DNA from: an uncultured Thermoplasmata archaeon
GTDB lineage: Archaea; Thermoplasmatota; Thermoplasmata; UBA10834
Direction of reading: 5' to 3'
Assembly: GCA_963719945.1 (NCBI GenBank)
Contig: CAVRDX010000003.1
Coordinates: 224,001 to 288,000 of the forward strand
Length of the DNA: 64,000 nt
A model generated the notes under the pieces. It did no database searches, was not told the origin of the DNA, and saw only the letters and a program-made list of their open reading frames with translations. The position numbers and the translations under genes are program-made. Positions 1-64,000 of the stretch are shown here, piece after piece (the first letter of the stretch is position 1; each line of letters opens with the position of its first letter).

Positions 1-450
1 ATCGTAGCCTTGGGTCTTCGAATAGTTTATGAAGCCATCTATGCTGGCAAGCTTAGCCGGGTCCGAGACAATAGCCTGATAGGTGAATGTCTCGACACTC
101 TTCTTCTCGATAGTGAATCCTCCCCCGGTTCCATTATAGACGGTGGCAATCGGGATGATAAATACGCCATCTGTGCGATTCTGTATCGTTACTGTCCAGC
201 TGATCGTGAAGATATTGAGTTCAAGTTTCGATGGATTGTCCAGTTGAATGTCGATTCTCACCAAGAGCGAACCGTTCTCAAGTATCTCCGCGCATTCGAC
301 AGCGTTCATTAGGACAACACTCTCGTTCGCGTCCATCACATTGACATAAGTATAGGCGGATACAATCAACGCCCCCGCGAAGAAGATTGCAGATGCTATG
401 CTCAGCATCGATACGAACCATCTCTTCCTAAGCTCTGCAGCCACGCCCAA
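1..450 (-). CDS. Partial hypothetical membrane-anchored protein (runs off the window start)
   Basis: Manual translation from TTG 450: (M)GVAAELRKRWFVSMLSIASAIFFAGALIVSAYTYVNV... stays open to base 1. It has an N-terminal TM helix and lies directly downstream of dppF on the same strand. Absent from the ORF track because it has no stop in the window. Confidence 0.75.
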   Translation of the reverse strand, partial: MGVAAELRKRWFVSMLSIASAIFFAGALIVSAYTYVNVMDANESVVLMNAVECAEILENGSLLVRIDIQLDNPSKLELNIFTISWTVTIQNRTDGVFIIPIATVYNGTGGGFTIEKKSVETFTYQAIVSDPAKLASIDGFINYSKTQGYD

Positions 451-485
451 GTCATCAGCCTTCCTTTACTCAGAGCGGAATGGGG

Positions 486-2363
486 TCATACAGATTGTTT
501 CCTATACAGATAGCAGGCAGCCTGTTGTTCGCCGACATCGAACTGGGGCGGCTCCGCGACAGTCCTGAACTTAACGACAACAGCCCCCTGCGTTCCCTTG
601 TTCGGTTTGATTGATATGTCTGTCACGGCCGCTGCGCATCTGTGATCGCCGCTTTCGCCCTTATTGCGTAGGAAGCTCTTGAGGCTTGATTCCAGCTTCT
701 TCCAGTTCTCATCCGGGCCCATTATCCTAACAGTAATCCGACTGCCTTTGACCTTGATTGGAAGCAGGAGTCCTCCGAGGCCGTCCATGCTCTCTTTGAT
801 GTAGATATCAGTTATAAGTTTGGAAACGTCCCTTGCTACTTTGTAGCCTGGCTCTTTGGACGCGTCACAAGTGACTGTGACCGTCTTTCCTGAGGAGCTG
901 AGTGATATCGTCTTTATGCCCTTGAACTCCGGCCGGCTCATCTTGCGGTAATGTTTGACGAAATCTTTGAGGAAAGCCTCTATCGTGCTGAGGTTCTCCT
1001 CTGTTCCGTCCCCGACATCCACGGTCAACTTGTTGTTTTCTCTGCGCATGCCAGTGATGATGCCATGCATCGGATGGTCGATCTCTTTGTAACGTACAAT
1101 CGATTCGAGCTCCGTGAATAGTTCGGTCACGAGGTCATTGGCCGATAACTCCGCTGAGCCGCATCGTATCTCGATGATGCGGTCGGTCAGGGTGGTGTCG
1201 ATACTCTCAATCGCTCGGAACATCGGGTTCGCGCTGCTTGCCTGAGCGGTCTTATCCCTGAGGAAGCTGAGGATCTTCTCTGAATTCCCACCTCCCTTGA
1301 GATGGAATCCCAACACGAATTCATCGGGGTGCAGCTTGTCCACTTCAGTGGTCAGTACGCTGTCTGGATTCAGTAGGTCATTCCCTTCCAACCATTCGAC
1401 CAGATCCTCTCCCTGCCATCCACATTCCTCGAAAGCCTTCGGGCATCTTGGTCTGAACCGACATCCGAGCGGTACATTCGCAGCGCTCGGCACCTCTCCC
1501 TTAATCTTGATACGTCCATGCTTTGCTTCAGGGTCCGGGACAGGCACCGCAGATATCAGAGCCTGCGTGTAGGGGTGTTTCGGTGCGAGTATTATGCTCT
1601 CCGTTTCCCCGATTTCCACTACCCTGCCGAGGTACATGACGGCCAACCGATCGCTGACATACCTCGCGACTGCGATATCGTGAGTGATGAATAGGTACGG
1701 TATGCCATATTTGTCTCTCAGGTCCAGCATAAGGTTCAACACGCCTGCTCGTATCGAGACATCGAGCATGGAGACTGGCTCATCTGCAACAATGACCTTG
1801 GGCTTGATCACGAGCGCACGTGCGATTGACACTCGCTGTCTCTGACCGCCGCTGAGTTCATGAGGGAACCTGTTGAGATACTCCTTCGCAGGCGCCAATC
1901 CGGCGTCCTCCAACGCCTGGATAACCATCTCTATCCTAGCTTCCTGGGTATCTCCTATGTTGTGATTTATGAGTGGTTCCATGACTGTCTGCAGTACGGT
2001 GTTTCTTGGATTGAGTGACTCATACGGGTCCTGGAAGACCATCTGAATGTTGCGTCTGAATACCTTGACATCCTGCCCTTCCAAGAGCGCTATATCTCTG
2101 CCCAAGAAGAATACGAAGCCTTCGGTAGGATCTTCGAGCCGTGTGAGCAGCCTGCCAACCGTTGTCTTGCCGCATCCACTCTCTCCGACGAGTCCGAGAA
2201 CTTCGCCCGATCGGATGTCAAAGTTGACATCATCGACGGCTTTGACATAGATTGGTTCTTTGCCGAATGATAGGAATCCTTTCTTCAACTCGAAGAACTT
2301 CTTTAGAGCCCTCACCTTGATGATGACATGCCTCCTCTGCGTCCTCGTTTGCATGTCCATCAC
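486..2363 (-). CDS. dppF: Oligopeptide/dipeptide ABC transporter ATP-binding subunit (DppF/OppF-like) with a large C-terminal insertion
   Basis: Walker A GESGCGKT, signature LSGGQRQR, Walker B VIVADEP, HPYT motif, GCRFRPRC...C and terminal AACYL. 625 aa versus the usual ~330. Confidence 0.92.
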
Positions 2364-3370
2364 CCCCTCCTGAGCTTATCCCAAAGCTCTCCGGCAAAAT
2401 GGCAATACACCACATGGCCAGGTTCTATCTCTATGCCTTTCGGTCTCTCCTCAGAGCATCTTGCCTGGATATATTGGCATCTTGGATGGAATGGGCAACC
2501 GCTAGGCGGATTGACCAGGTCAGGCGGGAATCCAGGGATGGTCTCCAATCTCTTCTTCTCCCCTTTTATCGATGGGAATGAATTCAGCAGACCAGCGGTA
2601 TACGGATGAGCCGTGTTCTTGAACACCTGAGCCGTCTTGCCAATCTCCATCAACATGCCCGCATACATAACCCCAATCTTGTCGGAAACCTCTGCGACAA
2701 CGGAGACGTCGTGTGTGATGATCATCATGGCCATGTTGAGCTTCTCCTGAAGCTTCTTGATCTCCATCAGAATTCTATCTTGGGTTATGACATCGAGCGC
2801 GGTCGTGGGCTCATCAGCAATTATGAACGATGGTTTGAGGGCGAGCGCGAGTGCGATCATCGCCCTCTGTTTCATGCCACCGCTGAACTCGTGAGGGTAA
2901 TTGTTTATTCTATCTGGAGAGATACCAACGAATTCGAAGAGTTCCTTGGCTCTCTTCTTGGCGGCCTCGTCGTCCACATCCTCATGTAACTGGATCGCCT
3001 CAACTATGAGGTCACCGATTCTAAAGACTGGGTTGAACGCGTTCATGGCTCCCTGGAATATCATCGAGATTTCAGTCCAACGTATCGCACGGATTTTCTC
3101 GTTGTAGTCATCCAGTGAACCATCTTTTCTGATAGAGAGTTGGAGGAGATCCCTCCCTTTGAAGTAGATGTGTCCTCCCTTTATGTATCCATTTGGCGGG
3201 AGCAGTTGCGTTATCGCATAGGCCGCCGTGGTCTTGCCGCATCCACTCTCTCCAACGAGGCCCATGGTCTCGCCTGAGTTGATGGTAAAGGTGACATCAT
3301 CCACGGCTCTCACCCAGCCGTTCTGGATCTTGAAATGCACTTTGAGGTTCTTTACTTCGAGTAGGGACAT
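2360..3370 (-). CDS. dppD: Oligopeptide/dipeptide ABC transporter ATP-binding subunit (DppD/OppD-like)
   Basis: [31 protein letters not shown] and the GCPFHPRC..C..C tail. RBS GAGGTGA lies 4 nt upstream. Confidence 0.95.
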   Translation of the reverse strand: MSLLEVKNLKVHFKIQNGWVRAVDDVTFTINSGETMGLVGESGCGKTTAAYAITQLLPPNGYIKGGHIYFKGRDLLQLSIRKDGSLDDYNEKIRAIRWTEISMIFQGAMNAFNPVFRIGDLIVEAIQLHEDVDDEAAKKRAKELFEFVGISPDRINNYPHEFSGGMKQRAMIALALALKPSFIIADEPTTALDVITQDRILMEIKKLQEKLNMAMMIITHDVSVVAEVSDKIGVMYAGMLMEIGKTAQVFKNTAHPYTAGLLNSFPSIKGEKKRLETIPGFPPDLVNPPSGCPFHPRCQYIQARCSEERPKGIEIEPGHVVYCHFAGELWDKLRRG

Positions 3371-3374
3371 GTTA

Positions 3375-5660
3375 TCACCTCTTCCTCAAACGCGGATTGA
3401 CTACCTCGTCGAACGATCTACCTATCAGGTAGAAGGCGAGAGAGAGCAGCGTTATGGCTATGCCCGGGGGCAGGAGCCACCAGGGCGCGTCCAAGGAGTG
3501 TCCACTGATCTGCAGGAACTGCAGCATCATACCCCACGTTATGTTTGTCGGGTCGCCGAAACCCAGAAACGCCAGGATGGCTTCGGTCACAATCGCGCCG
3601 CTGATGTTGAATGTCATATAGAGGAAAGTGTAAGGGAGCACATTTGGTCCTATATGCTTGAATATGAGTCGGTTGTCTGATGCTCCAGCAACTCTTGCTG
3701 CATCCACGAAAGCCCTTTGCTTGAATGAGAGGGTGACTGAACGTATGACTCTCGCTATGCCCGCCCATGATAGTATCGCGAAAATGATGATGATATTTAG
3801 GAGCGAAGGTCCGAATACTGCTGCAAACAATAACATTATGACTAGGTATGGGAGACTCAACATGACGTCAGTTGCGCGCATCAAAAGGTCGTCGAGCAAG
3901 CCTCCGTAAAACCCTGCAACCAGCCCCACTATTGTTCCGATGACCACTGAGAAGAACGCTGCTGTTATGCCGACGAGCAGCTCCGCTCTTGTTCCCCACA
4001 TCACCTGCGTGAGGATGTCATGCCCCTCATAATCGGTTCCCAACGGGTAGTAGTTGCCTGATGGGTAGGTTCCCGGGGCCAGAGGAGCCACGTTCACACC
4101 AGTAAGCGTCTCGAGGAACAGTTGGTTGCTTTCAGTGACCACACCGAAGTAGTTGCCAGCCCTGCTCATCTCTATGTATATGTTGCCCAAGTATTCCACG
4201 GGTGTGACCGCCCCTCCTCCGGGGGCGCTGAAGGTCGCGTTGATCTTCATCAGCGCGTTCACTAAGTATATCGCCCCATCATCCGTGCTAAATACATACA
4301 TCAGCTGACCTGAGACATATTGCGGGTCGCTGTTCAGATATCCACCTACCGTGGCGAACATCGTATTGTTCGCGCCTACTCTTCCCGTTTCCTTGTCTAG
4401 GCCTGCAATAACGCCGCGCTCGTCGTTGGTCTTTCCGACCATCACAAGGAAATCAGGAGCCGGATAGAGCGAAGTGATATCGAAGCTTCTCACACCTGTC
4501 AACAGGAGTTTGCTGGACCAGGTCAAGTTGCCGGTCACCCTATCATAAGCCACGACCATCCCGTCCTGCGATGCGAGTGCGACATACTCTTTCCCAAGTG
4601 CAGTAGTGGGCGCATAGGGGTAAGGGAATACGATCATGTTGTTCCCCGCTATCGGCTGGTAGGCTTCACCATCGATAGTGTAATTGCTGGTCCAAGCCAC
4701 CCCTTCGATCGTGATGTTGGTGACCGTCTTCGTAACATTTGTCTTGGTCACATTGAGGTTGTATGCACGTATGCCCAGATCCGTAGGAACGAATAGCATG
4801 CTTCCGTTTTCGAACTCACCGTCCACAACCAGCGGATTCCCGATGATTGTGGCGTCATCGATCGTCAGATTGTTTATGTAGTCGAAGGAATCGAAGCCTG
4901 GCTCGAATATTGTCGCAGGCCTCTTGTTTATCATCCAGACATTGTGATCATCTGCGAATGCCAAGGCGAGTCTCGCACTTTGGACGACGAATGAGAACCC
5001 ATTCCATAGATTCGAGTTGTACTTTGGCACAAATGGTATCTCGTACTGGCGTACGAGATCAAAGGTACTAGTCGTGCTTGTCGGGACGAATGAGCTGTAT
5101 TCGTATAATGTGGCGGTCCCAGTGACAGGATCGGTGGTGTTGACTATGAAGAAGAAAGTCGTCGAGAATAGCACATGGTTCATGTATGATGCGTTGGCTG
5201 GAAGGTGTATCGTTGTGGGACTACTGATGTCTATCCCGATCTCATCTGTCTCTGCGCTGATCCCATAGGTGACAGGGTAGACGATAGTCGTCCCGTCTTC
5301 AGAATATGCCAGAATTCGCTCAAGCGGGTGATCTCTATTCAGAGAATCTGTCAATCCCATTAATCTGGTCCAGTTCTGACCAGCCGTCAGGTTCAGCAAC
5401 GCATAGTCCGCCACAAAGGTATCGATTGCAGGCGCTCTGAAATCCTTGTCGTATGGGGCGAGCCAGGGCGCTCCTAATGCCATTATGAAGAACGCTAAAA
5501 CGATAGCCAACCCCGCGATTCCAGTCTTAGACTGTCTATAGAGTTTCCATGTGGACTTGAAGCTCTTCCAGAACTTCCTGAGCGCCTTCTGGCCTGCCTC
5601 CTGAAACTCTCTCGCATCGGATCTCTTGCTGGTTTCATCTGTCTTAGTATCTTCCGTCAA
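3375..5660 (-). CDS. dppC: Peptide ABC transporter permease (DppC/OppC-like) with a ~445-aa extracellular insert
   Basis: OppC-type N-terminus (APWLAPYD), PLGTDYEGHD, EAA loop FVDAARVAGAS and WWLLPPG...NPRLR. A beta-rich insert follows TM1. Confidence 0.92.
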   Translation of the reverse strand: MTEDTKTDETSKRSDAREFQEAGQKALRKFWKSFKSTWKLYRQSKTGIAGLAIVLAFFIMALGAPWLAPYDKDFRAPAIDTFVADYALLNLTAGQNWTRLMGLTDSLNRDHPLERILAYSEDGTTIVYPVTYGISAETDEIGIDISSPTTIHLPANASYMNHVLFSTTFFFIVNTTDPVTGTATLYEYSSFVPTSTTSTFDLVRQYEIPFVPKYNSNLWNGFSFVVQSARLALAFADDHNVWMINKRPATIFEPGFDSFDYINNLTIDDATIIGNPLVVDGEFENGSMLFVPTDLGIRAYNLNVTKTNVTKTVTNITIEGVAWTSNYTIDGEAYQPIAGNNMIVFPYPYAPTTALGKEYVALASQDGMVVAYDRVTGNLTWSSKLLLTGVRSFDITSLYPAPDFLVMVGKTNDERGVIAGLDKETGRVGANNTMFATVGGYLNSDPQYVSGQLMYVFSTDDGAIYLVNALMKINATFSAPGGGAVTPVEYLGNIYIEMSRAGNYFGVVTESNQLFLETLTGVNVAPLAPGTYPSGNYYPLGTDYEGHDILTQVMWGTRAELLVGITAAFFSVVIGTIVGLVAGFYGGLLDDLLMRATDVMLSLPYLVIMLLFAAVFGPSLLNIIIIFAILSWAGIARVIRSVTLSFKQRAFVDAARVAGASDNRLIFKHIGPNVLPYTFLYMTFNISGAIVTEAILAFLGFGDPTNITWGMMLQFLQISGHSLDAPWWLLPPGIAITLLSLAFYLIGRSFDEVVNPRLRKR

Positions 5661-6646
5661 ATGCGCACCCTCGGGTCAAGATATCCGTACAGCAAGTCTG
5701 CAACGAAGTTGCCGAGCAACACCATCAGAGTGATTATGTACAAAGTGGCTTCAGCAACGGGGAAATCGAGCTGGTTCAATGATTGAATGTATAACTGTCC
5801 CATGCCCGGGAAGCTGAAAACATTCTCAAGGACCACGGCTCCACCTATGGCGAAAACGAATGCGATTATGAATGAAGTGACGACTGGCAGCATCGCATTT
5901 CGGGTGCCGTGCTTGAATAGTACCTTCCTTTCCGGAAGGCCGATCGCCTTCGCCGTTATCATATAATTCTCGCCTATCACATCGAGCATGGCTGTCCTCA
6001 TCAGCAGTATAGTGCCTGCAAGTGATAGGAGCAATAACACTAACATTGGCAGGAATAAGTGCCATCCTATATCGAGGATCCTGAATCCCAGCGTTCCGGA
6101 TTCGAAGAACGGAATGGCATCTGTCGCATCATACCACCCCGTTAATGGGAACCAATCCAGCTGAGATGCGAATATCACAAGGAAAATGAGGCCGATCCAG
6201 AATGATGGCATATTGTAGAACACCAGGCTTACAACGACTGTGCCACCATCCAATACGCCCCCTCTCTTCCAGGCAATCAATGCTCCAAGATATATGCCTA
6301 TGACATATGCGAGTATCGTGGCTCCTCCGAACAGGAGCATGGTTTTTGGTATCCTTTCCTCTAATATGTCCCAGACCTTGATCGCCCTACTGAAAGAGAT
6401 GCCAAAATCGAATGTCAGCATATTGGACATGTACATGGCATATCGCTCCTGGACTGGTCTGTCGTAGCCATAGAGGCTGGTCATGTAGTCTATCTGTGAT
6501 TGTTGAATTGCCGGCGAAGTCCTCAGCAGGTCCTGAGGTCTCGCTGGGAGCGATTCGAACATTATGAAAATGAGAGTCAAAATGATGAGCAGGGTTATGA
6601 ACGTCTGAATGCTCCGAGCGACCACATATCGAGCCATCCCTGCCAT
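5657..6646 (-). CDS. dppB: Peptide ABC transporter permease (DppB/OppB-like)
   Basis: FDFGISF, MPSFWIG, YMITAKAIGL, ENVFSFPGMG and terminal DPRVRI. Confidence 0.95.
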   Translation of the reverse strand: MAGMARYVVARSIQTFITLLIILTLIFIMFESLPARPQDLLRTSPAIQQSQIDYMTSLYGYDRPVQERYAMYMSNMLTFDFGISFSRAIKVWDILEERIPKTMLLFGGATILAYVIGIYLGALIAWKRGGVLDGGTVVVSLVFYNMPSFWIGLIFLVIFASQLDWFPLTGWYDATDAIPFFESGTLGFRILDIGWHLFLPMLVLLLLSLAGTILLMRTAMLDVIGENYMITAKAIGLPERKVLFKHGTRNAMLPVVTSFIIAFVFAIGGAVVLENVFSFPGMGQLYIQSLNQLDFPVAEATLYIITLMVLLGNFVADLLYGYLDPRVRI

Positions 6647-6749
6647 GATTCAACCTCTATCCAGAACGATATCCTTTACTTGAAGACATTTCTGGCACTA
6701 TTAACCTTTGGACCAGACTTGTTCGGTTTTGCCCTAGCAGCGGCTGATT

Positions 6750-6805
6750 GTCAGAGAATAAATGAAAAACCGAAAGAAGTTTACGGGAAGGGGTTTCGAA
6801 GGCGG
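6750..6805 (-). terminator. Probable T-rich archaeal terminator after the substrate-binding protein gene
   Basis: The minus strand reads ...AAACCCCTTCCCGTAAACTTCTTTCGGTTTTTCATTT just after the stop codon. Confidence 0.45.
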
Positions 6806-6806
6806 T

Positions 6807-9800
6807 CTATTCCTTCTTCTCCTCTTCCGCTGGCTCCTCGAGCGCCATTCCCTTTGGTTCCGATGGCTTCTTCATCTTGAGGAACAGCATGACGATCACG
6901 ACTGCCGCTACGATCCACCCGACTGCTGCAATGACCCATGCCAAAACATCTGTGCCGCCATCGGTCTCAGTCAAGGTGAAGGTCACCGTTGTCTCGCTCG
7001 ATATTCCGAGTGAGTCGGTCGCAGTTATGACTATCGTGTGCTCCCCAGTTGCCAGATCTGCAAGGGCATGGGATATCGCTACTGCTTTGGATCCCGCTGT
7101 GATGGTGAGTGCAACAGCACTACCTTCATCAAGGGCCAGGGTCGCAGACGCGATTCCGTTGGAGTCGTAGATCATACCCATGACCTCTGCCAACGATGTC
7201 TCTCCATCCGCGATTGGTGACGACAACTCGATTTCAGGCGCCAAGTTCTTGACGGCTATGACCATCCTCGCAGTGCCAGCCTCGGGTGTTCCACCCGTGG
7301 TTATTCCAGCTGCTATGAGTGCCGCCTCGGCATCTGCTATCTCCGAGGTGTCTATCACGAATGTAGCCATACCATCGGCGTCAGTCACGACTGTTGGAGC
7401 GACTGCCGTTCCGGTGCTCACACCTATGCTGACTGGGAGATCCGCATATGGCGCTCCGGTTGCATCCAGCACTTCGACGGTCGCGTACACATCATCGCCG
7501 ATCATCCGAATGTCTACGATCTGTGTCGGCGTAACATATACCGACTCTCTGAGTGGCTGTATGACCAATTGCGTCTGGCTAGCCAGAATCATCGATCCGT
7601 CGACATAGGCTGCAATATAGACTTCGGGGTTCGTCTTCGTCACGGTTGCATCATACGCATCATTTGCTGAGTCATATGCTGCTGCCGTGATGTTGAAGTC
7701 GACTGTCCCGCTTGCCGGGGTCACACTCGATCCATAGTCTGAGACATTGTAGTTCGCGCCGCCTATTTCGTAGATAGCAATCTCGGCCCCATCTATCTCG
7801 TCGCCGTTCTCATCGTACGCAGTAACGGTGATCGCTGACACGTCGAATTCCGATGCCTTGGCCTGCAGAACGGGCTTCTCGACTTCATATGTGACCGTCG
7901 TGAAGCTCATAGCCCTTCCGTAGCCGTAGTGGCTTGCGATGATCGTCTGGCCATAGATGTCGTGGTTGTATGTATCCCAGTTGTAATCCGCTGTGGAGTT
8001 AGGCACCATGAACAGGTCCATCGCGAGGTCCAGGTGAGCCAGGTCCACGCCCTCTATGGTCATGGAGTAGACTCCTCCGGTTATATCGACACCTACCGCG
8101 TCTAGGGCGATGTCCCATTCCTCAGTGACATCGTTCCAGAGCCACCCTTCAAGGTACTCCGGTGCGGAATATGATCCCGCAGTGACGATGTTCTGTCCAT
8201 CGCCATCGGTCACGATGTTGATTCCTGCATAATCCCACAGGGAGTTGTACTCGGACCCGGACCAGTCGGTCAGCTGACCGTTAGCGGTCGCGGCGACCAC
8301 AATGCTACCCGTGATTCCATCTGCTGGGTTGCCCTGGCTGTCGAAGACATAGATGCCCACATCGATCGTGCCCCATACATCAACGAACTTCGGTGTCGCG
8401 TATTGTATATATCCACCATACATGTCCGTCAATGCACCCGTATCCGAGTAAGTCAGAGTCACGGAGTCCATCACCGAGTTAGCCAAGGTACGGTTGCCTA
8501 TCGTGACCATCAGGGCCGCGTCGACTCCGATATCATCGAAGGTCACATCGAAGGTCGCCATACCCGAAGCATCCGTAGTCACCAATGTCTCGGGGGTGTC
8601 TACAAGAGTGTCATCGGTGTAGGTAATGCCTAGATTCTCACCCTCGATTGGATCCCCGTCTACATCCATCGCCATGACCGTTATAGTCGTGGTCGGTGAT
8701 GCTTGGCTCAGGGCCGTCGTAGACACAGAGTCAATGGTGGTCATATGCCATATCGGTGCGGCTGGGTTGTATATCAATATCGTGCTCGTGGCCAGGTTGG
8801 TCAGTGTGTACTTCTCATGGCTGACCGACGCTGCAAGGGTCACGATCTGATGCTGGTTCTGCAAGACTTCCTCTGGTGCAGTATAGACCAGGGTGACCAT
8901 TCCGTCAGTCCCTGTGACATCCGTGCTGGGATCTATCGTACCGTACCCTAGCAGGTACGGGTCGATAGTGACCGTAGCTCCCTCTACCGGGTCTCCGTTC
9001 ACATCAGTCACCAGGACATCGACGTCCATGCTATCGCCCGCAGCAAGCACTGTCATCTGCGGCATAACCGAAGCTCCAATGCCTCCCAATGATGTTACCA
9101 GCAAATTCGCGGAATCGCTGGCCAGAAGGGCGTCACTTGTAACATTCGCCCATACTATTCCAACACCGGAAGCCGCGCCCGTCACAGTGAACTCGAACAC
9201 TCCATTGGTTCCTGTAGTTCCTGAAGCTGGAGATGCTGTCGCCACGCCATTGGTGACTTCCACCGCGACGGTCGCGCCCGACACGGGCTCGCCCATGTTG
9301 TCTACTGCAAGCACGTAGGCGTCAACACTGTCGTCACAGGCGACCTTCTCGGCCATCGTAAGCCCTGCATCAAGGCTTGCTGTGACAGCTCCTCCGCCAG
9401 TCGCGCCGCCTGTGCCCGAGTATTCGAGCACTGCGAAGCAGTAGGCGTTGATGAGCGTACCGTCGAACACTGTCCAGTTGGTATACACCTTGTTATGTGC
9501 CTCGACGTTGACTCTGTAGTAGAGAACGTTACATACAACAGCATCGGCGATAATCGCCTCTCCTTGCTTGACATAGTCGATCTGTTCCGCTATGTCGAAG
9601 GTCGCTCTTGCTTTGTCCTCAAGATCTACGAAGTCATCTGCCATCGCTTGGGTCGCTTCGTCAGCGAGTGTGCTCACACCGCCGAGCGAAGAATACCATG
9701 GGTTCGGGTTGGCGTCGGTCCAGAATCCCCACGAGTTCGATGTAGCTGTTGGGCTGTAAATGTCGAACAGAACGCTTACACATTCTGTGTAGCCAGTGAA

Positions 9801-11193
9801 GCTCCAACCAAGCTCGAGCATCTGGTAGTCGAAAGCAGTCAGCTTGGCAACAAGTGTGTTGAAATCGATTGCCTTGGCTTCGACATTGATACCCGCAGAT
9901 CTCATGTTGGTCGCTATCATCTGTCCTGCTCTTATCCTGACGGGATCGTAGTCTGCTGGCGGACAGAGTAGGGTTATCTTGTCCATCAACCTACCATCTG
10001 GCAACTCCCTAAAGCCATCGCCATTGATGTCAAGGTATCCTGCATCGTCGAGCATCTGCTCTGCGGTCGCAACGTCAAAGGGATATTTCTCGACCGCTGG
10101 GTTGTACCACTCACCGAAGAACGGCGAGACTGCCGCTGAACCCGCCTGACCGAATCCACCCATGTAGATATCGACGATCTGGTCCTTGTCAATCAAGTAG
10201 GATACAGCCTTTCTGAATGTCAGATTGTTCATAGGCTCTCTCTTCTCGTTGAATGCGAGATAGAAGTACCCTGCATCTGACATGTACTCGAGACCGATGT
10301 TCGGGTCGCTCTGGAGAGCTGGGACACGTCCTGATGTGACAGTCCATGCGATGTAGTCGACATCGCCTCCCTGTAGCGCTAGAATCGCGGTGTCCAAGTT
10401 GCTGTACACCTTGAAGTATAGCACATCAAGGACCCTCGGGAAAGTCGGCATATTCGCCGGGGTCATGAAGTCCTTGCCCCAGTAATCGTCGAAGGTCTTG
10501 ACAACTCTGTATGAGTTGGCGACTCCGCTATCATACCTCCATGGTCCAGTACCTATCGTCGCAGCAACATCATCGCCCCATCGAACGTTCACCGTGTTAT
10601 CCACGGTGCTCACATGGTCTATCCATATGTGCTTCGGAATGATGGGCACAGATAATGTGCTCGTAAAGAACTGGCCATACTGTTTGGCCATGACGAACTG
10701 CACATGGTAATCATCTATCACGATCAGACCTTCTTCCATCTCGGTCTCGTTCACCATGTCATCGTCATCCTGGTCGAATGCCTTGATGATTCTATCAGCG
10801 TATGTCGTACCATTCCTTGCCATCAGGTACGAGAAGTAGACATCCTCCGAGGTCATGGTCGTGCCATCGTGGAACTTCACACCTTCTCGGATAGTGACAT
10901 CCACAGTGAGGGCGCCCTCGTCAAAAGTCCAATCCTCTGCCAGTAATGGAACGGTTTTCAAGTCAAAGTCCGTGGCCGAAAGGCCTTCAAAACAGCTGCC
11001 TATGACGTGAGCCTTCCACACGCTATTGGTTCCGATGTTGTAATTGTTGAAGTCAGGAATATCCTGCTGCATGGCAATATACAACACGTTCTTCATTTGC
11101 TGCCGCCGAAACCGCTTTTGCTGGTAAAAATGCAAAAGCAGATATCACGGTTAGCAGCACTGCAAAGCTCGCTAGTATTGCTCTATTTCTCAT
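6807..11193 (-). CDS. dppA: Giant family-5 ABC substrate-binding protein (DppA-like) with tandem Ig-like domains and a C-terminal TM anchor; single-base frameshift near 11092
   Basis: SBP family 5 motifs (PLLAEDW, IREGVKFHDG, IGTGPW, FRKAVSYLIDK), a Gly/Thr linker, repeated 'D..G.PV.GA.V' Ig-like units, then a TM helix and charged tail. The likely true start is ATG 11193 (GGAGG upstream), giving signal peptide MRNRAILASFAVLLTVISAFAFLPAKAVSA in a different frame from the track ORF. Confidence 0.88.
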
Positions 11194-11440
11194 GCCTCTC
11201 TCATCCTCCGTTTTATCCCACTCCCTAGGGGGAGTAACTAATCACTGCTAAGGCCTTCTAAAATATATGAACTTTCCCCGACATTCTTTCGAAGCGCTGG
11301 GTATATATAGAAAAAGGCATCAAGGCTCTCGATACATGAGTCATTGAGGCATTCACGATGTGAACTGGCTCGCTTACTTGCGGGTCTTTACATATATTCA
11401 CGGGTCATGATTCATTTGTTGCATGATATATCTCATCGCA

Positions 11441-11617
11441 TCACGGGATCGCTTTTCGGACGTCTTCCGGACTGGCGCAATTCCAATCCCCGCAGAACGG
11501 GCATCTGGATTGGTTATCGTCCGAATCTATATCCTCGATCTTGCCCGAATAATTGATCGTTGCAGGGTATGCATTGCCGCACTTCTTGCACCGGTACTCG
11601 AGTTCTATTTTGGGCAT
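11441..11617 (-). CDS. Small CPxCG-type zinc-finger protein (58 aa)
   Basis: MPKIELEYRCKKCG...RCPFCGDWNC has two CxxCG knuckles. ATG 11617 is the likely start. Confidence 0.7.
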   Translation of the reverse strand: MPKIELEYRCKKCGNAYPATINYSGKIEDIDSDDNQSRCPFCGDWNCASPEDVRKAIP

Positions 11618-11762
11618 CTGTGAGAGCACGAGCAAGCGTGACGATAATACTTTGCGATTCAGAATGTGCATCATTGTATCGAGTGGTTCTCTTCACTGAG
11701 AAGTTTTTTCGTGTGCGATGTCCTTCGGGGCTTCTGCAGCTACATGAACTGGGGGATCAAGG

Positions 11763-12827
11763 ATGGTAAGAAATCGCGAGGGCAAGGATATCAGGGAAGT
11801 CGCCGCATCGGGCAGTCATTATCAGGTGGGAGTATCACTCGGCAAGCAATGCGTGGATCAGGCACTGAGGGTTCATAAGAGGTTCAAGGCCGATGTGGGC
11901 CGAAGGCCCGGGATGACGATTGCTAAGGTCGTCTCCACTGCAAAGAAGACCCTCCCGCTCAGCAAAGAGTTCTTCCCTGAGTATGTCGAGGAGTTGGAGG
12001 GTTATGCCGATGGTTCGGGTCTCTCCTTCGACGAGGTCTACGCGTCTGTATGCGATCTGCCAGGAATCGGAAGAGGATGCACTGATATTGCGGTTAACGC
12101 CCAATGGACAAAGGATGACTCTGTATTCGCAGCGCACAACGAGGATGTCGAACCATACAATTTCGAGGACCTTGCGATAGTACGCATAAGACCGTCGGGC
12201 GAGCCTGGTTTCATCGGTGTGAACTATGGCGGCATACTTCCGACCGTGGGCCTGAATGCTGCTGGGATAAGTCTGACCGGGAATGCATTGGTCCCGAACG
12301 ACACACGGTTGGGTATCCCGAAGATGTTCGCGACCCGCAAGATCCTCAGCGCAAAGGGTCTCTACGATGCTCTTAGGTTCGCTGTGCCCGCTGGCAGGAG
12401 CACGAGCTTCAACAATATCATCTGCGACCACAACGGTGAGATATACAGCATGGAAGGGTCCGCCACCACCTTCGACGCCATCTACGCGGAGGATGGATAT
12501 TTGGTCCATGCGAACCACTATCTGTCCCCGCGCATGTGGAAGTTCGAGAGCGACATGCATACGCGAATCTCATCTATCATACGTCATAATCGGGCGAAGA
12601 AGCTCTTCAAGAAACACCTCGGGCAGGTGGAGGTATCGACTTTCAAGGAGATCTTCTCTGACCACGTGGGATATCCCGAATCGATATGCCGTCATGCCGA
12701 TCCCTCGTTGTGCGAGGACGAGCAGACATCGACAGTCTTCTCGACGGTGTTGGACCTTACGCATAATGTCGCATGGATTTGCCACGGGAACCCATGCACT
12801 GGCGAGTACAGAAGATACGAATTGTGA
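11763..12827 (+). CDS. Peptidase C45 family Ntn-hydrolase (acyl-CoA:6-APA acyltransferase-like)
   Basis: Autocleavage site G|CTDI, AHNED, GLNAAGI, HANHYL and SICRH. Confidence 0.85.
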   Translation: MVRNREGKDIREVAASGSHYQVGVSLGKQCVDQALRVHKRFKADVGRRPGMTIAKVVSTAKKTLPLSKEFFPEYVEELEGYADGSGLSFDEVYASVCDLPGIGRGCTDIAVNAQWTKDDSVFAAHNEDVEPYNFEDLAIVRIRPSGEPGFIGVNYGGILPTVGLNAAGISLTGNALVPNDTRLGIPKMFATRKILSAKGLYDALRFAVPAGRSTSFNNIICDHNGEIYSMEGSATTFDAIYAEDGYLVHANHYLSPRMWKFESDMHTRISSIIRHNRAKKLFKKHLGQVEVSTFKEIFSDHVGYPESICRHADPSLCEDEQTSTVFSTVLDLTHNVAWICHGNPCTGEYRRYEL

Positions 12828-12830
12828 TCC

Positions 12831-14477
12831 TCAAGGCCATCGGTGTCTCAGGACCTCTCCCGCCTTGACCTTCATCTGACGGCCGTTGTCCACTGCGATC
12901 TTGCCGTTCACAAGGACATATGGTATGCCATCTGGATACTGATGCGGGTAATTCTCGAACGGATGCTTGTGAGGCCATCTGTTGGTCGCCTTGTCCTTCA
13001 CATTCGGCAGGTCAATGATGGCGATATCCGCACGCATGCCCGGTCTGATAAGACCTCTGTCAAGGAGCCCGATCTTCTGTGCAGGGAAGCTCGTCATCTT
13101 CCGGATGGCTTCCTGCATGGTCAGGACCTTGTCATCCCTGACGAACCTCTCCAGTATGCCAGGATACTCTCCGAATGCACATGGCATGTACGGTGGAGGA
13201 TCCGTGAGCGGCCCCTTCACGGACCATGTCGCGCAATCTGATGATATCATCATCAGCGGGTGGGACATGAGCGTCTTGACGTCATCCTCGCTGATGTAAT
13301 CGAAGATCGCGATCGTCTCATCCTTGCTCTCGATCATGATGTCGAAGTAGGTGTCGAAGGGATCATCCCCTCTCATCTTCGCCACTTGTTCGATCGTCTT
13401 GCCAACCAGCGATTCCTGTCCGGGGCAGTGCATGATGAATATCCTGTCGAACTTGCCATGTTTCATGAGGCCGCACGGTCCGAATGCCGGGAGTTTGTCT
13501 TCGATGATCTCCTTCTTGATCCTCTTCTTATTGTCCTTCTCGCCTACATGGGCTAGAAGGTCGGGAATGTCCATCTCGTGTAGGTATTGCGGGAGCGCAC
13601 CACTAAGTCTCGGCGCAAGGTCGGTGTGCATGTCGTTGTCGATCGTGACGTCGACCCCCTTCTCCCTGGCCTCTTCCACGAGTCCAAGTGTCTCGTCTGT
13701 CCTTCCCCATGCGCCGTATTTCGGGCAGTTATGAGATATCTCGATCCTCGTCCCGCTCTTCTCGCCTATGAGGATGGCTTCCTTGATCGCTTCGGCTATG
13801 GTCTCTCTCTCTCCTCGTATGTGGGATGTGTACATGCCTCCGTACTTCGCGACCACCTTGCATAGTTCGATTATCTCCGGAGTCTTGCCAAAGCAGCTGG
13901 GGGGATAGACGAGCCCTGTCGACATCCCGAAGGCTCCCGCACGCATCGCTTCGTCCACGAGTTCCTTCATGAGCTTCAGTTCCTTCGGGGTAGGGTCTCC
14001 CATGTCCGCTCCCATCGCCGCGGTCCTGATCGCACCGTGGCCGACGAGTGCGGCTATGTTGTGCCCGATGCCTTTCCTTTCGAACTCCTTCAGATACTGC
14101 TGGAAGGTTCTCCATTTTGGTTTCTTACCGGTTCCTGCCCATGCACCCCAGTATGTCATCATGAGGTCGGCGTTCGGTTCTCTCAGTGGCGCGACGGACA
14201 GTCCGCAGTTGCCTATCAGGTGTGTGGTGACGCCTTGTCTCAGGGTGCTGTCGCAGCCTGGGAAAATCAATGCGGTGAGGTCTGAGTGAGTATGTATGTC
14301 TATGAATCCAGGGCACACGTACATCTGCTTCGCGCTTATCGTACGCTTGCAGTCCTTTCGGTCGATCTTGCCGATCTTTTTTATGACCTTTCCGGATATG
14401 CCGATATCTCCCTTGTACCAGGGGTTCCCTGCTCCATCTACTATGTGTCCGTTGAGAATGCCGACATCGTACTTCAT
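12831..14477 (-). CDS. N-acyl-D-amino-acid deacylase (D-aminoacylase, amidohydrolase superfamily)
   Basis: PGFIDIHTHSD, QGVTT..GNCG, GMSTGLVYPP, SHIRGE and EAIRKMTSFPA. Confidence 0.9.
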   Translation of the reverse strand: MKYDVGILNGHIVDGAGNPWYKGDIGISGKVIKKIGKIDRKDCKRTISAKQMYVCPGFIDIHTHSDLTALIFPGCDSTLRQGVTTHLIGNCGLSVAPLREPNADLMMTYWGAWAGTGKKPKWRTFQQYLKEFERKGIGHNIAALVGHGAIRTAAMGADMGDPTPKELKLMKELVDEAMRAGAFGMSTGLVYPPSCFGKTPEIIELCKVVAKYGGMYTSHIRGERETIAEAIKEAILIGEKSGTRIEISHNCPKYGAWGRTDETLGLVEEAREKGVDVTIDNDMHTDLAPRLSGALPQYLHEMDIPDLLAHVGEKDNKKRIKKEIIEDKLPAFGPCGLMKHGKFDRIFIMHCPGQESLVGKTIEQVAKMRGDDPFDTYFDIMIESKDETIAIFDYISEDDVKTLMSHPLMMISSDCATWSVKGPLTDPPPYMPCAFGEYPGILERFVRDDKVLTMQEAIRKMTSFPAQKIGLLDRGLIRPGMRADIAIIDLPNVKDKATNRWPHKHPFENYPHQYPDGIPYVLVNGKIAVDNGRQMKVKAGEVLRHRWP

Positions 14478-14537
14478 GAGCGTCCCCGCCTCGGTATGGC
14501 GATGTCTCTATTTACTGTTTCGACGAAACGTGTCTGG

Positions 14538-15791
14538 CTAATGCAGATACAGCAGAGTGCCGGACCATATCTTCGGGAAGAAATAGGTCGATTTCTGTGG
14601 CATCTTCCGGCCCGTCTCAGCCACCGCGAGCACTTGATCCGCCGAAGGCGGTTTGACGAAGAAGCATATCTCGTGCTCGCCTTCTGACATAATCTTCATG
14701 ACTGTGTCAGTACCCTTGATGTAATCGATGTTGACCTTCTTGTCAAGCATCTCCTGCGTGAATCCGAGCCTCTTCTTCAGGACCTTCTCCTGTAGTATCT
14801 GCACAGACAATCTCTCCATGTGATCCTTTGGAAGGTCCCCCTTGGGCTTGGCGATCATTGTCAGCGACATCTTCGGTATCCATACACCTATCGAACCGTC
14901 AGGCCCTCGGCTAATCTGGTCTGCCAGTTTTTCTGGGCCATCCGCGCTGGTCATGTCGAAATCCTCGTGGAGGTATTTCTGCAAAGAACCCAGTATGCTC
15001 TCATCGACTCCTGAAACGATTCTGTGCGTAGGGTATATGACGAGCCCCGGGTTTCGGAAGCTGACCATCGTCGCCATCACAAAATCGTATGGCCTCTCCT
15101 CATCAGTGTGTCCGTCCTTTGCACGCATCCTATCCCTGTATTCCAGCGATGTCTCGTATCTGTGGTGGCCGTCTGCAATGAGCAGTTTAAGGGGAGCCAT
15201 CGCGGATGAGATCTTCTCAATTAGGTCCTTCTCCGCTATTCGTATTATCCTGTGATGTACGCCCTCGTTGTCGAGGAACCTGAGCAACTCTTCTCTCTTC
15301 CTCACAGATTGCAGCATCTCCTCTATCTTCCCACTGGGATCATCGTAGAGCATGAAGATCTGCTCGGTGTTCCCTTTGACGGCCGAAAGCAGTTCCATCC
15401 TGTCCGCCTTGTGTTTCGGGATCGTTCGCTCATGGGGCAGGACCATTCCTGTAGAGAAATCCTCCAGCTTCACCAGACCGATGATGCCGGATCTCACCCT
15501 AGGAGTCTTGTCCGGGGATTGAAAAGTCTGCTCATAGACATAGAACGAGTCCTCTTTGTCGTGAACGAGGACTTCATCGTGCAGCCATCTGCACATCCGC
15601 TTCGCGGCGACCTCGTACGAGTCATCTTCATTGCCCAGCGTGATATGGGTTATGTTGAGTCGATCGTCCTTCAGCGACTTCTCCAAGGTCCTGTCTATGA
15701 CGTCGTATGGTGGTGCCACGAACCTTGTCGCGTCTTTTCCGAACCTGGATATATTATAGTGATATGCTCCGAACGGCGTTACCTTGACCAA
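14538..15791 (-). CDS. DUF1015 family protein
   Basis: APPYDVI, PHERT, IADGHHRYET and MPQKSTYFFPK motifs. Confidence 0.9.
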   Translation of the reverse strand: MVKVTPFGAYHYNISRFGKDATRFVAPPYDVIDRTLEKSLKDDRLNITHITLGNEDDSYEVAAKRMCRWLHDEVLVHDKEDSFYVYEQTFQSPDKTPRVRSGIIGLVKLEDFSTGMVLPHERTIPKHKADRMELLSAVKGNTEQIFMLYDDPSGKIEEMLQSVRKREELLRFLDNEGVHHRIIRIAEKDLIEKISSAMAPLKLLIADGHHRYETSLEYRDRMRAKDGHTDEERPYDFVMATMVSFRNPGLVIYPTHRIVSGVDESILGSLQKYLHEDFDMTSADGPEKLADQISRGPDGSIGVWIPKMSLTMIAKPKGDLPKDHMERLSVQILQEKVLKKRLGFTQEMLDKKVNIDYIKGTDTVMKIMSEGEHEICFFVKPPSADQVLAVAETGRKMPQKSTYFFPKIWSGTLLYLH

Positions 15792-15869
15792 CAGATCTCC
15801 CTTCTCAGAGTGCCGTGATTAAGCCGGTGGCTCAAAAATGTTGGCATCGAGGGGTCGGTATTTTCGTAT

Positions 15870-16364
15870 TCACCCTTCGAGGATGGGCACATAACCGTAC
15901 CAAGCGCCACTGTTCTCTAGATGCTCTAGATTCTCTTGGAGGATCCTCAGATGCTCCCTCTCCATGTTCTCTAGCTTGTGGAATATTTCCTTGAGACCGG
16001 CTGTTGCCGCTGAGGCATTCTTGGAATAGAACTCTATGGATCGCTCCTCCGTCTTCATGCCCAGCTTTATCGCGGAGACTGCATCCTTGATTCCGAGGTC
16101 GCCATCTATCGGATCATGGGGGAATATCTCGGCTAGACCCTTCTCCACATCTTCTTTCGAGCTCTCTTTGTGAGGACCGCCAAGTACTTGGAGTTCCCTG
16201 CTAAGGATGGCCGCATGTTCGCGCTCATCCGATGCGAGGCTCTTCATCAGACTCTTCGCCTCCTTGTCACTCACGAGGTCATGGAACCTCATGTAGTACT
16301 CAATCCCGAACCTCTCGAACTCGATCGCAGCCGCAACCACTTCCCTCATATCGCCCATGATCAA
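15870..16364 (-). CDS. Ferritin-like / rubrerythrin family protein
   Basis: Two E...ExxH di-iron helix pairs (EFERFG..Y, DEREH; TEERSIEFY, MEREH). Confidence 0.85.
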   Translation of the reverse strand: MIMGDMREVVAAAIEFERFGIEYYMRFHDLVSDKEAKSLMKSLASDEREHAAILSRELQVLGGPHKESSKEDVEKGLAEIFPHDPIDGDLGIKDAVSAIKLGMKTEERSIEFYSKNASAATAGLKEIFHKLENMEREHLRILQENLEHLENSGAWYGYVPILEG

Positions 16365-16577
16365 CCACCATGTGTAATCCTACGTTCCGAGTAGTTAACG
16401 GTTGTGCCTAAGGTCGCCCGCTGACGAACCGTCTCATGGTCTCCGAGGCATACTGACCCGCTCTCATTTTACCGTACAATTGCACAGCGGAATTCAAATA
16501 CCAGATAATACAATTGCAGCCATACATCCCAAGCCATTGTCGGCTTGATTTGATCATGTAATTGGGTTGGTTCTAGA

Positions 16578-19061
16578 GTGGATGGTGAATTGAGACAGGT
16601 CGGGGAAGAATCTGCGGGGACTTCAGCGGATGATTGCAGAATCATGCCTCACCTGCGGTCTATCCTGACCGCGATCTCATCGGAGGGTGACTCGGGAGTT
16701 ATAGTCGAGAAGCTGATTGCTTCTCTGAGATCGTTCCTCGGTATTAAGAGCGCAGTGCTATGGTTCGAAGACCACGAATCATCGGGACCCCACACCAACT
16801 GGAAGATATTCGCGGTGGGAGACGAGTTCGCGGGCATCGATGGCGACCTGTCCGAGAGATACCGGTCCCTTTTTGTCGATTCGAACCTGTTCTGTTCGAA
16901 TGGTTATTTCTCAAGATCCGCGGATATCCAAAAGGGTACCTCCAAGGAGAACGGGACACCCTGTCCGGTTTGGTCACGAGGTGACCTTCTGGGCATCGTC
17001 GTAGAGGGTAGGAAGGGGCGGCCAGTTGTACATATGGTGTCTTGTGGTGAGGATGGCGATCCGTTGCCTTGTCGCGATGATGTGGATGCCGCACAGCTCT
17101 TGCTTCAGATGTTCGGATTGGAGTTGGAGCGCGGGCGGGAACGGCTGTCCATCGTCCGGGATTCCGACAGAATGGTTCGAAGGACCGATATGTTGGAGGA
17201 TATCCTGAACATAGCGTCCTCGGTCGTATCTGAGCGAGACCTTCGGAAGGTATCTGAAATGGTCCTATCCTCGGTCGCATCGCTGTTCGACTTCCAGAGG
17301 GTGACGCTCGTCATCTACGATGAAGGGATTGCCGCCTTCAAGTGGATGGCTCTGTACGGGTATCCTGAGCAGACTGTGAAACAGGCCTTGGCAAGGACGA
17401 TACCGATAGATGTCATCCTCGATGATCTGCGCGAGAGCCGCAAGATCGGGAGGACGACCTTCTTCATACCCATGGAGGATGTGCCGAAACGGAACCTCGA
17501 GTATTTCGTCAATCCTCACGAGTTCGAGGGATCGATCAGACCTCGCGAGGAAGGAGAATTCCGCGATGGTGATTCATTGCCTTTTGCTCTATACGACTCG
17601 ACTGGACGCGTGACGGGTGTGATATATCCCGCTTCCCCGAGAGATGGGCGCATCCCTGACTCCGATACGATCGAGATGATCGAGGTGTTCGCATCGTTGG
17701 CAGAGGTTGCGATCGAGAACGCGAGATTGTCTCATGAGAAAGAAGTCGCCCTGAGACTCAGCAGCCTGAGGACCGAACAGATGTCGAAGATATTCGATAT
17801 CACATCCAACATCCTGTACCTTCGAGACATCGACGAGATGCTGGAAGACATCCTCAAGACACTCGCACACCTGCTGGGCATAAAGAGGATGTTGTTGACG
17901 CTCAGGAGCGAGGACGGACAGCAATTCGACGTGAAGGCGGTCTACGGATTTGATGAGGAACGAGCCGAGTCCATCAAGAAGACAAGCTATCCTAGTGATC
18001 GGATAGAGTCGATCTCCGACATGGATCGGCATAGGAGCCTTGACCCATCCGTCCTATGGTGCAAGAAGGTCGGTCGGATGACTTACTATGTCCCCGCGGA
18101 GAGCGTCCGTCTCGAACCTTGGGAGATGATATACTATCCTGAACCAGATCTTCTCAAGCTTCCGAGGAAGGCCAAGGAATATTGGCACGAGCTGGATTAT
18201 CTCGACACGCTCATATTTGACAGCCAGGGCAAGGTGGTGTCCTATCTCGAGATCCTCAAACCGAGAGACGACCGGATCCCGGATCGGGAGACCATCGAGA
18301 TCATCGAGATATTCGCCAGTCTGGTGGGCATTTCACTGGAGAATGCTCACATGGTCCAGGGCCATATCGTAAGCAGACGGAACGCAGAATTCTATACCGA
18401 CCTGCTGTCGCACGATATCAAGAACTTCAATCAGGCAATATTGGGTTATCTGGACATACTGAAATCGACCATGGCTTCGCCTGATCAGGATGTATATGTC
18501 GACAAGATAGTGGGCCAGGTGATGAACATCAACACGCTGGCAGCCGATGTTCGGACAATGTCCAGGATCACTTGGAGCGGGAGCAAGCTCGTGAAGATCG
18601 ATATCGGGAAGGTGCTCCTCGATTCGGTCCAGAGCGTGGAGCAATATTACCTGAACAGGAAGATCGTCTTCAAGCATGGCATAAGCACTGGCCAGTGCTA
18701 TGTCAAAGCGGATGAGCTGATTCGCGAGTTATTCGTGAACATACTCACGAACGCGGTCAAATATGATTCCAACGAACCCGTCGAGGTAGAGATATCGATG
18801 ACGCCTTCTGAGGGTGATGGGGATTGTCGGATCGTGGTGTCCGTAGCCGATAGGGGAAGAGGCGTCCCGGACGAGCTCAAACAGGAAATCTTTCAGCGGT
18901 TCAGCCGCGCGCCAAAGAAGAAAGGGTCTGGCCTGGGACTTTATCTGGTCAGGACTCTGACATCCAAATACGGTGGGCGTGTCTGGGTGGAGGACAGAGT
19001 CGCGGAGGATCATTCGAAAGGCGCGGTATTCAAAGTCGAGCTCCCCATGTTCAAAGAATGA
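16578..19061 (+). CDS. Cytoplasmic multi-GAF sensor histidine kinase
   Basis: H-box LSHDIKN, N-box NILTNAVKY, G1 DRGRGV and G2 GSGLGL. It has tandem GAF-like repeats and no TM segment. Confidence 0.92.
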   Translation: MDGELRQVGEESAGTSADDCRIMPHLRSILTAISSEGDSGVIVEKLIASLRSFLGIKSAVLWFEDHESSGPHTNWKIFAVGDEFAGIDGDLSERYRSLFVDSNLFCSNGYFSRSADIQKGTSKENGTPCPVWSRGDLLGIVVEGRKGRPVVHMVSCGEDGDPLPCRDDVDAAQLLLQMFGLELERGRERLSIVRDSDRMVRRTDMLEDILNIASSVVSERDLRKVSEMVLSSVASLFDFQRVTLVIYDEGIAAFKWMALYGYPEQTVKQALARTIPIDVILDDLRESRKIGRTTFFIPMEDVPKRNLEYFVNPHEFEGSIRPREEGEFRDGDSLPFALYDSTGRVTGVIYPASPRDGRIPDSDTIEMIEVFASLAEVAIENARLSHEKEVALRLSSLRTEQMSKIFDITSNILYLRDIDEMLEDILKTLAHLLGIKRMLLTLRSEDGQQFDVKAVYGFDEERAESIKKTSYPSDRIESISDMDRHRSLDPSVLWCKKVGRMTYYVPAESVRLEPWEMIYYPEPDLLKLPRKAKEYWHELDYLDTLIFDSQGKVVSYLEILKPRDDRIPDRETIEIIEIFASLVGISLENAHMVQGHIVSRRNAEFYTDLLSHDIKNFNQAILGYLDILKSTMASPDQDVYVDKIVGQVMNINTLAADVRTMSRITWSGSKLVKIDIGKVLLDSVQSVEQYYLNRKIVFKHGISTGQCYVKADELIRELFVNILTNAVKYDSNEPVEVEISMTPSEGDGDCRIVVSVADRGRGVPDELKQEIFQRFSRAPKKKGSGLGLYLVRTLTSKYGGRVWVEDRVAEDHSKGAVFKVELPMFKE

Positions 19062-19065
19062 TCCT

Positions 19066-20013
19066 TCACAGATAGGCCTGTCCATCCATCATGTGCACGA
19101 CAGTGCCACCGACGCTGACACTGTCGATTTCTCCATCCTTGTCTGTGGACACTTCGATCGCGATCTTGCTCGGTCGCCCTATCTCATACCCTTGTTCATT
19201 GATCATCCTGACCGAGTTCTTCACATCCACCAATCTGTTGTGGACTAGATATGCTCCCAGACAGCCGCTCGCGCTGCCGGTTGCGGGGTCCTCGACGATG
19301 TTCTTCGCGCAAAGTGAGAACCCTCTCGAATGCGTCGTGGATGTCTTCTCCACCGGCTCCAGGCATGTCACGTATATGTCCAAGACATCCTTGGGCAATT
19401 TGTCGACGACTCGGGGGAATGCAGAAGCGTTCCCTGATGCCATCTCAACGGCCTTCAGGGTCTTGACAGGTGCGATCAGCCATGGCAGACCTGTGGATAC
19501 CAACTGGATGGGCATTCTCTCCGTGTCAAAATCTGATGTCTTGAGAGTGAGCGCTTTTGCAACACCCTCTACATCTTCGAACGGTTTTCCAAATGCCGGT
19601 TTATTCTGGAATGTGACAACCTTCGATATCTTCCCGGATCTTGAATGAATCTCTACCGGGAGGACACCCGCCTTGACTTCCATCATGGCTCTGGTCACGG
19701 GGGCCTTGGTCTTGATCCTGCCCTCCATCGCCAGGACGAAGAATGTCCCTATGGTCGGATGTCCAGCATAAGGGACCTCCATGTCCGGCGTGAATATCCT
19801 GACTCTGAAATCCGCACCTGACCCCTTGGTAGGCGGCAGAACGAATGTGGTCTCGGAGAGGTTCATCTCTTTCGCGAGAGATTGCATCTCCCTGTCCGTC
19901 AGTCCCTTCCCATCAGGGAACACTGCGAGCGGGTTGCCCCCGAAAGGCTTCTTGGAGAACACATCTACTCTGACGAATCTAGCTTTCTTCATGTGATCAC
20001 ATCCGAAATTCAT
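19066..20013 (-). CDS. PhzF family isomerase/epimerase
   Basis: VDVFS..PFGGNPLAV, NLSETTF, RIFTP..E.PYAGHPT and EDPATGSA. Confidence 0.92.
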   Translation of the reverse strand: MNFGCDHMKKARFVRVDVFSKKPFGGNPLAVFPDGKGLTDREMQSLAKEMNLSETTFVLPPTKGSGADFRVRIFTPDMEVPYAGHPTIGTFFVLAMEGRIKTKAPVTRAMMEVKAGVLPVEIHSRSGKISKVVTFQNKPAFGKPFEDVEGVAKALTLKTSDFDTERMPIQLVSTGLPWLIAPVKTLKAVEMASGNASAFPRVVDKLPKDVLDIYVTCLEPVEKTSTTHSRGFSLCAKNIVEDPATGSASGCLGAYLVHNRLVDVKNSVRMINEQGYEIGRPSKIAIEVSTDKDGEIDSVSVGGTVVHMMDGQAYL

Positions 20014-20657
20014 TTCCTACACTTAATCACATTGCATAGATGCTCGTACGCATGTTGCTTGCCTAGTTCGAATGCTTTGAGGTTGACATCGACCGCTTTC
20101 TTCGGGATGTTCTCCGTGATAGACTCTCGGATGGATTCCTCAGGTACTGGGAATGCTTCGATGGCGCTCAGCGCTCCGAGCATGATGATGTTCTCCGTCA
20201 TCGGGTTGCCGGCATCTCTTCCAAGCGCTAGCGCATCGATGACCGCGATCTTGTCCGTGACCTGGCTGAGACGACCTATTACCTCATCCACTGAGAAATA
20301 TGTGACACTCTTGTCCTTGACATGCATGGCGGTCTCGGCGACGGGATGCTGAATGCGGGAATTCATCAGTACCACCCCTCCTTGCTGCAGATACTCCACA
20401 TACCTCAGCGCCTCGAGAGCTTCCAGAGCGAGCAGCGCATCGGCTCCTCCTATAGGTATGAGCGGGGACCTGATGCTCTCACCTATCCTCATATGCACGT
20501 TGATGGATCCGCTCCTCTGTGAGAGTCCATGCTGTTCTCCTGTCAGTGCGCGTATCCCGGCTTTCGCGCAAGCCGAACCTATGACATTTGACAGAAGCAC
20601 TAGACCCTGCCCCCCAACGCCTGCCATGTAAATACTGAACTCACCCCTCTCCATCAT
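20010..20657 (-). CDS. iorB: Indolepyruvate:ferredoxin oxidoreductase beta subunit
   Basis: AGVGGQG, HGLSQRSGS and NLKAFELG. The likely start is ATG 20657, overlapping the iorA stop, with RBS GGAGGTGG. Confidence 0.92.
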   Translation of the reverse strand: MMERGEFSIYMAGVGGQGLVLLSNVIGSACAKAGIRALTGEQHGLSQRSGSINVHMRIGESIRSPLIPIGGADALLALEALEALRYVEYLQQGGVVLMNSRIQHPVAETAMHVKDKSVTYFSVDEVIGRLSQVTDKIAVIDALALGRDAGNPMTENIIMLGALSAIEAFPVPEESIRESITENIPKKAVDVNLKAFELGKQHAYEHLCNVIKCRK

Positions 20658-22537
20658 TCCACCTCCCTCAGATGGATCGATCCAAATGGACAGATCTTCG
20701 CGCATACATCGCACCTGTCACAGAGTTCCTCCGAGATCTCCACCTTTCTGTCATTATCATCGATCGAGATCGCCGGGCAGTGGAAGTTGCGTATGCATGT
20801 GTAGGGCTTCTTGCACACCTCCTTCGCGACCTCGTTTGACCTTATCGCCTCGCCCCTCCTGCGCTTCTGCCTGTCCGAATGAAGCGCGCACGCTCTCCTC
20901 GATATTATGACATTTGGGCCTTTTCGTGAGAGCGCATCTTTCATTGACCCTGTCGCGTTCTTGATGTCATATGGGTCGACTATCGTGATGTCCTCCAGAC
21001 CTAATCCGCCGATGACCTTCTCGAGGACCATGGGTTTTGAGGGTCTTCCACCTGCGCTGACATCAGAGCCCGGGTTAGGCTGCTGTCCGGTCATGGCCGT
21101 GACCTCATTGTCGAGCACGACCAGCGTGAAATCGTCTCCGTGATGCACTGCGTTGATCAATCCAGGGATGCCCGCATGATAGAATGTGGAATCTCCTATG
21201 ATCGCCACCACCTTCTCGTTCACGGCATATTGTATCCCGGAGGCGACCCCCATGCATGCTCCCATGCATAGTAGCGAGTCTCCATAATTGACAGGTTCGA
21301 GGAAGCTCAACGAATAGCAGCCTATGTCCGTTGCGACGACGTGTTTGACCCCTTTCAGTGCCTGCCTCAATGCATGCAACGAGGCCCTATGTGGGCAACC
21401 GGGGCAGAAGGTCGGGTACCTGTTCGGCAGTCCCTTCTTGAGGTCCTTCGCTCTTTCCAGGATGGCTGAGTAATCTACCGGTTTCTCCATGCCAAATGCC
21501 GTGGCAATTCCGTCAACCACGATGTTTGTGTTATATTCGAAAGCCTCGCTGAAGATACCATTCCTCTTCCCGTGGATCGTTATGGTCGGGTTCGCTTCCC
21601 TCGCGATGGATTCTACATGCAGTTCGAGGTATGGGGAGAGTTCCTCGACTATCACCACGGTCTTGAGCTTCTTCAAGAATCCAGCTATTAGCTTCCTTGG
21701 GATCGGGTAGGTGGCCCCAAGCTTGAGGACCGATACCGTGAGCCCCAAAATCCTGCACGCATCGACCGCGTAATTGTATCCCGCTCCGGACGCGATTATT
21801 CCGATATCCGAACCGGTTCCGCTGATCGTGTTCAACGGTGACTCGTTGAACTCCTCCTCAATCTTCCTTGTCCTCTCAAGGAGTGCAAGCTTGAATGTGC
21901 GGGCGGATTCGGCGACGGTGACGAATCTCCCAGGAGGATGGTCCCAAGCGAGCTTGGCATAGGGCTTCCGTTCGACCTTCCCGAAATCCGCCACGCCGCT
22001 CTGATGGCTGACCCTCGTGGTGGTTCTGATGACCACAGGGACCCCGTATTTCTCAGACAGCTCGAAAGCCGATCCAACCATGAGCATGGCTTCCTGCGGA
22101 TCGGATGGCTCGATCATGGGTATGTACGAGCTCATGCCAAAATACCGCCCATCCTGCTCAGATTGCGACGAGTGCGCTGTTGGATCGTCAGCCACGACAA
22201 GTACCAAACCCCCTTTCACGCCAGTATACGATAGCGAATAGAATGCATCTGATGCGACGTTGAGTCCAACGCTCTTCATGCTGGTCATCGACCGCAACCC
22301 TGCCATCGATGCGCCTGCACAAGTCTCGAGGGCGACCTTCTCATTGGCCGAGATCTCCATCCTGTAATCGAATTTCGATGCGACTGATGAGAAAGTGTCA
22401 AGTATTTCTGTCGTGGGCGATCCGGGATATGCAGATACAATCTTGACATCCGCTTCTATGGCCGCTCTGACTATCGCCTCATTGCACAATACGAATACTT
22501 TTCCAGGCTCATCCCTGAGGACATCATTCACACCCAC
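20654..22537 (-). CDS. iorA: Indolepyruvate:ferredoxin oxidoreductase alpha subunit
   Basis: NEAIVR, YPGSPTTE, NEKVALE, CPGCPHR, TPP motif GDSTFYH...LDN and C-terminal ferredoxin cysteines. The likely start is GTG 22537. Confidence 0.95.
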   Translation of the reverse strand: MGVNDVLRDEPGKVFVLCNEAIVRAAIEADVKIVSAYPGSPTTEILDTFSSVASKFDYRMEISANEKVALETCAGASMAGLRSMTSMKSVGLNVASDAFYSLSYTGVKGGLVLVVADDPTAHSSQSEQDGRYFGMSSYIPMIEPSDPQEAMLMVGSAFELSEKYGVPVVIRTTTRVSHQSGVADFGKVERKPYAKLAWDHPPGRFVTVAESARTFKLALLERTRKIEEEFNESPLNTISGTGSDIGIIASGAGYNYAVDACRILGLTVSVLKLGATYPIPRKLIAGFLKKLKTVVIVEELSPYLELHVESIAREANPTITIHGKRNGIFSEAFEYNTNIVVDGIATAFGMEKPVDYSAILERAKDLKKGLPNRYPTFCPGCPHRASLHALRQALKGVKHVVATDIGCYSLSFLEPVNYGDSLLCMGACMGVASGIQYAVNEKVVAIIGDSTFYHAGIPGLINAVHHGDDFTLVVLDNEVTAMTGQQPNPGSDVSAGGRPSKPMVLEKVIGGLGLEDITIVDPYDIKNATGSMKDALSRKGPNVIISRRACALHSDRQKRRRGEAIRSNEVAKEVCKKPYTCIRNFHCPAISIDDNDRKVEISEELCDRCDVCAKICPFGSIHLREVE

Positions 22538-22642
22538 GATCACCACTTCCTCATCTACTGCAATCAGCAAGCACGCTAATTGTGTTTGTGGTATGGTGCG
22601 GAGGGGGAGCTTTCTTTCCCCGAACGTTTCAGGGGCGCCCCA

Positions 22643-23215
22643 TCATTCCTTTGGCTTCACCCGTATGTCCATTACTTCCTGGAGCTTTCTCCGGACGCCG
22701 AGCGGATTGGGCACCGCCTCCCAGACGACTGAACCTTTCTTCCCTTGTGTGCTCTGAGTGCTGAAGTAGATCGTGCCATAGCGGAGTATCCTCTTGCCTA
22801 CAGATTGGGATATGTCCACCTTGGTGATCATGCCGAGCGGGATGTCGTCGTAGCTCTTGTTCAGGATGCCTTTCTGCGTTATGAGCCGTTCATCCGTCAC
22901 GGCGTATATCGTGCTTCCCCATCTGAACCATTTTATGAGGAAATAAAGCAGCGAGAGCACGAAGATCCCCAACGCAGCCCATTCGATGTACTGCCCATAT
23001 TCGCCATCGAGGTATTCCTGTATGTACGGTAACTCCGGATCGTTAGGCAGATACTGCCAGAGGAATACCGTCAGTGCTAATAATCCCATCAAGATCACGA
23101 TGGTCGCCGAGATCATGTATTTCAGAGCGCTAGGCCTGGATTCGAATACGACACGTTCGTCGCTCGATAACAGTCCTCTTGTGATGTGTTTGGCCTTCTT
23201 AGCCATTTTTCCCAA
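22643..23215 (-). CDS. Membrane protein with a bacterial PH-like (bPH_2) domain
   Basis: Two TM helices, then YAVTDERL..QKGIL...I..V.ISQS....L.YGTI. Confidence 0.8.
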   Translation of the reverse strand: MGKMAKKAKHITRGLLSSDERVVFESRPSALKYMISATIVILMGLLALTVFLWQYLPNDPELPYIQEYLDGEYGQYIEWAALGIFVLSLLYFLIKWFRWGSTIYAVTDERLITQKGILNKSYDDIPLGMITKVDISQSVGKRILRYGTIYFSTQSTQGKKGSVVWEAVPNPLGVRRKLQEVMDIRVKPKE

Positions 23216-23244
23216 CCCTGTGGTGTCATGATGGTCTGAGATAT

Positions 23245-24954
23245 TTAGACTTGACCTGACGGCGCCTCTGATAAGGCAGTCAGCAACGCCTTCGGTTCTG
23301 TGATCTTATCGGAACAGTTATTGCCTCTGCATATGACAACGTATTCTCCAGAATCATGCGTCCGATGATGTGGCATTATCACTATCCGCTGGTCGAATAC
23401 ACTCTTAGTAGCCTTCCACAGCTCCGAATGCTGAGCCTCTTGCCGAGGATTCAGATATACATCGACGTGGATGATGCCACTCCTGACGACATCAATTGCC
23501 GTCAGATACGACGCGCCGAAGATTCCGTGAGCCGTCACATGACGCTGGTCGAATGTTTCGAGCACTTCTCGCGCCTCCTGCAGGAGTCTCTCATCATCGC
23601 TCAGACCGCTGAACATGGCGAGTTCATATGCGTATTTGGAATTGGATATCAGGGATCGGTGCGCTCTCCTCAAGTCGCCTATGACATCATCATCAACGAT
23701 GATGTCAGCGCGTCCCCCATCCACATGCTCGTAGGCTCTATCGATGCTCACTATCACTCTTTTCGCATGTTCAACGAGGTCTTTCTTACCGGAGAACTCA
23801 AGATATGTCCGGATCGACGATAGGTGGGAGACCTGATCATCGAATAGATATAGATCCTGGGACCGGGTGTGTCGGACCAGGTCAGATCCTGGGTCCAATA
23901 GCTCCCTCATGGAGAATTCGAATGCCCTAATGCCCGCAGCGGTCCAATCATCCCTGCCTGTCCTAGACCCCGCATCGATGAGAGCATGGCTCGCATCTGC
24001 ATTCCATCCCGCATAGACTGTCCTGTCTATTGATGGTGGTATGAGCTTTCGACGGTCAGCTTTGCCAGATCTATAGTAGTTCTCCTGGGCGTCTTGACTT
24101 CCGAAGAACCCGCCCGAGTCACCGTCCTGCAGGACCGATATCATGTAGTTCGCAACACCCTGGGCTATTTCGAGGAAGCGTTCATCTCCGAGCACGATGT
24201 GCGCATGGATCAGATTCTTCAGGAACCCGGAATTCGTGTCTAACATCTTTTCATAATGCGGGATCTTCCAGTCCCTAGAGACCGAATATCTGAACAGTCC
24301 GCCGTCAATCTCATCATACAGCCCTTCCGAGATGCCGAACAGGGTATGTCTCATGATGGCTGCAAGTCTTTGGCTATTCACGCGCGCATATCTGTCCGCC
24401 ATCAATTCGATTACGTCTGGATGCGGAAATTTCGGTTCATCTCCGAACCCTCCGTGTTCATGATCGTACGCTATCAATATCTCTTCGAACAATGAGTCAA
24501 GGTCGTCTTTGACCACATCTCCGCTAGATTTCTTGTTCTTGGATGGAAAGTCAAGATGTGGCATTCTCACCTTTGCCAACGCTCGTTCTATCTCTCCATT
24601 CTTCTTGGCGGCCAGAATGGATCCCATGATCCTATGCATGTCCTCGGGTGGAATGTAGGTGGTCCCCCAGATGTTCTCACCCTTGCATGATAGAAACGCG
24701 GTAGTGGGGAACCCCCCTCGATTGTATCTCTCAGATATGTCCGGCCTCATGTCTATATCGACTCTGATGGGGATGAAATTCTCATGCACCATCAGGATGA
24801 TGTCAGGGTCGGAATAGGTGGTTTCGTCCATGACATGGCACCAATGGCACCATGATGCCGTGAGATCCAGTAATATAAGCTTCTCTGATTCCTTGGCCGC
24901 TTGGAAGCTATCCTTTGACCAATCTCTCCAAATTACACTTCTGGGATCTGTCAT
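23245..24954 (-). CDS. Thioredoxin-domain DUF255 / YyaL-like protein
   Basis: WCHWCHVMD, GGFPTT, GGFGDEPKFP and PHYEKML. Confidence 0.9.
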   Translation of the reverse strand: MTDPRSVIWRDWSKDSFQAAKESEKLILLDLTASWCHWCHVMDETTYSDPDIILMVHENFIPIRVDIDMRPDISERYNRGGFPTTAFLSCKGENIWGTTYIPPEDMHRIMGSILAAKKNGEIERALAKVRMPHLDFPSKNKKSSGDVVKDDLDSLFEEILIAYDHEHGGFGDEPKFPHPDVIELMADRYARVNSQRLAAIMRHTLFGISEGLYDEIDGGLFRYSVSRDWKIPHYEKMLDTNSGFLKNLIHAHIVLGDERFLEIAQGVANYMISVLQDGDSGGFFGSQDAQENYYRSGKADRRKLIPPSIDRTVYAGWNADASHALIDAGSRTGRDDWTAAGIRAFEFSMRELLDPGSDLVRHTRSQDLYLFDDQVSHLSSIRTYLEFSGKKDLVEHAKRVIVSIDRAYEHVDGGRADIIVDDDVIGDLRRAHRSLISNSKYAYELAMFSGLSDDERLLQEAREVLETFDQRHVTAHGIFGASYLTAIDVVRSGIIHVDVYLNPRQEAQHSELWKATKSVFDQRIVIMPHHRTHDSGEYVVICRGNNCSDKITEPKALLTALSEAPSGQV

Positions 24955-25192
24955 TGCGAAGTCTGTCCCCTGATGAAAGTCGGCTCTGACAATAAGATTG
25001 ACGCCAATTGGAAATCAATGTGCTCCCGAACATGACGCAGTCGTGTTGACCGCTGGCCATATCAGCAACATCATTTGCTGCTGCAAATTCTATTTATATG
25101 GATTAACCACCTACTAATTCGTCGAAATACGCTCTTCCCCCCCGTTGAGCGTGAGAGTGTTAGTGCTATTTGCTGTAAAGGAGATTCTTGAT

Positions 25193-28100
25193 ATGAAGAG
25201 GACAGATAGACTTGTGAGTTTGGGCTTGGCATGGCTATTGTGCGTATCATTTGTTGCAGGACTCGCTGTGATTCCCTCCAGCAGTGAAGCCGCTGAACTT
25301 CCAGATGACGCGACTATTGAGGGTTTGGTCACATCTGACGGGACCACTCCTGTCGAAGACGCCTATGTCAAAGTCATGCTGATGATGGGAGACGGAATAC
25401 AGGTGAACTACAGCTTCACCGACTCCTCGGGATACTATAATATCAACTTGACTGGCGGCTATGACTACGTCGTCTTCGTCGCTCATAAGGATTATTACTT
25501 CGCCATGAGCCAGACGTCGGTTCAATCCGGCGAGACGGTTCAGAGGGATTTCACGCTCGAGGCCATATCACCCACCGACGAGACGTCTGTACTGATCAAG
25601 GGATTCGCCCTGGATGAAGCGGACGATCCAGTGACAGATGGCAATATCTTCGCCTTCTCGAGCGACCCCTCTGGGTCGGATAACATGCCATACTTTGGCA
25701 ACCTGACCACCGCAGACGGCACCGGATACTTTGAAGTTCATGTGATTCCGAGCACGACCGGTGGCGGTGTATTTCTGATGGACCTCGAGGGCAGCAGCGT
25801 CATGATCGGCAACGAGACCACTGATCCACTTGAGGATGGACAGTCGTACTGGATGAACATCACGGTGACCGCCCCAGTGTTCGATGACGATGCTCACCTA
25901 TATGGATATGTCACCGATTCGACCACGAGCTCACCGATTCCAGGTGTGATGATCTCGGTGGACATCTACGATGATATGGCCGATGAAAGTTACTTCAACT
26001 ACACCATTACTGATGCTTCTGGATACTTCGATATCAACGTTTCGAGCGGATCGATGGATATCCAGTTCCAGAAATATGGGTACGCATCCTATATGGGGTG
26101 GGAGACCTTGGTCGAGGCAGGAGATGACCTCGATATGTCTGTCGAGCTCACGCCGACCGTTGCTACCATTCGGGGCAACATCACAGACGCCATCACTACC
26201 GATCCCCTGTCATACAGCAGTGTTATACTCTACGACGGTGCCAATACTGTATCCAGCGCGACGAGCAATGGGACAGGTTACTACGAACTCCGTGCGTTTG
26301 AGGGAGCAGACCTCCAACTCTTCACCGAGGTCCGGGGATACTCCCGAGGATATGAGGTCATCGATGTGAGCTCCGGAGACGAGCTATGGTACGATTTCGA
26401 ACTCTACCCCGTCGATGCTTGGCTGACTGGGAATGTGACTGATATGATCACCGGAGATCCTCTTGAGGACGCATATATCTCCGTGTCGTCCGACAACTAT
26501 GATGAATGGGCCAGCACCAACGCTACCGGGTACTACAACATCTCTCTGGTCTCGGGAACATATAATGTCCGAATCGGAGCAAATGACTACATGGAAAATC
26601 AGAGCACGGTCGAAGTGTTGCCCGATGCAGAGACCATACATGACGTTGAATTGTTGCCATGGAACCTGCCGACAACTGTGCTGTTGCACGGATGGGTGAA
26701 CGACAGTATATCGAATGATGGCATACCCTATGCTGATGTTGTTGTATATCTCGCGGACAGTTACTACAACAACCGTACAATGGCCAACATGACAGGATAC
26801 TATGAGATGTACGTGCCACCAATCCTGTTGTCTCAATATGCCTGGGCGGAAGATTATGGGCCCTACTTCGGATCGATCGATGCTGCTGGCGTCACGGACC
26901 TTGAGCTGAACATCCTCTTGGGCTCAGACACATATGATCCGAACGGAAGCTGCAGTCAGAGTCCCACGGAGAACATAACATGGTTCAACCCAGAATGGTT
27001 GCACTATGAAGTTCAAGAATTCAATCTCCGTTCGATGCAGCTCCTGGTCTTCATGAACCAATCCACATCCGGTACAATGACGAATTACAGCCTTATTAGA
27101 TACTGGGGGATGTCGAATGAGCCGACTAACTACTACTCGAATCTGCCCTATTCTGTCGTTGGCGACCAATATACAGTTGATGTATATTGGAACGCCACCG
27201 CCGATGCGGGTTGGCTCAGCGCGCCCGGGAACGATGATCTGTATATCCCGTTTACCATGTACAACTACTATTCTGATGAGTACTATGGGGTCAGCGGATA
27301 CTACAGCAATTCATCAGTCACCCTGGAGTCAGGCTATGCGATGTTCGATACCCTGACAGGTGAGTATGTCACTTTCGTCTTCAACAACTGGACCGATACA
27401 GGGTTCGATGATATGGATGGCGCCTTCAGCCCCTATGGCACATTCCTTCAGTTGGATTGGGACTTGAGCTACTCTGGCATGGAACAAGGTCCCATACTTG
27501 GAGAATGGTCTGTCGATGGTCTGATGCTCCAATATGACTACATCGTCCCGAGCACCAATTACGTGGCTCTATTCATGGCGAATGACTGGGGCGAAAACGG
27601 CTGGGGGAATCTGTCCGCCATGTCTGTTGACAATGACCCTCCCGTCGCAGATGCCGGTGGGGATATGACGGAAGTCGTGAACACGACCGTCACCATGGAT
27701 GCGACTGACTCTAGTGACAATGTCGGGATCGTCAGCTATGTCTGGGAGTTCGAAGACCCGGTCGGGTCTCCACAGACTCTGACCGGTATATCGGTCGACT
27801 ACGAATTCGATACGATAGGCGATTACACGGTGACTCTGACAGTGACTGATGGCGCAGGCCATGAAGGTGTCGACACCTTCGTGATCACTGTTACGCCCGA
27901 TGCCATACCAGTCGCTAATGCCGGTGTTGATTTCACGGTGGATGAGGACGAACCAGCGATATTCAATGGCACTGGCTCATCCGATGACGTGATGATTATT
28001 GAGAACTACACCTGGACCATCCTGTCCCTCGATATCACGATGTATGGTGTGTCGCCGAATTATACATTCGTCGACCCAGGGGCTTATTCGGTCGAGCTAA

Positions 28101-29149
28101 TCGTGACTGATTCGATCGGGCAGGCATCAGAACCAGACACCGTCGTTGTTACAGTGGAGGATGTGACTCTCCCTGTCGCTGATGCGGGGTCAGATGAGAC
28201 AATATCGTTCGGAACTGAAGTGACATTGGATGGCTCAGACTCTTCGGACAATTCCGGCACCATAGACTCGTATGTGTGGACCTTCGATGATGACGGTTCG
28301 GTCGAGCTGATGGGTGAGACAGTGCATTATGAGTTCACCGCACCCGGTGAATTCACCGTGACCCTCACGGTCACCGATGCAGCCGGTCTGGAAGACACTG
28401 ACATCGTGGTCATCACCGTGGTGGATGATGAAGCCCCGTTGGCCGATGCAGGTCCTGACCAGACGGATGTTGAAGCGGGCGACACGGTGACACTCGATGG
28501 AACCGGTTCTAGCGACAATGTCGGAGTCGTGGAGTATGTTTGGACATTCGTTGACGGGACATCACAGGAACTCACGGGCATGACGGTGGACTACACCTTC
28601 GATAACGAAGGCGAATTCACTATCACCCTGACCGTTACCGATGCTGCAGGTTTCAGCGATACGGACATTGTCGTGGTTCTTGTGTCCATGGCGAATGACC
28701 CGCCAGTGGCTGATGCGGGTGCGAATCAGAACGTCAAGGTCGACGCCACCGTGACTCTCGACGCGTCGGGGTCCACTGACGACAACATGATTGTCACATA
28801 CACATGGACATTCGATTACGATGGTGAACCGGTCGTACTGACTGGTGTCGAGCAGGAATTCGTATTCGAGCTTGCAGGAACATATGATATCACCCTGACG
28901 GTCACGGATGCTCAGGGTCTGTCCGATACTGACACTGTCCGTATTGTAGTCGAATCGAGCGCGATGTCCTTCATCGCGGACTACTGGTGGGCATTCGCAG
29001 TGATAGCCGCTGCAGTGGTGATAGGTGTCGCCGCGGCTCTGATGAGTCGGGGCAAGGGTGGAAAAGGAAAGGCCTCACCGCCCAATGAGAACGAAATCGC
29101 CGACGAGTTTGACGATGACGATCTCCCGCCACCGGACGACGAGCTATAG
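25193..29149 (+). CDS. Large cell-surface protein: carboxypeptidase-regulatory-like beta-sandwich repeats, ~5 PKD domains and a C-terminal TM anchor
   Basis: Signal peptide, repeated 'G.VTD..T..P...A.V....T...GYY' units, repeated 'PVADAG.D..V....V.LDGS.SSDN..IVSY.WTF' units, then a TM helix and acidic tail. Confidence 0.88.
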   Translation: MKRTDRLVSLGLAWLLCVSFVAGLAVIPSSSEAAELPDDATIEGLVTSDGTTPVEDAYVKVMLMMGDGIQVNYSFTDSSGYYNINLTGGYDYVVFVAHKDYYFAMSQTSVQSGETVQRDFTLEAISPTDETSVLIKGFALDEADDPVTDGNIFAFSSDPSGSDNMPYFGNLTTADGTGYFEVHVIPSTTGGGVFLMDLEGSSVMIGNETTDPLEDGQSYWMNITVTAPVFDDDAHLYGYVTDSTTSSPIPGVMISVDIYDDMADESYFNYTITDASGYFDINVSSGSMDIQFQKYGYASYMGWETLVEAGDDLDMSVELTPTVATIRGNITDAITTDPLSYSSVILYDGANTVSSATSNGTGYYELRAFEGADLQLFTEVRGYSRGYEVIDVSSGDELWYDFELYPVDAWLTGNVTDMITGDPLEDAYISVSSDNYDEWASTNATGYYNISLVSGTYNVRIGANDYMENQSTVEVLPDAETIHDVELLPWNLPTTVLLHGWVNDSISNDGIPYADVVVYLADSYYNNRTMANMTGYYEMYVPPILLSQYAWAEDYGPYFGSIDAAGVTDLELNILLGSDTYDPNGSCSQSPTENITWFNPEWLHYEVQEFNLRSMQLLVFMNQSTSGTMTNYSLIRYWGMSNEPTNYYSNLPYSVVGDQYTVDVYWNATADAGWLSAPGNDDLYIPFTMYNYYSDEYYGVSGYYSNSSVTLESGYAMFDTLTGEYVTFVFNNWTDTGFDDMDGAFSPYGTFLQLDWDLSYSGMEQGPILGEWSVDGLMLQYDYIVPSTNYVALFMANDWGENGWGNLSAMSVDNDPPVADAGGDMTEVVNTTVTMDATDSSDNVGIVSYVWEFEDPVGSPQTLTGISVDYEFDTIGDYTVTLTVTDGAGHEGVDTFVITVTPDAIPVANAGVDFTVDEDEPAIFNGTGSSDDVMIIENYTWTILSLDITMYGVSPNYTFVDPGAYSVELIVTDSIGQASEPDTVVVTVEDVTLPVADAGSDETISFGTEVTLDGSDSSDNSGTIDSYVWTFDDDGSVELMGETVHYEFTAPGEFTVTLTVTDAAGLEDTDIVVITVVDDEAPLADAGPDQTDVEAGDTVTLDGTGSSDNVGVVEYVWTFVDGTSQELTGMTVDYTFDNEGEFTITLTVTDAAGFSDTDIVVVLVSMANDPPVADAGANQNVKVDATVTLDASGSTDDNMIVTYTWTFDYDGEPVVLTGVEQEFVFELAGTYDITLTVTDAQGLSDTDTVRIVVESSAMSFIADYWWAFAVIAAAVVIGVAAALMSRGKGGKGKASPPNENEIADEFDDDDLPPPDDEL

Positions 29150-29222
29150 TCCTGCTCTGAATGACAAAACCATTTCCTTCAAACCTTTTCGATATATCTC
29201 TTATTCAAGGTCTGTTCGAGAA

Positions 29223-30086
29223 TCATCGGCTCTTCGAGAGTATTGTGATCAGCCCATCGATTGAGAGTGGCCGTTCATCGACGTTGCTGTCATCAAATCC
29301 GAGGCTTTTGAATATCCTCGCGACCGTCGGGAGTACCAGGCCTGCTGATTCCAGCAACTTTTCGTCATATAATATGTCCCTGGGTTTCCCTTCAGCCAGG
29401 ATACCTCCGTCTTTGACTATGCATACCCTGTCCGCCAGGCGAGCGGCCATGTCGATGTCGTGGAGTGCAACCACAACGCTGATCCCATGCTCATCGCGCA
29501 ATGATCTCAATATCTCCTCGATCCTCTTGGCGTTGGATGGGTCAAGGTCCCCCGTGGGTTCGTCGGCCACTAGTATCTTGGGCTGCATTGCAAGAATGCC
29601 CGCGATAGCCACCAATCTTTTCTGACCTCCGCTGAGGTAGTGCGGGACCTTATCCGTCTCCTTCATGCCGACAACGTCCAAGGCCCATTTTGCCGTCTTC
29701 ATCGATTCCTCTGGTGACATGCCCTGGTTGAGCGGTCCGAACATGACATCCTCTATGACGGTAGGTGAGAACAACTGCGCATCTGCGTTCTGGAAGACCA
29801 GCCCCACCAGTCTCCTGATGTCTACGAGGTTCTTCCGGTCTATCTCCTTCCCGAAAATGCTCACTCTGCCGACATTTGGCATCATGAGTCCGTTGAGGTG
29901 TTCTATGAGTGTCGATTTGCCCGCACCGTTCGGTCCGCACAGTGCGACTATCTCCTTCGGATAGACTCTGAAGCACATCCCATGGATGCCTTCGGTGCCA
30001 TCTGCATATCGATGCGTCACGCAATCCACGTGGACGATAGAATCCCTCGCCTCACCGCACGTTGGGCAATTTGTATCCTGAGTCAT
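29223..30086 (-). CDS. cbiO: ECF transporter ATPase (CbiO/NikO)
   Basis: GPNGAGKST, VFQNADAQLF, LSGGQKRLVAIAG and ADEPT. Confidence 0.9.
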   Translation of the reverse strand: MTQDTNCPTCGEARDSIVHVDCVTHRYADGTEGIHGMCFRVYPKEIVALCGPNGAGKSTLIEHLNGLMMPNVGRVSIFGKEIDRKNLVDIRRLVGLVFQNADAQLFSPTVIEDVMFGPLNQGMSPEESMKTAKWALDVVGMKETDKVPHYLSGGQKRLVAIAGILAMQPKILVADEPTGDLDPSNAKRIEEILRSLRDEHGISVVVALHDIDMAARLADRVCIVKDGGILAEGKPRDILYDEKLLESAGLVLPTVARIFKSLGFDDSNVDERPLSIDGLITILSKSR

Positions 30087-30090
30087 CTGC

Positions 30091-30918
30091 TCACCACCAT
30101 ACCATGCTCGGATCGAAATACCTGATGTATACGGAGATTGCGAGGATGGCGACTCCTAACGCGAAGATCGATGCTCCAGCAATCGAAGGTCTGGGTGCAC
30201 GTTCCATTACTGGCATGTCCCCTGTGAATCCTCTTGATTCCATTGCTTTTGCTATCCTCTCCGCCCGTTCGAATGCGTGGATGAATGCGAGTCCGAATAT
30301 TCCTGCAAACAATTTCGTCTGTCTCGAGACTCCTTTGACCAACCCACCATTCCTCGAGTGTATCGCATCTATCACATCGGTGACCTCGTCCGAGGTCACG
30401 AACAGGAACCTATAGGAAAGAAGGAAGACCGTCGCCAGGGTCCTGGGCATCATCCTGCGAGCGAGATGCGCTATGTGACTGTATCGTGAACTCATGAACA
30501 GCGCCAAAGAGAATGTAACCACTGCAAGCGCCCTGATTAGCAGTTTGTACATCAGAACGATGCCATTGTCCGTCACTTGTATGTGAGATCCGAAGAGGTC
30601 AACCGCTGCCACCTCGGCCCCGGGCTCTGTGAATATGAACATTATCGCAAGGGTGAGAACGAACATGGCGGGGAGCGTATACCATCCGAGGAGAACCTTG
30701 AATGGGAGCTTGGCGGCGAGGTAGAATGCCAGGCAGGAGATGTATAGGATCGATATCAGTATTGGATCGATCAATACGGTCGCGAGGCACACGACAATCG
30801 TGAGCAATCCTGCTTTCGTCCAAAGGCTCATTGAGTGAATCTTGCTGTTGCCACTCTCTCCGAAATGAGTGACCAGCCTGAAATCCGGGATGTGCTTCGA
30901 ATATGATCTCCTAGACAT
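30091..30918 (-). CDS. cbiQ: ECF transporter T component (CbiQ/NikQ)
   Basis: Multi-TM protein with SRN and AMESRGF coupling motifs. The likely start is ATG 30918. Confidence 0.88.
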   Translation of the reverse strand: MSRRSYSKHIPDFRLVTHFGESGNSKIHSMSLWTKAGLLTIVVCLATVLIDPILISILYISCLAFYLAAKLPFKVLLGWYTLPAMFVLTLAIMFIFTEPGAEVAAVDLFGSHIQVTDNGIVLMYKLLIRALAVVTFSLALFMSSRYSHIAHLARRMMPRTLATVFLLSYRFLFVTSDEVTDVIDAIHSRNGGLVKGVSRQTKLFAGIFGLAFIHAFERAERIAKAMESRGFTGDMPVMERAPRPSIAGASIFALGVAILAISVYIRYFDPSMVWW

Positions 30919-30940
30919 CCATTCATCTCCAGGTGTCTTG

Positions 30941-31645
30941 TCAATCGGACACTGTCTCTGTGTTTTCTGATGCAGCATCGGAGTTGTGCCTAACGTTCCC
31001 TTCCGCGTCAGAGAGCAAGTCCGGTCGGAGCTTCGATATGAACGAAACTACGTAGCCGGTTATGACACCTTCGATTACGCCAGCTACGATATTGACAGCT
31101 GCGATGAGAAGCATATTCCCGAGGACCTCTTCCTTTGTCTGCTCGGAATCCTGAAGTCCCGAGACCGCGACGATCCCGATGATGACCAATGCGCTGATTG
31201 AGAGAGCGAGGATGGCTGCTCCGAGACTTGAAATGAATCTGTTGAGGTCGAGCTTGGATCGGACGAGACGGTAGAAGTAGTATGCGACCAGGACCTCCGT
31301 CATGTTCACGATGGTGTTTGCTCCCACCATCCCCCAACCCCCGTGTCCGATCGATGCACTGAATATGTTGATGACGAGAACGCTTAAACTGCCGAGAGCC
31401 GGTCCGGCCAGGATACCTATCAAAGGCGTAAGGTTGAGATGTATTCCACCGAATATCGGGATGCTTACTTGAAACGCTGCAAAACCGACAGACGTGCACA
31501 TGGCAGCGATTGCCAGTTTCCTCGGGGTGACCTTGCCCTTGCGAAGGACCAGGAGTGCAAGGGCCACCATCGCTCCTGCTATTACGGACCATATGATCAC
31601 CCACTCAGGTGAGAATGCGCCGTCCTCGAGGTGTATGTGTGCCAC
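30941..31645 (-). CDS. cbiM: Co/Ni ECF transporter S component (CbiM/NikM)
   Basis: N-terminal AHIHLEDG, IHLNLTPLIGILAGP and GHGGWGMVGAN. The likely start is GTG 31645. Confidence 0.88.
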   Translation of the reverse strand: MAHIHLEDGAFSPEWVIIWSVIAGAMVALALLVLRKGKVTPRKLAIAAMCTSVGFAAFQVSIPIFGGIHLNLTPLIGILAGPALGSLSVLVINIFSASIGHGGWGMVGANTIVNMTEVLVAYYFYRLVRSKLDLNRFISSLGAAILALSISALVIIGIVAVSGLQDSEQTKEEVLGNMLLIAAVNIVAGVIEGVITGYVVSFISKLRPDLLSDAEGNVRHNSDAASENTETVSD

Positions 31646-31822
31646 AGAGACCAGGCGTGACACGGCAGGTCATTTTAATAAGATTTCTGATTCGCTTAAT
31701 AACCACGACCTTCGGAGCCCGTTCGTTTAATAACGCTGATGAAAGCTCCGAAACTGAGACATATCCACAGCGCCGTTACTATCCAGGGACACCTGACACG
31801 GAATCCCGAGGGAGATCCAAAG

Positions 31823-32329
31823 ATGCTGACGCCGACCCACCTGATTGTATGTGTCTTCATCGGTCTGCTACTGCATCTCAACCGAAACGAATGGTTCGTG
31901 GCCCTGACCTTCGGGGTCGTGATCGATGTCGATCACGTGTTCGCACTTCCAAGATATGTCAGCGACAACGGATGGTCAGCGATCCTGCGGCCGACATGGG
32001 ATGATGCATCCGGCCTTCCTTGGAGATCACTTCTCCATGAACCTGTCGGCGGCTTCATAGTTGGATATCTTTCCATCGGTTGGAGGTTGATGCTGCCTCT
32101 CATATTCTGGGGAGTTCATGTTTTCATGGATCGGCTGCAAATCGAATTCATTGATTACTCAACACCTATCGAGTCTGCAATCCTGATTGGCGCTGTGTTC
32201 GGTTCGTTTGTGATAGGATACCATCGCTGGGTTGTCATATCGGGCGAGAAGACCTGGTCCCGCTACTTGATGCATCTGTGGGCGATAGTCAGAACCAGCA
32301 TCGCACGCAAGGGTTCCGTCACTCCTTGA
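31823..32329 (+). CDS. Membrane protein, YdjM-like metal-dependent hydrolase
   Basis: TH, IDVDH, RSLLH and HVFMD motifs within a hydrophobic protein. Confidence 0.6.
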   Translation: MLTPTHLIVCVFIGLLLHLNRNEWFVALTFGVVIDVDHVFALPRYVSDNGWSAILRPTWDDASGLPWRSLLHEPVGGFIVGYLSIGWRLMLPLIFWGVHVFMDRLQIEFIDYSTPIESAILIGAVFGSFVIGYHRWVVISGEKTWSRYLMHLWAIVRTSIARKGSVTP

Positions 32330-33209
32330 CGCGTTCGTAGAACCTCAGCAGGAAGATGACCCAGATGACCTCGAAAACGATGCATATGGTCGCTGGTACG
32401 GCGACTATCGGGTCGAACAGTGCGATTGCCAGCGTCGCGGTCAATCCCAGGTTCTTGTAGCTCGAGAATAGCACCTGAGTGACACGTGCCTCCTTGGGAA
32501 CGCCCAGCTTTTTCAGTGAGAATTCGACACCCAATCCTGTACCAAATGTTCTAATGATCGATACCGCGGCCACTGCGAGCACTATCCAAGGCTCGCTCAC
32601 GAATGCGTTTCTGTTCGCTCCTGCGACAGCGAATATCAGTATCGCGAAGAGGATGTTCATGGCCTGAGTCATCACGGACTTGTCAATGCTGGCACGCATG
32701 ACGATCCTGGATGCAACCATGGGGAGGACTATCAGGAACAGAAGTGACACTATGAGGTCGTTGACCGATACGGCAGAACCTATGAGTGCCAGCGAGATCA
32801 GTGGCATAAGGGCGAGGGCGCTCAGGTAGTTCACAGCGGTCGAGAACAGGGCCTTTGAAGTCTTGCCTCCGAAGATCGTGGTGAAAGGCACGATGGATAT
32901 GGCCGAGGGTGCCGCTGCCATGAGCACCCACCCCCACCATAGGTCCTCTGGGAAGAGTCGGCCGAGTATCAGGATGACTCCCGTGAGCATTCCATAATTG
33001 AGGATGAGTGCTACGACCGCATCCTTGCCATGCTCCTTGCTCTTCGTTTCTGCCAATCGTACTCTGGAAAGGGACAGGGTCATCAAAATCGCCAGAGATG
33101 CCATGGAGATCTCCTTGGTGAGCCAAGGGAATCCTCCGAGCAGCAACCCGAATAGCAGGCCGAGCCCCATCATGGCGCTGTAGCTGCCCAGTACATCTGC
33201 TGGCCTCAT
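32319..33209 (-). CDS. Bile acid:sodium symporter (BASS/SBF) family transporter
   Basis: About 10 TM segments with LILNY, AAAPSA and SYKNLG motifs. Confidence 0.75.
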   Translation of the reverse strand: MRPADVLGSYSAMMGLGLLFGLLLGGFPWLTKEISMASLAILMTLSLSRVRLAETKSKEHGKDAVVALILNYGMLTGVILILGRLFPEDLWWGWVLMAAAPSAISIVPFTTIFGGKTSKALFSTAVNYLSALALMPLISLALIGSAVSVNDLIVSLLFLIVLPMVASRIVMRASIDKSVMTQAMNILFAILIFAVAGANRNAFVSEPWIVLAVAAVSIIRTFGTGLGVEFSLKKLGVPKEARVTQVLFSSYKNLGLTATLAIALFDPIVAVPATICIVFEVIWVIFLLRFYERVKE

Positions 33210-33305
33210 GATGTGGTCGAAGAACGCATGGACTACAAATATGCTTGTCGTTGTTGACGAGTCCGCACCTAATCCTTTTTATCATCCCTGGCCTTATCGA
33301 GGCTG

Positions 33306-33956
33306 ATGAGCATCATCGAATGGGGTACCAATCTCATATTGGACCTGATATCCACGCTCGGCTATCCTGGAATCATCCTCCTGATGGCCCTCGAGAGCGC
33401 ATGCATGCCGATCCCGAGCGAGATCGTCATGCCTTTCGCCGGCTATCTTGTATATGCCGCCGAGCAACCCGGATTCGACGGGAACGCGATGACGCTCATA
33501 GGTGTTAGTCTCGCGGGAGCGATCGGCTGTACATTGGGCTCCATCGTGGCGTATTATCTCGGCAAGTACGCGGGACGACCATTCATACTGCGATACGGAA
33601 GATACGTCTTGATCCGCGAGAAGCATCTCGATATGGCGGACAGATGGTTCGAGAAATATGGCGATGCAGCCACGTTCATCGCGAGGCTTCTCCCGATAAT
33701 ACGGACATTCATATCCCTCCCGGCCGGGATTGCCAGGATGAATTTCAAGAAATTCGTATTCTACAGCTTCGTAGGGTCGCTACCCTGGACCGCGATGCTT
33801 GCTTACGTCGGATATGCCCTTGGTCCAAGTTGGGAAGAAATCGGAGGCTGGTTCAGAGGAATGGATTATGTCATCGTCGTCGGTCTAATCGTCGTGGTGA
33901 TATGGTATGTATATCGCTTCAAGAAGCAGAAGCGAGTATCAGAACCTCAGCCGTAG
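33306..33956 (+). CDS. DedA family protein
   Basis: LESACMPIPSE and ARLLPIIRTFISLPAG. Confidence 0.93.
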   Translation: MSIIEWGTNLILDLISTLGYPGIILLMALESACMPIPSEIVMPFAGYLVYAAEQPGFDGNAMTLIGVSLAGAIGCTLGSIVAYYLGKYAGRPFILRYGRYVLIREKHLDMADRWFEKYGDAATFIARLLPIIRTFISLPAGIARMNFKKFVFYSFVGSLPWTAMLAYVGYALGPSWEEIGGWFRGMDYVIVVGLIVVVIWYVYRFKKQKRVSEPQP

Positions 33957-35713
33957 TAGTATTCGCCTTTGGATTTCTGCTCCCTGTCAAGCCTGGAATC
34001 CTTCTTGTTTATCCTTGGTCTCGAGGAGTCCTGGTCGCGTCTGAATGTGATGTCTACATCCTTGAGGAATCGGTTCATGCCATCCCTCATCCCGAACGGC
34101 CCTTCAGCGACACCCTTCACAGAAGGTTCTCCTGCGAACACCATCAGCGAGTCAGAGATCAAGTCGATCATATAGACATCATGGTCGACGATCATGGCGG
34201 ATTTGCTCATTTTCTCGATGACCCTCCGGATGGTTTTGGCGGTGGTCATCCTCTGAGCAGAATCGAGGTAAGCTGACGGTTCATCGATCAGATATATGTC
34301 CGCCTGTTTGCCCAGGCACTCTGCAATGGCCACCCTCTGCAGCTCGCCGCCGGACAGAGTTCCCACCTCCTTGTCAAGAAGGTATTTGAGGGTGAGAGGT
34401 TGCGCCACTTCTGCCTGGAAGAACCCCGAATCATACTCCTTTCCAATGTTCGTCATGAGCATGTGCCTGACCGTTCCCTCGAACTCTGGCTTTATGTACT
34501 GGGGCTTGTAGCTTACGGTGACCTCTCCCATGACTTCGCCCGATGTCGGTTCGATCTCTCCAGCCAATATCTTGACGAATGTGGTCTTCCCGGTGGCATT
34601 CGGTCCGACGGCTCCGACCACTTCGCCTTTCCTGATCGCCCCGCCTGATACTTTCAACTTGAAATTCTTGATCCGTTTCGTTATATCCGTGAATTCGACG
34701 AGGCGCTGGGTCTGCCAATCGCCTCTGGGCGGCCTGCGCTCGAACTTTATCTCGGTCTCCCTGAACCGAATGTTCTCTTCCCTCAGGTACCCTTCGAGGT
34801 AGACGTTTATGGATGTCCTGACCGGCCTAGGATGAGCCATCACTCCATATGCTCCCTCGGAACCGTACATTATGTGGACAAGATCCGCCAGGAAATCGAT
34901 TATTGCCAGATCATGTTCGATCACCATGACCTGTTTAGTCTCGCTCAGTTTCTGTATGACCTTTGCGATTTTCAAACGTTGGTAGATGTCCAGATATGAT
35001 GAGGGTTCGTCGAAGAAGTAGACATCTGCGTCCTTCAGCAAGGTGGCAGCGATCGCCACTCTCTGGAGCTCTCCTCCTGAGAGTTTCGAGATATCCCGGT
35101 CCAGCACTCCAGATATGGTTAGCTGGTCGGCGATTTCGTCGAGTCTATTCGATTCATCTACCTTGGTGAGTAGATCACTCACTGGTCCTTTGTGGATCGC
35201 AGGCAGCTTATCCACATATTGTGGCTTGAGCGCAGTCCTGGTCTTCCCGTCTGCGAGATCCCCGAAGTAATTGTTCAGGTCGGTCCCGGCATACTTCTCC
35301 AAGACCTTGCTCCAGTCGCCCCCTCCTTCGTAATCTCCGAGGTTCGGTATGACCTGGCCAGAAAGGATCGATATTGCTGTGGTCTTGCCTATCCCGTTAG
35401 GCCCGAGCAGCCCGATTACCTGTCCTTGCCTGGGGATCGGCAGCCGATAGAGCCTGAACGAGTTCTTGCCGTACTGATGAACCAGTTCTCCTTCCAGTTC
35501 ACGCGGCAGGCCGATGATCTTGATGGCTTCCAGAGGACATTTGTGAACGCATATCCCACACCCGACGCATAGGTTCTCCGCGATGTACGGCTTGCCAGAT
35601 TCCCCTATCGCAATGGCTTCTACCCCTGTGCGCACGGGCGGGCAATAGTGTATGCACTCAAGGCCACATTTCTTTGGCTGGCATCGGTCCTTGAGTATTA
35701 CAGCTATCCTCAT
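33947..35713 (-). CDS. rli: Ribosome recycling ATPase ABCE1/RLI
   Basis: N-terminal Fe-S domain (C..KKC..EC...CP; CVGCGICVHKCP), two ABC domains and terminal GEYYY. Confidence 0.97.
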   Translation of the reverse strand: MRIAVILKDRCQPKKCGLECIHYCPPVRTGVEAIAIGESGKPYIAENLCVGCGICVHKCPLEAIKIIGLPRELEGELVHQYGKNSFRLYRLPIPRQGQVIGLLGPNGIGKTTAISILSGQVIPNLGDYEGGGDWSKVLEKYAGTDLNNYFGDLADGKTRTALKPQYVDKLPAIHKGPVSDLLTKVDESNRLDEIADQLTISGVLDRDISKLSGGELQRVAIAATLLKDADVYFFDEPSSYLDIYQRLKIAKVIQKLSETKQVMVIEHDLAIIDFLADLVHIMYGSEGAYGVMAHPRPVRTSINVYLEGYLREENIRFRETEIKFERRPPRGDWQTQRLVEFTDITKRIKNFKLKVSGGAIRKGEVVGAVGPNATGKTTFVKILAGEIEPTSGEVMGEVTVSYKPQYIKPEFEGTVRHMLMTNIGKEYDSGFFQAEVAQPLTLKYLLDKEVGTLSGGELQRVAIAECLGKQADIYLIDEPSAYLDSAQRMTTAKTIRRVIEKMSKSAMIVDHDVYMIDLISDSLMVFAGEPSVKGVAEGPFGMRDGMNRFLKDVDITFRRDQDSSRPRINKKDSRLDREQKSKGEYYYG

Positions 35714-35756
35714 CGACTTGGGTTAAGGCGGGGTCCATTTAAAAATATATCAGCGG

Positions 35757-37277
35757 CTACCTGTCTAGGACAAGCTCGATCTCCTCGACGATCGGGTCGA
35801 TATCGAGTTCTACGTAGCCTATCGTCTGGACGAGTTCGTCCGCTGAGAATTTCTGACCATATGACCATAGCTCGGTGATGAACTCGCCAGTTCTTTGGTT
35901 CTCGAACCAGTTCTCCCCGAACTTCTCTTTTAGGGCGGATCTGAGTTGTCCCTCGAATATCCACGCGCGCAGGTACTCGGCACAGTAGAATGCATCGTCC
36001 ACATCCTCAAGGAAGTTCTTCTCGGAGTGCTTGAACTTCAATCCTTTCTGAAGTGTGGTCCTGTAGACCTCAGAAAGCTCCGTCCCTACGCTGCTCTGGT
36101 GGAGCTTCATCTCATAGATCAGCTTAGATGCATATCTTCGCAGGAACATGAGCTTGTTCAGAACGGTGAATCGCTCGAACTCTTGAGCGTCCTCCATCCC
36201 TAGGTATCGTTTCAACCACAGTCCGTCCGTTGGAAGATAGTTGAAAAGGAACGCGAATGTCTCCGTCACCGAATTGTCGCCAAGATACTTGTATTCGGCT
36301 GGATGTTTTCTGTCCGTGGTTCCGAAATGCCATGCATGACCGCCTTCATGGAAGAAGGATTCGTAATCCTTCCATCCTCCCATCGGAAGTATGACGAGTT
36401 TGACATCGTCCGGCACCCTGACAGGTGCACAGAATGCCCTCGGGGTCTTCTTCTCTCGCTCCTCGGCGTCTATATGTATGTTCTCATAACCTCGAGTGTC
36501 TATCCCCATACCTCTCAATGTCTCTGAGAATGATTCTATCAACCTGTCCTTCCGGAAGTATCCATCATGCTCCTCTCCCTTGAACGCTATCGGGATGTCA
36601 CAGCTCCAGGCATCCGAAAGGGATGAATGAAGCTTGTCCTGGAGCAGTTCGTTCATCTTATCGACGTATATCTTCTCCGTCCTCTTGAGGAACTCCTCCA
36701 TCACCGCTTCGAGCTTTCGGTAATCGACACCTTTCAAGGATGCACACATGTCACGATAATTCTTGAATCCCAGCTCGGCGCTCTTGTCATGAGCGCTCTG
36801 CATACGCGAGTGCAGGATCTCATTGAGCTTTTCCGTCTCGACAAGTTTAGCCTCGAACAGCCTGTGCCTCCGTTCAGTATCAGGCTCGTTCCTGAGCCTT
36901 ACTGGCACCATTCTGTAGGGTACCATCTCTCCATCGAAGGCTATCTCGGTTCTTGTCTCCCAGGTGCTGGCCCTGTCCGTATGGTCCTTTATCGCGTTCT
37001 CCACATGGCCCAGGGTGGAGAATGTCCGGAGGTACCTCATCCATCTGGAATCCTCATCCGGCTTGATTGCTTCCAATGATTGTCTCACGACCTCGATGGC
37101 TTCCACGGAGAACAGGTGCGAATACCTCTCATAGATCGGCACGGTGCTCAGGTCGTCCTTGATGCCTGCATAGTTGCTGTAGAACTCTTGCATCAACTCG
37201 CTCTGAAACGCCTCTAGATCTCCTCGCAATCGGCCGAGTTCAAGAACGGCCATGGTGTCATTAATCTCTCTTCTCAT
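35757..37277 (-). CDS. Zincin metallopeptidase, M3-like
   Basis: FFHEGGHAWH (HExxH) plus downstream TETFA and RAFCAP. Confidence 0.7.
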   Translation of the reverse strand: MRREINDTMAVLELGRLRGDLEAFQSELMQEFYSNYAGIKDDLSTVPIYERYSHLFSVEAIEVVRQSLEAIKPDEDSRWMRYLRTFSTLGHVENAIKDHTDRASTWETRTEIAFDGEMVPYRMVPVRLRNEPDTERRHRLFEAKLVETEKLNEILHSRMQSAHDKSAELGFKNYRDMCASLKGVDYRKLEAVMEEFLKRTEKIYVDKMNELLQDKLHSSLSDAWSCDIPIAFKGEEHDGYFRKDRLIESFSETLRGMGIDTRGYENIHIDAEEREKKTPRAFCAPVRVPDDVKLVILPMGGWKDYESFFHEGGHAWHFGTTDRKHPAEYKYLGDNSVTETFAFLFNYLPTDGLWLKRYLGMEDAQEFERFTVLNKLMFLRRYASKLIYEMKLHQSSVGTELSEVYRTTLQKGLKFKHSEKNFLEDVDDAFYCAEYLRAWIFEGQLRSALKEKFGENWFENQRTGEFITELWSYGQKFSADELVQTIGYVELDIDPIVEEIELVLDR

Positions 37278-37381
37278 GTATATTCATTTCCACTCCATTC
37301 CAGTTTCTGGCCAATGAAACGAGATCCCAGAACCGCGCTACATTTAAGTGCGAAGCCTCCAATGATGGGCAGTTGGTCTCG

Positions 37382-39589
37382 ATGTCACGTGTGTTAGTCT
37401 GTGTAGCATGGCCTTATGCAAACGGAACGATCCATGTGGGCCACGTGGCCGGCTCGCTCCTGCCAGCAGATATATTCGCTCGCTTCAACCGCCTTATCGG
37501 GAACGAGACGATAATGGTGTCAGGTTCCGACATGCACGGCGCTCCGATAACCGTTAGCGCCGATAAGGAGAAGGTGTCCCCGGAAGTCATTGCCAACAGG
37601 TATCATGAGATCAATGCAAAGGCAATCGCCGACCTTGGGATCGAATTCGATCTGTTTACAAATACTCACACTCACAATCACGAAGAGGTCACAAAAGAGT
37701 TCTTCGTGAAACTGCTCGAGAAGGGACACCTCGAAAAGAAGACAACCCATCAGTTCTATTGTCCAAGCTGTCACAGATTCCTTCCGGACAGGTATGTCGA
37801 GGGAACATGCCCTCACTGCAAATACGAGCGCGCACGAGGAGACCAGTGTGATTCATGTGGCATGGATATGAACGCGGATCAGTTGATCGATGCAAGATGT
37901 CAATTATGCGGAGGGGTGCCCCAGCTCAGGGAGACAGAGCACTTCTTCCTAAAACTCTCTCATTTCACCGATGATCTCATGGAATATGCGGAGCGCAGCT
38001 CCCATTGGAGACCACATGTCCGTGCATTCACCATCAACGTGTTGAAGGATTGCCTCGTGGACCGTCCCATAACCCGTGATATATCCTGGGGTGTGCCTGT
38101 TCCGGTGGGAGGGTTCGATGACAAGCGGATATATGTCTGGTTCGAAGCAGTCATCGGCTATCTTTCCGCCTCAAAGGAATGGGCTATCCTTGAGGGTAAG
38201 CCAGACGACTGGAAGAAGTTCTGGACAGACGGCGATTGCAGAAGCTATTACTTCCTCGGAAAGGACAACATCATCTTCCACACAATAATATGGCCCGCCA
38301 TGCTGATCGGTCACGGTGGTCTCAACCTTCCGTATGATGTGCCTGCCAATCAATACATGAATCTGGGGGGTCAGAAGTTCTCTAAGAGCATGGGAGTAAG
38401 CATAGCCATCCCTGAAATGCTTCATAGGTTCAAGCCGGATATAATCAGATATTACCTCTCCGCGAACATGCCCGAGACTAAGGATTCGGAATTCGCCTGG
38501 GAGGATATGTCGCAGAGAGTGAACAACGAACTCGTTGCGACATACGGCAATTTCCTTCACAGAACCCTCTCGTTCACGCACAAGAACTTCGGTGAGATCC
38601 CGACATTGGGTGAGCTGGATGAACGTGATCAGAAGGCCATCGCTCGGATAGCCGAAACCTCTGCAATTATCTCCAAGGCATATTCGTCCTGCGAGTTCAG
38701 GGTGGCCATGAAAGCCCTCATGGACCTGGCTCAGTTCGGCAACCAGTACTTCGATCAGGTTGCGCCGTGGTCACTCATCGGCAAGGACAAGGCGAGATGT
38801 GGTACGGTGCTCAATGTCAGTCTGCAGATAGCAAAGGCCCTTTCGGTCATGGCGTTCCCGTTCATGCCATACTCCTCGGAATCCATCTGGAAGCAATTAT
38901 GCATGGATGCGACCATCGAGGAAATCGGTTGGAAAGGGATCGAAGATGACTTGGTCGCAGGTCGGAAGATGGAGAAGCCTATTCCCCAATTCGCGAAGAT
39001 AGAGGCCACATCCGCCGGCGATTTCCAGAAGTACGCTGTATTGGATTTGAAGATCGGCAAGGTCAAGGAGGTCAGACAGCATCCGAACGCTGACAAGCTG
39101 TATGTCATGTCTGTCGACATCGGTCGCCCGATAACAATAGTCAGCGGCCTGAAGGAGTTCTACTCGGCGGAGGAACTCTGTACAAAGACCCTGGTGGTGT
39201 TGACCAATCTGGAGCCAGCCACGCTCAGAGGCGTAAAGTCTGAGGGGATGTTGCTGGCAGCAGAGGGTGATGGCAAGCTTGCACTCCTCACCCCTGAAAA
39301 GGACCTGCCTGCCGGGACTCAGATCGCGAGCGGGATGGATGTCGGCTCGAAGCCGATCAGTTTCAAAGAGTTCCAGAAACTCGATATGAAATCCGGGACA
39401 TTATCTGCGGAGCAGCCCGCCACAGCCGATGTGGGTGGTCGGAGGGTGGCTTGTACTATCGACGATGGCAAGCCCGGGATGACCTATGCGTTGCTCCTGA
39501 ACACTGACAAGTCTGTCGTGATGACTTCATCCGATGGTGTGAAGATCGTTTTCGACAGGGAGATACAGGCTGGTGCTAAGATCCGATGA
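37382..39589 (+). CDS. metG: Methionyl-tRNA synthetase
   Basis: WPYANG, HVGH (HIGH), Zn knuckles, YVWFEA, GKDNIIFH, KFSKS and a C-terminal tRNA-binding OB domain. Confidence 0.97.
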   Translation: MSRVLVCVAWPYANGTIHVGHVAGSLLPADIFARFNRLIGNETIMVSGSDMHGAPITVSADKEKVSPEVIANRYHEINAKAIADLGIEFDLFTNTHTHNHEEVTKEFFVKLLEKGHLEKKTTHQFYCPSCHRFLPDRYVEGTCPHCKYERARGDQCDSCGMDMNADQLIDARCQLCGGVPQLRETEHFFLKLSHFTDDLMEYAERSSHWRPHVRAFTINVLKDCLVDRPITRDISWGVPVPVGGFDDKRIYVWFEAVIGYLSASKEWAILEGKPDDWKKFWTDGDCRSYYFLGKDNIIFHTIIWPAMLIGHGGLNLPYDVPANQYMNLGGQKFSKSMGVSIAIPEMLHRFKPDIIRYYLSANMPETKDSEFAWEDMSQRVNNELVATYGNFLHRTLSFTHKNFGEIPTLGELDERDQKAIARIAETSAIISKAYSSCEFRVAMKALMDLAQFGNQYFDQVAPWSLIGKDKARCGTVLNVSLQIAKALSVMAFPFMPYSSESIWKQLCMDATIEEIGWKGIEDDLVAGRKMEKPIPQFAKIEATSAGDFQKYAVLDLKIGKVKEVRQHPNADKLYVMSVDIGRPITIVSGLKEFYSAEELCTKTLVVLTNLEPATLRGVKSEGMLLAAEGDGKLALLTPEKDLPAGTQIASGMDVGSKPISFKEFQKLDMKSGTLSAEQPATADVGGRRVACTIDDGKPGMTYALLLNTDKSVVMTSSDGVKIVFDREIQAGAKIR

Positions 39590-40248
39590 AGCTCGACCTG
39601 CATATCCATTCAAGCTATTCGAGAGACGCCAGCGCCAGCCCGGAAGACATATTGACTGCCTGTAAGACTGCCGGCCTCGATGGATGTGCCGTAACGGATC
39701 ACAATACGGTCGAAGGATCGTTCAGGGCATCATCGATGGGCAAACATCACGGGCTCTTGGTGGTTAGAGGGGTCGAGGTCTCTACGATAGATGGTCACAT
39801 CCTCGCATATGGCGTGCGCGAGTCGATACCAAAGAGGCTATCGATCGAAGAGACCATCGAGAAGATAGTGGCTGCCGGGGGTGTACCGGTCGCAGCGCAT
39901 CCCAAGAGGTTCCCGTCCGGAATCGGGTTGGAGGCCGCTTCAGAGAACAAGTTCAAAGGAATCGAAGTCCTGAACGGTGGCAATTCTACATGGAACAACA
40001 GGGCCGCGAGAAAGGTCGCTGTGGCCAAGAATTTGGCTCGGATCGGTGGCTCAGACGCCCATAAGGTCACGGAGATTGGTCGTTCATATACAATATTCGA
40101 GAATGTCTCCACTGAGGAAGATGTCCTCAGTGCTATCTCTTCAGCTGCCACAAGTGCAGACGGTCGCAGTCGGACTGCGGTCGAAGGTATGGTCTACGCA
40201 GGCGAGACTCTGGTGGAATGGCTCCGGGGCGGATTGAAAAGACAATAG
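39586..40248 (+). CDS. PHP domain phosphoesterase
   Basis: DLHIHS, TDHN, GVEVST..GH, AHP and GGSDAH. Confidence 0.9.
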   Translation: MKLDLHIHSSYSRDASASPEDILTACKTAGLDGCAVTDHNTVEGSFRASSMGKHHGLLVVRGVEVSTIDGHILAYGVRESIPKRLSIEETIEKIVAAGGVPVAAHPKRFPSGIGLEAASENKFKGIEVLNGGNSTWNNRAARKVAVAKNLARIGGSDAHKVTEIGRSYTIFENVSTEEDVLSAISSAATSADGRSRTAVEGMVYAGETLVEWLRGGLKRQ

Positions 40249-40251
40249 CGC

Positions 40252-40611
40252 TCAGATGTTCTCTGCAATCCTGTCGGCGTATTCCCTGACCGTCGTCGCG
40301 AGCTCGCTGGTTGGTATCTCGTTGGATGCGGTAACGACGAGAAGGGCACGGTTTCCAGCGCTCAGCAGGACCATCTTCCCTCTTGTCAGCTCAACGCAGA
40401 CGTGTTGCAGCTTATCTTTGAGCTCTGCTGTAGCGGTCTCCGCGGCACCCAGCAGAATCGCGGACATGGCGACAAAGGTCTCCAGGTGCACTCCTTTCGG
40501 AGAGTCTCCTGCGATATGCATGCCGCTCCTCGAGACCACAGTTGCCTCATAGACAGATGAAATGGATCGTACCTCATCTAGTATCTTCTCAATCGCGAGA
40601 TACTCAGTCAT
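40252..40611 (-). CDS. Roadblock/LC7 domain protein
   Basis: 119 aa with the pattern VVSRSGMHIAG...ETFVAMSAILLGAAE...L..V.VE...GKMVL..AG..ALLVV. Confidence 0.88.
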   Translation of the reverse strand: MTEYLAIEKILDEVRSISSVYEATVVSRSGMHIAGDSPKGVHLETFVAMSAILLGAAETATAELKDKLQHVCVELTRGKMVLLSAGNRALLVVTASNEIPTSELATTVREYADRIAENI

Positions 40612-40754
40612 ATTCTCCGTAGCCCCCTCTGACAGATATGGTCAGCATTATCTGGAGAGGATATAAAGTTTAGTGGCTCCGTTTGTTATTGAGTAGATTG
40701 ATTGTCGGGCTCGATGACTTGATATCCGCTCAGTGTTATCCTGCGACGAATCCG

Positions 40755-41792
40755 ATGAGAATACTGCATCAGGACTCCAATACCAACGAGATAAAGCTCC
40801 TACCAGAGAGCATAGACGACCTCTGGCACCTGTCCAATCTGGTCGATATAGGTGACATGATCTTCTCATTGACCTATAGGCGAAAAGAGGAGAAGACCGA
40901 CAAGCTTCGGGCCGAAAGGATGGAGAAGGTCCGCATGTGGCTCGGGATACGGGTCGAGAAAGTGGAGTTCCATGAGTCCGATGACCGGCTCAGGATATTG
41001 GGCGTGATAGAATCCGGCCCTCAGGACTTGGCGGAGCATCACACTCTGATGATTGCTCCAGGCGACGATTTGACAATAATCAAGGCCGAATGGAAGATCC
41101 ATCATTTCGACCGGATAAAACGTGCGATAGCGTCGGCCGAGAAACCGAAGATTGTATTCGTCGCGATCGAGGATACCGAAGCCCTCATCGCAGCAGCCAG
41201 GGAATATGGGATGAAGGAATTAGCAACGATTACTAGGAACCCTGGCGGAAAGATGTACGAGACCAAGAGCGATGAGAAGGACTTCTTCGATGAGATCGTT
41301 GCGAAATTGTCCTCCATACTGACGGACGAGCCATTGGTGGTGCTCGGTCCCGGTTTCGCGAAAGAAGCATTGGCAAAGCGTATCCGAGAGAAGTTGCCAG
41401 ATGTCGCGAAATCCATGTCTGTTCATTCGACCGGGCAATGTGGCATGGCTGGCATCCACGAACTAATGAAGAAGGGGATCGGCGGCAAACTTCTCGACGA
41501 GTCGAGGGTGGCCAAAGAGATCATGCTGGTCGAGGAACTGTTTTCTGAGATTGGTCGCGAAGGCATGTATGCCTACGGTCATGAATCTGTCAAGAACGCT
41601 CTGAATGCAGGAGCGATCAGGGTCTTGTTGATCCTCGATACGAAGGTGCGTGTCGAGGGCACAGACGCGATGATCAAATCCGTAGAGGATGCCAGGGGCG
41701 AATTCATGATCATAAGCTCTCTCCATGAGGCCGGACGACGTCTCGAGTCACTCGGCGGTATCGCCGCGCTCCTGAGGTACCGGATCGCTTGA
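40755..41792 (+). CDS. pelA: Ribosome rescue factor Pelota (aDom34)
   Basis: ESIDDLWHL, LRILGVI, HHTL, GPGFAKE and LESLGGIAALLRY. The likely start is ATG 40755. Confidence 0.95.
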   Translation: MRILHQDSNTNEIKLLPESIDDLWHLSNLVDIGDMIFSLTYRRKEEKTDKLRAERMEKVRMWLGIRVEKVEFHESDDRLRILGVIESGPQDLAEHHTLMIAPGDDLTIIKAEWKIHHFDRIKRAIASAEKPKIVFVAIEDTEALIAAAREYGMKELATITRNPGGKMYETKSDEKDFFDEIVAKLSSILTDEPLVVLGPGFAKEALAKRIREKLPDVAKSMSVHSTGQCGMAGIHELMKKGIGGKLLDESRVAKEIMLVEELFSEIGREGMYAYGHESVKNALNAGAIRVLLILDTKVRVEGTDAMIKSVEDARGEFMIISSLHEAGRRLESLGGIAALLRYRIA

Positions 41793-41808
41793 GTTCCGAT
41801 GGTACCCT

Positions 41809-42267
41809 CTAACCCTTGCGAGCCTTCACGATGTCCATCGTTGCATCGATCAACATCCCGACCGGGAACGGTTTCGCCCAGAACGAGACCGCACCAGCGC
41901 CGAGCGCCTCTTCTCGGATGGATTCGTCGGCACTCGAGAATATGATCGGTATCGACGCATCCATCTCCCGGATCTCCTTGGTCGTCTGGATTCCATCCTT
42001 GTTCGGCATCCGATGGTCCATTATGATCGCATCGGGTTTGCAGGGCATGTCCCGGAAGAGCTTGACCGCCTCGTCTCCGTCTCTGGCAGAGAATACGGTG
42101 TGTCCTCTCGATTCGAACATGTCCTTGTACAATTCTCGGATGAAATCTTCGTCGTCTACAACGAAAACTCGCGCGGACAGCCTTCCGGCTCGCCCGTTCT
42201 GTTTCACGGTCGTGTAGCCTCCTGACATTGCTGCCAGTGCCCTCAGACCAGGTTGACTATCTCTCAT
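41809..42267 (-). CDS. Single-domain response regulator (receiver)
   Basis: VVDDE, IMDHRMP..DG and KPF. Confidence 0.9.
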   Translation of the reverse strand: MRDSQPGLRALAAMSGGYTTVKQNGRAGRLSARVFVVDDEDFIRELYKDMFESRGHTVFSARDGDEAVKLFRDMPCKPDAIIMDHRMPNKDGIQTTKEIREMDASIPIIFSSADESIREEALGAGAVSFWAKPFPVGMLIDATMDIVKARKG

Positions 42268-42382
42268 TGCACACTACCCTGATCAGGCACAGGTACTGCG
42301 CTAATATGTGGTCCACTGTCTCACAGTGATTCCACATGTGCATCCCAGCTATCCCGATACGACCCTATCTCCATCGTCTCTA

Positions 42383-43507
42383 TTAAGGCTTTTGCGGTTG
42401 GTTCATACTCCCGCGAATCGGTCGACCTCTCGCATCGTAGTACCGCCTCTTGATCCATAGAGACACATTTACAAGACCGATGAGGACTGGCACCTCCATC
42501 AGCGGACCGATGACGGTGGCGAACGCCTCGAGCGAGGCTATTCCAAAAGTCGCAACGGCGACGGCGATTGCGAGTTCGAAATTATTGCTTGCAGCCGTGA
42601 ACGACTGAGTTGCTCCCTGAGCATAGGTGAATCCCAGTCGATGGCTCAGTGCGAAGCTGACGAAGAACATGAGTATGAAGTAGATTACCAGTGGCACCGC
42701 GATCCTCACCACGTCGAACGGATGGTCGATGATGTACTCACCTTTCAATGAGAACATCACAACAATCGTGAATAGTAGACCTATGAGGGCAAGAGGGCTG
42801 ATCTTGGGCAAGAATGATCCCTCGTACCATTCCCTTCCCTTTCGTCTCGCAATCAGATACCAACTCGCGATTCCCGCAGCGAATGGAATCCCCAGGAAGA
42901 TTACAACGCTCTTTGCGATATCTGCCATGCTTATGTCAACAATCACTGCCTCAGCAGACGGTGATATCACAGGCGTCATGATGGTGATGAAGAAATACGC
43001 CAATGCAGCGTAGGTGATGATCTGGAATATCGAATTGACTGCAACCAGCACAGCGCAGTATTCACTGTCTCCTTCTGCAAGCATGTTCCATACCAAGACC
43101 ATTGCAATACATCTTGCGAGGCCGACCAAGATGAGTCCCCATCGGTAGGGCGCCATCTCCGGTTCTGGTAGGAATGTCCATGCCAAGGCGAACATCAGGA
43201 CCGGTCCGATGATCCAATTCAGAAAGAGCGAGGTACCGAACATCTTCTTCGCTTCTCTCAGCTTTCCAAGCTGTTCGTACCTCACCTTTGCCAATGGCGG
43301 GTACATCATCACAAGTAGCCCGATGGCGATAGGTAGCGAGACCTTGTCGATATTCATCGAGTCCAATAGGTCGGCTATCTCGGGGTATAGGTAGCCTATG
43401 CCTATACCCAGTGCCATGGCCAGGAAGATCCAGATCGTAAGGAATTCATTCAAGAACGAGAGTCCCTTTGCAGGCTTCTCTTGATCGGTGCCTCTCCCTC
43501 TTGACAG
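42383..43507 (-). CDS. acr3: ACR3 family arsenite efflux transporter
   Basis: MMYPPLAKV, GLARCIAMV, SNNFELAIAVA and GPLMEVPVL. The KGLSFL motif lies upstream of the track's TTG start, suggesting a CTG start at 43507. Confidence 0.93.
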   Translation of the reverse strand: MSRGRGTDQEKPAKGLSFLNEFLTIWIFLAMALGIGIGYLYPEIADLLDSMNIDKVSLPIAIGLLVMMYPPLAKVRYEQLGKLREAKKMFGTSLFLNWIIGPVLMFALAWTFLPEPEMAPYRWGLILVGLARCIAMVLVWNMLAEGDSEYCAVLVAVNSIFQIITYAALAYFFITIMTPVISPSAEAVIVDISMADIAKSVVIFLGIPFAAGIASWYLIARRKGREWYEGSFLPKISPLALIGLLFTIVVMFSLKGEYIIDHPFDVVRIAVPLVIYFILMFFVSFALSHRLGFTYAQGATQSFTAASNNFELAIAVAVATFGIASLEAFATVIGPLMEVPVLIGLVNVSLWIKRRYYDARGRPIRGSMNQPQKP

Positions 43508-43516
43508 TCTCCCACC

Positions 43517-43795
43517 TCAACTCTTCGAGTGTTTCTTCTTGAGTGCGTGCAGTTCCTCCGCCAACTCCCTCATCGTCGGGAACGAGATCGCTTCGAATTC
43601 GCATTTTCCTTTGCATCCTGTGCATGCCACGACGCACGAATATGGGTTCTCGACGATGGCTCCATCATCCGTCATCTTGTACACGCCCTGGTGACAGAAG
43701 CTCACACACACGCCACACTTGGTGCACTTCTTACGATCTATTCTCGGGAACCACTGGATCTCTTCCCTCGGTATGCCATGATATTCGGTTGCCAT
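43517..43795 (-). CDS. 2x[4Fe-4S] ferredoxin
   Basis: CTKCGVCVSFC and CVVACTGCKGKC. Confidence 0.88.
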   Translation of the reverse strand: MATEYHGIPREEIQWFPRIDRKKCTKCGVCVSFCHQGVYKMTDDGAIVENPYSCVVACTGCKGKCEFEAISFPTMRELAEELHALKKKHSKS

Positions 43796-43811
43796 TCTAA
43801 TGCCTCATGAA

Positions 43812-44117
43812 TCAGCAGCTGCCTTTGCACGAGCAGCAGCTTTTGCGAGATGAATCCTTTCCCTGCCTTCTTTCCTTTTCTTCGGAGAACGCCTTCCATA
43901 TCCCGTCCGAATAGTCCTTCTCTGCAGGTTTAGGGATGTAATTGTGCTCTTTCAATTCCGCGAATAATATCTCTTTGAGCAATTCGTCGGGTGCATCGTC
44001 CATCTCGAAGGCTTTCTCGAAGATGCTATCCAATCCGGATATTCCTACTTCACGTCCGCCTATTATGATTTTCTTGGTCACGGTCCTTCCAGGACAGCAA
44101 GGTTCGATTATCATCAT
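43812..44117 (-). CDS. Small Cys-rich hypothetical protein
   Basis: N-terminal PCCP, core VGISGL...NYIP..AE..Y, and C-terminal SCCSCKGSC. Confidence 0.75.
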   Translation of the reverse strand: MMIIEPCCPGRTVTKKIIIGGREVGISGLDSIFEKAFEMDDAPDELLKEILFAELKEHNYIPKPAEKDYSDGIWKAFSEEKERRQGKDSSRKSCCSCKGSC

Positions 44118-44189
44118 GTTCCACCGATGCTAGGCGGAATATCGTACATCGCTGAGAAAAGGCTTGCGTCTACCTGAGAAATGGGATTA

Positions 44190-44237
44190 TACAGAAAAAG
44201 AGGGAGTTGATAGGTAGGATGGAGCGTCCTACCTATC
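44190..44237 (-). terminator. Hairpin plus T-tract terminator
   Basis: Perfect 11-bp inverted repeat GATAGGTAGGA (44209-44219) / TCCTACCTATC (44227-44237), followed on the minus strand by CTCTTTTTCT. Confidence 0.65.
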
Positions 44238-44247
44238 CGGGATGACG

Positions 44248-44343
44248 TTAATAGTCAGCAACTTCAACAGCTTGTTCGAGTTCCGGCTCGCACCCGAATA
44301 GATCATAGACTTCTTCCCAGCTGTAGTGGTCCGCATCAATCAT
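44248..44343 (-). CDS. Unannotated 31-aa acidic small protein
   Basis: MIDADHYSWEEVYDLFGCEPELEQAVEVADY*, preceded by AAGGTGA and followed by the hairpin terminator. Confidence 0.6.
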   Translation of the reverse strand: MIDADHYSWEEVYDLFGCEPELEQAVEVADY

Positions 44344-44439
44344 TCTTTTCACCTTGCTATCAACCTCTACGGGAAATCGGGGTTAATAAGCTGGTATCCG
44401 GAGGTCCGCGAAAATAGTCTGGCCATGCGAAAGTGATAT

Positions 44440-46155
44440 TCAATTCGCATGCCTGATATGGACCGCCTCTCCACGCTGCGCCAGTTCCATCTCTACAGGG
44501 CTCATCCTGGCCACGCCGACAGCCCTGGCCTCTTCACCATGGACAATGACGACATCGTCACCGATCCTAATCTCTCTGTCCGCTTTCTTCACGCCGACAG
44601 CGAACAGGTTGCCCTTGGGTTTGAAATCGTCGATCTCAACACGGTACGAGCCCGCGTCCGCGAGCACCTTCCCACCTTCGAGTGTGAGGGAGATCATCCC
44701 TCGCTCAGCAGTCAGCATGCCCACCTGCTGACCGTCTCGCGTTATCCTGACATTGGGCCATCTTCCCATGACCACCGCGCCATCGCATAACGCGTTTCCA
44801 GCTGGACCGAACTGGAACCTGCATATCGACCGCAGTTCCTCAAGGTTCCTCGAACGACGCACAGGTCCGCGATCATCCGCATCGAAATCCCTGAGGGTAT
44901 CCTGCAGACGATTCAACGAATCCCTTGATCCAGGTTCACCTCTCGAAGTGTCAACGAAATCAGATATTCCAGAATTCACTGGCTCCCGTTCATCACCCAA
45001 GTGGGAGATCACGAGATCGTACTTCTCGCTGGATACGAGCCATGACACCAGCTCCTGGACCATATGCTTCTCGTCTCTGTCCCAATGGCCCGTGACCGGG
45101 ATATCGTAGTCCTTTGCTGGGTAGAACAATTCAAGCTCTCGGGGAACGATGCCCAACGGCGAGGTCACGATCACCTCGTGCACGATGGATGCCCTTCCGC
45201 TGGCCTGTATCGCTTCGCGGAACCTCTTGTGTGATTGTGAGAGCGAATATGGTTTTCTCGCGGAGCAAGGTATCAGCACCAGTATCCTCGTGCCTTCCGG
45301 ACGATGATATCTCTCCTGGATCCTCAGCTTCCATCTCGCAATGTCCGGTCTGTTGAGGGACTCCTTCGAACCCGCGTGGAAAGGTGCGCCTTTGATCGAT
45401 GCATGCATTTCCTGGAGTTGATATGCGATGAGGTCCATCAACCTAAGATTCTGGACCAGCCAGGGGTCGCATCGGATGCGTGATTCCACAAGTTCCCTGA
45501 GGGTCCCCTGGTCTATCGCGTGCCTCACCAGTCTTATCTCACTCTCCGCTGCGGATTGGTTGTGCCTGAGGAGATGGTCGAAATCCCTCTTGTCCGATTC
45601 ACACGCTTCGCAGGAACAAGGCATCTCCTTTATGCTGGACGCATCGATGATGCCGTGGTTGGTGAGATACTGTCCGTTCCTGGCAGCCATCACGAGCGGG
45701 ATCGTGTCGATCACATCGATCCCGCAGTATGCGAGGAATGCCAATCTGTGCGGGAAGCCGGCGACTGAACATAGCAGCGGCTTCAGGAGAGAATCGCTCG
45801 ACTTCAGCTTGACGACCTGCTCCACGAATCTTCCAGAATCCAACATGAGGCTGGATATGTTATCCAGAAAGACGAATCCCGATCGGTCGGTTCGTTCATC
45901 TGAATACGGCGATCCCCTTAGCCCGACCTTTATGACACTTTCTCCATCCGAACTCGCTTCGAAGAAGGATGAGCCAGATACTCTGAGATCTCCTGACTCG
46001 GCGATATTGTCGTAAGTGAGCCGGGGTCCCCTGCAATCGGTTCTGATCTTCTCGGTGCCAATGGTTGCCAGAGTCGGAGTCGAATACTCTCGTCCATCTA
46101 TCTCTAGAATGCCTCTTCTGGCCAAACCGTCTCTGCCGAGTAAATCGAATCTCAC
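44440..46155 (-). CDS. arcS: Archaeosine synthase alpha subunit (ArcS/TgtA2)
   Basis: TGT-like N-terminus (RDGLARRG, TP), CSCEAC, PCSARKPYSLSQSH, TSPLGIVPRELE..YP..YDIPVTGHW and a C-terminal PUA domain. Confidence 0.92.
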   Translation of the reverse strand: MRFDLLGRDGLARRGILEIDGREYSTPTLATIGTEKIRTDCRGPRLTYDNIAESGDLRVSGSSFFEASSDGESVIKVGLRGSPYSDERTDRSGFVFLDNISSLMLDSGRFVEQVVKLKSSDSLLKPLLCSVAGFPHRLAFLAYCGIDVIDTIPLVMAARNGQYLTNHGIIDASSIKEMPCSCEACESDKRDFDHLLRHNQSAAESEIRLVRHAIDQGTLRELVESRIRCDPWLVQNLRLMDLIAYQLQEMHASIKGAPFHAGSKESLNRPDIARWKLRIQERYHRPEGTRILVLIPCSARKPYSLSQSHKRFREAIQASGRASIVHEVIVTSPLGIVPRELELFYPAKDYDIPVTGHWDRDEKHMVQELVSWLVSSEKYDLVISHLGDEREPVNSGISDFVDTSRGEPGSRDSLNRLQDTLRDFDADDRGPVRRSRNLEELRSICRFQFGPAGNALCDGAVVMGRWPNVRITRDGQQVGMLTAERGMISLTLEGGKVLADAGSYRVEIDDFKPKGNLFAVGVKKADREIRIGDDVVIVHGEEARAVGVARMSPVEMELAQRGEAVHIRHAN

Positions 46156-46194
46156 GACAAGTCATAGGGAATTGGGTAATAAAATGAATTGATT

Positions 46195-46214
46195 GGAGTC
46201 CTAGGATGGACTCC
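46195..46214. terminator. Short hairpin between the dsrF-like gene and arcS
   Basis: GGAGTCC-taggat-GGACTCC forms a 7-bp stem just after the stop at 46220. Confidence 0.35.
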
Positions 46215-46219
46215 TTAGG

Positions 46220-46576
46220 TCAGAAAGTCGTGACCAGGTCGTGTTCAGAGGCCAGCCGCTTGACCTCGGACGCTGATATTACCTTGAGGCCTTCGAACAG
46301 TCTGGATTCCTCTATGCATCTGGACGCCAAGTCCTCTTTCACCACATAGACCGGGACATCGAAGTCGTACAGTTCCTTCGTCGCCTCCGCATTCGAAGGC
46401 ATCCTCACAGCCTCCGGTTTCTGGCTGCCCAGTCCGTTGTATACCCCGTCCTCGATCAAGACCACTGAGGTCTTCATCCCGTTCACGCCCATTGCGAGAG
46501 CCAGCCTCAGCCCTGCAAACGCTTCCTCAAGTCCGTAAGGCGCCCTTGTCACTAGAACCAGTGTTGATTCTGCCAT
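46220..46576 (-). CDS. DsrF/TusC-like sulfur relay protein
   Basis: RAPYG, EDGVY and VYVVKEDL..R. It lacks the active-site Cys of DsrE. Confidence 0.85.
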   Translation of the reverse strand: MAESTLVLVTRAPYGLEEAFAGLRLALAMGVNGMKTSVVLIEDGVYNGLGSQKPEAVRMPSNAEATKELYDFDVPVYVVKEDLASRCIEESRLFEGLKVISASEVKRLASEHDLVTTF

Positions 46577-46582
46577 GCAATA

Positions 46583-46942
46583 TCACCTCGCAATCGTCAC
46601 CAGCCGGTCGGACTCCGACAGGAATTTGAAGAGATCGTTCGTAAGACTGCCGACCTTGGCACTGGGTATCTCCTCTCCCCTCTCGAACCCCCTGGCCGCG
46701 AAGCAGGTCTCGCAGATGGCCTGCGTGACTCCGTTCTTCCCTGCCGCCTCGAGCTCGTTCCCTATGTTCGGGAACCTCTTCGGGTTCTGTCCTTTCTTGA
46801 CTGCAGTCACGCCTTCGCCGTAACCGAACATGTTGACCTTGTATCCTTTGGCCTTCGCGGCATCAGCAAGCTTCACGGCGATGTTCGCATCCATCGCCAT
46901 CATGGAACCTGTCCTCCATAGTATGGTTAGAGTCTTCGTCAT
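46583..46942 (-). CDS. DsrE/TusD-like sulfurtransferase
   Basis: FGYGEGV and AICETCFAARG, with Cys at the TusD/DsrE active-site position. Confidence 0.85.
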   Translation of the reverse strand: MTKTLTILWRTGSMMAMDANIAVKLADAAKAKGYKVNMFGYGEGVTAVKKGQNPKRFPNIGNELEAAGKNGVTQAICETCFAARGFERGEEIPSAKVGSLTNDLFKFLSESDRLVTIAR

Positions 46943-46951
46943 CGTATCACC

Positions 46952-47251
46952 TCACACGGTCACAGTTCGCTGTGTCCGCTCCATTATGCAATCGATTATC
47001 TCGTCGTAACCGACCGCCTTTCCGATCTTGATGTCTGCCGCAGTGAAACCTCTTGCTTCGAGGTCATCCTTGGCGACGAGCACTTCTGTCGCGACACCAT
47101 CCAGTTTGACGCAATGGGCTGGGTTGATTGAATGATATACGGCGTCCTCGAATAAGATGACGCTAGAATCCTCCTTGGACGCCAGACGTTCCATCATATG
47201 GGTGGGATCCTGTTCACTCGGCGATTTGATGATTATGAACGCAGTCTTCAA
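46952..47251 (-). CDS. DsrH/TusB-like protein
   Basis: IIKSP, LFEDAVY, DDLEARG and VGYDE. The likely start is TTG 47251 after GAGGTGG. Confidence 0.85.
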   Translation of the reverse strand: MKTAFIIIKSPSEQDPTHMMERLASKEDSSVILFEDAVYHSINPAHCVKLDGVATEVLVAKDDLEARGFTAADIKIGKAVGYDEIIDCIMERTQRTVTV

Positions 47252-47262
47252 AGATGTCCACC

Positions 47263-47667
47263 TCAACCTATGAAGAGGGTTATCTTCGAGTCGGCTGCCA
47301 GGTTCAGGAACGCCGACGCTCCTAGCACCTTCGTCCCTTCCGTGAGATCAGATTCCTTCACTCCCATAAGACTCATGGATGTGCTGCAGGCGTAGAAGTG
47401 GACCCCGAGGTCCTTCGCCTGCTCCATCATCTCCTGGTAACCCGGTATCTTGAGTTTCATCATCTTCTTCTCGATCATGCCAGTGAAGAACCTCATCATC
47501 CCTGGCAATTTCGGCTTCGCTCCCTTCTTGAGCAGCTTAAGCCCAAAGAATGTGTAGAACACATGCACTTCCATTCCCATGCTCGCTCCGGTCGTTCCCA
47601 TGATGAGCGGCATCATCGCCTTGTCGAAGCTCCCTTCGCTCACGACCATGCAGAATTTGTCAGCCAT
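47263..47667 (-). CDS. DsrE2-type (DsrE/DsrF/DrsH-like) peroxiredoxin-family protein
   Basis: GSFDKA, VHVFYTFFGL, FYACSTSM and TLFI. Confidence 0.85.
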   Translation of the reverse strand: MADKFCMVVSEGSFDKAMMPLIMGTTGASMGMEVHVFYTFFGLKLLKKGAKPKLPGMMRFFTGMIEKKMMKLKIPGYQEMMEQAKDLGVHFYACSTSMSLMGVKESDLTEGTKVLGASAFLNLAADSKITLFIG

Positions 47668-47698
47668 TATTATCTCTCCTTCATTATATCGATTGTTC

Positions 47699-47926
47699 TC
47701 ACTTCAGCTTTATGTAGAATCTGAATATCTTGCCGTCCTCTTCCTGTCCGATGAGTTGATTCCCGGTCCGGCTGCACCAGGCTGGCACGTCTTCTTTCGC
47801 GCCGATATCGTCGGCAAGCAGTTCGAGTATCTGGCCGGATTTCATTTCCTTGATCTTCTTTGCGAGTTGCACTATCGGCATCGGGCACATGAGTCCCTTC
47901 GCGTCCAGGGTCGCATCCTTCTCCAC
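47699..47926 (-). CDS. tusA: TusA/SirA family sulfur carrier
   Basis: LDAKGLMCPMP (CPxP) and D.GA.EDVPAWC. The likely start is GTG 47926. Confidence 0.92.
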   Translation of the reverse strand: MEKDATLDAKGLMCPMPIVQLAKKIKEMKSGQILELLADDIGAKEDVPAWCSRTGNQLIGQEEDGKIFRFYIKLK

Positions 47927-48052
47927 AACATCCACTCCTGCGGTATTGTCACTACCGTGCAAAACTCCATTGCAGTGTTACCTAATAAACATTTTCACGT
48001 CGAATGATCCCTGCACTGGCGAACCAATGCGTCACAACGGTTAAGTATAAAA

Positions 48053-48430
48053 ATGGCAATAGCGTGCAACATGGTAGAACCACAGAAGATCCTGTCGGGG
48101 CAGGCCACATGCAGGGACATCGTCAAATGTGTCTATGGCTTATCCGATTTCGAGCTCCTCATTTACAAGAAGCTCGTCAAACAGGGTCCTCTCAAGGCCG
48201 ACGACCTCGCTCCTTCCGTGAAGAAGGACCGAAGCACCGTGTATCGTGCTCTTCAGAAACTCGTATCGTCTGGTCTGGCATTCCGCGAGACAAAGACCAT
48301 AGAGCGGGGTGGATACTTCCACGTGTATACTGCTGTGCAGCCAAACCAATTGAAGCAGAGGTTGCACAGGTGTGCCGATGATTGGTTCGATAATATGAAG
48401 ACTGCGATTGAGGACTTCGATCTTGTATGA
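48053..48430 (+). CDS. TrmB-like winged-HTH transcriptional regulator
   Basis: CRDIVKCVYGLS, HTH ADDLA..VKKDRSTVYRALQKL, and wing GGYFHVY. It is divergent from the tusA operon. Confidence 0.85.
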   Translation: MAIACNMVEPQKILSGQATCRDIVKCVYGLSDFELLIYKKLVKQGPLKADDLAPSVKKDRSTVYRALQKLVSSGLAFRETKTIERGGYFHVYTAVQPNQLKQRLHRCADDWFDNMKTAIEDFDLV

Positions 48431-48493
48431 CTCGGCCACAGGTCGGACTGACCCGCCTGTGAAAACCTTATATGCAGATAACCGATTTGGTGC

Positions 48494-49432
48494 TTGATGT
48501 CAGACGGCTTCAAAGGAATGGACATCGTGTCCATCCGTGATTTTTCAAGGGATCAGGTCGAGCATGTTCTCGATGTTGCCGAGACGATGCTCCCGATCGC
48601 GAAGGGGGAGGAGAAAAGCAAACTCTTGGACGGCAGGATTCTGGGGTCACTGTTCTACGAACCGTCGACCAGGACCAGGCTGTCTTTCGAAGCGGCAATG
48701 ACCCGTCTTGGCGGTTCGACGCTCGGATTCGACGAACCGAAAGGGTCGTCAGTCGCCAAAGGGGAGACGCTCGCGGATACGATCAGAATGGTCGATGCAT
48801 ATTGCGATGTGATCGTTCTGAGACACCCGCAAGAGGGCGCTGCAAGAATGTCCGCGCATTTCGCTGACAAGCCGATATTCAATGCGGGAGATGGCGCCGG
48901 TCAGCATCCCACGCAGACCATGCTCGATCTCTTTACGATCCGCAAATCGAAGGGCAAGATCGATGGGAACCATGTGGTGGTCGTCGGGGACCTGAAGTAC
49001 GGAAGGACGGTGCATTCACTGTCCGAAGCCCTGGCGATGTTCGGTGCGGAGCTGACGTTCGTCGCGCCGCCATCCCTGCAGATGCCCAAGGAGCATCTCA
49101 AGCACATACAATCGCTCGGGACGAAGCCCAAGAGCAGCAGCAACTTGGAGGATGCCATCAAGGATGCGGATGTGCTCTATGTCACGAGGATCCAGAAAGA
49201 GAGGTTCCCAGACCCTGCGGAGTATCAAAAGGTCGCAGGCGCTTACAGGATAGACCTGCCGATGCTAAAGGATGTCAAGAAGGACATGATCATAATGCAT
49301 CCGCTCCCAAGGGTTACCGAGATATCCCCTGATGTGGACAAGACTGAGCATGCCAAGTACTTCGAGCAGGCATTCAACGGAGTGCCCGTCAGGATGGCAC
49401 TCCTCTCGATGGTGTTGGGGGCGGTCGAATGA
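48494..49432 (+). CDS. pyrB: Aspartate carbamoyltransferase catalytic subunit
   Basis: [28 protein letters not shown] and MHPLPR. Confidence 0.98.
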
Positions 49433-49884
49433 AGGAATTCAAGGTCACGCCGATAAGGAACGGCACGGTCATAGACCACATACAGGTCGGGATGGCTCTC
49501 AAGGTCTTGCGGATCATCGGCGTCAAGGAGGATGTGAGCTCGACCGTCAGCGTGCTCATGCACGTGCCCAGCAAGAAAGGCGGTTGGAAGGACATCGTCA
49601 AGATCGAGGACAGGGAGTTGGACCCCAAAGAACTCGACAAGGTGGCTCTCATATCTCCCGATGCGACTATCAATATTATCCGTGATTACAACGTCGCCGA
49701 GAAGTTCGTGGTCGAGGTTCCGAAATCTGTTCTGGGCATTATGAAATGTTCGAATCCGGGCTGCATAACGAACAAGAGCGAGCCTATCGAGCCAGAATTC
49801 GTCGTCGAATCGAAGAAACCCCTGACCCTGAAATGCGTATACTGCGACAGGATCACAACGGAGATATCAGAGAATCTGATATGA
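49429..49884 (+). CDS. pyrI: Aspartate carbamoyltransferase regulatory subunit
   Basis: [22 protein letters not shown] and CVYC. Confidence 0.97.
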
Positions 49885-49903
49885 TGAACTAGGCGGTGCA
49901 CCC

Positions 49904-50236
49904 TTGAGGCTTAATCTCGAGTCACTCAGGTGCGTAGGTTGCGGTCTGTGCGAATCAGTGTGCAGCTTGAGCCGCGATTCCGTTCTGACAGCGATGAGTT
50001 CGAGCATCATCCTACACATCGAGGACAAGGTCAACTACTTCGGGTTGGTGCTCAAGACCAAGGATGACGGATTGGTGGTCGCTCGACCTGAGGGGGACTC
50101 CTCTGGCCAGCAACCCTCGGGCTCAGATGGTCCCGGTGCCAAGCCCATACTATTGCGTGAACCTTGCGACTTATGCAGGGGCGAGCCCAAATGTGTGAAG
50201 ATGTGCCCGACCGGCTGCATCACGGTGGTGGACTGA
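49904..50236 (+). CDS. 4Fe-4S ferredoxin-like protein (AOR small-subunit-like)
   Basis: CVGCGLCESVC and CDLC....KCVKMCPTG. Confidence 0.8.
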   Translation: MRLNLESLRCVGCGLCESVCSLSRDSVLTAMSSSIILHIEDKVNYFGLVLKTKDDGLVVARPEGDSSGQQPSGSDGPGAKPILLREPCDLCRGEPKCVKMCPTGCITVVD

Positions 50237-50237
50237 G

Positions 50238-51428
50238 ATGTATCTGCGGAATGGCCGAGCGGCTATCATCGACCTTTCGACAGGAGCGGTCAGTGAGCAG
50301 GAGTTGGCCGAGGACACTCTGCTGAGCGAGATGTCATCGATCGAACTGTCCTCATCTCTATCCGTCGAACATGGGAATGCATTGGTACTCGGCTCCGGTC
50401 TATTGACGGGAAGCCTGGTTCCAGCCGCATGTACGGGCATGGTCTTCTCCTCAGATGAGAGCGGAAAGGGAACGATCTCGCCAATCATGGGCATGGCCGG
50501 TGTCGAGCTGAAGCTGGCAGGTTTCGATTTCATAGTGGTCAAAGGTGAGTCTCCGGAGGCAGGATATCTATGGGTCAGGGATGGCATCGCAGAGTTCGTC
50601 CCGCTTCCAGAGATGCTCGGGATGGATTCCTGGGCTAGGACGGACAGGATAAGGGTGGATCAAGGTGACCGTCGCATACAGGTGATCGCATCAGGGCCAC
50701 TTGGAGATGCCAGACACCCTTCTTCCAGGCTCGTCACGAACCATTGGCTGGGTGAGGACGAGGTGGGACTCGCATCAGCTTTCGGGAAGAGGCGATTATG
50801 CGCGGTGGCCTTCAGAGGGATGGGCGAGTTGGAGGTCGCTGATCCGGAAGCGCATTTCGCATCCTCGGTGGATCTGCAGAAAGAGCATATCTCGAAGCTT
50901 GGTGTGTCCGCAGGACTCGCATCTTATTTTGGAGGTGCGGATGTCGACCACTTTAAGAATATCATACACCGCGTCATCGGATGCTTCGGATGCCCGCATC
51001 CTTGCAGATCATATGCCAAAGTGAATGAGGCCCCTGGAAAGATGTCGATGGGAGCCTCTGAGCCAGGATATCTCCATTATGATATCATTTCCTTGAAGAC
51101 TGCCTTCGATGCAGGTATCGATTCCTCAGACGCGACGAGGATCATGATGACCTGTTCGAAAGCCGGGATCGATCCCGTCTCAGCCCTATCTGCCCTCGGA
51201 ACGGATGCGATAGGGATGAGTGTTGCTGAGCTGGTTTCCAGAGCATCTTTGTTCGGGACCATCGACCGGTCGAACCTGGAAGGGTCGTTCATCAAGGCGG
51301 TGTCCGACCCGGAATCTTATTCGAGGATCGTCTCTCTTGGTCTGTGCCCCAGATACTGGGGCAAAATCGGTCTCGACATGTCCTCAATTTCGTCATCTAT
51401 CGAATCAGCTATCGGAAACCCTCTTTGA
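50238..51428 (+). CDS. Short, divergent aldehyde:ferredoxin oxidoreductase-like protein
   Basis: IDLSTG, GLLTGS, ELKLAGFDFIVVKGES, GCFGCPHPC and LGLC. Only 396 aa. Confidence 0.75.
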   Translation: MYLRNGRAAIIDLSTGAVSEQELAEDTLLSEMSSIELSSSLSVEHGNALVLGSGLLTGSLVPAACTGMVFSSDESGKGTISPIMGMAGVELKLAGFDFIVVKGESPEAGYLWVRDGIAEFVPLPEMLGMDSWARTDRIRVDQGDRRIQVIASGPLGDARHPSSRLVTNHWLGEDEVGLASAFGKRRLCAVAFRGMGELEVADPEAHFASSVDLQKEHISKLGVSAGLASYFGGADVDHFKNIIHRVIGCFGCPHPCRSYAKVNEAPGKMSMGASEPGYLHYDIISLKTAFDAGIDSSDATRIMMTCSKAGIDPVSALSALGTDAIGMSVAELVSRASLFGTIDRSNLEGSFIKAVSDPESYSRIVSLGLCPRYWGKIGLDMSSISSSIESAIGNPL

Positions 51429-51470
51429 CCTCAAGGCCTTTCAAAAGGTTTTTCCAATGCTCGTGCATCT

Positions 51471-52031
51471 ATGATACAGGGTGTAGCGTTGAAGATACTA
51501 GTCACAACCGGCATGCCTGGCTCCGGCAAAGAAGAATTCCTGAAGTGCTGCGCAGACAGAGGCGCGAAGGTCATCCGAATGGGCGATGTCGTGCGGGAGA
51601 AGGCAAAGGAGTTCGGCCTGGACCATTCTGACAAGAACCTGGGCGGACTCGCCAATGATGAGCGGAAGAAGTTTGGAATGGACATTTGGGCCAAGAGAGT
51701 CATCCCGCTCGTGGGCGGCGACCTTGTGGTCATCGACGGGACCAGAGGACCGGACGAGATCAAGGCGTTCAAGAACGCATTCGGCGCGAATCTCATGACT
51801 GTCGCAATACACACATCCCCAAAGACTCGTTTCGAGAGATTGAAAGCCAGGGCCCGTTCAGATTCTCCAACGAAACTGTCTGAGTTCGAGATACGGGACC
51901 GCCGAGAGCTCGAATGGGGATTGGGGGACGCGATCGCACTCGCTGACCACATGGTCATAAACGAGTCGACCCGCGAGGACCTCAAAGTGCAGGTCGACAA
52001 GCTCCTGGATGCTCTGCTGGCAAAGGGGTGA
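51471..52031 (+). CDS. UPF0200 / COG0237 family P-loop nucleotide kinase
   Basis: TGMPGSGK, MGDVVRE, VIDGTR, RFERL..R.RSD and RDRREL.WG. Confidence 0.85.
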   Translation: MIQGVALKILVTTGMPGSGKEEFLKCCADRGAKVIRMGDVVREKAKEFGLDHSDKNLGGLANDERKKFGMDIWAKRVIPLVGGDLVVIDGTRGPDEIKAFKNAFGANLMTVAIHTSPKTRFERLKARARSDSPTKLSEFEIRDRRELEWGLGDAIALADHMVINESTREDLKVQVDKLLDALLAKG

Positions 52032-52035
52032 ACCG

Positions 52036-52305
52036 CTGGAGTTTCTGGCCATCAAGCCCTGCAAGTTCGATGCCTACGAGGCAGTTCCAAAGATGAAATT
52101 GGATCTGGACCTCGATGTATGTGAGGCAAAGCTATCTCGGGCAGGCTACGAGATAGTTACCAACGCAGGTGTGATGCTGACGATGAGGAAGGATGGTTTG
52201 GAGATCACGGTGTACCCTCACGGCAGACTTCTGATGCATCCGATAAAGAACAGAGACGATGCAGAGGCTCAGGCGCGCAGTCTCTATAGTGTCATTGAAT
52301 TGTGA
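52036..52305 (+). CDS. Small hypothetical protein
   Basis: (M)EFLAIKPCKFDAYEAVP...ITVYPHGRLL. The probable start is CTG 52036 after GGGGTGA. Confidence 0.7.
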   Translation: MEFLAIKPCKFDAYEAVPKMKLDLDLDVCEAKLSRAGYEIVTNAGVMLTMRKDGLEITVYPHGRLLMHPIKNRDDAEAQARSLYSVIEL

Positions 52306-52393
52306 CGTTCGGGCACACTTTGATACGGACATCCACGGTTTCACTTTAATATTATATCACGATTCTTGTGATGAAATCGCGAAGGTGATATGA

Positions 52394-53320
52394 GTGATAG
52401 AGCTTCATAATCTATCGAAATCGTTCGGGCCTATAAATGCCGTGAGCAACCTGACCCTGACGGTCGAGAAAGGCACTACCGTGGGGTTCCTTGGACCTAA
52501 CGGTGCTGGGAAGACCACAACGATCAAGATCCTCACGAACATGATCTCCGCGACGGATGGTCGAGCGCTCCTGAATGGCGTCGATGTGATCAGCCATCCC
52601 AAGGAAGCTCTGGCTCACGTCGGAGCAGTGGTGGAAACACCCGAATTCTATCCCTATCTGAACCCTGTGGAGACGCTCTCCTACCTGGGCCGCATCCGAG
52701 GCATGAAGTCGAGTGACATCAAGATAAGAACAAACGAGATCCTCGACATGGTCAAGCTATCCGAATGGCGTTCGACCCGCATAGGAAAATTCTCAAAGGG
52801 GATGAAACAAAGGTTGGCTATAGGACAGGCCCTTCTTCACGAACCGGACATACTCATACTCGACGAGCCGACGAGCGGACTAGATCCCCGCGGGATGGTC
52901 GAGGTCCGTGAGATAATACGCTCGCTCAAGAAGCAGAACTACACGATATTCATGAGCTCTCACCTCCTCGGAGAGGTCCAGGACACCTGCGATAGAGCTG
53001 CCCTGATAGATCATGGCAAGTTGTTGGTCTACGACTCGATAGATAATCTCAAGAATCTGAGCAAGGTCTCCAAGATCGAGGTCACCAGCATCGGTCCGAT
53101 CGAGGACGCGATGGTCGCCAAGATGCAATCGATGCCCAACATGAGGGCGATCGACCGGGTCAACCATTCCACTTTGGTGATGACATATGAGGGTTCGCTC
53201 GAGAGCAGGGCAGAACTCCTTTCCATGATACAGTCCCTCGGAATACGGGTGACTGGATTCAGTCCAGTCGGTCTTCCACTCGAGATGATGTATATGGATC
53301 TGGTCAAGGAGTCGAGGTGA
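52394..53320 (+). CDS. ABC-2 type exporter ATP-binding subunit
   Basis: GPNGAGKTT, FSKGMKQR, LDEPTSGLDP and SSHLL. Confidence 0.93.
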   Translation: MIELHNLSKSFGPINAVSNLTLTVEKGTTVGFLGPNGAGKTTTIKILTNMISATDGRALLNGVDVISHPKEALAHVGAVVETPEFYPYLNPVETLSYLGRIRGMKSSDIKIRTNEILDMVKLSEWRSTRIGKFSKGMKQRLAIGQALLHEPDILILDEPTSGLDPRGMVEVREIIRSLKKQNYTIFMSSHLLGEVQDTCDRAALIDHGKLLVYDSIDNLKNLSKVSKIEVTSIGPIEDAMVAKMQSMPNMRAIDRVNHSTLVMTYEGSLESRAELLSMIQSLGIRVTGFSPVGLPLEMMYMDLVKESR

Positions 53321-54165
53321 TTATGATGACGGAGGAACTCAAAGTGACACACGCGCTGCCATCCGACTCTGAGCAGATACCGGTGGTCTGGAGATACGAG
53401 CTGCTCAAGTACCTTAGGTCAAAGCGATTGGTCGCGTCGCTCGCGATCGTAGCGCTGATGGTATCGCTCCTCTACCTTCTACCGTTCGCCTTTGGAGATT
53501 CATATGAGGACACCTCATCCGAGGATTTCGCGACGACTTTCATGGGGTTCGCCAGCATACTGGTCATAATCTGCGCGACGTTTTTCGGAGCTGATTCGAT
53601 AGTCAGCGAATTCCAGAACAGGACGGGATACCTCATACTTCCCAATCCTATCAAGAGGTCGACTCTATTCTTGGGCAAGTTCGCAGCCAGCATTACTGCA
53701 GGCGTGATTGTCATAGGCTTATTCTATGTGTTGACTGCGATACTCTCATTGGTCTCTACTGGAGGCATCGACGCTGATTTCGGGCTATCTTTCGCGTTCT
53801 GCATAGAATACCTGTTGGCTGCGATGGCAATCGCCTATCTGATCGGGACCATTCTGAAGGGATCGACAGGTGCGATCGTGCTGACCTTCTTCCTGTTGTT
53901 CATGATCCTTCCAATAGTGGATGCGGTCTCGATGGTGTCGGACGTGGAGATAGATGGCTCACTGACATACGCGGCAGGCGTTATTTCGTACATCCTCGAG
54001 GATCCGTATCCCGTGGACATGCCGCCGCAGGATGTGGGTCAGGGCTTCATGATCAGCTCTTTCTATCCTGACCCTGGCATTGCAGCGATCGTCATGTTTG
54101 CCTATGCCATCGTGGCTCTGGCGGTCAGCATGGTGCTGTTCAAGAGGAAGCAGTTGGCGGGATAG
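53317..54165 (+). CDS. ABC-2 type exporter permease
   Basis: Six TM segments and the motif SIVSEFQNRTGYLILPNPIKRS.LFLGKF. Confidence 0.88.
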   Translation: MIMMTEELKVTHALPSDSEQIPVVWRYELLKYLRSKRLVASLAIVALMVSLLYLLPFAFGDSYEDTSSEDFATTFMGFASILVIICATFFGADSIVSEFQNRTGYLILPNPIKRSTLFLGKFAASITAGVIVIGLFYVLTAILSLVSTGGIDADFGLSFAFCIEYLLAAMAIAYLIGTILKGSTGAIVLTFFLLFMILPIVDAVSMVSDVEIDGSLTYAAGVISYILEDPYPVDMPPQDVGQGFMISSFYPDPGIAAIVMFAYAIVALAVSMVLFKRKQLAG

Positions 54166-55339
54166 GCGGCGGTGGCGGTGGCACCTGACCTGGGGGAGAT
54201 CCCCAGTTCGCCCGCTGTTTCCTTGCAGCGGCGATGTCAACCACTCTCAGGAAGTCCTCTCTGGTTATGACACCGACCAGACTTCCTGACTCGTTCACGA
54301 CCGCCAATCGGTCGACTTTCTTCTCGCTCATCAGCTTCAGCGCGTCGACGGCAATAGTGCTCGGCGTGACAGTGATCGCTGGTGAGATCATCACATCCCT
54401 CACCCGGGCGAATGGAAAAGTCTGCATCGAGATCTTCTTGGTGTCTGCGAGAGTGACCATTCCCACGAGTCCTCTGTCGACGACCGGGAATCCTTTGTGA
54501 CGGGTATAGTACATCAGGTCGATGAGCTGCTGCACAGAAGTATCGGGGTGCACGACTTTGACATCGGTGGACATCAACCCCATCACATTCATGCCTTCGA
54601 GGCTATCGTTGATTATCGTCGCCTGCTCTTCGTCCCTTCCTGCGAAATAGATGAAGATCGCGATTGCGATCAGAATGATGTCGAAGCCCAGCCATATCGC
54701 GAACACTCCCATCGCGATCGCGCAGAATCTTCCGACTGCAGCTGCTTTCTTGGTTGCTTGAAGGTGCGACATCCTAGTAGCCAGCGCAGATCGCAGAACC
54801 CTTCCGCCATCCATCGGGAATGCTGGCAGTAGATTGAATGCTGCAAGGAATACGTTGTAGAACGCGATGAGGCCGAGCAATATCAGCGTGCCTTCGAGGA
54901 CTATCGAGTTGGATTCGATTAGTGCAAGAAGTTGCATCGACCCGTAGAAGACAAACCCCATGGCGAAACTGGACAGCGGCCCGGCAGCAGCCATCATCAA
55001 TTCCTGGCGTGGCTTCTTCGGAATCTCCTCCATCGTCGCGATCCCGCCGAATATCATCAGGGTTATGCTCCTGATCTTGACACCGTATCTCATCGCTACA
55101 TACGAATGGGCCAGTTCGTGGATGATGACTGTGATGAAGAAGATCACGGCTGCGACGGCGCTGAAAGCAACTCTTGTTCCCCAGTCGGTATCCAGCCCGC
55201 CAAATCCTAGGGTGATCCCTAATATCTCACTGCTGTTTTGATAGAACAAGAATACGATGAACGCGAGTATGATTATGAATGTCAGATGCAGCTTCATGGG
55301 TATGCCCATTATTCGTCCGATCGTGAGCGATGAATTCAT
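54140..55339 (-). CDS. Site-2 protease (M50) with a CBS domain pair
   Basis: HELAH, AAGP, NLLPAFPMDGG, two CBS domains and a Pro-rich tail. Confidence 0.93.
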   Translation of the reverse strand: MNSSLTIGRIMGIPMKLHLTFIIILAFIVFLFYQNSSEILGITLGFGGLDTDWGTRVAFSAVAAVIFFITVIIHELAHSYVAMRYGVKIRSITLMIFGGIATMEEIPKKPRQELMMAAAGPLSSFAMGFVFYGSMQLLALIESNSIVLEGTLILLGLIAFYNVFLAAFNLLPAFPMDGGRVLRSALATRMSHLQATKKAAAVGRFCAIAMGVFAIWLGFDIILIAIAIFIYFAGRDEEQATIINDSLEGMNVMGLMSTDVKVVHPDTSVQQLIDLMYYTRHKGFPVVDRGLVGMVTLADTKKISMQTFPFARVRDVMISPAITVTPSTIAVDALKLMSEKKVDRLAVVNESGSLVGVITREDFLRVVDIAAARKQRANWGSPPGQVPPPPPPIPPTASS

Positions 55340-55464
55340 CGAATCGTATTGTCCGTCTCCAGTATTTAATGCTTGGACGATTTCTTAGTCACTCTGGCAG
55401 CAATATTTTTCCGAAAAGGTCATATAAAAGCAATGCTACTGTCATTCAAAGGGATGGGTATTAC

Positions 55465-58400
55465 TTGCGCCGTTTGATGGCAACATGCTTGCTGGCCGTC
55501 ATTGTAGCATCTTTAATTGTGCCTGCTCATCTTATGATTTCCATCGAATCTGAGAGCGGCATGACGCCTTTGGTGGATGCTTCTTCCGAGTCATCTCCTC
55601 CCTTGAGCAGCATATCGTTCTCTCAATCGATTGACACATCTCAGATCGTTCTCGAGTATCCTCTCGTTTCGCGCGCGCTCATGCTTCCTGGTGGATCAGT
55701 TGATGTCACAATGGGTGATATCAATGGGGATGGATTGGATGATATCATTGCTGCAGTGTCCGATGAGATGATGATTTCAGTATTCTATGGTCAGATTGAT
55801 GGTGTCTATTCGAGCTACCCATCTTATAATATCTCGCTACTCAAGGAATCCCATTAGAATCGCATCATTGATTCATATGGGACTGGCACAAACCAACATT
55901 GTCGTGTTGGAGCGGAGAATTGGATTCGTTTGACACTGAGCATTTTGCCTTGTATAACCGAATATCTGATTTTTCATTCAATAGAGTTATAGACAGGACG
56001 GTCTATGAAAACGCGACAGATTTTGTTGTTGGTGAGTTCTCCGGAGATTCATACCCTGATATGGCATTCGCTGTGCTGGGCGATGCCGCAATCTCGAGCA
56101 GGTTCGATTGAGATACTGCAAGGGCCCAACCTATGCAGATTATCTCACGACTCTGACGGTGGTTATGGGTCAAATTCCATTGATGCAGGGGATTTCAATG
56201 ATGACGGGCTCCTAGATATTGCGCTATGCAATTTATTTGATTCCAATGTTATCATTTACTCAGCCTGATACAGTTGGATTCTCCTCTGACGCTTCATGCC
56301 GAGTAGTCAGGTTCTATCAACTCGATGGCTCATCCTATCGACTATGATTCGGGCAATCTCTAAATGGTGATTCGACTAGATGATTTGTTGTCGCGACCAA
56401 GGTGCCTCCTCTGATACGAATTTCTTCTTCCAGTCATACTGACCAGCTTCCTGTGACTGAAACATATGCCAGAAGCTTAATCTATTCGATTCCGAGCGCG
56501 TATCTCTCTTGGTGACATGAATGACGACTCTCGCGATGATATAATTCTGCTCAGTGAGGAGTCATGCGTCGCTATTGTGTTTCATTCAGATCGATCGTCG
56601 TATCCAGCTTGGGGCTGAAATACCCAGTCAATTATTTCCCGTAGGTGCGTATCCAACAAGCGCTTTTGTTGGCGAAATCGATGAACATCGATGGTCCTGA
56701 CCTTCTGATTTCTACATGCGGGATGATGGCTCAGGGTCCAGCATTGCGATATATTCGACTCGATTGCCAATCCTATTCGAAATAGCAACGCGACGATATG
56801 GACCGATGTGAACTACGAGGCAACTTTGCTTGCCACAGGCGACATAAATGGTGATGACCACGAGGATATCATTGCAGTCTACCCAGCGCTGAACTCGATC
56901 TGTTATCTTCTAAGCGCGGCAGGACCATCGAATTATTGGTCATCTGGGCTATTCTTCCGATGAGATTGCTGTAGTGGATATCGATGATGATGGATTCGAC
57001 GATATCATCACATCGAATAGAACTCATGATTATGTGGACGTATTATTCGGCCAAGCTTCTCTGCCTGGATCATTCACAGTCGTGCAGCTCGGTTGCGAAT
57101 CGAATGTTACTGACTTGGCGATTGGTGACATGAACTCATGACGGTTTTCCGGATATCATCGCTAGCACATCGAATGGCTCTATTTACATATTCATGAGCA
57201 CAGGCACTGGACCGAATTTCGAGGAACCAATCGTTCTGTACCCGACCCCTGGAGTATCCATTGCATCGGTTGTAGTTGGGGACTTTGACTCTGATGGCCT
57301 CGATGACATCGCATATCCTCGCGCCGACCGGGCAATTGATATTCTGCTTCAACCCGAATCTGATTCGGAGTTCAGCCTTCCTGCGGATAGAACATTGACT
57401 GCGAGCACAGATCCTGATTTCACTTTCTTGTGGTCTGGGGATATCACTGGGGATGGACGTGACGACATCGTCGCGATGCGCCCATCAGACCCGAAAATGT
57501 ATCTGTTCGACCAAGATGATTTCATCACAGCACCTCATCCATACGCAACTCTGGATCTGCCAGAGGTTCCATCTTTCGTGACTGTGACGGATGTCACTGA
57601 TGATGGACATGCGGATGTCCTGGCGATATTCGATTCTGCTGATCTGGTATTCCTATACAGGCAGAGTGGAAGTTCCTTGCCATCATCGCCTTCAATGGTC
57701 TTCGTGACCGGTGCATATCCTGTCTGGGCTGGGCTCGGGGACGGTAATGATGATCATAGGGGCGATCTCCTGGTGGTCGATTCAGGTTCTCATAGTATCT
57801 CTGTCTGGATGCAGAACAACTTCGCTCCGACTGTCTACACCGGAGGTCCGTACACCACGGAACAGGGTGATTGGCATCAATTCAATGGCTCATGTATTAC
57901 TGGCGCCTCTGAACTTCCCTATATGGAATATAGATGGGAGTTCGGGGACGGTAGCGAATCGGATTGGTCGAGAGATTCTGCACCGCTCCATCGATACATG
58001 TCCCTCGGCAACTTCACCGTGAATGTGAGCGTCAGGGACCCTTGGGGGCTGACCGATTCGGACAGTACTTACATAGTCGTAATCGACAGTGTGCCGGATG
58101 TCGAATTCACCTGGTCTCCCTTGAATCCGATAGAAGGCCAAACGGTCGTGTTCGAGGATGCGACAGAGTCCTACGATGAATTGGTCCTGCTCAATTGGTC
58201 GGTGGACGGAGCGTTGTTCTCGACAGGCTTGGAGCACACATTATTGACATCGTTCGACGATGGCATTCACACGGTCCAGCTGACCGCCTTGGATTCCGAT
58301 GGCTCGATCGCATCGATATCACATACATTTGCGGTACAGGCGGCAGATCCCGAGATGCAGATCATCGCCCCGGGAACTGCAGATGAAGGAGACGCGGTCT

Positions 58401-60556
58401 CATTCTTGGTCATCATAGATTCATGGCATGGCGGGCCCATCGATCCAATATCCAGTTACGAATGGAATTTCTCATACACTGGTGAACCATTCGTGGCATC
58501 AGAGACGACAGGGACTTCGAACACCACTGACCATGTGTTCGGAGCTTCTGGGATATCTCAGATATATGTGGTCGCAGTGAAGGTCACGGATATCGATGGA
58601 GATCACAACATCTCCTACATCAATATCGAGATATTCGACATCGGTCCGACTGCCTTGTTCGAACTCTCGAATGCCGATCCCGAGGAAGGTATACCATTCG
58701 CGATAGTGGATGAGACTTACACCTACGACGGAATAACAACCTGGAGCTGGATGCTCACATATCCAGACAGCTCCACTGAGACATGGAATCTGGATCCGAG
58801 CGGCATGGAATCTCTGGAGTTCGTGCTCGGCAATGGTTCCTATTCAATGCGGTTGCAGGTCGCAGAGGCAGACGGAGATTCAAACGCGTTCATTCTAGAT
58901 TTCGAAGTGGCCGAGATACCGCCACTCATAACTCTGATCGCCAGACCCTTATCGTCTTCATATCTTGAATTCCAGACCATGACTCTGTCTGCCCAAGTGC
59001 AGAGCCACGATGAAATCACCGGGTATCAATGGGATTTCGTATCACTAGGTGCTCAATTCATCATGGATGTCTCGACCGATTCGAACGAGACGACTCATAG
59101 TTACAGCTGGGTAGGGAACTACACTGCCAAGGTGAATGTGACAGACGAAGATGGATCATATGCTGTTGCAGAGCTAGATATTGAGGTCGTCGATGCAGGA
59201 TTGTCTGCGACGTTCGAATCCGATGTGGATATCTTGCGGGAAGACATGAACCGGACCTACGAGCTCACTTTTGACGCATCATCTATCGCCACAAGATTCC
59301 CTGACATATCTCTGACGACATGGGAGTTCGGGGATGGCTCGAAGGAGATACTTCCAGGTCCACCATCTGAAACGATAACTCACGAATACGATCCTATCCA
59401 CGACTATGTCGTGAACCTCACGATATCCGATGACGATGGGAACACGCTCATCATCTCAAAAACGCTCCTACTCATCCAACCTTCCATCGAGCTGATCAAT
59501 CCCATCGACGACAATGTGATCCGCTCAGGATCACCGATACGGTTCATCATTGGTGATGACTCGCCACCATTGGTATCTGTTCAATATTCTGTCGATTCAC
59601 AGTCGTACATGGATTTCGAGACCATGTACTCCATAGACACTGCTGGTTGGACGGACGGCACATATTCGATCTGTGTGCGCGCAGAGGACAAGGATGGCAA
59701 CATCGCAGTGAAGGACGATGTCGAAATCAGAATCGATGACACATCCCCCTCGGTAGAGGTCCTATGGTCCGAGATATCTGCATACGGTGGCGACAAGGTC
59801 AACATATCCATACAGATCACCGACGAGAACATCGATCCTGATTCAGTCGTGTTGCTCATAAAGTATCCAGGTGACGATTCCACATCATCGTTATTGATGC
59901 GGCCAGGGCTAGATGGCAAATTTTATGTCCTTGTGGAGATGCCAAAGAGATCCGGGACTGTCGAGTTCTATGTCCATGTGGCTGATCTAGCAGGCAACGA
60001 GATGACGACCGAACCGGACTACTTCGAAGTGAAACTGCATTTCATCGATGCCGCATGGCCATATCTGCTGGTTGCCGCGATGATCGCAATGGTTGGAACG
60101 GGGTTCTATTTCCTTCGTGAATCCAAGATCGCGGTGGACGAGACATTCGTGATATACAATGACGGCAGGATGCTTGCTCACAGCACTCGTCGTCTCAAGC
60201 CTGGAATGGACGATCAGGTGCTGAGCAGCATGTTCGTTGCGATCCAGGACTTCATAAAGGATTCCTTCAAGGACGAGACATCATTCACACTCCGCAAACT
60301 CGATTTCGGAGACAAGTCCGTTCTCATCGAGAAAGGGGATCATCTGTTCCTCGCAGTAGTTCTCCACGGCAAGGCCTCGAAGAAGGTGGCCAGGAAGATG
60401 AAGGATGTCCTCGACGACATCGAGGATGAGTTCTCAACGGTGCTCATGAACTGGGATGGTGACTTGGACCAGGTACGGGGAGTCACGGACATGGTCAGTC
60501 GACTGTATTCGAAAGCCCCGACCATGCCATCGGGACTGAATAGAAAGGAGACATAG
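55465..60556 (+). CDS. Large surface protein: FG-GAP/VCBS repeats, PKD/Ig-like domains, TM helix and cytoplasmic longin/roadblock-like domain; 5' part (~55850-57150) broken by several frameshifts
   Basis: GDINGDGLDDI, GEFSGDSYPD, GDFNDDGLLDI, GDINGDDHED and GDFDSDGLDD motifs are spread over several reading frames. The frame is intact from 57194 and contains WEFGDG PKD motifs. A signal peptide begins at 55465. Confidence 0.75.
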
Positions 60557-60564
60557 GTGATCGC

Positions 60565-61353
60565 TTGAGCATTCCTCTTCCTGATCTGCCCACCATCATC
60601 GGTGTGACGATATTCTGTACGTTCCTGGCGATAGTATCGTACAAGAAGAGGATATTCGATCTGTCAGGCTCGTTGTCTGCATTCCTGGTCGGGATGGTCA
60701 TTGGGTTATGCGGCAATGTGTTGTGGCTCGTGCTGCTCCTAGTATTTCTCATGACGAGCTTCGGGGCGACGAAGTACAGGTTCGAATGGAAGAAATCCGA
60801 AGGCTTCCAAGAGGGATCCAAGGGCGAGAGGAATTGGAGGAACATAGCTGCGAACGGTGCAATACCTACGATCATAGCGTTTGCGAGCTTCGTGTCTGAA
60901 TTCGCTAGCGGAGGTGACCCCTCAGCTAACTGGCTTCCTAAGGACATGGCGAGTTATCTCTTCGTATCGTCCATCGCAGTGGCCGCCTCGGATACGGCTG
61001 CGAGTGAGATCGGGATCATCGATCCGAGGGTCTTTTTGATAACGACCCTGAAGCGAACAAAGCGTGGTGTGGATGGAGGCGTGTCAGTGACTGGCCAGCT
61101 TATGGCATTCATCGCTGCAGCGTATACATCCGTCGTCGCATATGTGGTCTTCGCTGCCATAAATCAAGACCTTCTTGCTGGCCCACCGACTCTCTTCATA
61201 CCGATGCTATGTGGATTTCTCGGATGCCAGATCGACAGTGTGATCGGCGCAACATGGGAGACGAGGGGTCGGATAGGTAAGCTCGGGAATAATTTCACAT
61301 CGATCGCGATCGGCACGCTTATCGCACTGGCATTGGCGTTGGCCTCCGGTTAG
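60565..61353 (+). CDS. DUF92 (TMEM19-like) membrane protein
   Basis: RNWRNIAANG, AASDTAASEIG, GVDGGVS and DSVIGA. Confidence 0.92.
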   Translation: MSIPLPDLPTIIGVTIFCTFLAIVSYKKRIFDLSGSLSAFLVGMVIGLCGNVLWLVLLLVFLMTSFGATKYRFEWKKSEGFQEGSKGERNWRNIAANGAIPTIIAFASFVSEFASGGDPSANWLPKDMASYLFVSSIAVAASDTAASEIGIIDPRVFLITTLKRTKRGVDGGVSVTGQLMAFIAAAYTSVVAYVVFAAINQDLLAGPPTLFIPMLCGFLGCQIDSVIGATWETRGRIGKLGNNFTSIAIGTLIALALALASG

Positions 61354-62069
61354 CTCTTGGACATGACCACGGTGTACATCGGTCCTTCCTCTGGATAATA
61401 GAACATCTCGTCTATGGTCCATCCTGCACGGGCAGATATGGCTTTCATCTCTGCGGGAGTGGTGAGGAGCAGATCGTACCAAGCCCCCACCGCTTTACCG
61501 TACCTGAACCTTATCCTTACCTGCCCCGGAGGTTTTCCTCTCGCCCTGTTCTCCTCAAGATAGCTCAAATGGTCGGGCAAGGTAGTGTTCACAGGATCGA
61601 TGGATTCGGCTATGATGATTCCATCATCGCTTATGATCCTCCTCAGCCGAACCAACATCGCAGCGACCATATCCGGCGATCCACACAATCCGAAATTATT
61701 GCCTAGTGCTATGGCGGTATCGAAACGGTTGTCCGGGAAATCCAGATCACACGCGGACATCTTGAGCGCGGATTTGACTCCTCTCCCCCTCGCGATGGAG
61801 ATTGCGAGATCGGAGATATCGATACCTACTACATCGAGGCCTTTCTTCTGGAGATGCAAGGTCACCCTGCCGACTCCCATGCCGATATCGAGCACCCTCC
61901 CTTTCGCCTTCTCAAGCGCCTTCTTCTGGCGAGCGGGGAAATCGACGTATGATGTGAAGTACGACTCGAGACTATCGGTATCCACATAGCCATCCTCACG
62001 CTCGATCACCATCGGCTCGCGGTTGCCTGATATGTAACCCTTGTATGCCTCTCCGAACGGGTCCGCCAT
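61350..62069 (-). CDS. Class I SAM-dependent methyltransferase
   Basis: VLDIGMGVGR, VVGIDIS and FDT...LGNNFG. Confidence 0.9.
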   Translation of the reverse strand: MADPFGEAYKGYISGNREPMVIEREDGYVDTDSLESYFTSYVDFPARQKKALEKAKGRVLDIGMGVGRVTLHLQKKGLDVVGIDISDLAISIARGRGVKSALKMSACDLDFPDNRFDTAIALGNNFGLCGSPDMVAAMLVRLRRIISDDGIIIAESIDPVNTTLPDHLSYLEENRARGKPPGQVRIRFRYGKAVGAWYDLLLTTPAEMKAISARAGWTIDEMFYYPEEGPMYTVVMSKS

Positions 62070-62105
62070 GAGGTCGAGCTAAAGCGTTACATGAAATAAA
62101 GATTC

Positions 62106-62843
62106 TTACAGCGAATCGATGATTCCGACGACTTCATCAAGGGACCTGACGAAACCATCTGCGGCTTTCGACGGTTCGGTCTCACGTCCGAGGACATGTA
62201 TCGCATGCATCCCCAATCTCTTCGCTCCAGCGATGTCATGCTCCCCATTGTCTCCTATGTGCACAGTGGCCTTGGGTAGCACCTTGAGCTGTTCGAGGGT
62301 CACTCTGAACGCGGCCTCCGCTGGTTTGCGGACCATGATCTCATTCGAAAAGGTCGTCGCTTCGAAATACTGGAGTATCCTCCAACCCTCCATTAGTTTC
62401 CTGAGGGTTGCGCCAGGAGTCTTCCCAGTATTGGATATGAGTCCGATCCGATACCCCTCTTCATGAACCTTCTGGATAGTCTCTTTTGCTTTTGGCAGAA
62501 GCGCGGGTGGATGCCCCAGTATGCTGTCTGAATATATCCGCAAGATCTCTTCGAACTGATCGGCCGTCAGCTTACTGGGCAATCTGCACTCGACGCAGCT
62601 CAGCAAGAATAGCACATGGTCTCTGACGGGCATGTCCCTTGCCTTTGCCCAAGTCAGTTCGAGGAAAGTTCCCGTCTTCCTGTACGCCTCTTCAATCTCC
62701 TCGATACAGTGCGGTCGCCCAGAATCCTCAAGCGCGTGAGCAATCTCGCCTATCCTTACTTTTGATACTTTGTCCGAGCCGCCAGGAAGTTCTTGGATGA
62801 GCGTATCCCAGAGGTCGAAAGTCACTGCGGTTATCTTCCTCAT
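62106..62843 (-). CDS. HAD superfamily hydrolase
   Basis: FDLWDTL, LISNT, KP and HIGD...DI.GA. Confidence 0.92.
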   Translation of the reverse strand: MRKITAVTFDLWDTLIQELPGGSDKVSKVRIGEIAHALEDSGRPHCIEEIEEAYRKTGTFLELTWAKARDMPVRDHVLFLLSCVECRLPSKLTADQFEEILRIYSDSILGHPPALLPKAKETIQKVHEEGYRIGLISNTGKTPGATLRKLMEGWRILQYFEATTFSNEIMVRKPAEAAFRVTLEQLKVLPKATVHIGDNGEHDIAGAKRLGMHAIHVLGRETEPSKAADGFVRSLDEVVGIIDSL

Positions 62844-62954
62844 GGTCAGGACCAGGCAATAGCCACAACCATAATGAATACATCTTCTTCTATCTCGGAT
62901 CTGGTATAGTCGGCAACGAACGGTTCTGCCAAATTTCAGACAGCTCAGGCAATG

Positions 62955-62962
62955 CTTATATA
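62955..62962 (+). promoter_or_regulatory. TATA box of the 5S rRNA gene
   Basis: CTTATATA lies about 30 nt upstream of the predicted 5S 5' end. Confidence 0.6.
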
Positions 62963-62990
62963 TGACATCGTATTTAGACGGCTACAGAGA

Positions 62991-63211
62991 GGTTTGACGG
63001 CCATAGTGGCGGGGTCACACCTGGTCTCATCCCGAACCCAGAAGTTAAGCCCGCCTACGTTCTCTGTGGTACTGAGGTGCGCGAGCCCTCGGGAAGCCTA
63101 AGGTCCTAGCGGCCTCTCATGCATAGCGGCTAGATGCGCTAGCCCTGTACCTTCGGGTACAGGGTGATCCGCATCGTTTGAACCCGTTATGTGTGTGGAA
63201 CGCTGTCAGCC
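62991..63211 (+). rRNA. rrf: 5S rRNA, stand-alone, with ~97 nt of inserted sequence (total ~220 nt)
   Basis: Canonical 5S core: GGCCATAG, CCCGAACCCAGAAGTTAAGCC, GTACTG..GCGCGAGC..CGGGAAG. The helix I 5' strand GGTTTGACGG finds its partner CTGTCAGCC only at 63203-63211, and the helix V strand CGTTCT pairs with GGAACG at 63197-63202. Confidence 0.92.
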
Positions 63212-63212
63212 A

Positions 63213-63230
63213 CTCTCTTTTTACATTTTA
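63213..63230 (+). terminator. T-rich terminator after the 5S rRNA
   Basis: CTCTCTTTTTACATTTT immediately follows the helix I 3' strand. Confidence 0.6.
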
Positions 63231-63303
63231 TTATATTTCGTGCCACTTGTGACCAAGCTTTTATAAGAATACATATGACTTGTCTTACCGGAGCCGGGTA
63301 CCA

Positions 63304-64000
63304 ATGGACCTTTCGGAAGAAGAGAAGCTGGCATATATTGCGATCCTTGTGGTTCTGATGGTATTCGTTCTCTATTTCGAATTGCATGTGATGAAGAAGA
63401 AATCGAAAGGGGTCCGTTCCATCAGCATAAAGAAAGATGAAGCCTACAACGCCATCCACACTTGTCGTTCAGTCATCGGCGTAGTCGAGAGACAAGGGAC
63501 AGACGTCTCCGAATCACGGTCTTTGGTAGAGAAAGCGCGACGCGAGCTGGATCGGGGTGATTATGATACGGCAATCTCATTATGCGAGAGTGCCAGGGAG
63601 GAACTGGCGAAAGCCAGGACGAAGCGGTCATCCCTCCCAGAAATAGATTACCATCAGACTGAGAAGGAACATTTGGAGGAGGTCGCTGAACGGATAGTCA
63701 AGACCCCTGTCAGAAAGCTATCCGAGCGCGAATACACCGGCACAAAGCTAGAGGTTCAGAGTGGCCCCAGCTATTTGGCCGCGAAATTCGAGATAAATAC
63801 TGCACGCGGCGAAATCAAGAACGCCTCCGAAGCTGGAGACGATGTGTCCGCAGCGTCGAAGTTGCTCTCAGAGTCGATTCGAGAATTCGACTCGGGCAAC
63901 TACACCAAAGCCCTCTCACTCTCGGTTAGAGCTAAGAAGTCACTCTCACCCGAAGCGGACACGATTCCGCTCAAGCACGTCGCATCAGATTCCTCGATGA
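63304..64000 (+). CDS. Partial membrane-anchored helical protein (runs off the window end)
   Basis: Manual translation MDLSEEEKLAYIAILVVLMVFVLYFEL... is open to the window end. It has one TM helix and two 'G.DVS....L...A......G.Y..A' helical units. Confidence 0.8.
   Translation, partial: MDLSEEEKLAYIAILVVLMVFVLYFELHVMKKKSKGVRSISIKKDEAYNAIHTCRSVIGVVERQGTDVSESRSLVEKARRELDRGDYDTAISLCESAREELAKARTKRSSLPEIDYHQTEKEHLEEVAERIVKTPVRKLSEREYTGTKLEVQSGPSYLAAKFEINTARGEIKNASEAGDDVSAASKLLSESIREFDSGNYTKALSLSVRAKKSLSPEADTIPLKHVASDSSM

Follow-up and report, generated by a model that had tools for sequence, protein, structure and literature searches.

The 5S rRNA gene of a Thermoplasmatota archaeon, located in the 64,000-nt stretch of DNA analysed here (the window), is opened by a single structured insert of 97 nt, and we consider it very probable that this insert stays in the functioning 5S rRNA of the cell as an expansion segment of the Halococcus type. 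Expansions of this type have been known since 1981. An earlier note, made from the letters of the window, had proposed both a Thermoplasmatota origin for the DNA and a structured expansion of about 97 nt in helix V, and both proposals were borne out.

To place the insert, we compared the gene with RF00001 and with the register of normal-length archaeal 5S rRNAs. The RF00001 match (62993-63114) scored 76.1 bits against a gathering score of 38 and was the sole Rfam match in the window; its last 20 columns align poorly, and it closes helix I on a mismatched strand. The true closing strand of helix I lies at 63202-63208 and pairs with 62995-63001 at probabilities of 0.69-0.98, which leaves 206 nt between the helix I strands here versus 109-110 nt in normal-length relatives, and thus exactly 97 extra nt. 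Normal archaeal genes follow the register GGGAAR, three nucleotides, GGNNCG and then helix I (H. marismortui, L118:305-426), so that the insert occupies 63100-63196, between core positions 104.1 and 105, as one piece rather than the two removable segments (63097-63109 and 63113-63196) that had been suggested. Removing it restores an exactly canonical core of 122 nt by register (62993-63099 plus 63197-63211), close to the normal core of about 124 nt that had been expected, with helices I-V and loop E kept. The 5' part of this core also holds helices II-III, the helix V 5' strand, loop E and helix IV, and ends in the first three nucleotides of the helix V 3' strand (CCT, 63097-63099). The landmarks read earlier by eye (GAAG at 63093-63096, GGAACG at 63197-63202, helices B1 and B2, and a UUCG-capped stem at 63143-63164) all stand where they had been placed, and the whole 5S region folds with a z-score of -4.56, none of 200 shuffles being equally stable. 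Relative to a canonical archaeal 5S rRNA the core is therefore alike, and the difference lies in how the gene is read: as had been foreseen, the standard model truncates it, stopping at 63114 and taking arm A of the insert as the 3' end, which is why the module stayed hidden. Expanded genes score 68-80 bits with RF00001 versus 90-114 bits for most normal relatives, and in many Thermoplasmatota genomes the 3' end annotated for the 5S gene is probably wrong.

Table 1. Features of the expanded 5S rRNA gene in the window (positions within the 64,000-nt stretch).
Feature	Positions	Strand	Basis
Putative promoter of the stand-alone 5S gene: BRE and TATA box (GGCAATGC, TTATATAT)	62948-62963	+	archaeal promoter consensus
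5' leader AGAGAGG; predicted to pair with the 3' trailer and extend helix I in the precursor	62986-62992	+	MFE fold
5S core, 5' part	62993-63099	+	RF00001, 76.1 bits; register against normal relatives and H. marismortui 5S
Helix I, 5' strand	62995-63001	+	within the 5' core part
97-nt expansion segment	63100-63196	+	H. marismortui position between C108 and G109; single copy in genome
Arm A: 5-bp hairpin with 5-nt loop	63101-63115	+	paired in 100% of cells, 22 family sequences
Arm B, long arm	63118-63195	+	pair probabilities 0.98-1.0; covariation
Helix B1, 12 bp	63118-63129/63184-63195	+	
Asymmetric internal loop, 5' strand C-Y-A	63130-63132	+	C 91%, A 100% in 33 diverse inserts
Helix B2, 6 bp	63133-63138/63170-63175	+	
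UUCG-capped tip stem	63142-63151/63156-63165	+	
Asymmetric internal loop, 3' strand G-Y-U-N-N-A-A-M	63176-63183	+	conservation in 33 diverse inserts
5S core, 3' part: GGAAC (helix V, 3' strand), then the 3' strand of helix I (63202-63208)	63197-63211	+	
3' trailer with CTCTCT and a tract rich in T (likely terminator)	63213-63236	+	read from sequence; pyrimidine-rich in relatives

The secondary structure of the insert is established by covariation. In a MAFFT alignment of 22 family sequences, ungapped and made independently of the structure, 92.3% of cells were paired and 17 of 33 pairs showed compensatory changes, values that none of 500 shuffles reached and that compare with 30-47% of cells paired in slid controls; the covariation among relatives that the earlier note had proposed looking for is thus present, and it extends to all four helices of the insert. 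Across 33 diverse inserts, in an alignment made to the model and so leaning towards the structure, 28 of 31 pairs were compensatory. The nested hairpin drawn earlier stood as regards B1, B2 and the UUCG stem and had missed arm A, whose strands (63101-63105/63111-63115) show compensatory changes in four of five pairs among the 22 family sequences; the CGG at 63110-63112, formerly assigned to helix V, belongs to this arm and is not conserved in the family alignment. Arm B is interrupted by a 3x8 internal loop between B1 and B2 and a 3x4 loop between B2 and the tip stem, and the two arms together with the two halves of helix V form a four-way junction. Few genomes besides this one have the perfect 9-bp tip stem; in most relatives 3 bp, a 2x2 loop and 5 bp stand in its place. 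RNAalifold, given the MAFFT alignment A2, did not recover arm A and B1, which are misaligned there.

Within this structure, the most constrained element is unpaired. Across the 33 diverse inserts, the asymmetric loop between B1 and B2 keeps G63176 (100%), U63178 (94%), A63181 (100%), A63182 (97%) and A63132 (100%), so that unpaired letters are 91-100% conserved across families while the stems vary. In Thermoplasmatota the loop sits 20-23 nt from the 3' end of the insert, and the part distal to it varies from 30 to 44 nt. Because the loop is rich in invariant adenines and keeps its position despite a variable tip, we propose its 3' strand (63176-63183) as a candidate docking or protein-binding module. 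In twelve further loci (L161, L162, L164, L176, L182, L184, L186, L191, L192, L041, L082 and L094) the second internal loop is GAG opposite UAA, resembling the UAA/GAN A-minor motif; in this genome's family it is CUA opposite GAAC.

Evaluating the genomic setting, we found a stand-alone gene with a divergent gene for a HAD hydrolase on one side and an ORF for a membrane protein on the other. The BRE/TATA motif recurs at equal distance in every family member examined and would serve as the promoter of the 5S gene, and the purine leader and pyrimidine trailer are likewise preserved in relatives. Oligo-T termination is established in archaea, and the T-rich tract of the trailer is a likely terminator; a sigma-70 promoter and terminator scan, a type unsuited to archaea, returned nothing at the locus. 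The 16S (G000 C1:50768-52235) and 23S (C1:127322-130252) genes are single and lie on another contig than the 5S gene, about 75 kb apart and unlinked to each other, as is known for Thermoplasmatales. Elsewhere in the window, 55330-60556 reads as a long surface protein with FG-GAP-like and PKD-like repeats (by eye), in which short ORFs (55330-55857, 55899-56111 and 56005-56268) precede an ORF of 1120 aa, possibly one gene split by frameshifts or sequencing errors.

Whether this is the genome's only 5S copy, a point singled out for checking in the earlier note, bears on the reading that the locus is a pseudogene or assembly artefact and that an unassembled normal copy does the work. A single RF00001 match was found in the genome even at E<=1, and the genome, in four contigs, is 87% complete, which leaves that reading some room, as does a 3'-half duplicate of an expanded 5S gene in another genome (G154) indicating that broken copies occur. 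Against it stand the intact core, the conserved promoter motif, the compensatory evolution and the recurrence of the same structure in at least 77 GTDB records and in single-contig genomes with one 5S gene, so that we regard this reading as scarcely credible and largely refuted already. Misassembly, which had been named as a way in which the expansion could prove false, is excluded because the 22 other family members that have a 5S match all show the same layout.

Having defined the insert, we surveyed its distribution. All 22 other family genomes with a 5S match are expanded, as are both matches in the sister family, and each family member with a match has one 5S gene, including the single-contig genomes G017, G018 and G020. 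A pattern scan of GTDB recovered at least 77 records with an expanded 5S gene, all titled Thermoplasmata, Thermoplasmatota, Methanomassiliicoccales or unplaced euryarchaeote MAGs; this is a lower bound since the pattern demanded YYY before the insert and missed Halococcus for the same reason. The insert of one UBA10834 record matches genus g4 of this genome's family, which is therefore probably UBA10834, a GTDB name that we take to denote Ca. Gimiplasmatales. With covariance model R2, built on Thermoplasmatota alone, the insert was found in 63 of 151 genomes of the class Thermoplasmata (144 with a 5S match) and in 11 of its 27 families, nearly all-or-none per family. Outside that class it occurs in all 13 genomes of family f30 and also in f31, f32, f40, f45, f47, f49 and f50. 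Being common to many Thermoplasmatota families, the insert is not private to this lineage.

Distances between cores and between inserts are correlated (Mantel rho 0.56, n=76, kin not being independent), a pattern consistent with vertical descent. Within three genera, normal and expanded 5S genes occur together (g79, L165 versus L187; g50, L144 and L194 versus L181; g99, L151 versus L192), and in g79 the cores with and without the insert are almost identical; the module is therefore not essential. The simplest reading of these patterns is an old module in Thermoplasmatota that has been lost many times, the alternative being gains by transfer in place of losses. Helix V mismatches, tried as a general mark of secondary loss, did not serve, as their counts do not separate the groups and the anchoring is unreliable. 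One family f40 gene (L171, G069:C24:26965-27086) carries a 26-nt insert at the same site, in which arm A is kept and a short GCAA (GNRA)-capped stub replaces the long arm with the four-way junction preserved, while another genus of that family (L189) has a full-length insert; the 26-nt version fits selection on junction shape, not on splicing. We also noted a partial second copy in G154 (L201:~330-480; G154:C128:8451-8547), 2.5 kb from the intact gene, comprising the 3' half of the 5S gene and the whole insert without the 5' core; a bacterial-looking normal 5S gene (L218, G269:C155:331-446) on a 2.7-kb contig, probably contamination, in an archaeal MAG whose 5S genes include an expanded one as well; and two 5S matches of only 88 nt in a family f6 genome (L188, G066:C1:81505-81592 and C9:8713-8800), of which the one that was read ends after the first strand of helix IV, without the closing helix I strand.

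The insert is likely retained in the mature RNA, judging from sequence and from the Halococcus analogy. The competing reading is that it is an intron or intervening sequence, cut out by EndA-type splicing or another nuclease to give a 122-nt or fragmented 5S rRNA. Archaeal rRNA and tRNA introns carry a bulge-helix-bulge (BHB), and the insert resembles them in that its removal restores a canonical RNA; the clean presence and absence within g79, g50 and g99 could moreover reflect reverse-transcribed spliced RNA, and genomics alone cannot rule excision out (PMC7812874). It differs from such introns in that its ends do not pair together, the 5' end forming its own hairpin, and in that no strict BHB was found at the boundaries of any of 72 inserts. 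Relaxed BHB-like matches, counted without a chance baseline, were seen in 23 of the 72, and this gene has no BHB of either kind. With no ORF in the insert, internal loops conserved at the nucleotide level, a 26-nt stub that keeps the four-way junction, and an H. morrhuae insert at the same site that is retained in ribosomes (PMC7530397), we judge excision very improbable.

To relate the insert to its haloarchaeal counterpart, we compared site, shape and sequence. Archaeal 5S expansions were found by a 2021 survey in 15 genomes belonging to only four haloarchaeal genera, namely Halococcus (the 108-nt insert of H. morrhuae), Halalkalicoccus, Halomarina and Halodesulfurarchaeum, and were described as an asymmetric V (PMC7812874). 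In H. morrhuae, whose 5S rRNA is 231 nt, cryo-EM placed the retained insert between the positions of H. marismortui C108 and G109, in a four-way junction with flexible, poorly ordered density and faint density towards 23S helix 38 (PMC7530397), and the 6.4 Å map left the secondary structure of the insert uncertain. The earlier note had seen the same general region; the site is exactly the same, and the register of GGGAAR, three nucleotides, insert and GGNNCG is shared by the window and the haloarchaeal loci L121-L132, with the insert-free L118 in step. These 12 expanded haloarchaeal loci (on metagenome contigs, with the genus inferred) have inserts of 105-112 nt, L122 for example having a 108-nt insert in a 230-nt gene, and the plasmid-borne haloarchaeal 5S genes examined were all normal. 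Like the Halococcus type, the gene described here has a single insert, a four-way junction, a short hairpin followed by a long unbranched arm with internal loops (from folds and covariation) and an undisturbed core in the sole 5S type of the genome, and it is mis-closed by standard annotation. It differs in its length (97 nt), in its UUCG-capped tip, in two pyrimidine-pyrimidine mismatches above the junction, at positions that are paired in Halococcus, and in being a stand-alone gene in another phylum and far more widespread; the distal stem-loop that is invariant in the haloarchaeal alignment is absent from Thermoplasmatota inserts. By analogy we regard the insert as a variant form that would function in the manner of the Halococcus insert and lacks its distal stem-loop.

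The earlier note had taken the expansion to be independently acquired, a claim for which we found no support given the Halococcus site and two-arm shape, the presence in many families and moderate signs of homology. Searched with R2, two haloarchaeal inserts ranked first in 60 kb, matched over their full length (one with 21.6 bits at E 0.0057, the other with 20.2 bits at E 0.013), and seven more were found at exact boundaries with E 0.5-1.6, the match being centred on the asymmetric loop. The loop motif (C-Y-A opposite G-Y-U-N-N-A-A) occurs in 72 of 87 Thermoplasmatota inserts and in two of ten haloarchaeal inserts, where it lies 22 nt from the 3' end; as a 2x8 loop in the two haloarchaeal sequences and a 2-3x8 loop overall, it matches in letters and distance. 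Dinucleotide shuffles of those inserts produce it at a rate of about 0.2%, and loop-only shuffles at 0.4-0.8%, rates that overstate significance because the motif was defined after seeing the data. Convergence on one exposed, tolerant site, with a retained insert acquired independently of that of Halococcus, is a reading about origin only and is compatible with retention; it gains from sequence-only HMMs giving no signal in either direction between Thermoplasmatota and haloarchaeal inserts, from the non-significant narrow (R1, E 5.3) and reciprocal (R3, E 0.3-3) models, from the motif's presence in so few haloarchaeal inserts, from the different distal stems, and from the fact that similarity of shape, and not just common ancestry, raises the score of a covariance model. 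Set against the same nucleotide site, the same arm order and the shared loop, we hold such convergence to be plausible at somewhat under even chances, and we lean towards distant homology of the two inserts, which is likely, not proven, as the sequence-only and reciprocal tests are weak.

Other origins for the insert were considered and rejected. A mobile or repeated element is rejected because only one copy exists in the genome. A duplication of the 5S gene itself, prompted by a weak R3 match to normal cores (E 0.26), is rejected as well; local alignment of insert against 5S with shuffle controls gave p<=0.05 in none of ten haloarchaeal and one of 87 Thermoplasmatota inserts. An RNA stand-in for protein eL20/LX is rejected by the distribution of PF01775, which is present in the insert-bearing families f1 (17/17) and f18 (19/19) and missing in f16, a family with normal 5S genes (found in 0/14 genomes of f16, 0/2 of f62 and 0/2 of genus g21). 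Bacterial 5S expansions, such as those of Thermoanaerobacterales at site 52-53 and of Halanaerobiales in loop C among others (PMC7812874), are similarly structured inserts in the 5S core, but have other sites and shapes and often lie beside normal copies.

We propose that the stand-alone gene would be transcribed from its own BRE/TATA promoter, and that trimming of the leader-trailer stem would yield an RNA of about 220 nt with a canonical core. The short hairpin and the long arm of the insert make helix V a four-way junction, a secondary structure that covariation shows and whose three-dimensional form would follow that of the H. morrhuae cryo-EM map. The RNA would be built into the central protuberance of the 50S subunit with both arms directed outward, the long arm keeping its A-rich asymmetric loop a constant distance away from the junction. 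We give about even odds to what seems the most likely role, namely docking of this loop against an adjacent 23S helix or protein binding by it, which would make the insert a useful surface strut, one that would be dispensable given the losses within genera; 23S helix 38 may be the docking partner, in view of the H. morrhuae density (PMC7530397). Retained but functionless baggage, with the fold selected only to spare the core, would account for the repeated loss within genera, the sufficiency of the stub in G069 and the flexible, poorly ordered density in H. morrhuae (PMC7530397); it sits poorly with the conservation of unpaired loop letters across families whose stems vary and with a length held at 95-113 nt across the phylum, and we think it unlikely. 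The module itself would be old in Thermoplasmatota, inherited mostly vertically and lost repeatedly.

Consistent with the earlier note, which knew of no description in this lineage, we found no paper on an expanded 5S rRNA in Thermoplasmatota in a search that covered few subscription journals. Its occurrence in some 40% of the Thermoplasmata genomes sampled, and in further classes of the phylum, turns a curiosity into a common feature of the ribosome, and dozens of diverged sequences fix its secondary structure and point to one conserved loop. The pairs with and without the insert inside genera are natural comparisons, g79 offering a clean one for studying both what the insert does and how it was lost or gained, and the role of the Halococcus insert, a question 40 years old, becomes directly testable. 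More tentatively, the insert of roughly 100 nt with its docking loop may be an ancient archaeal module, ancestral to much of Thermoplasmatota, homologous to that of Halococcus and with a specific partner in the central protuberance. If so, the 120-nt 5S rRNAs of cultured Thermoplasmatales and host-associated Methanomassiliicoccales would be reduced, derived forms, and the Halococcus insert would be a relic or a transfer from Thermoplasmatota.
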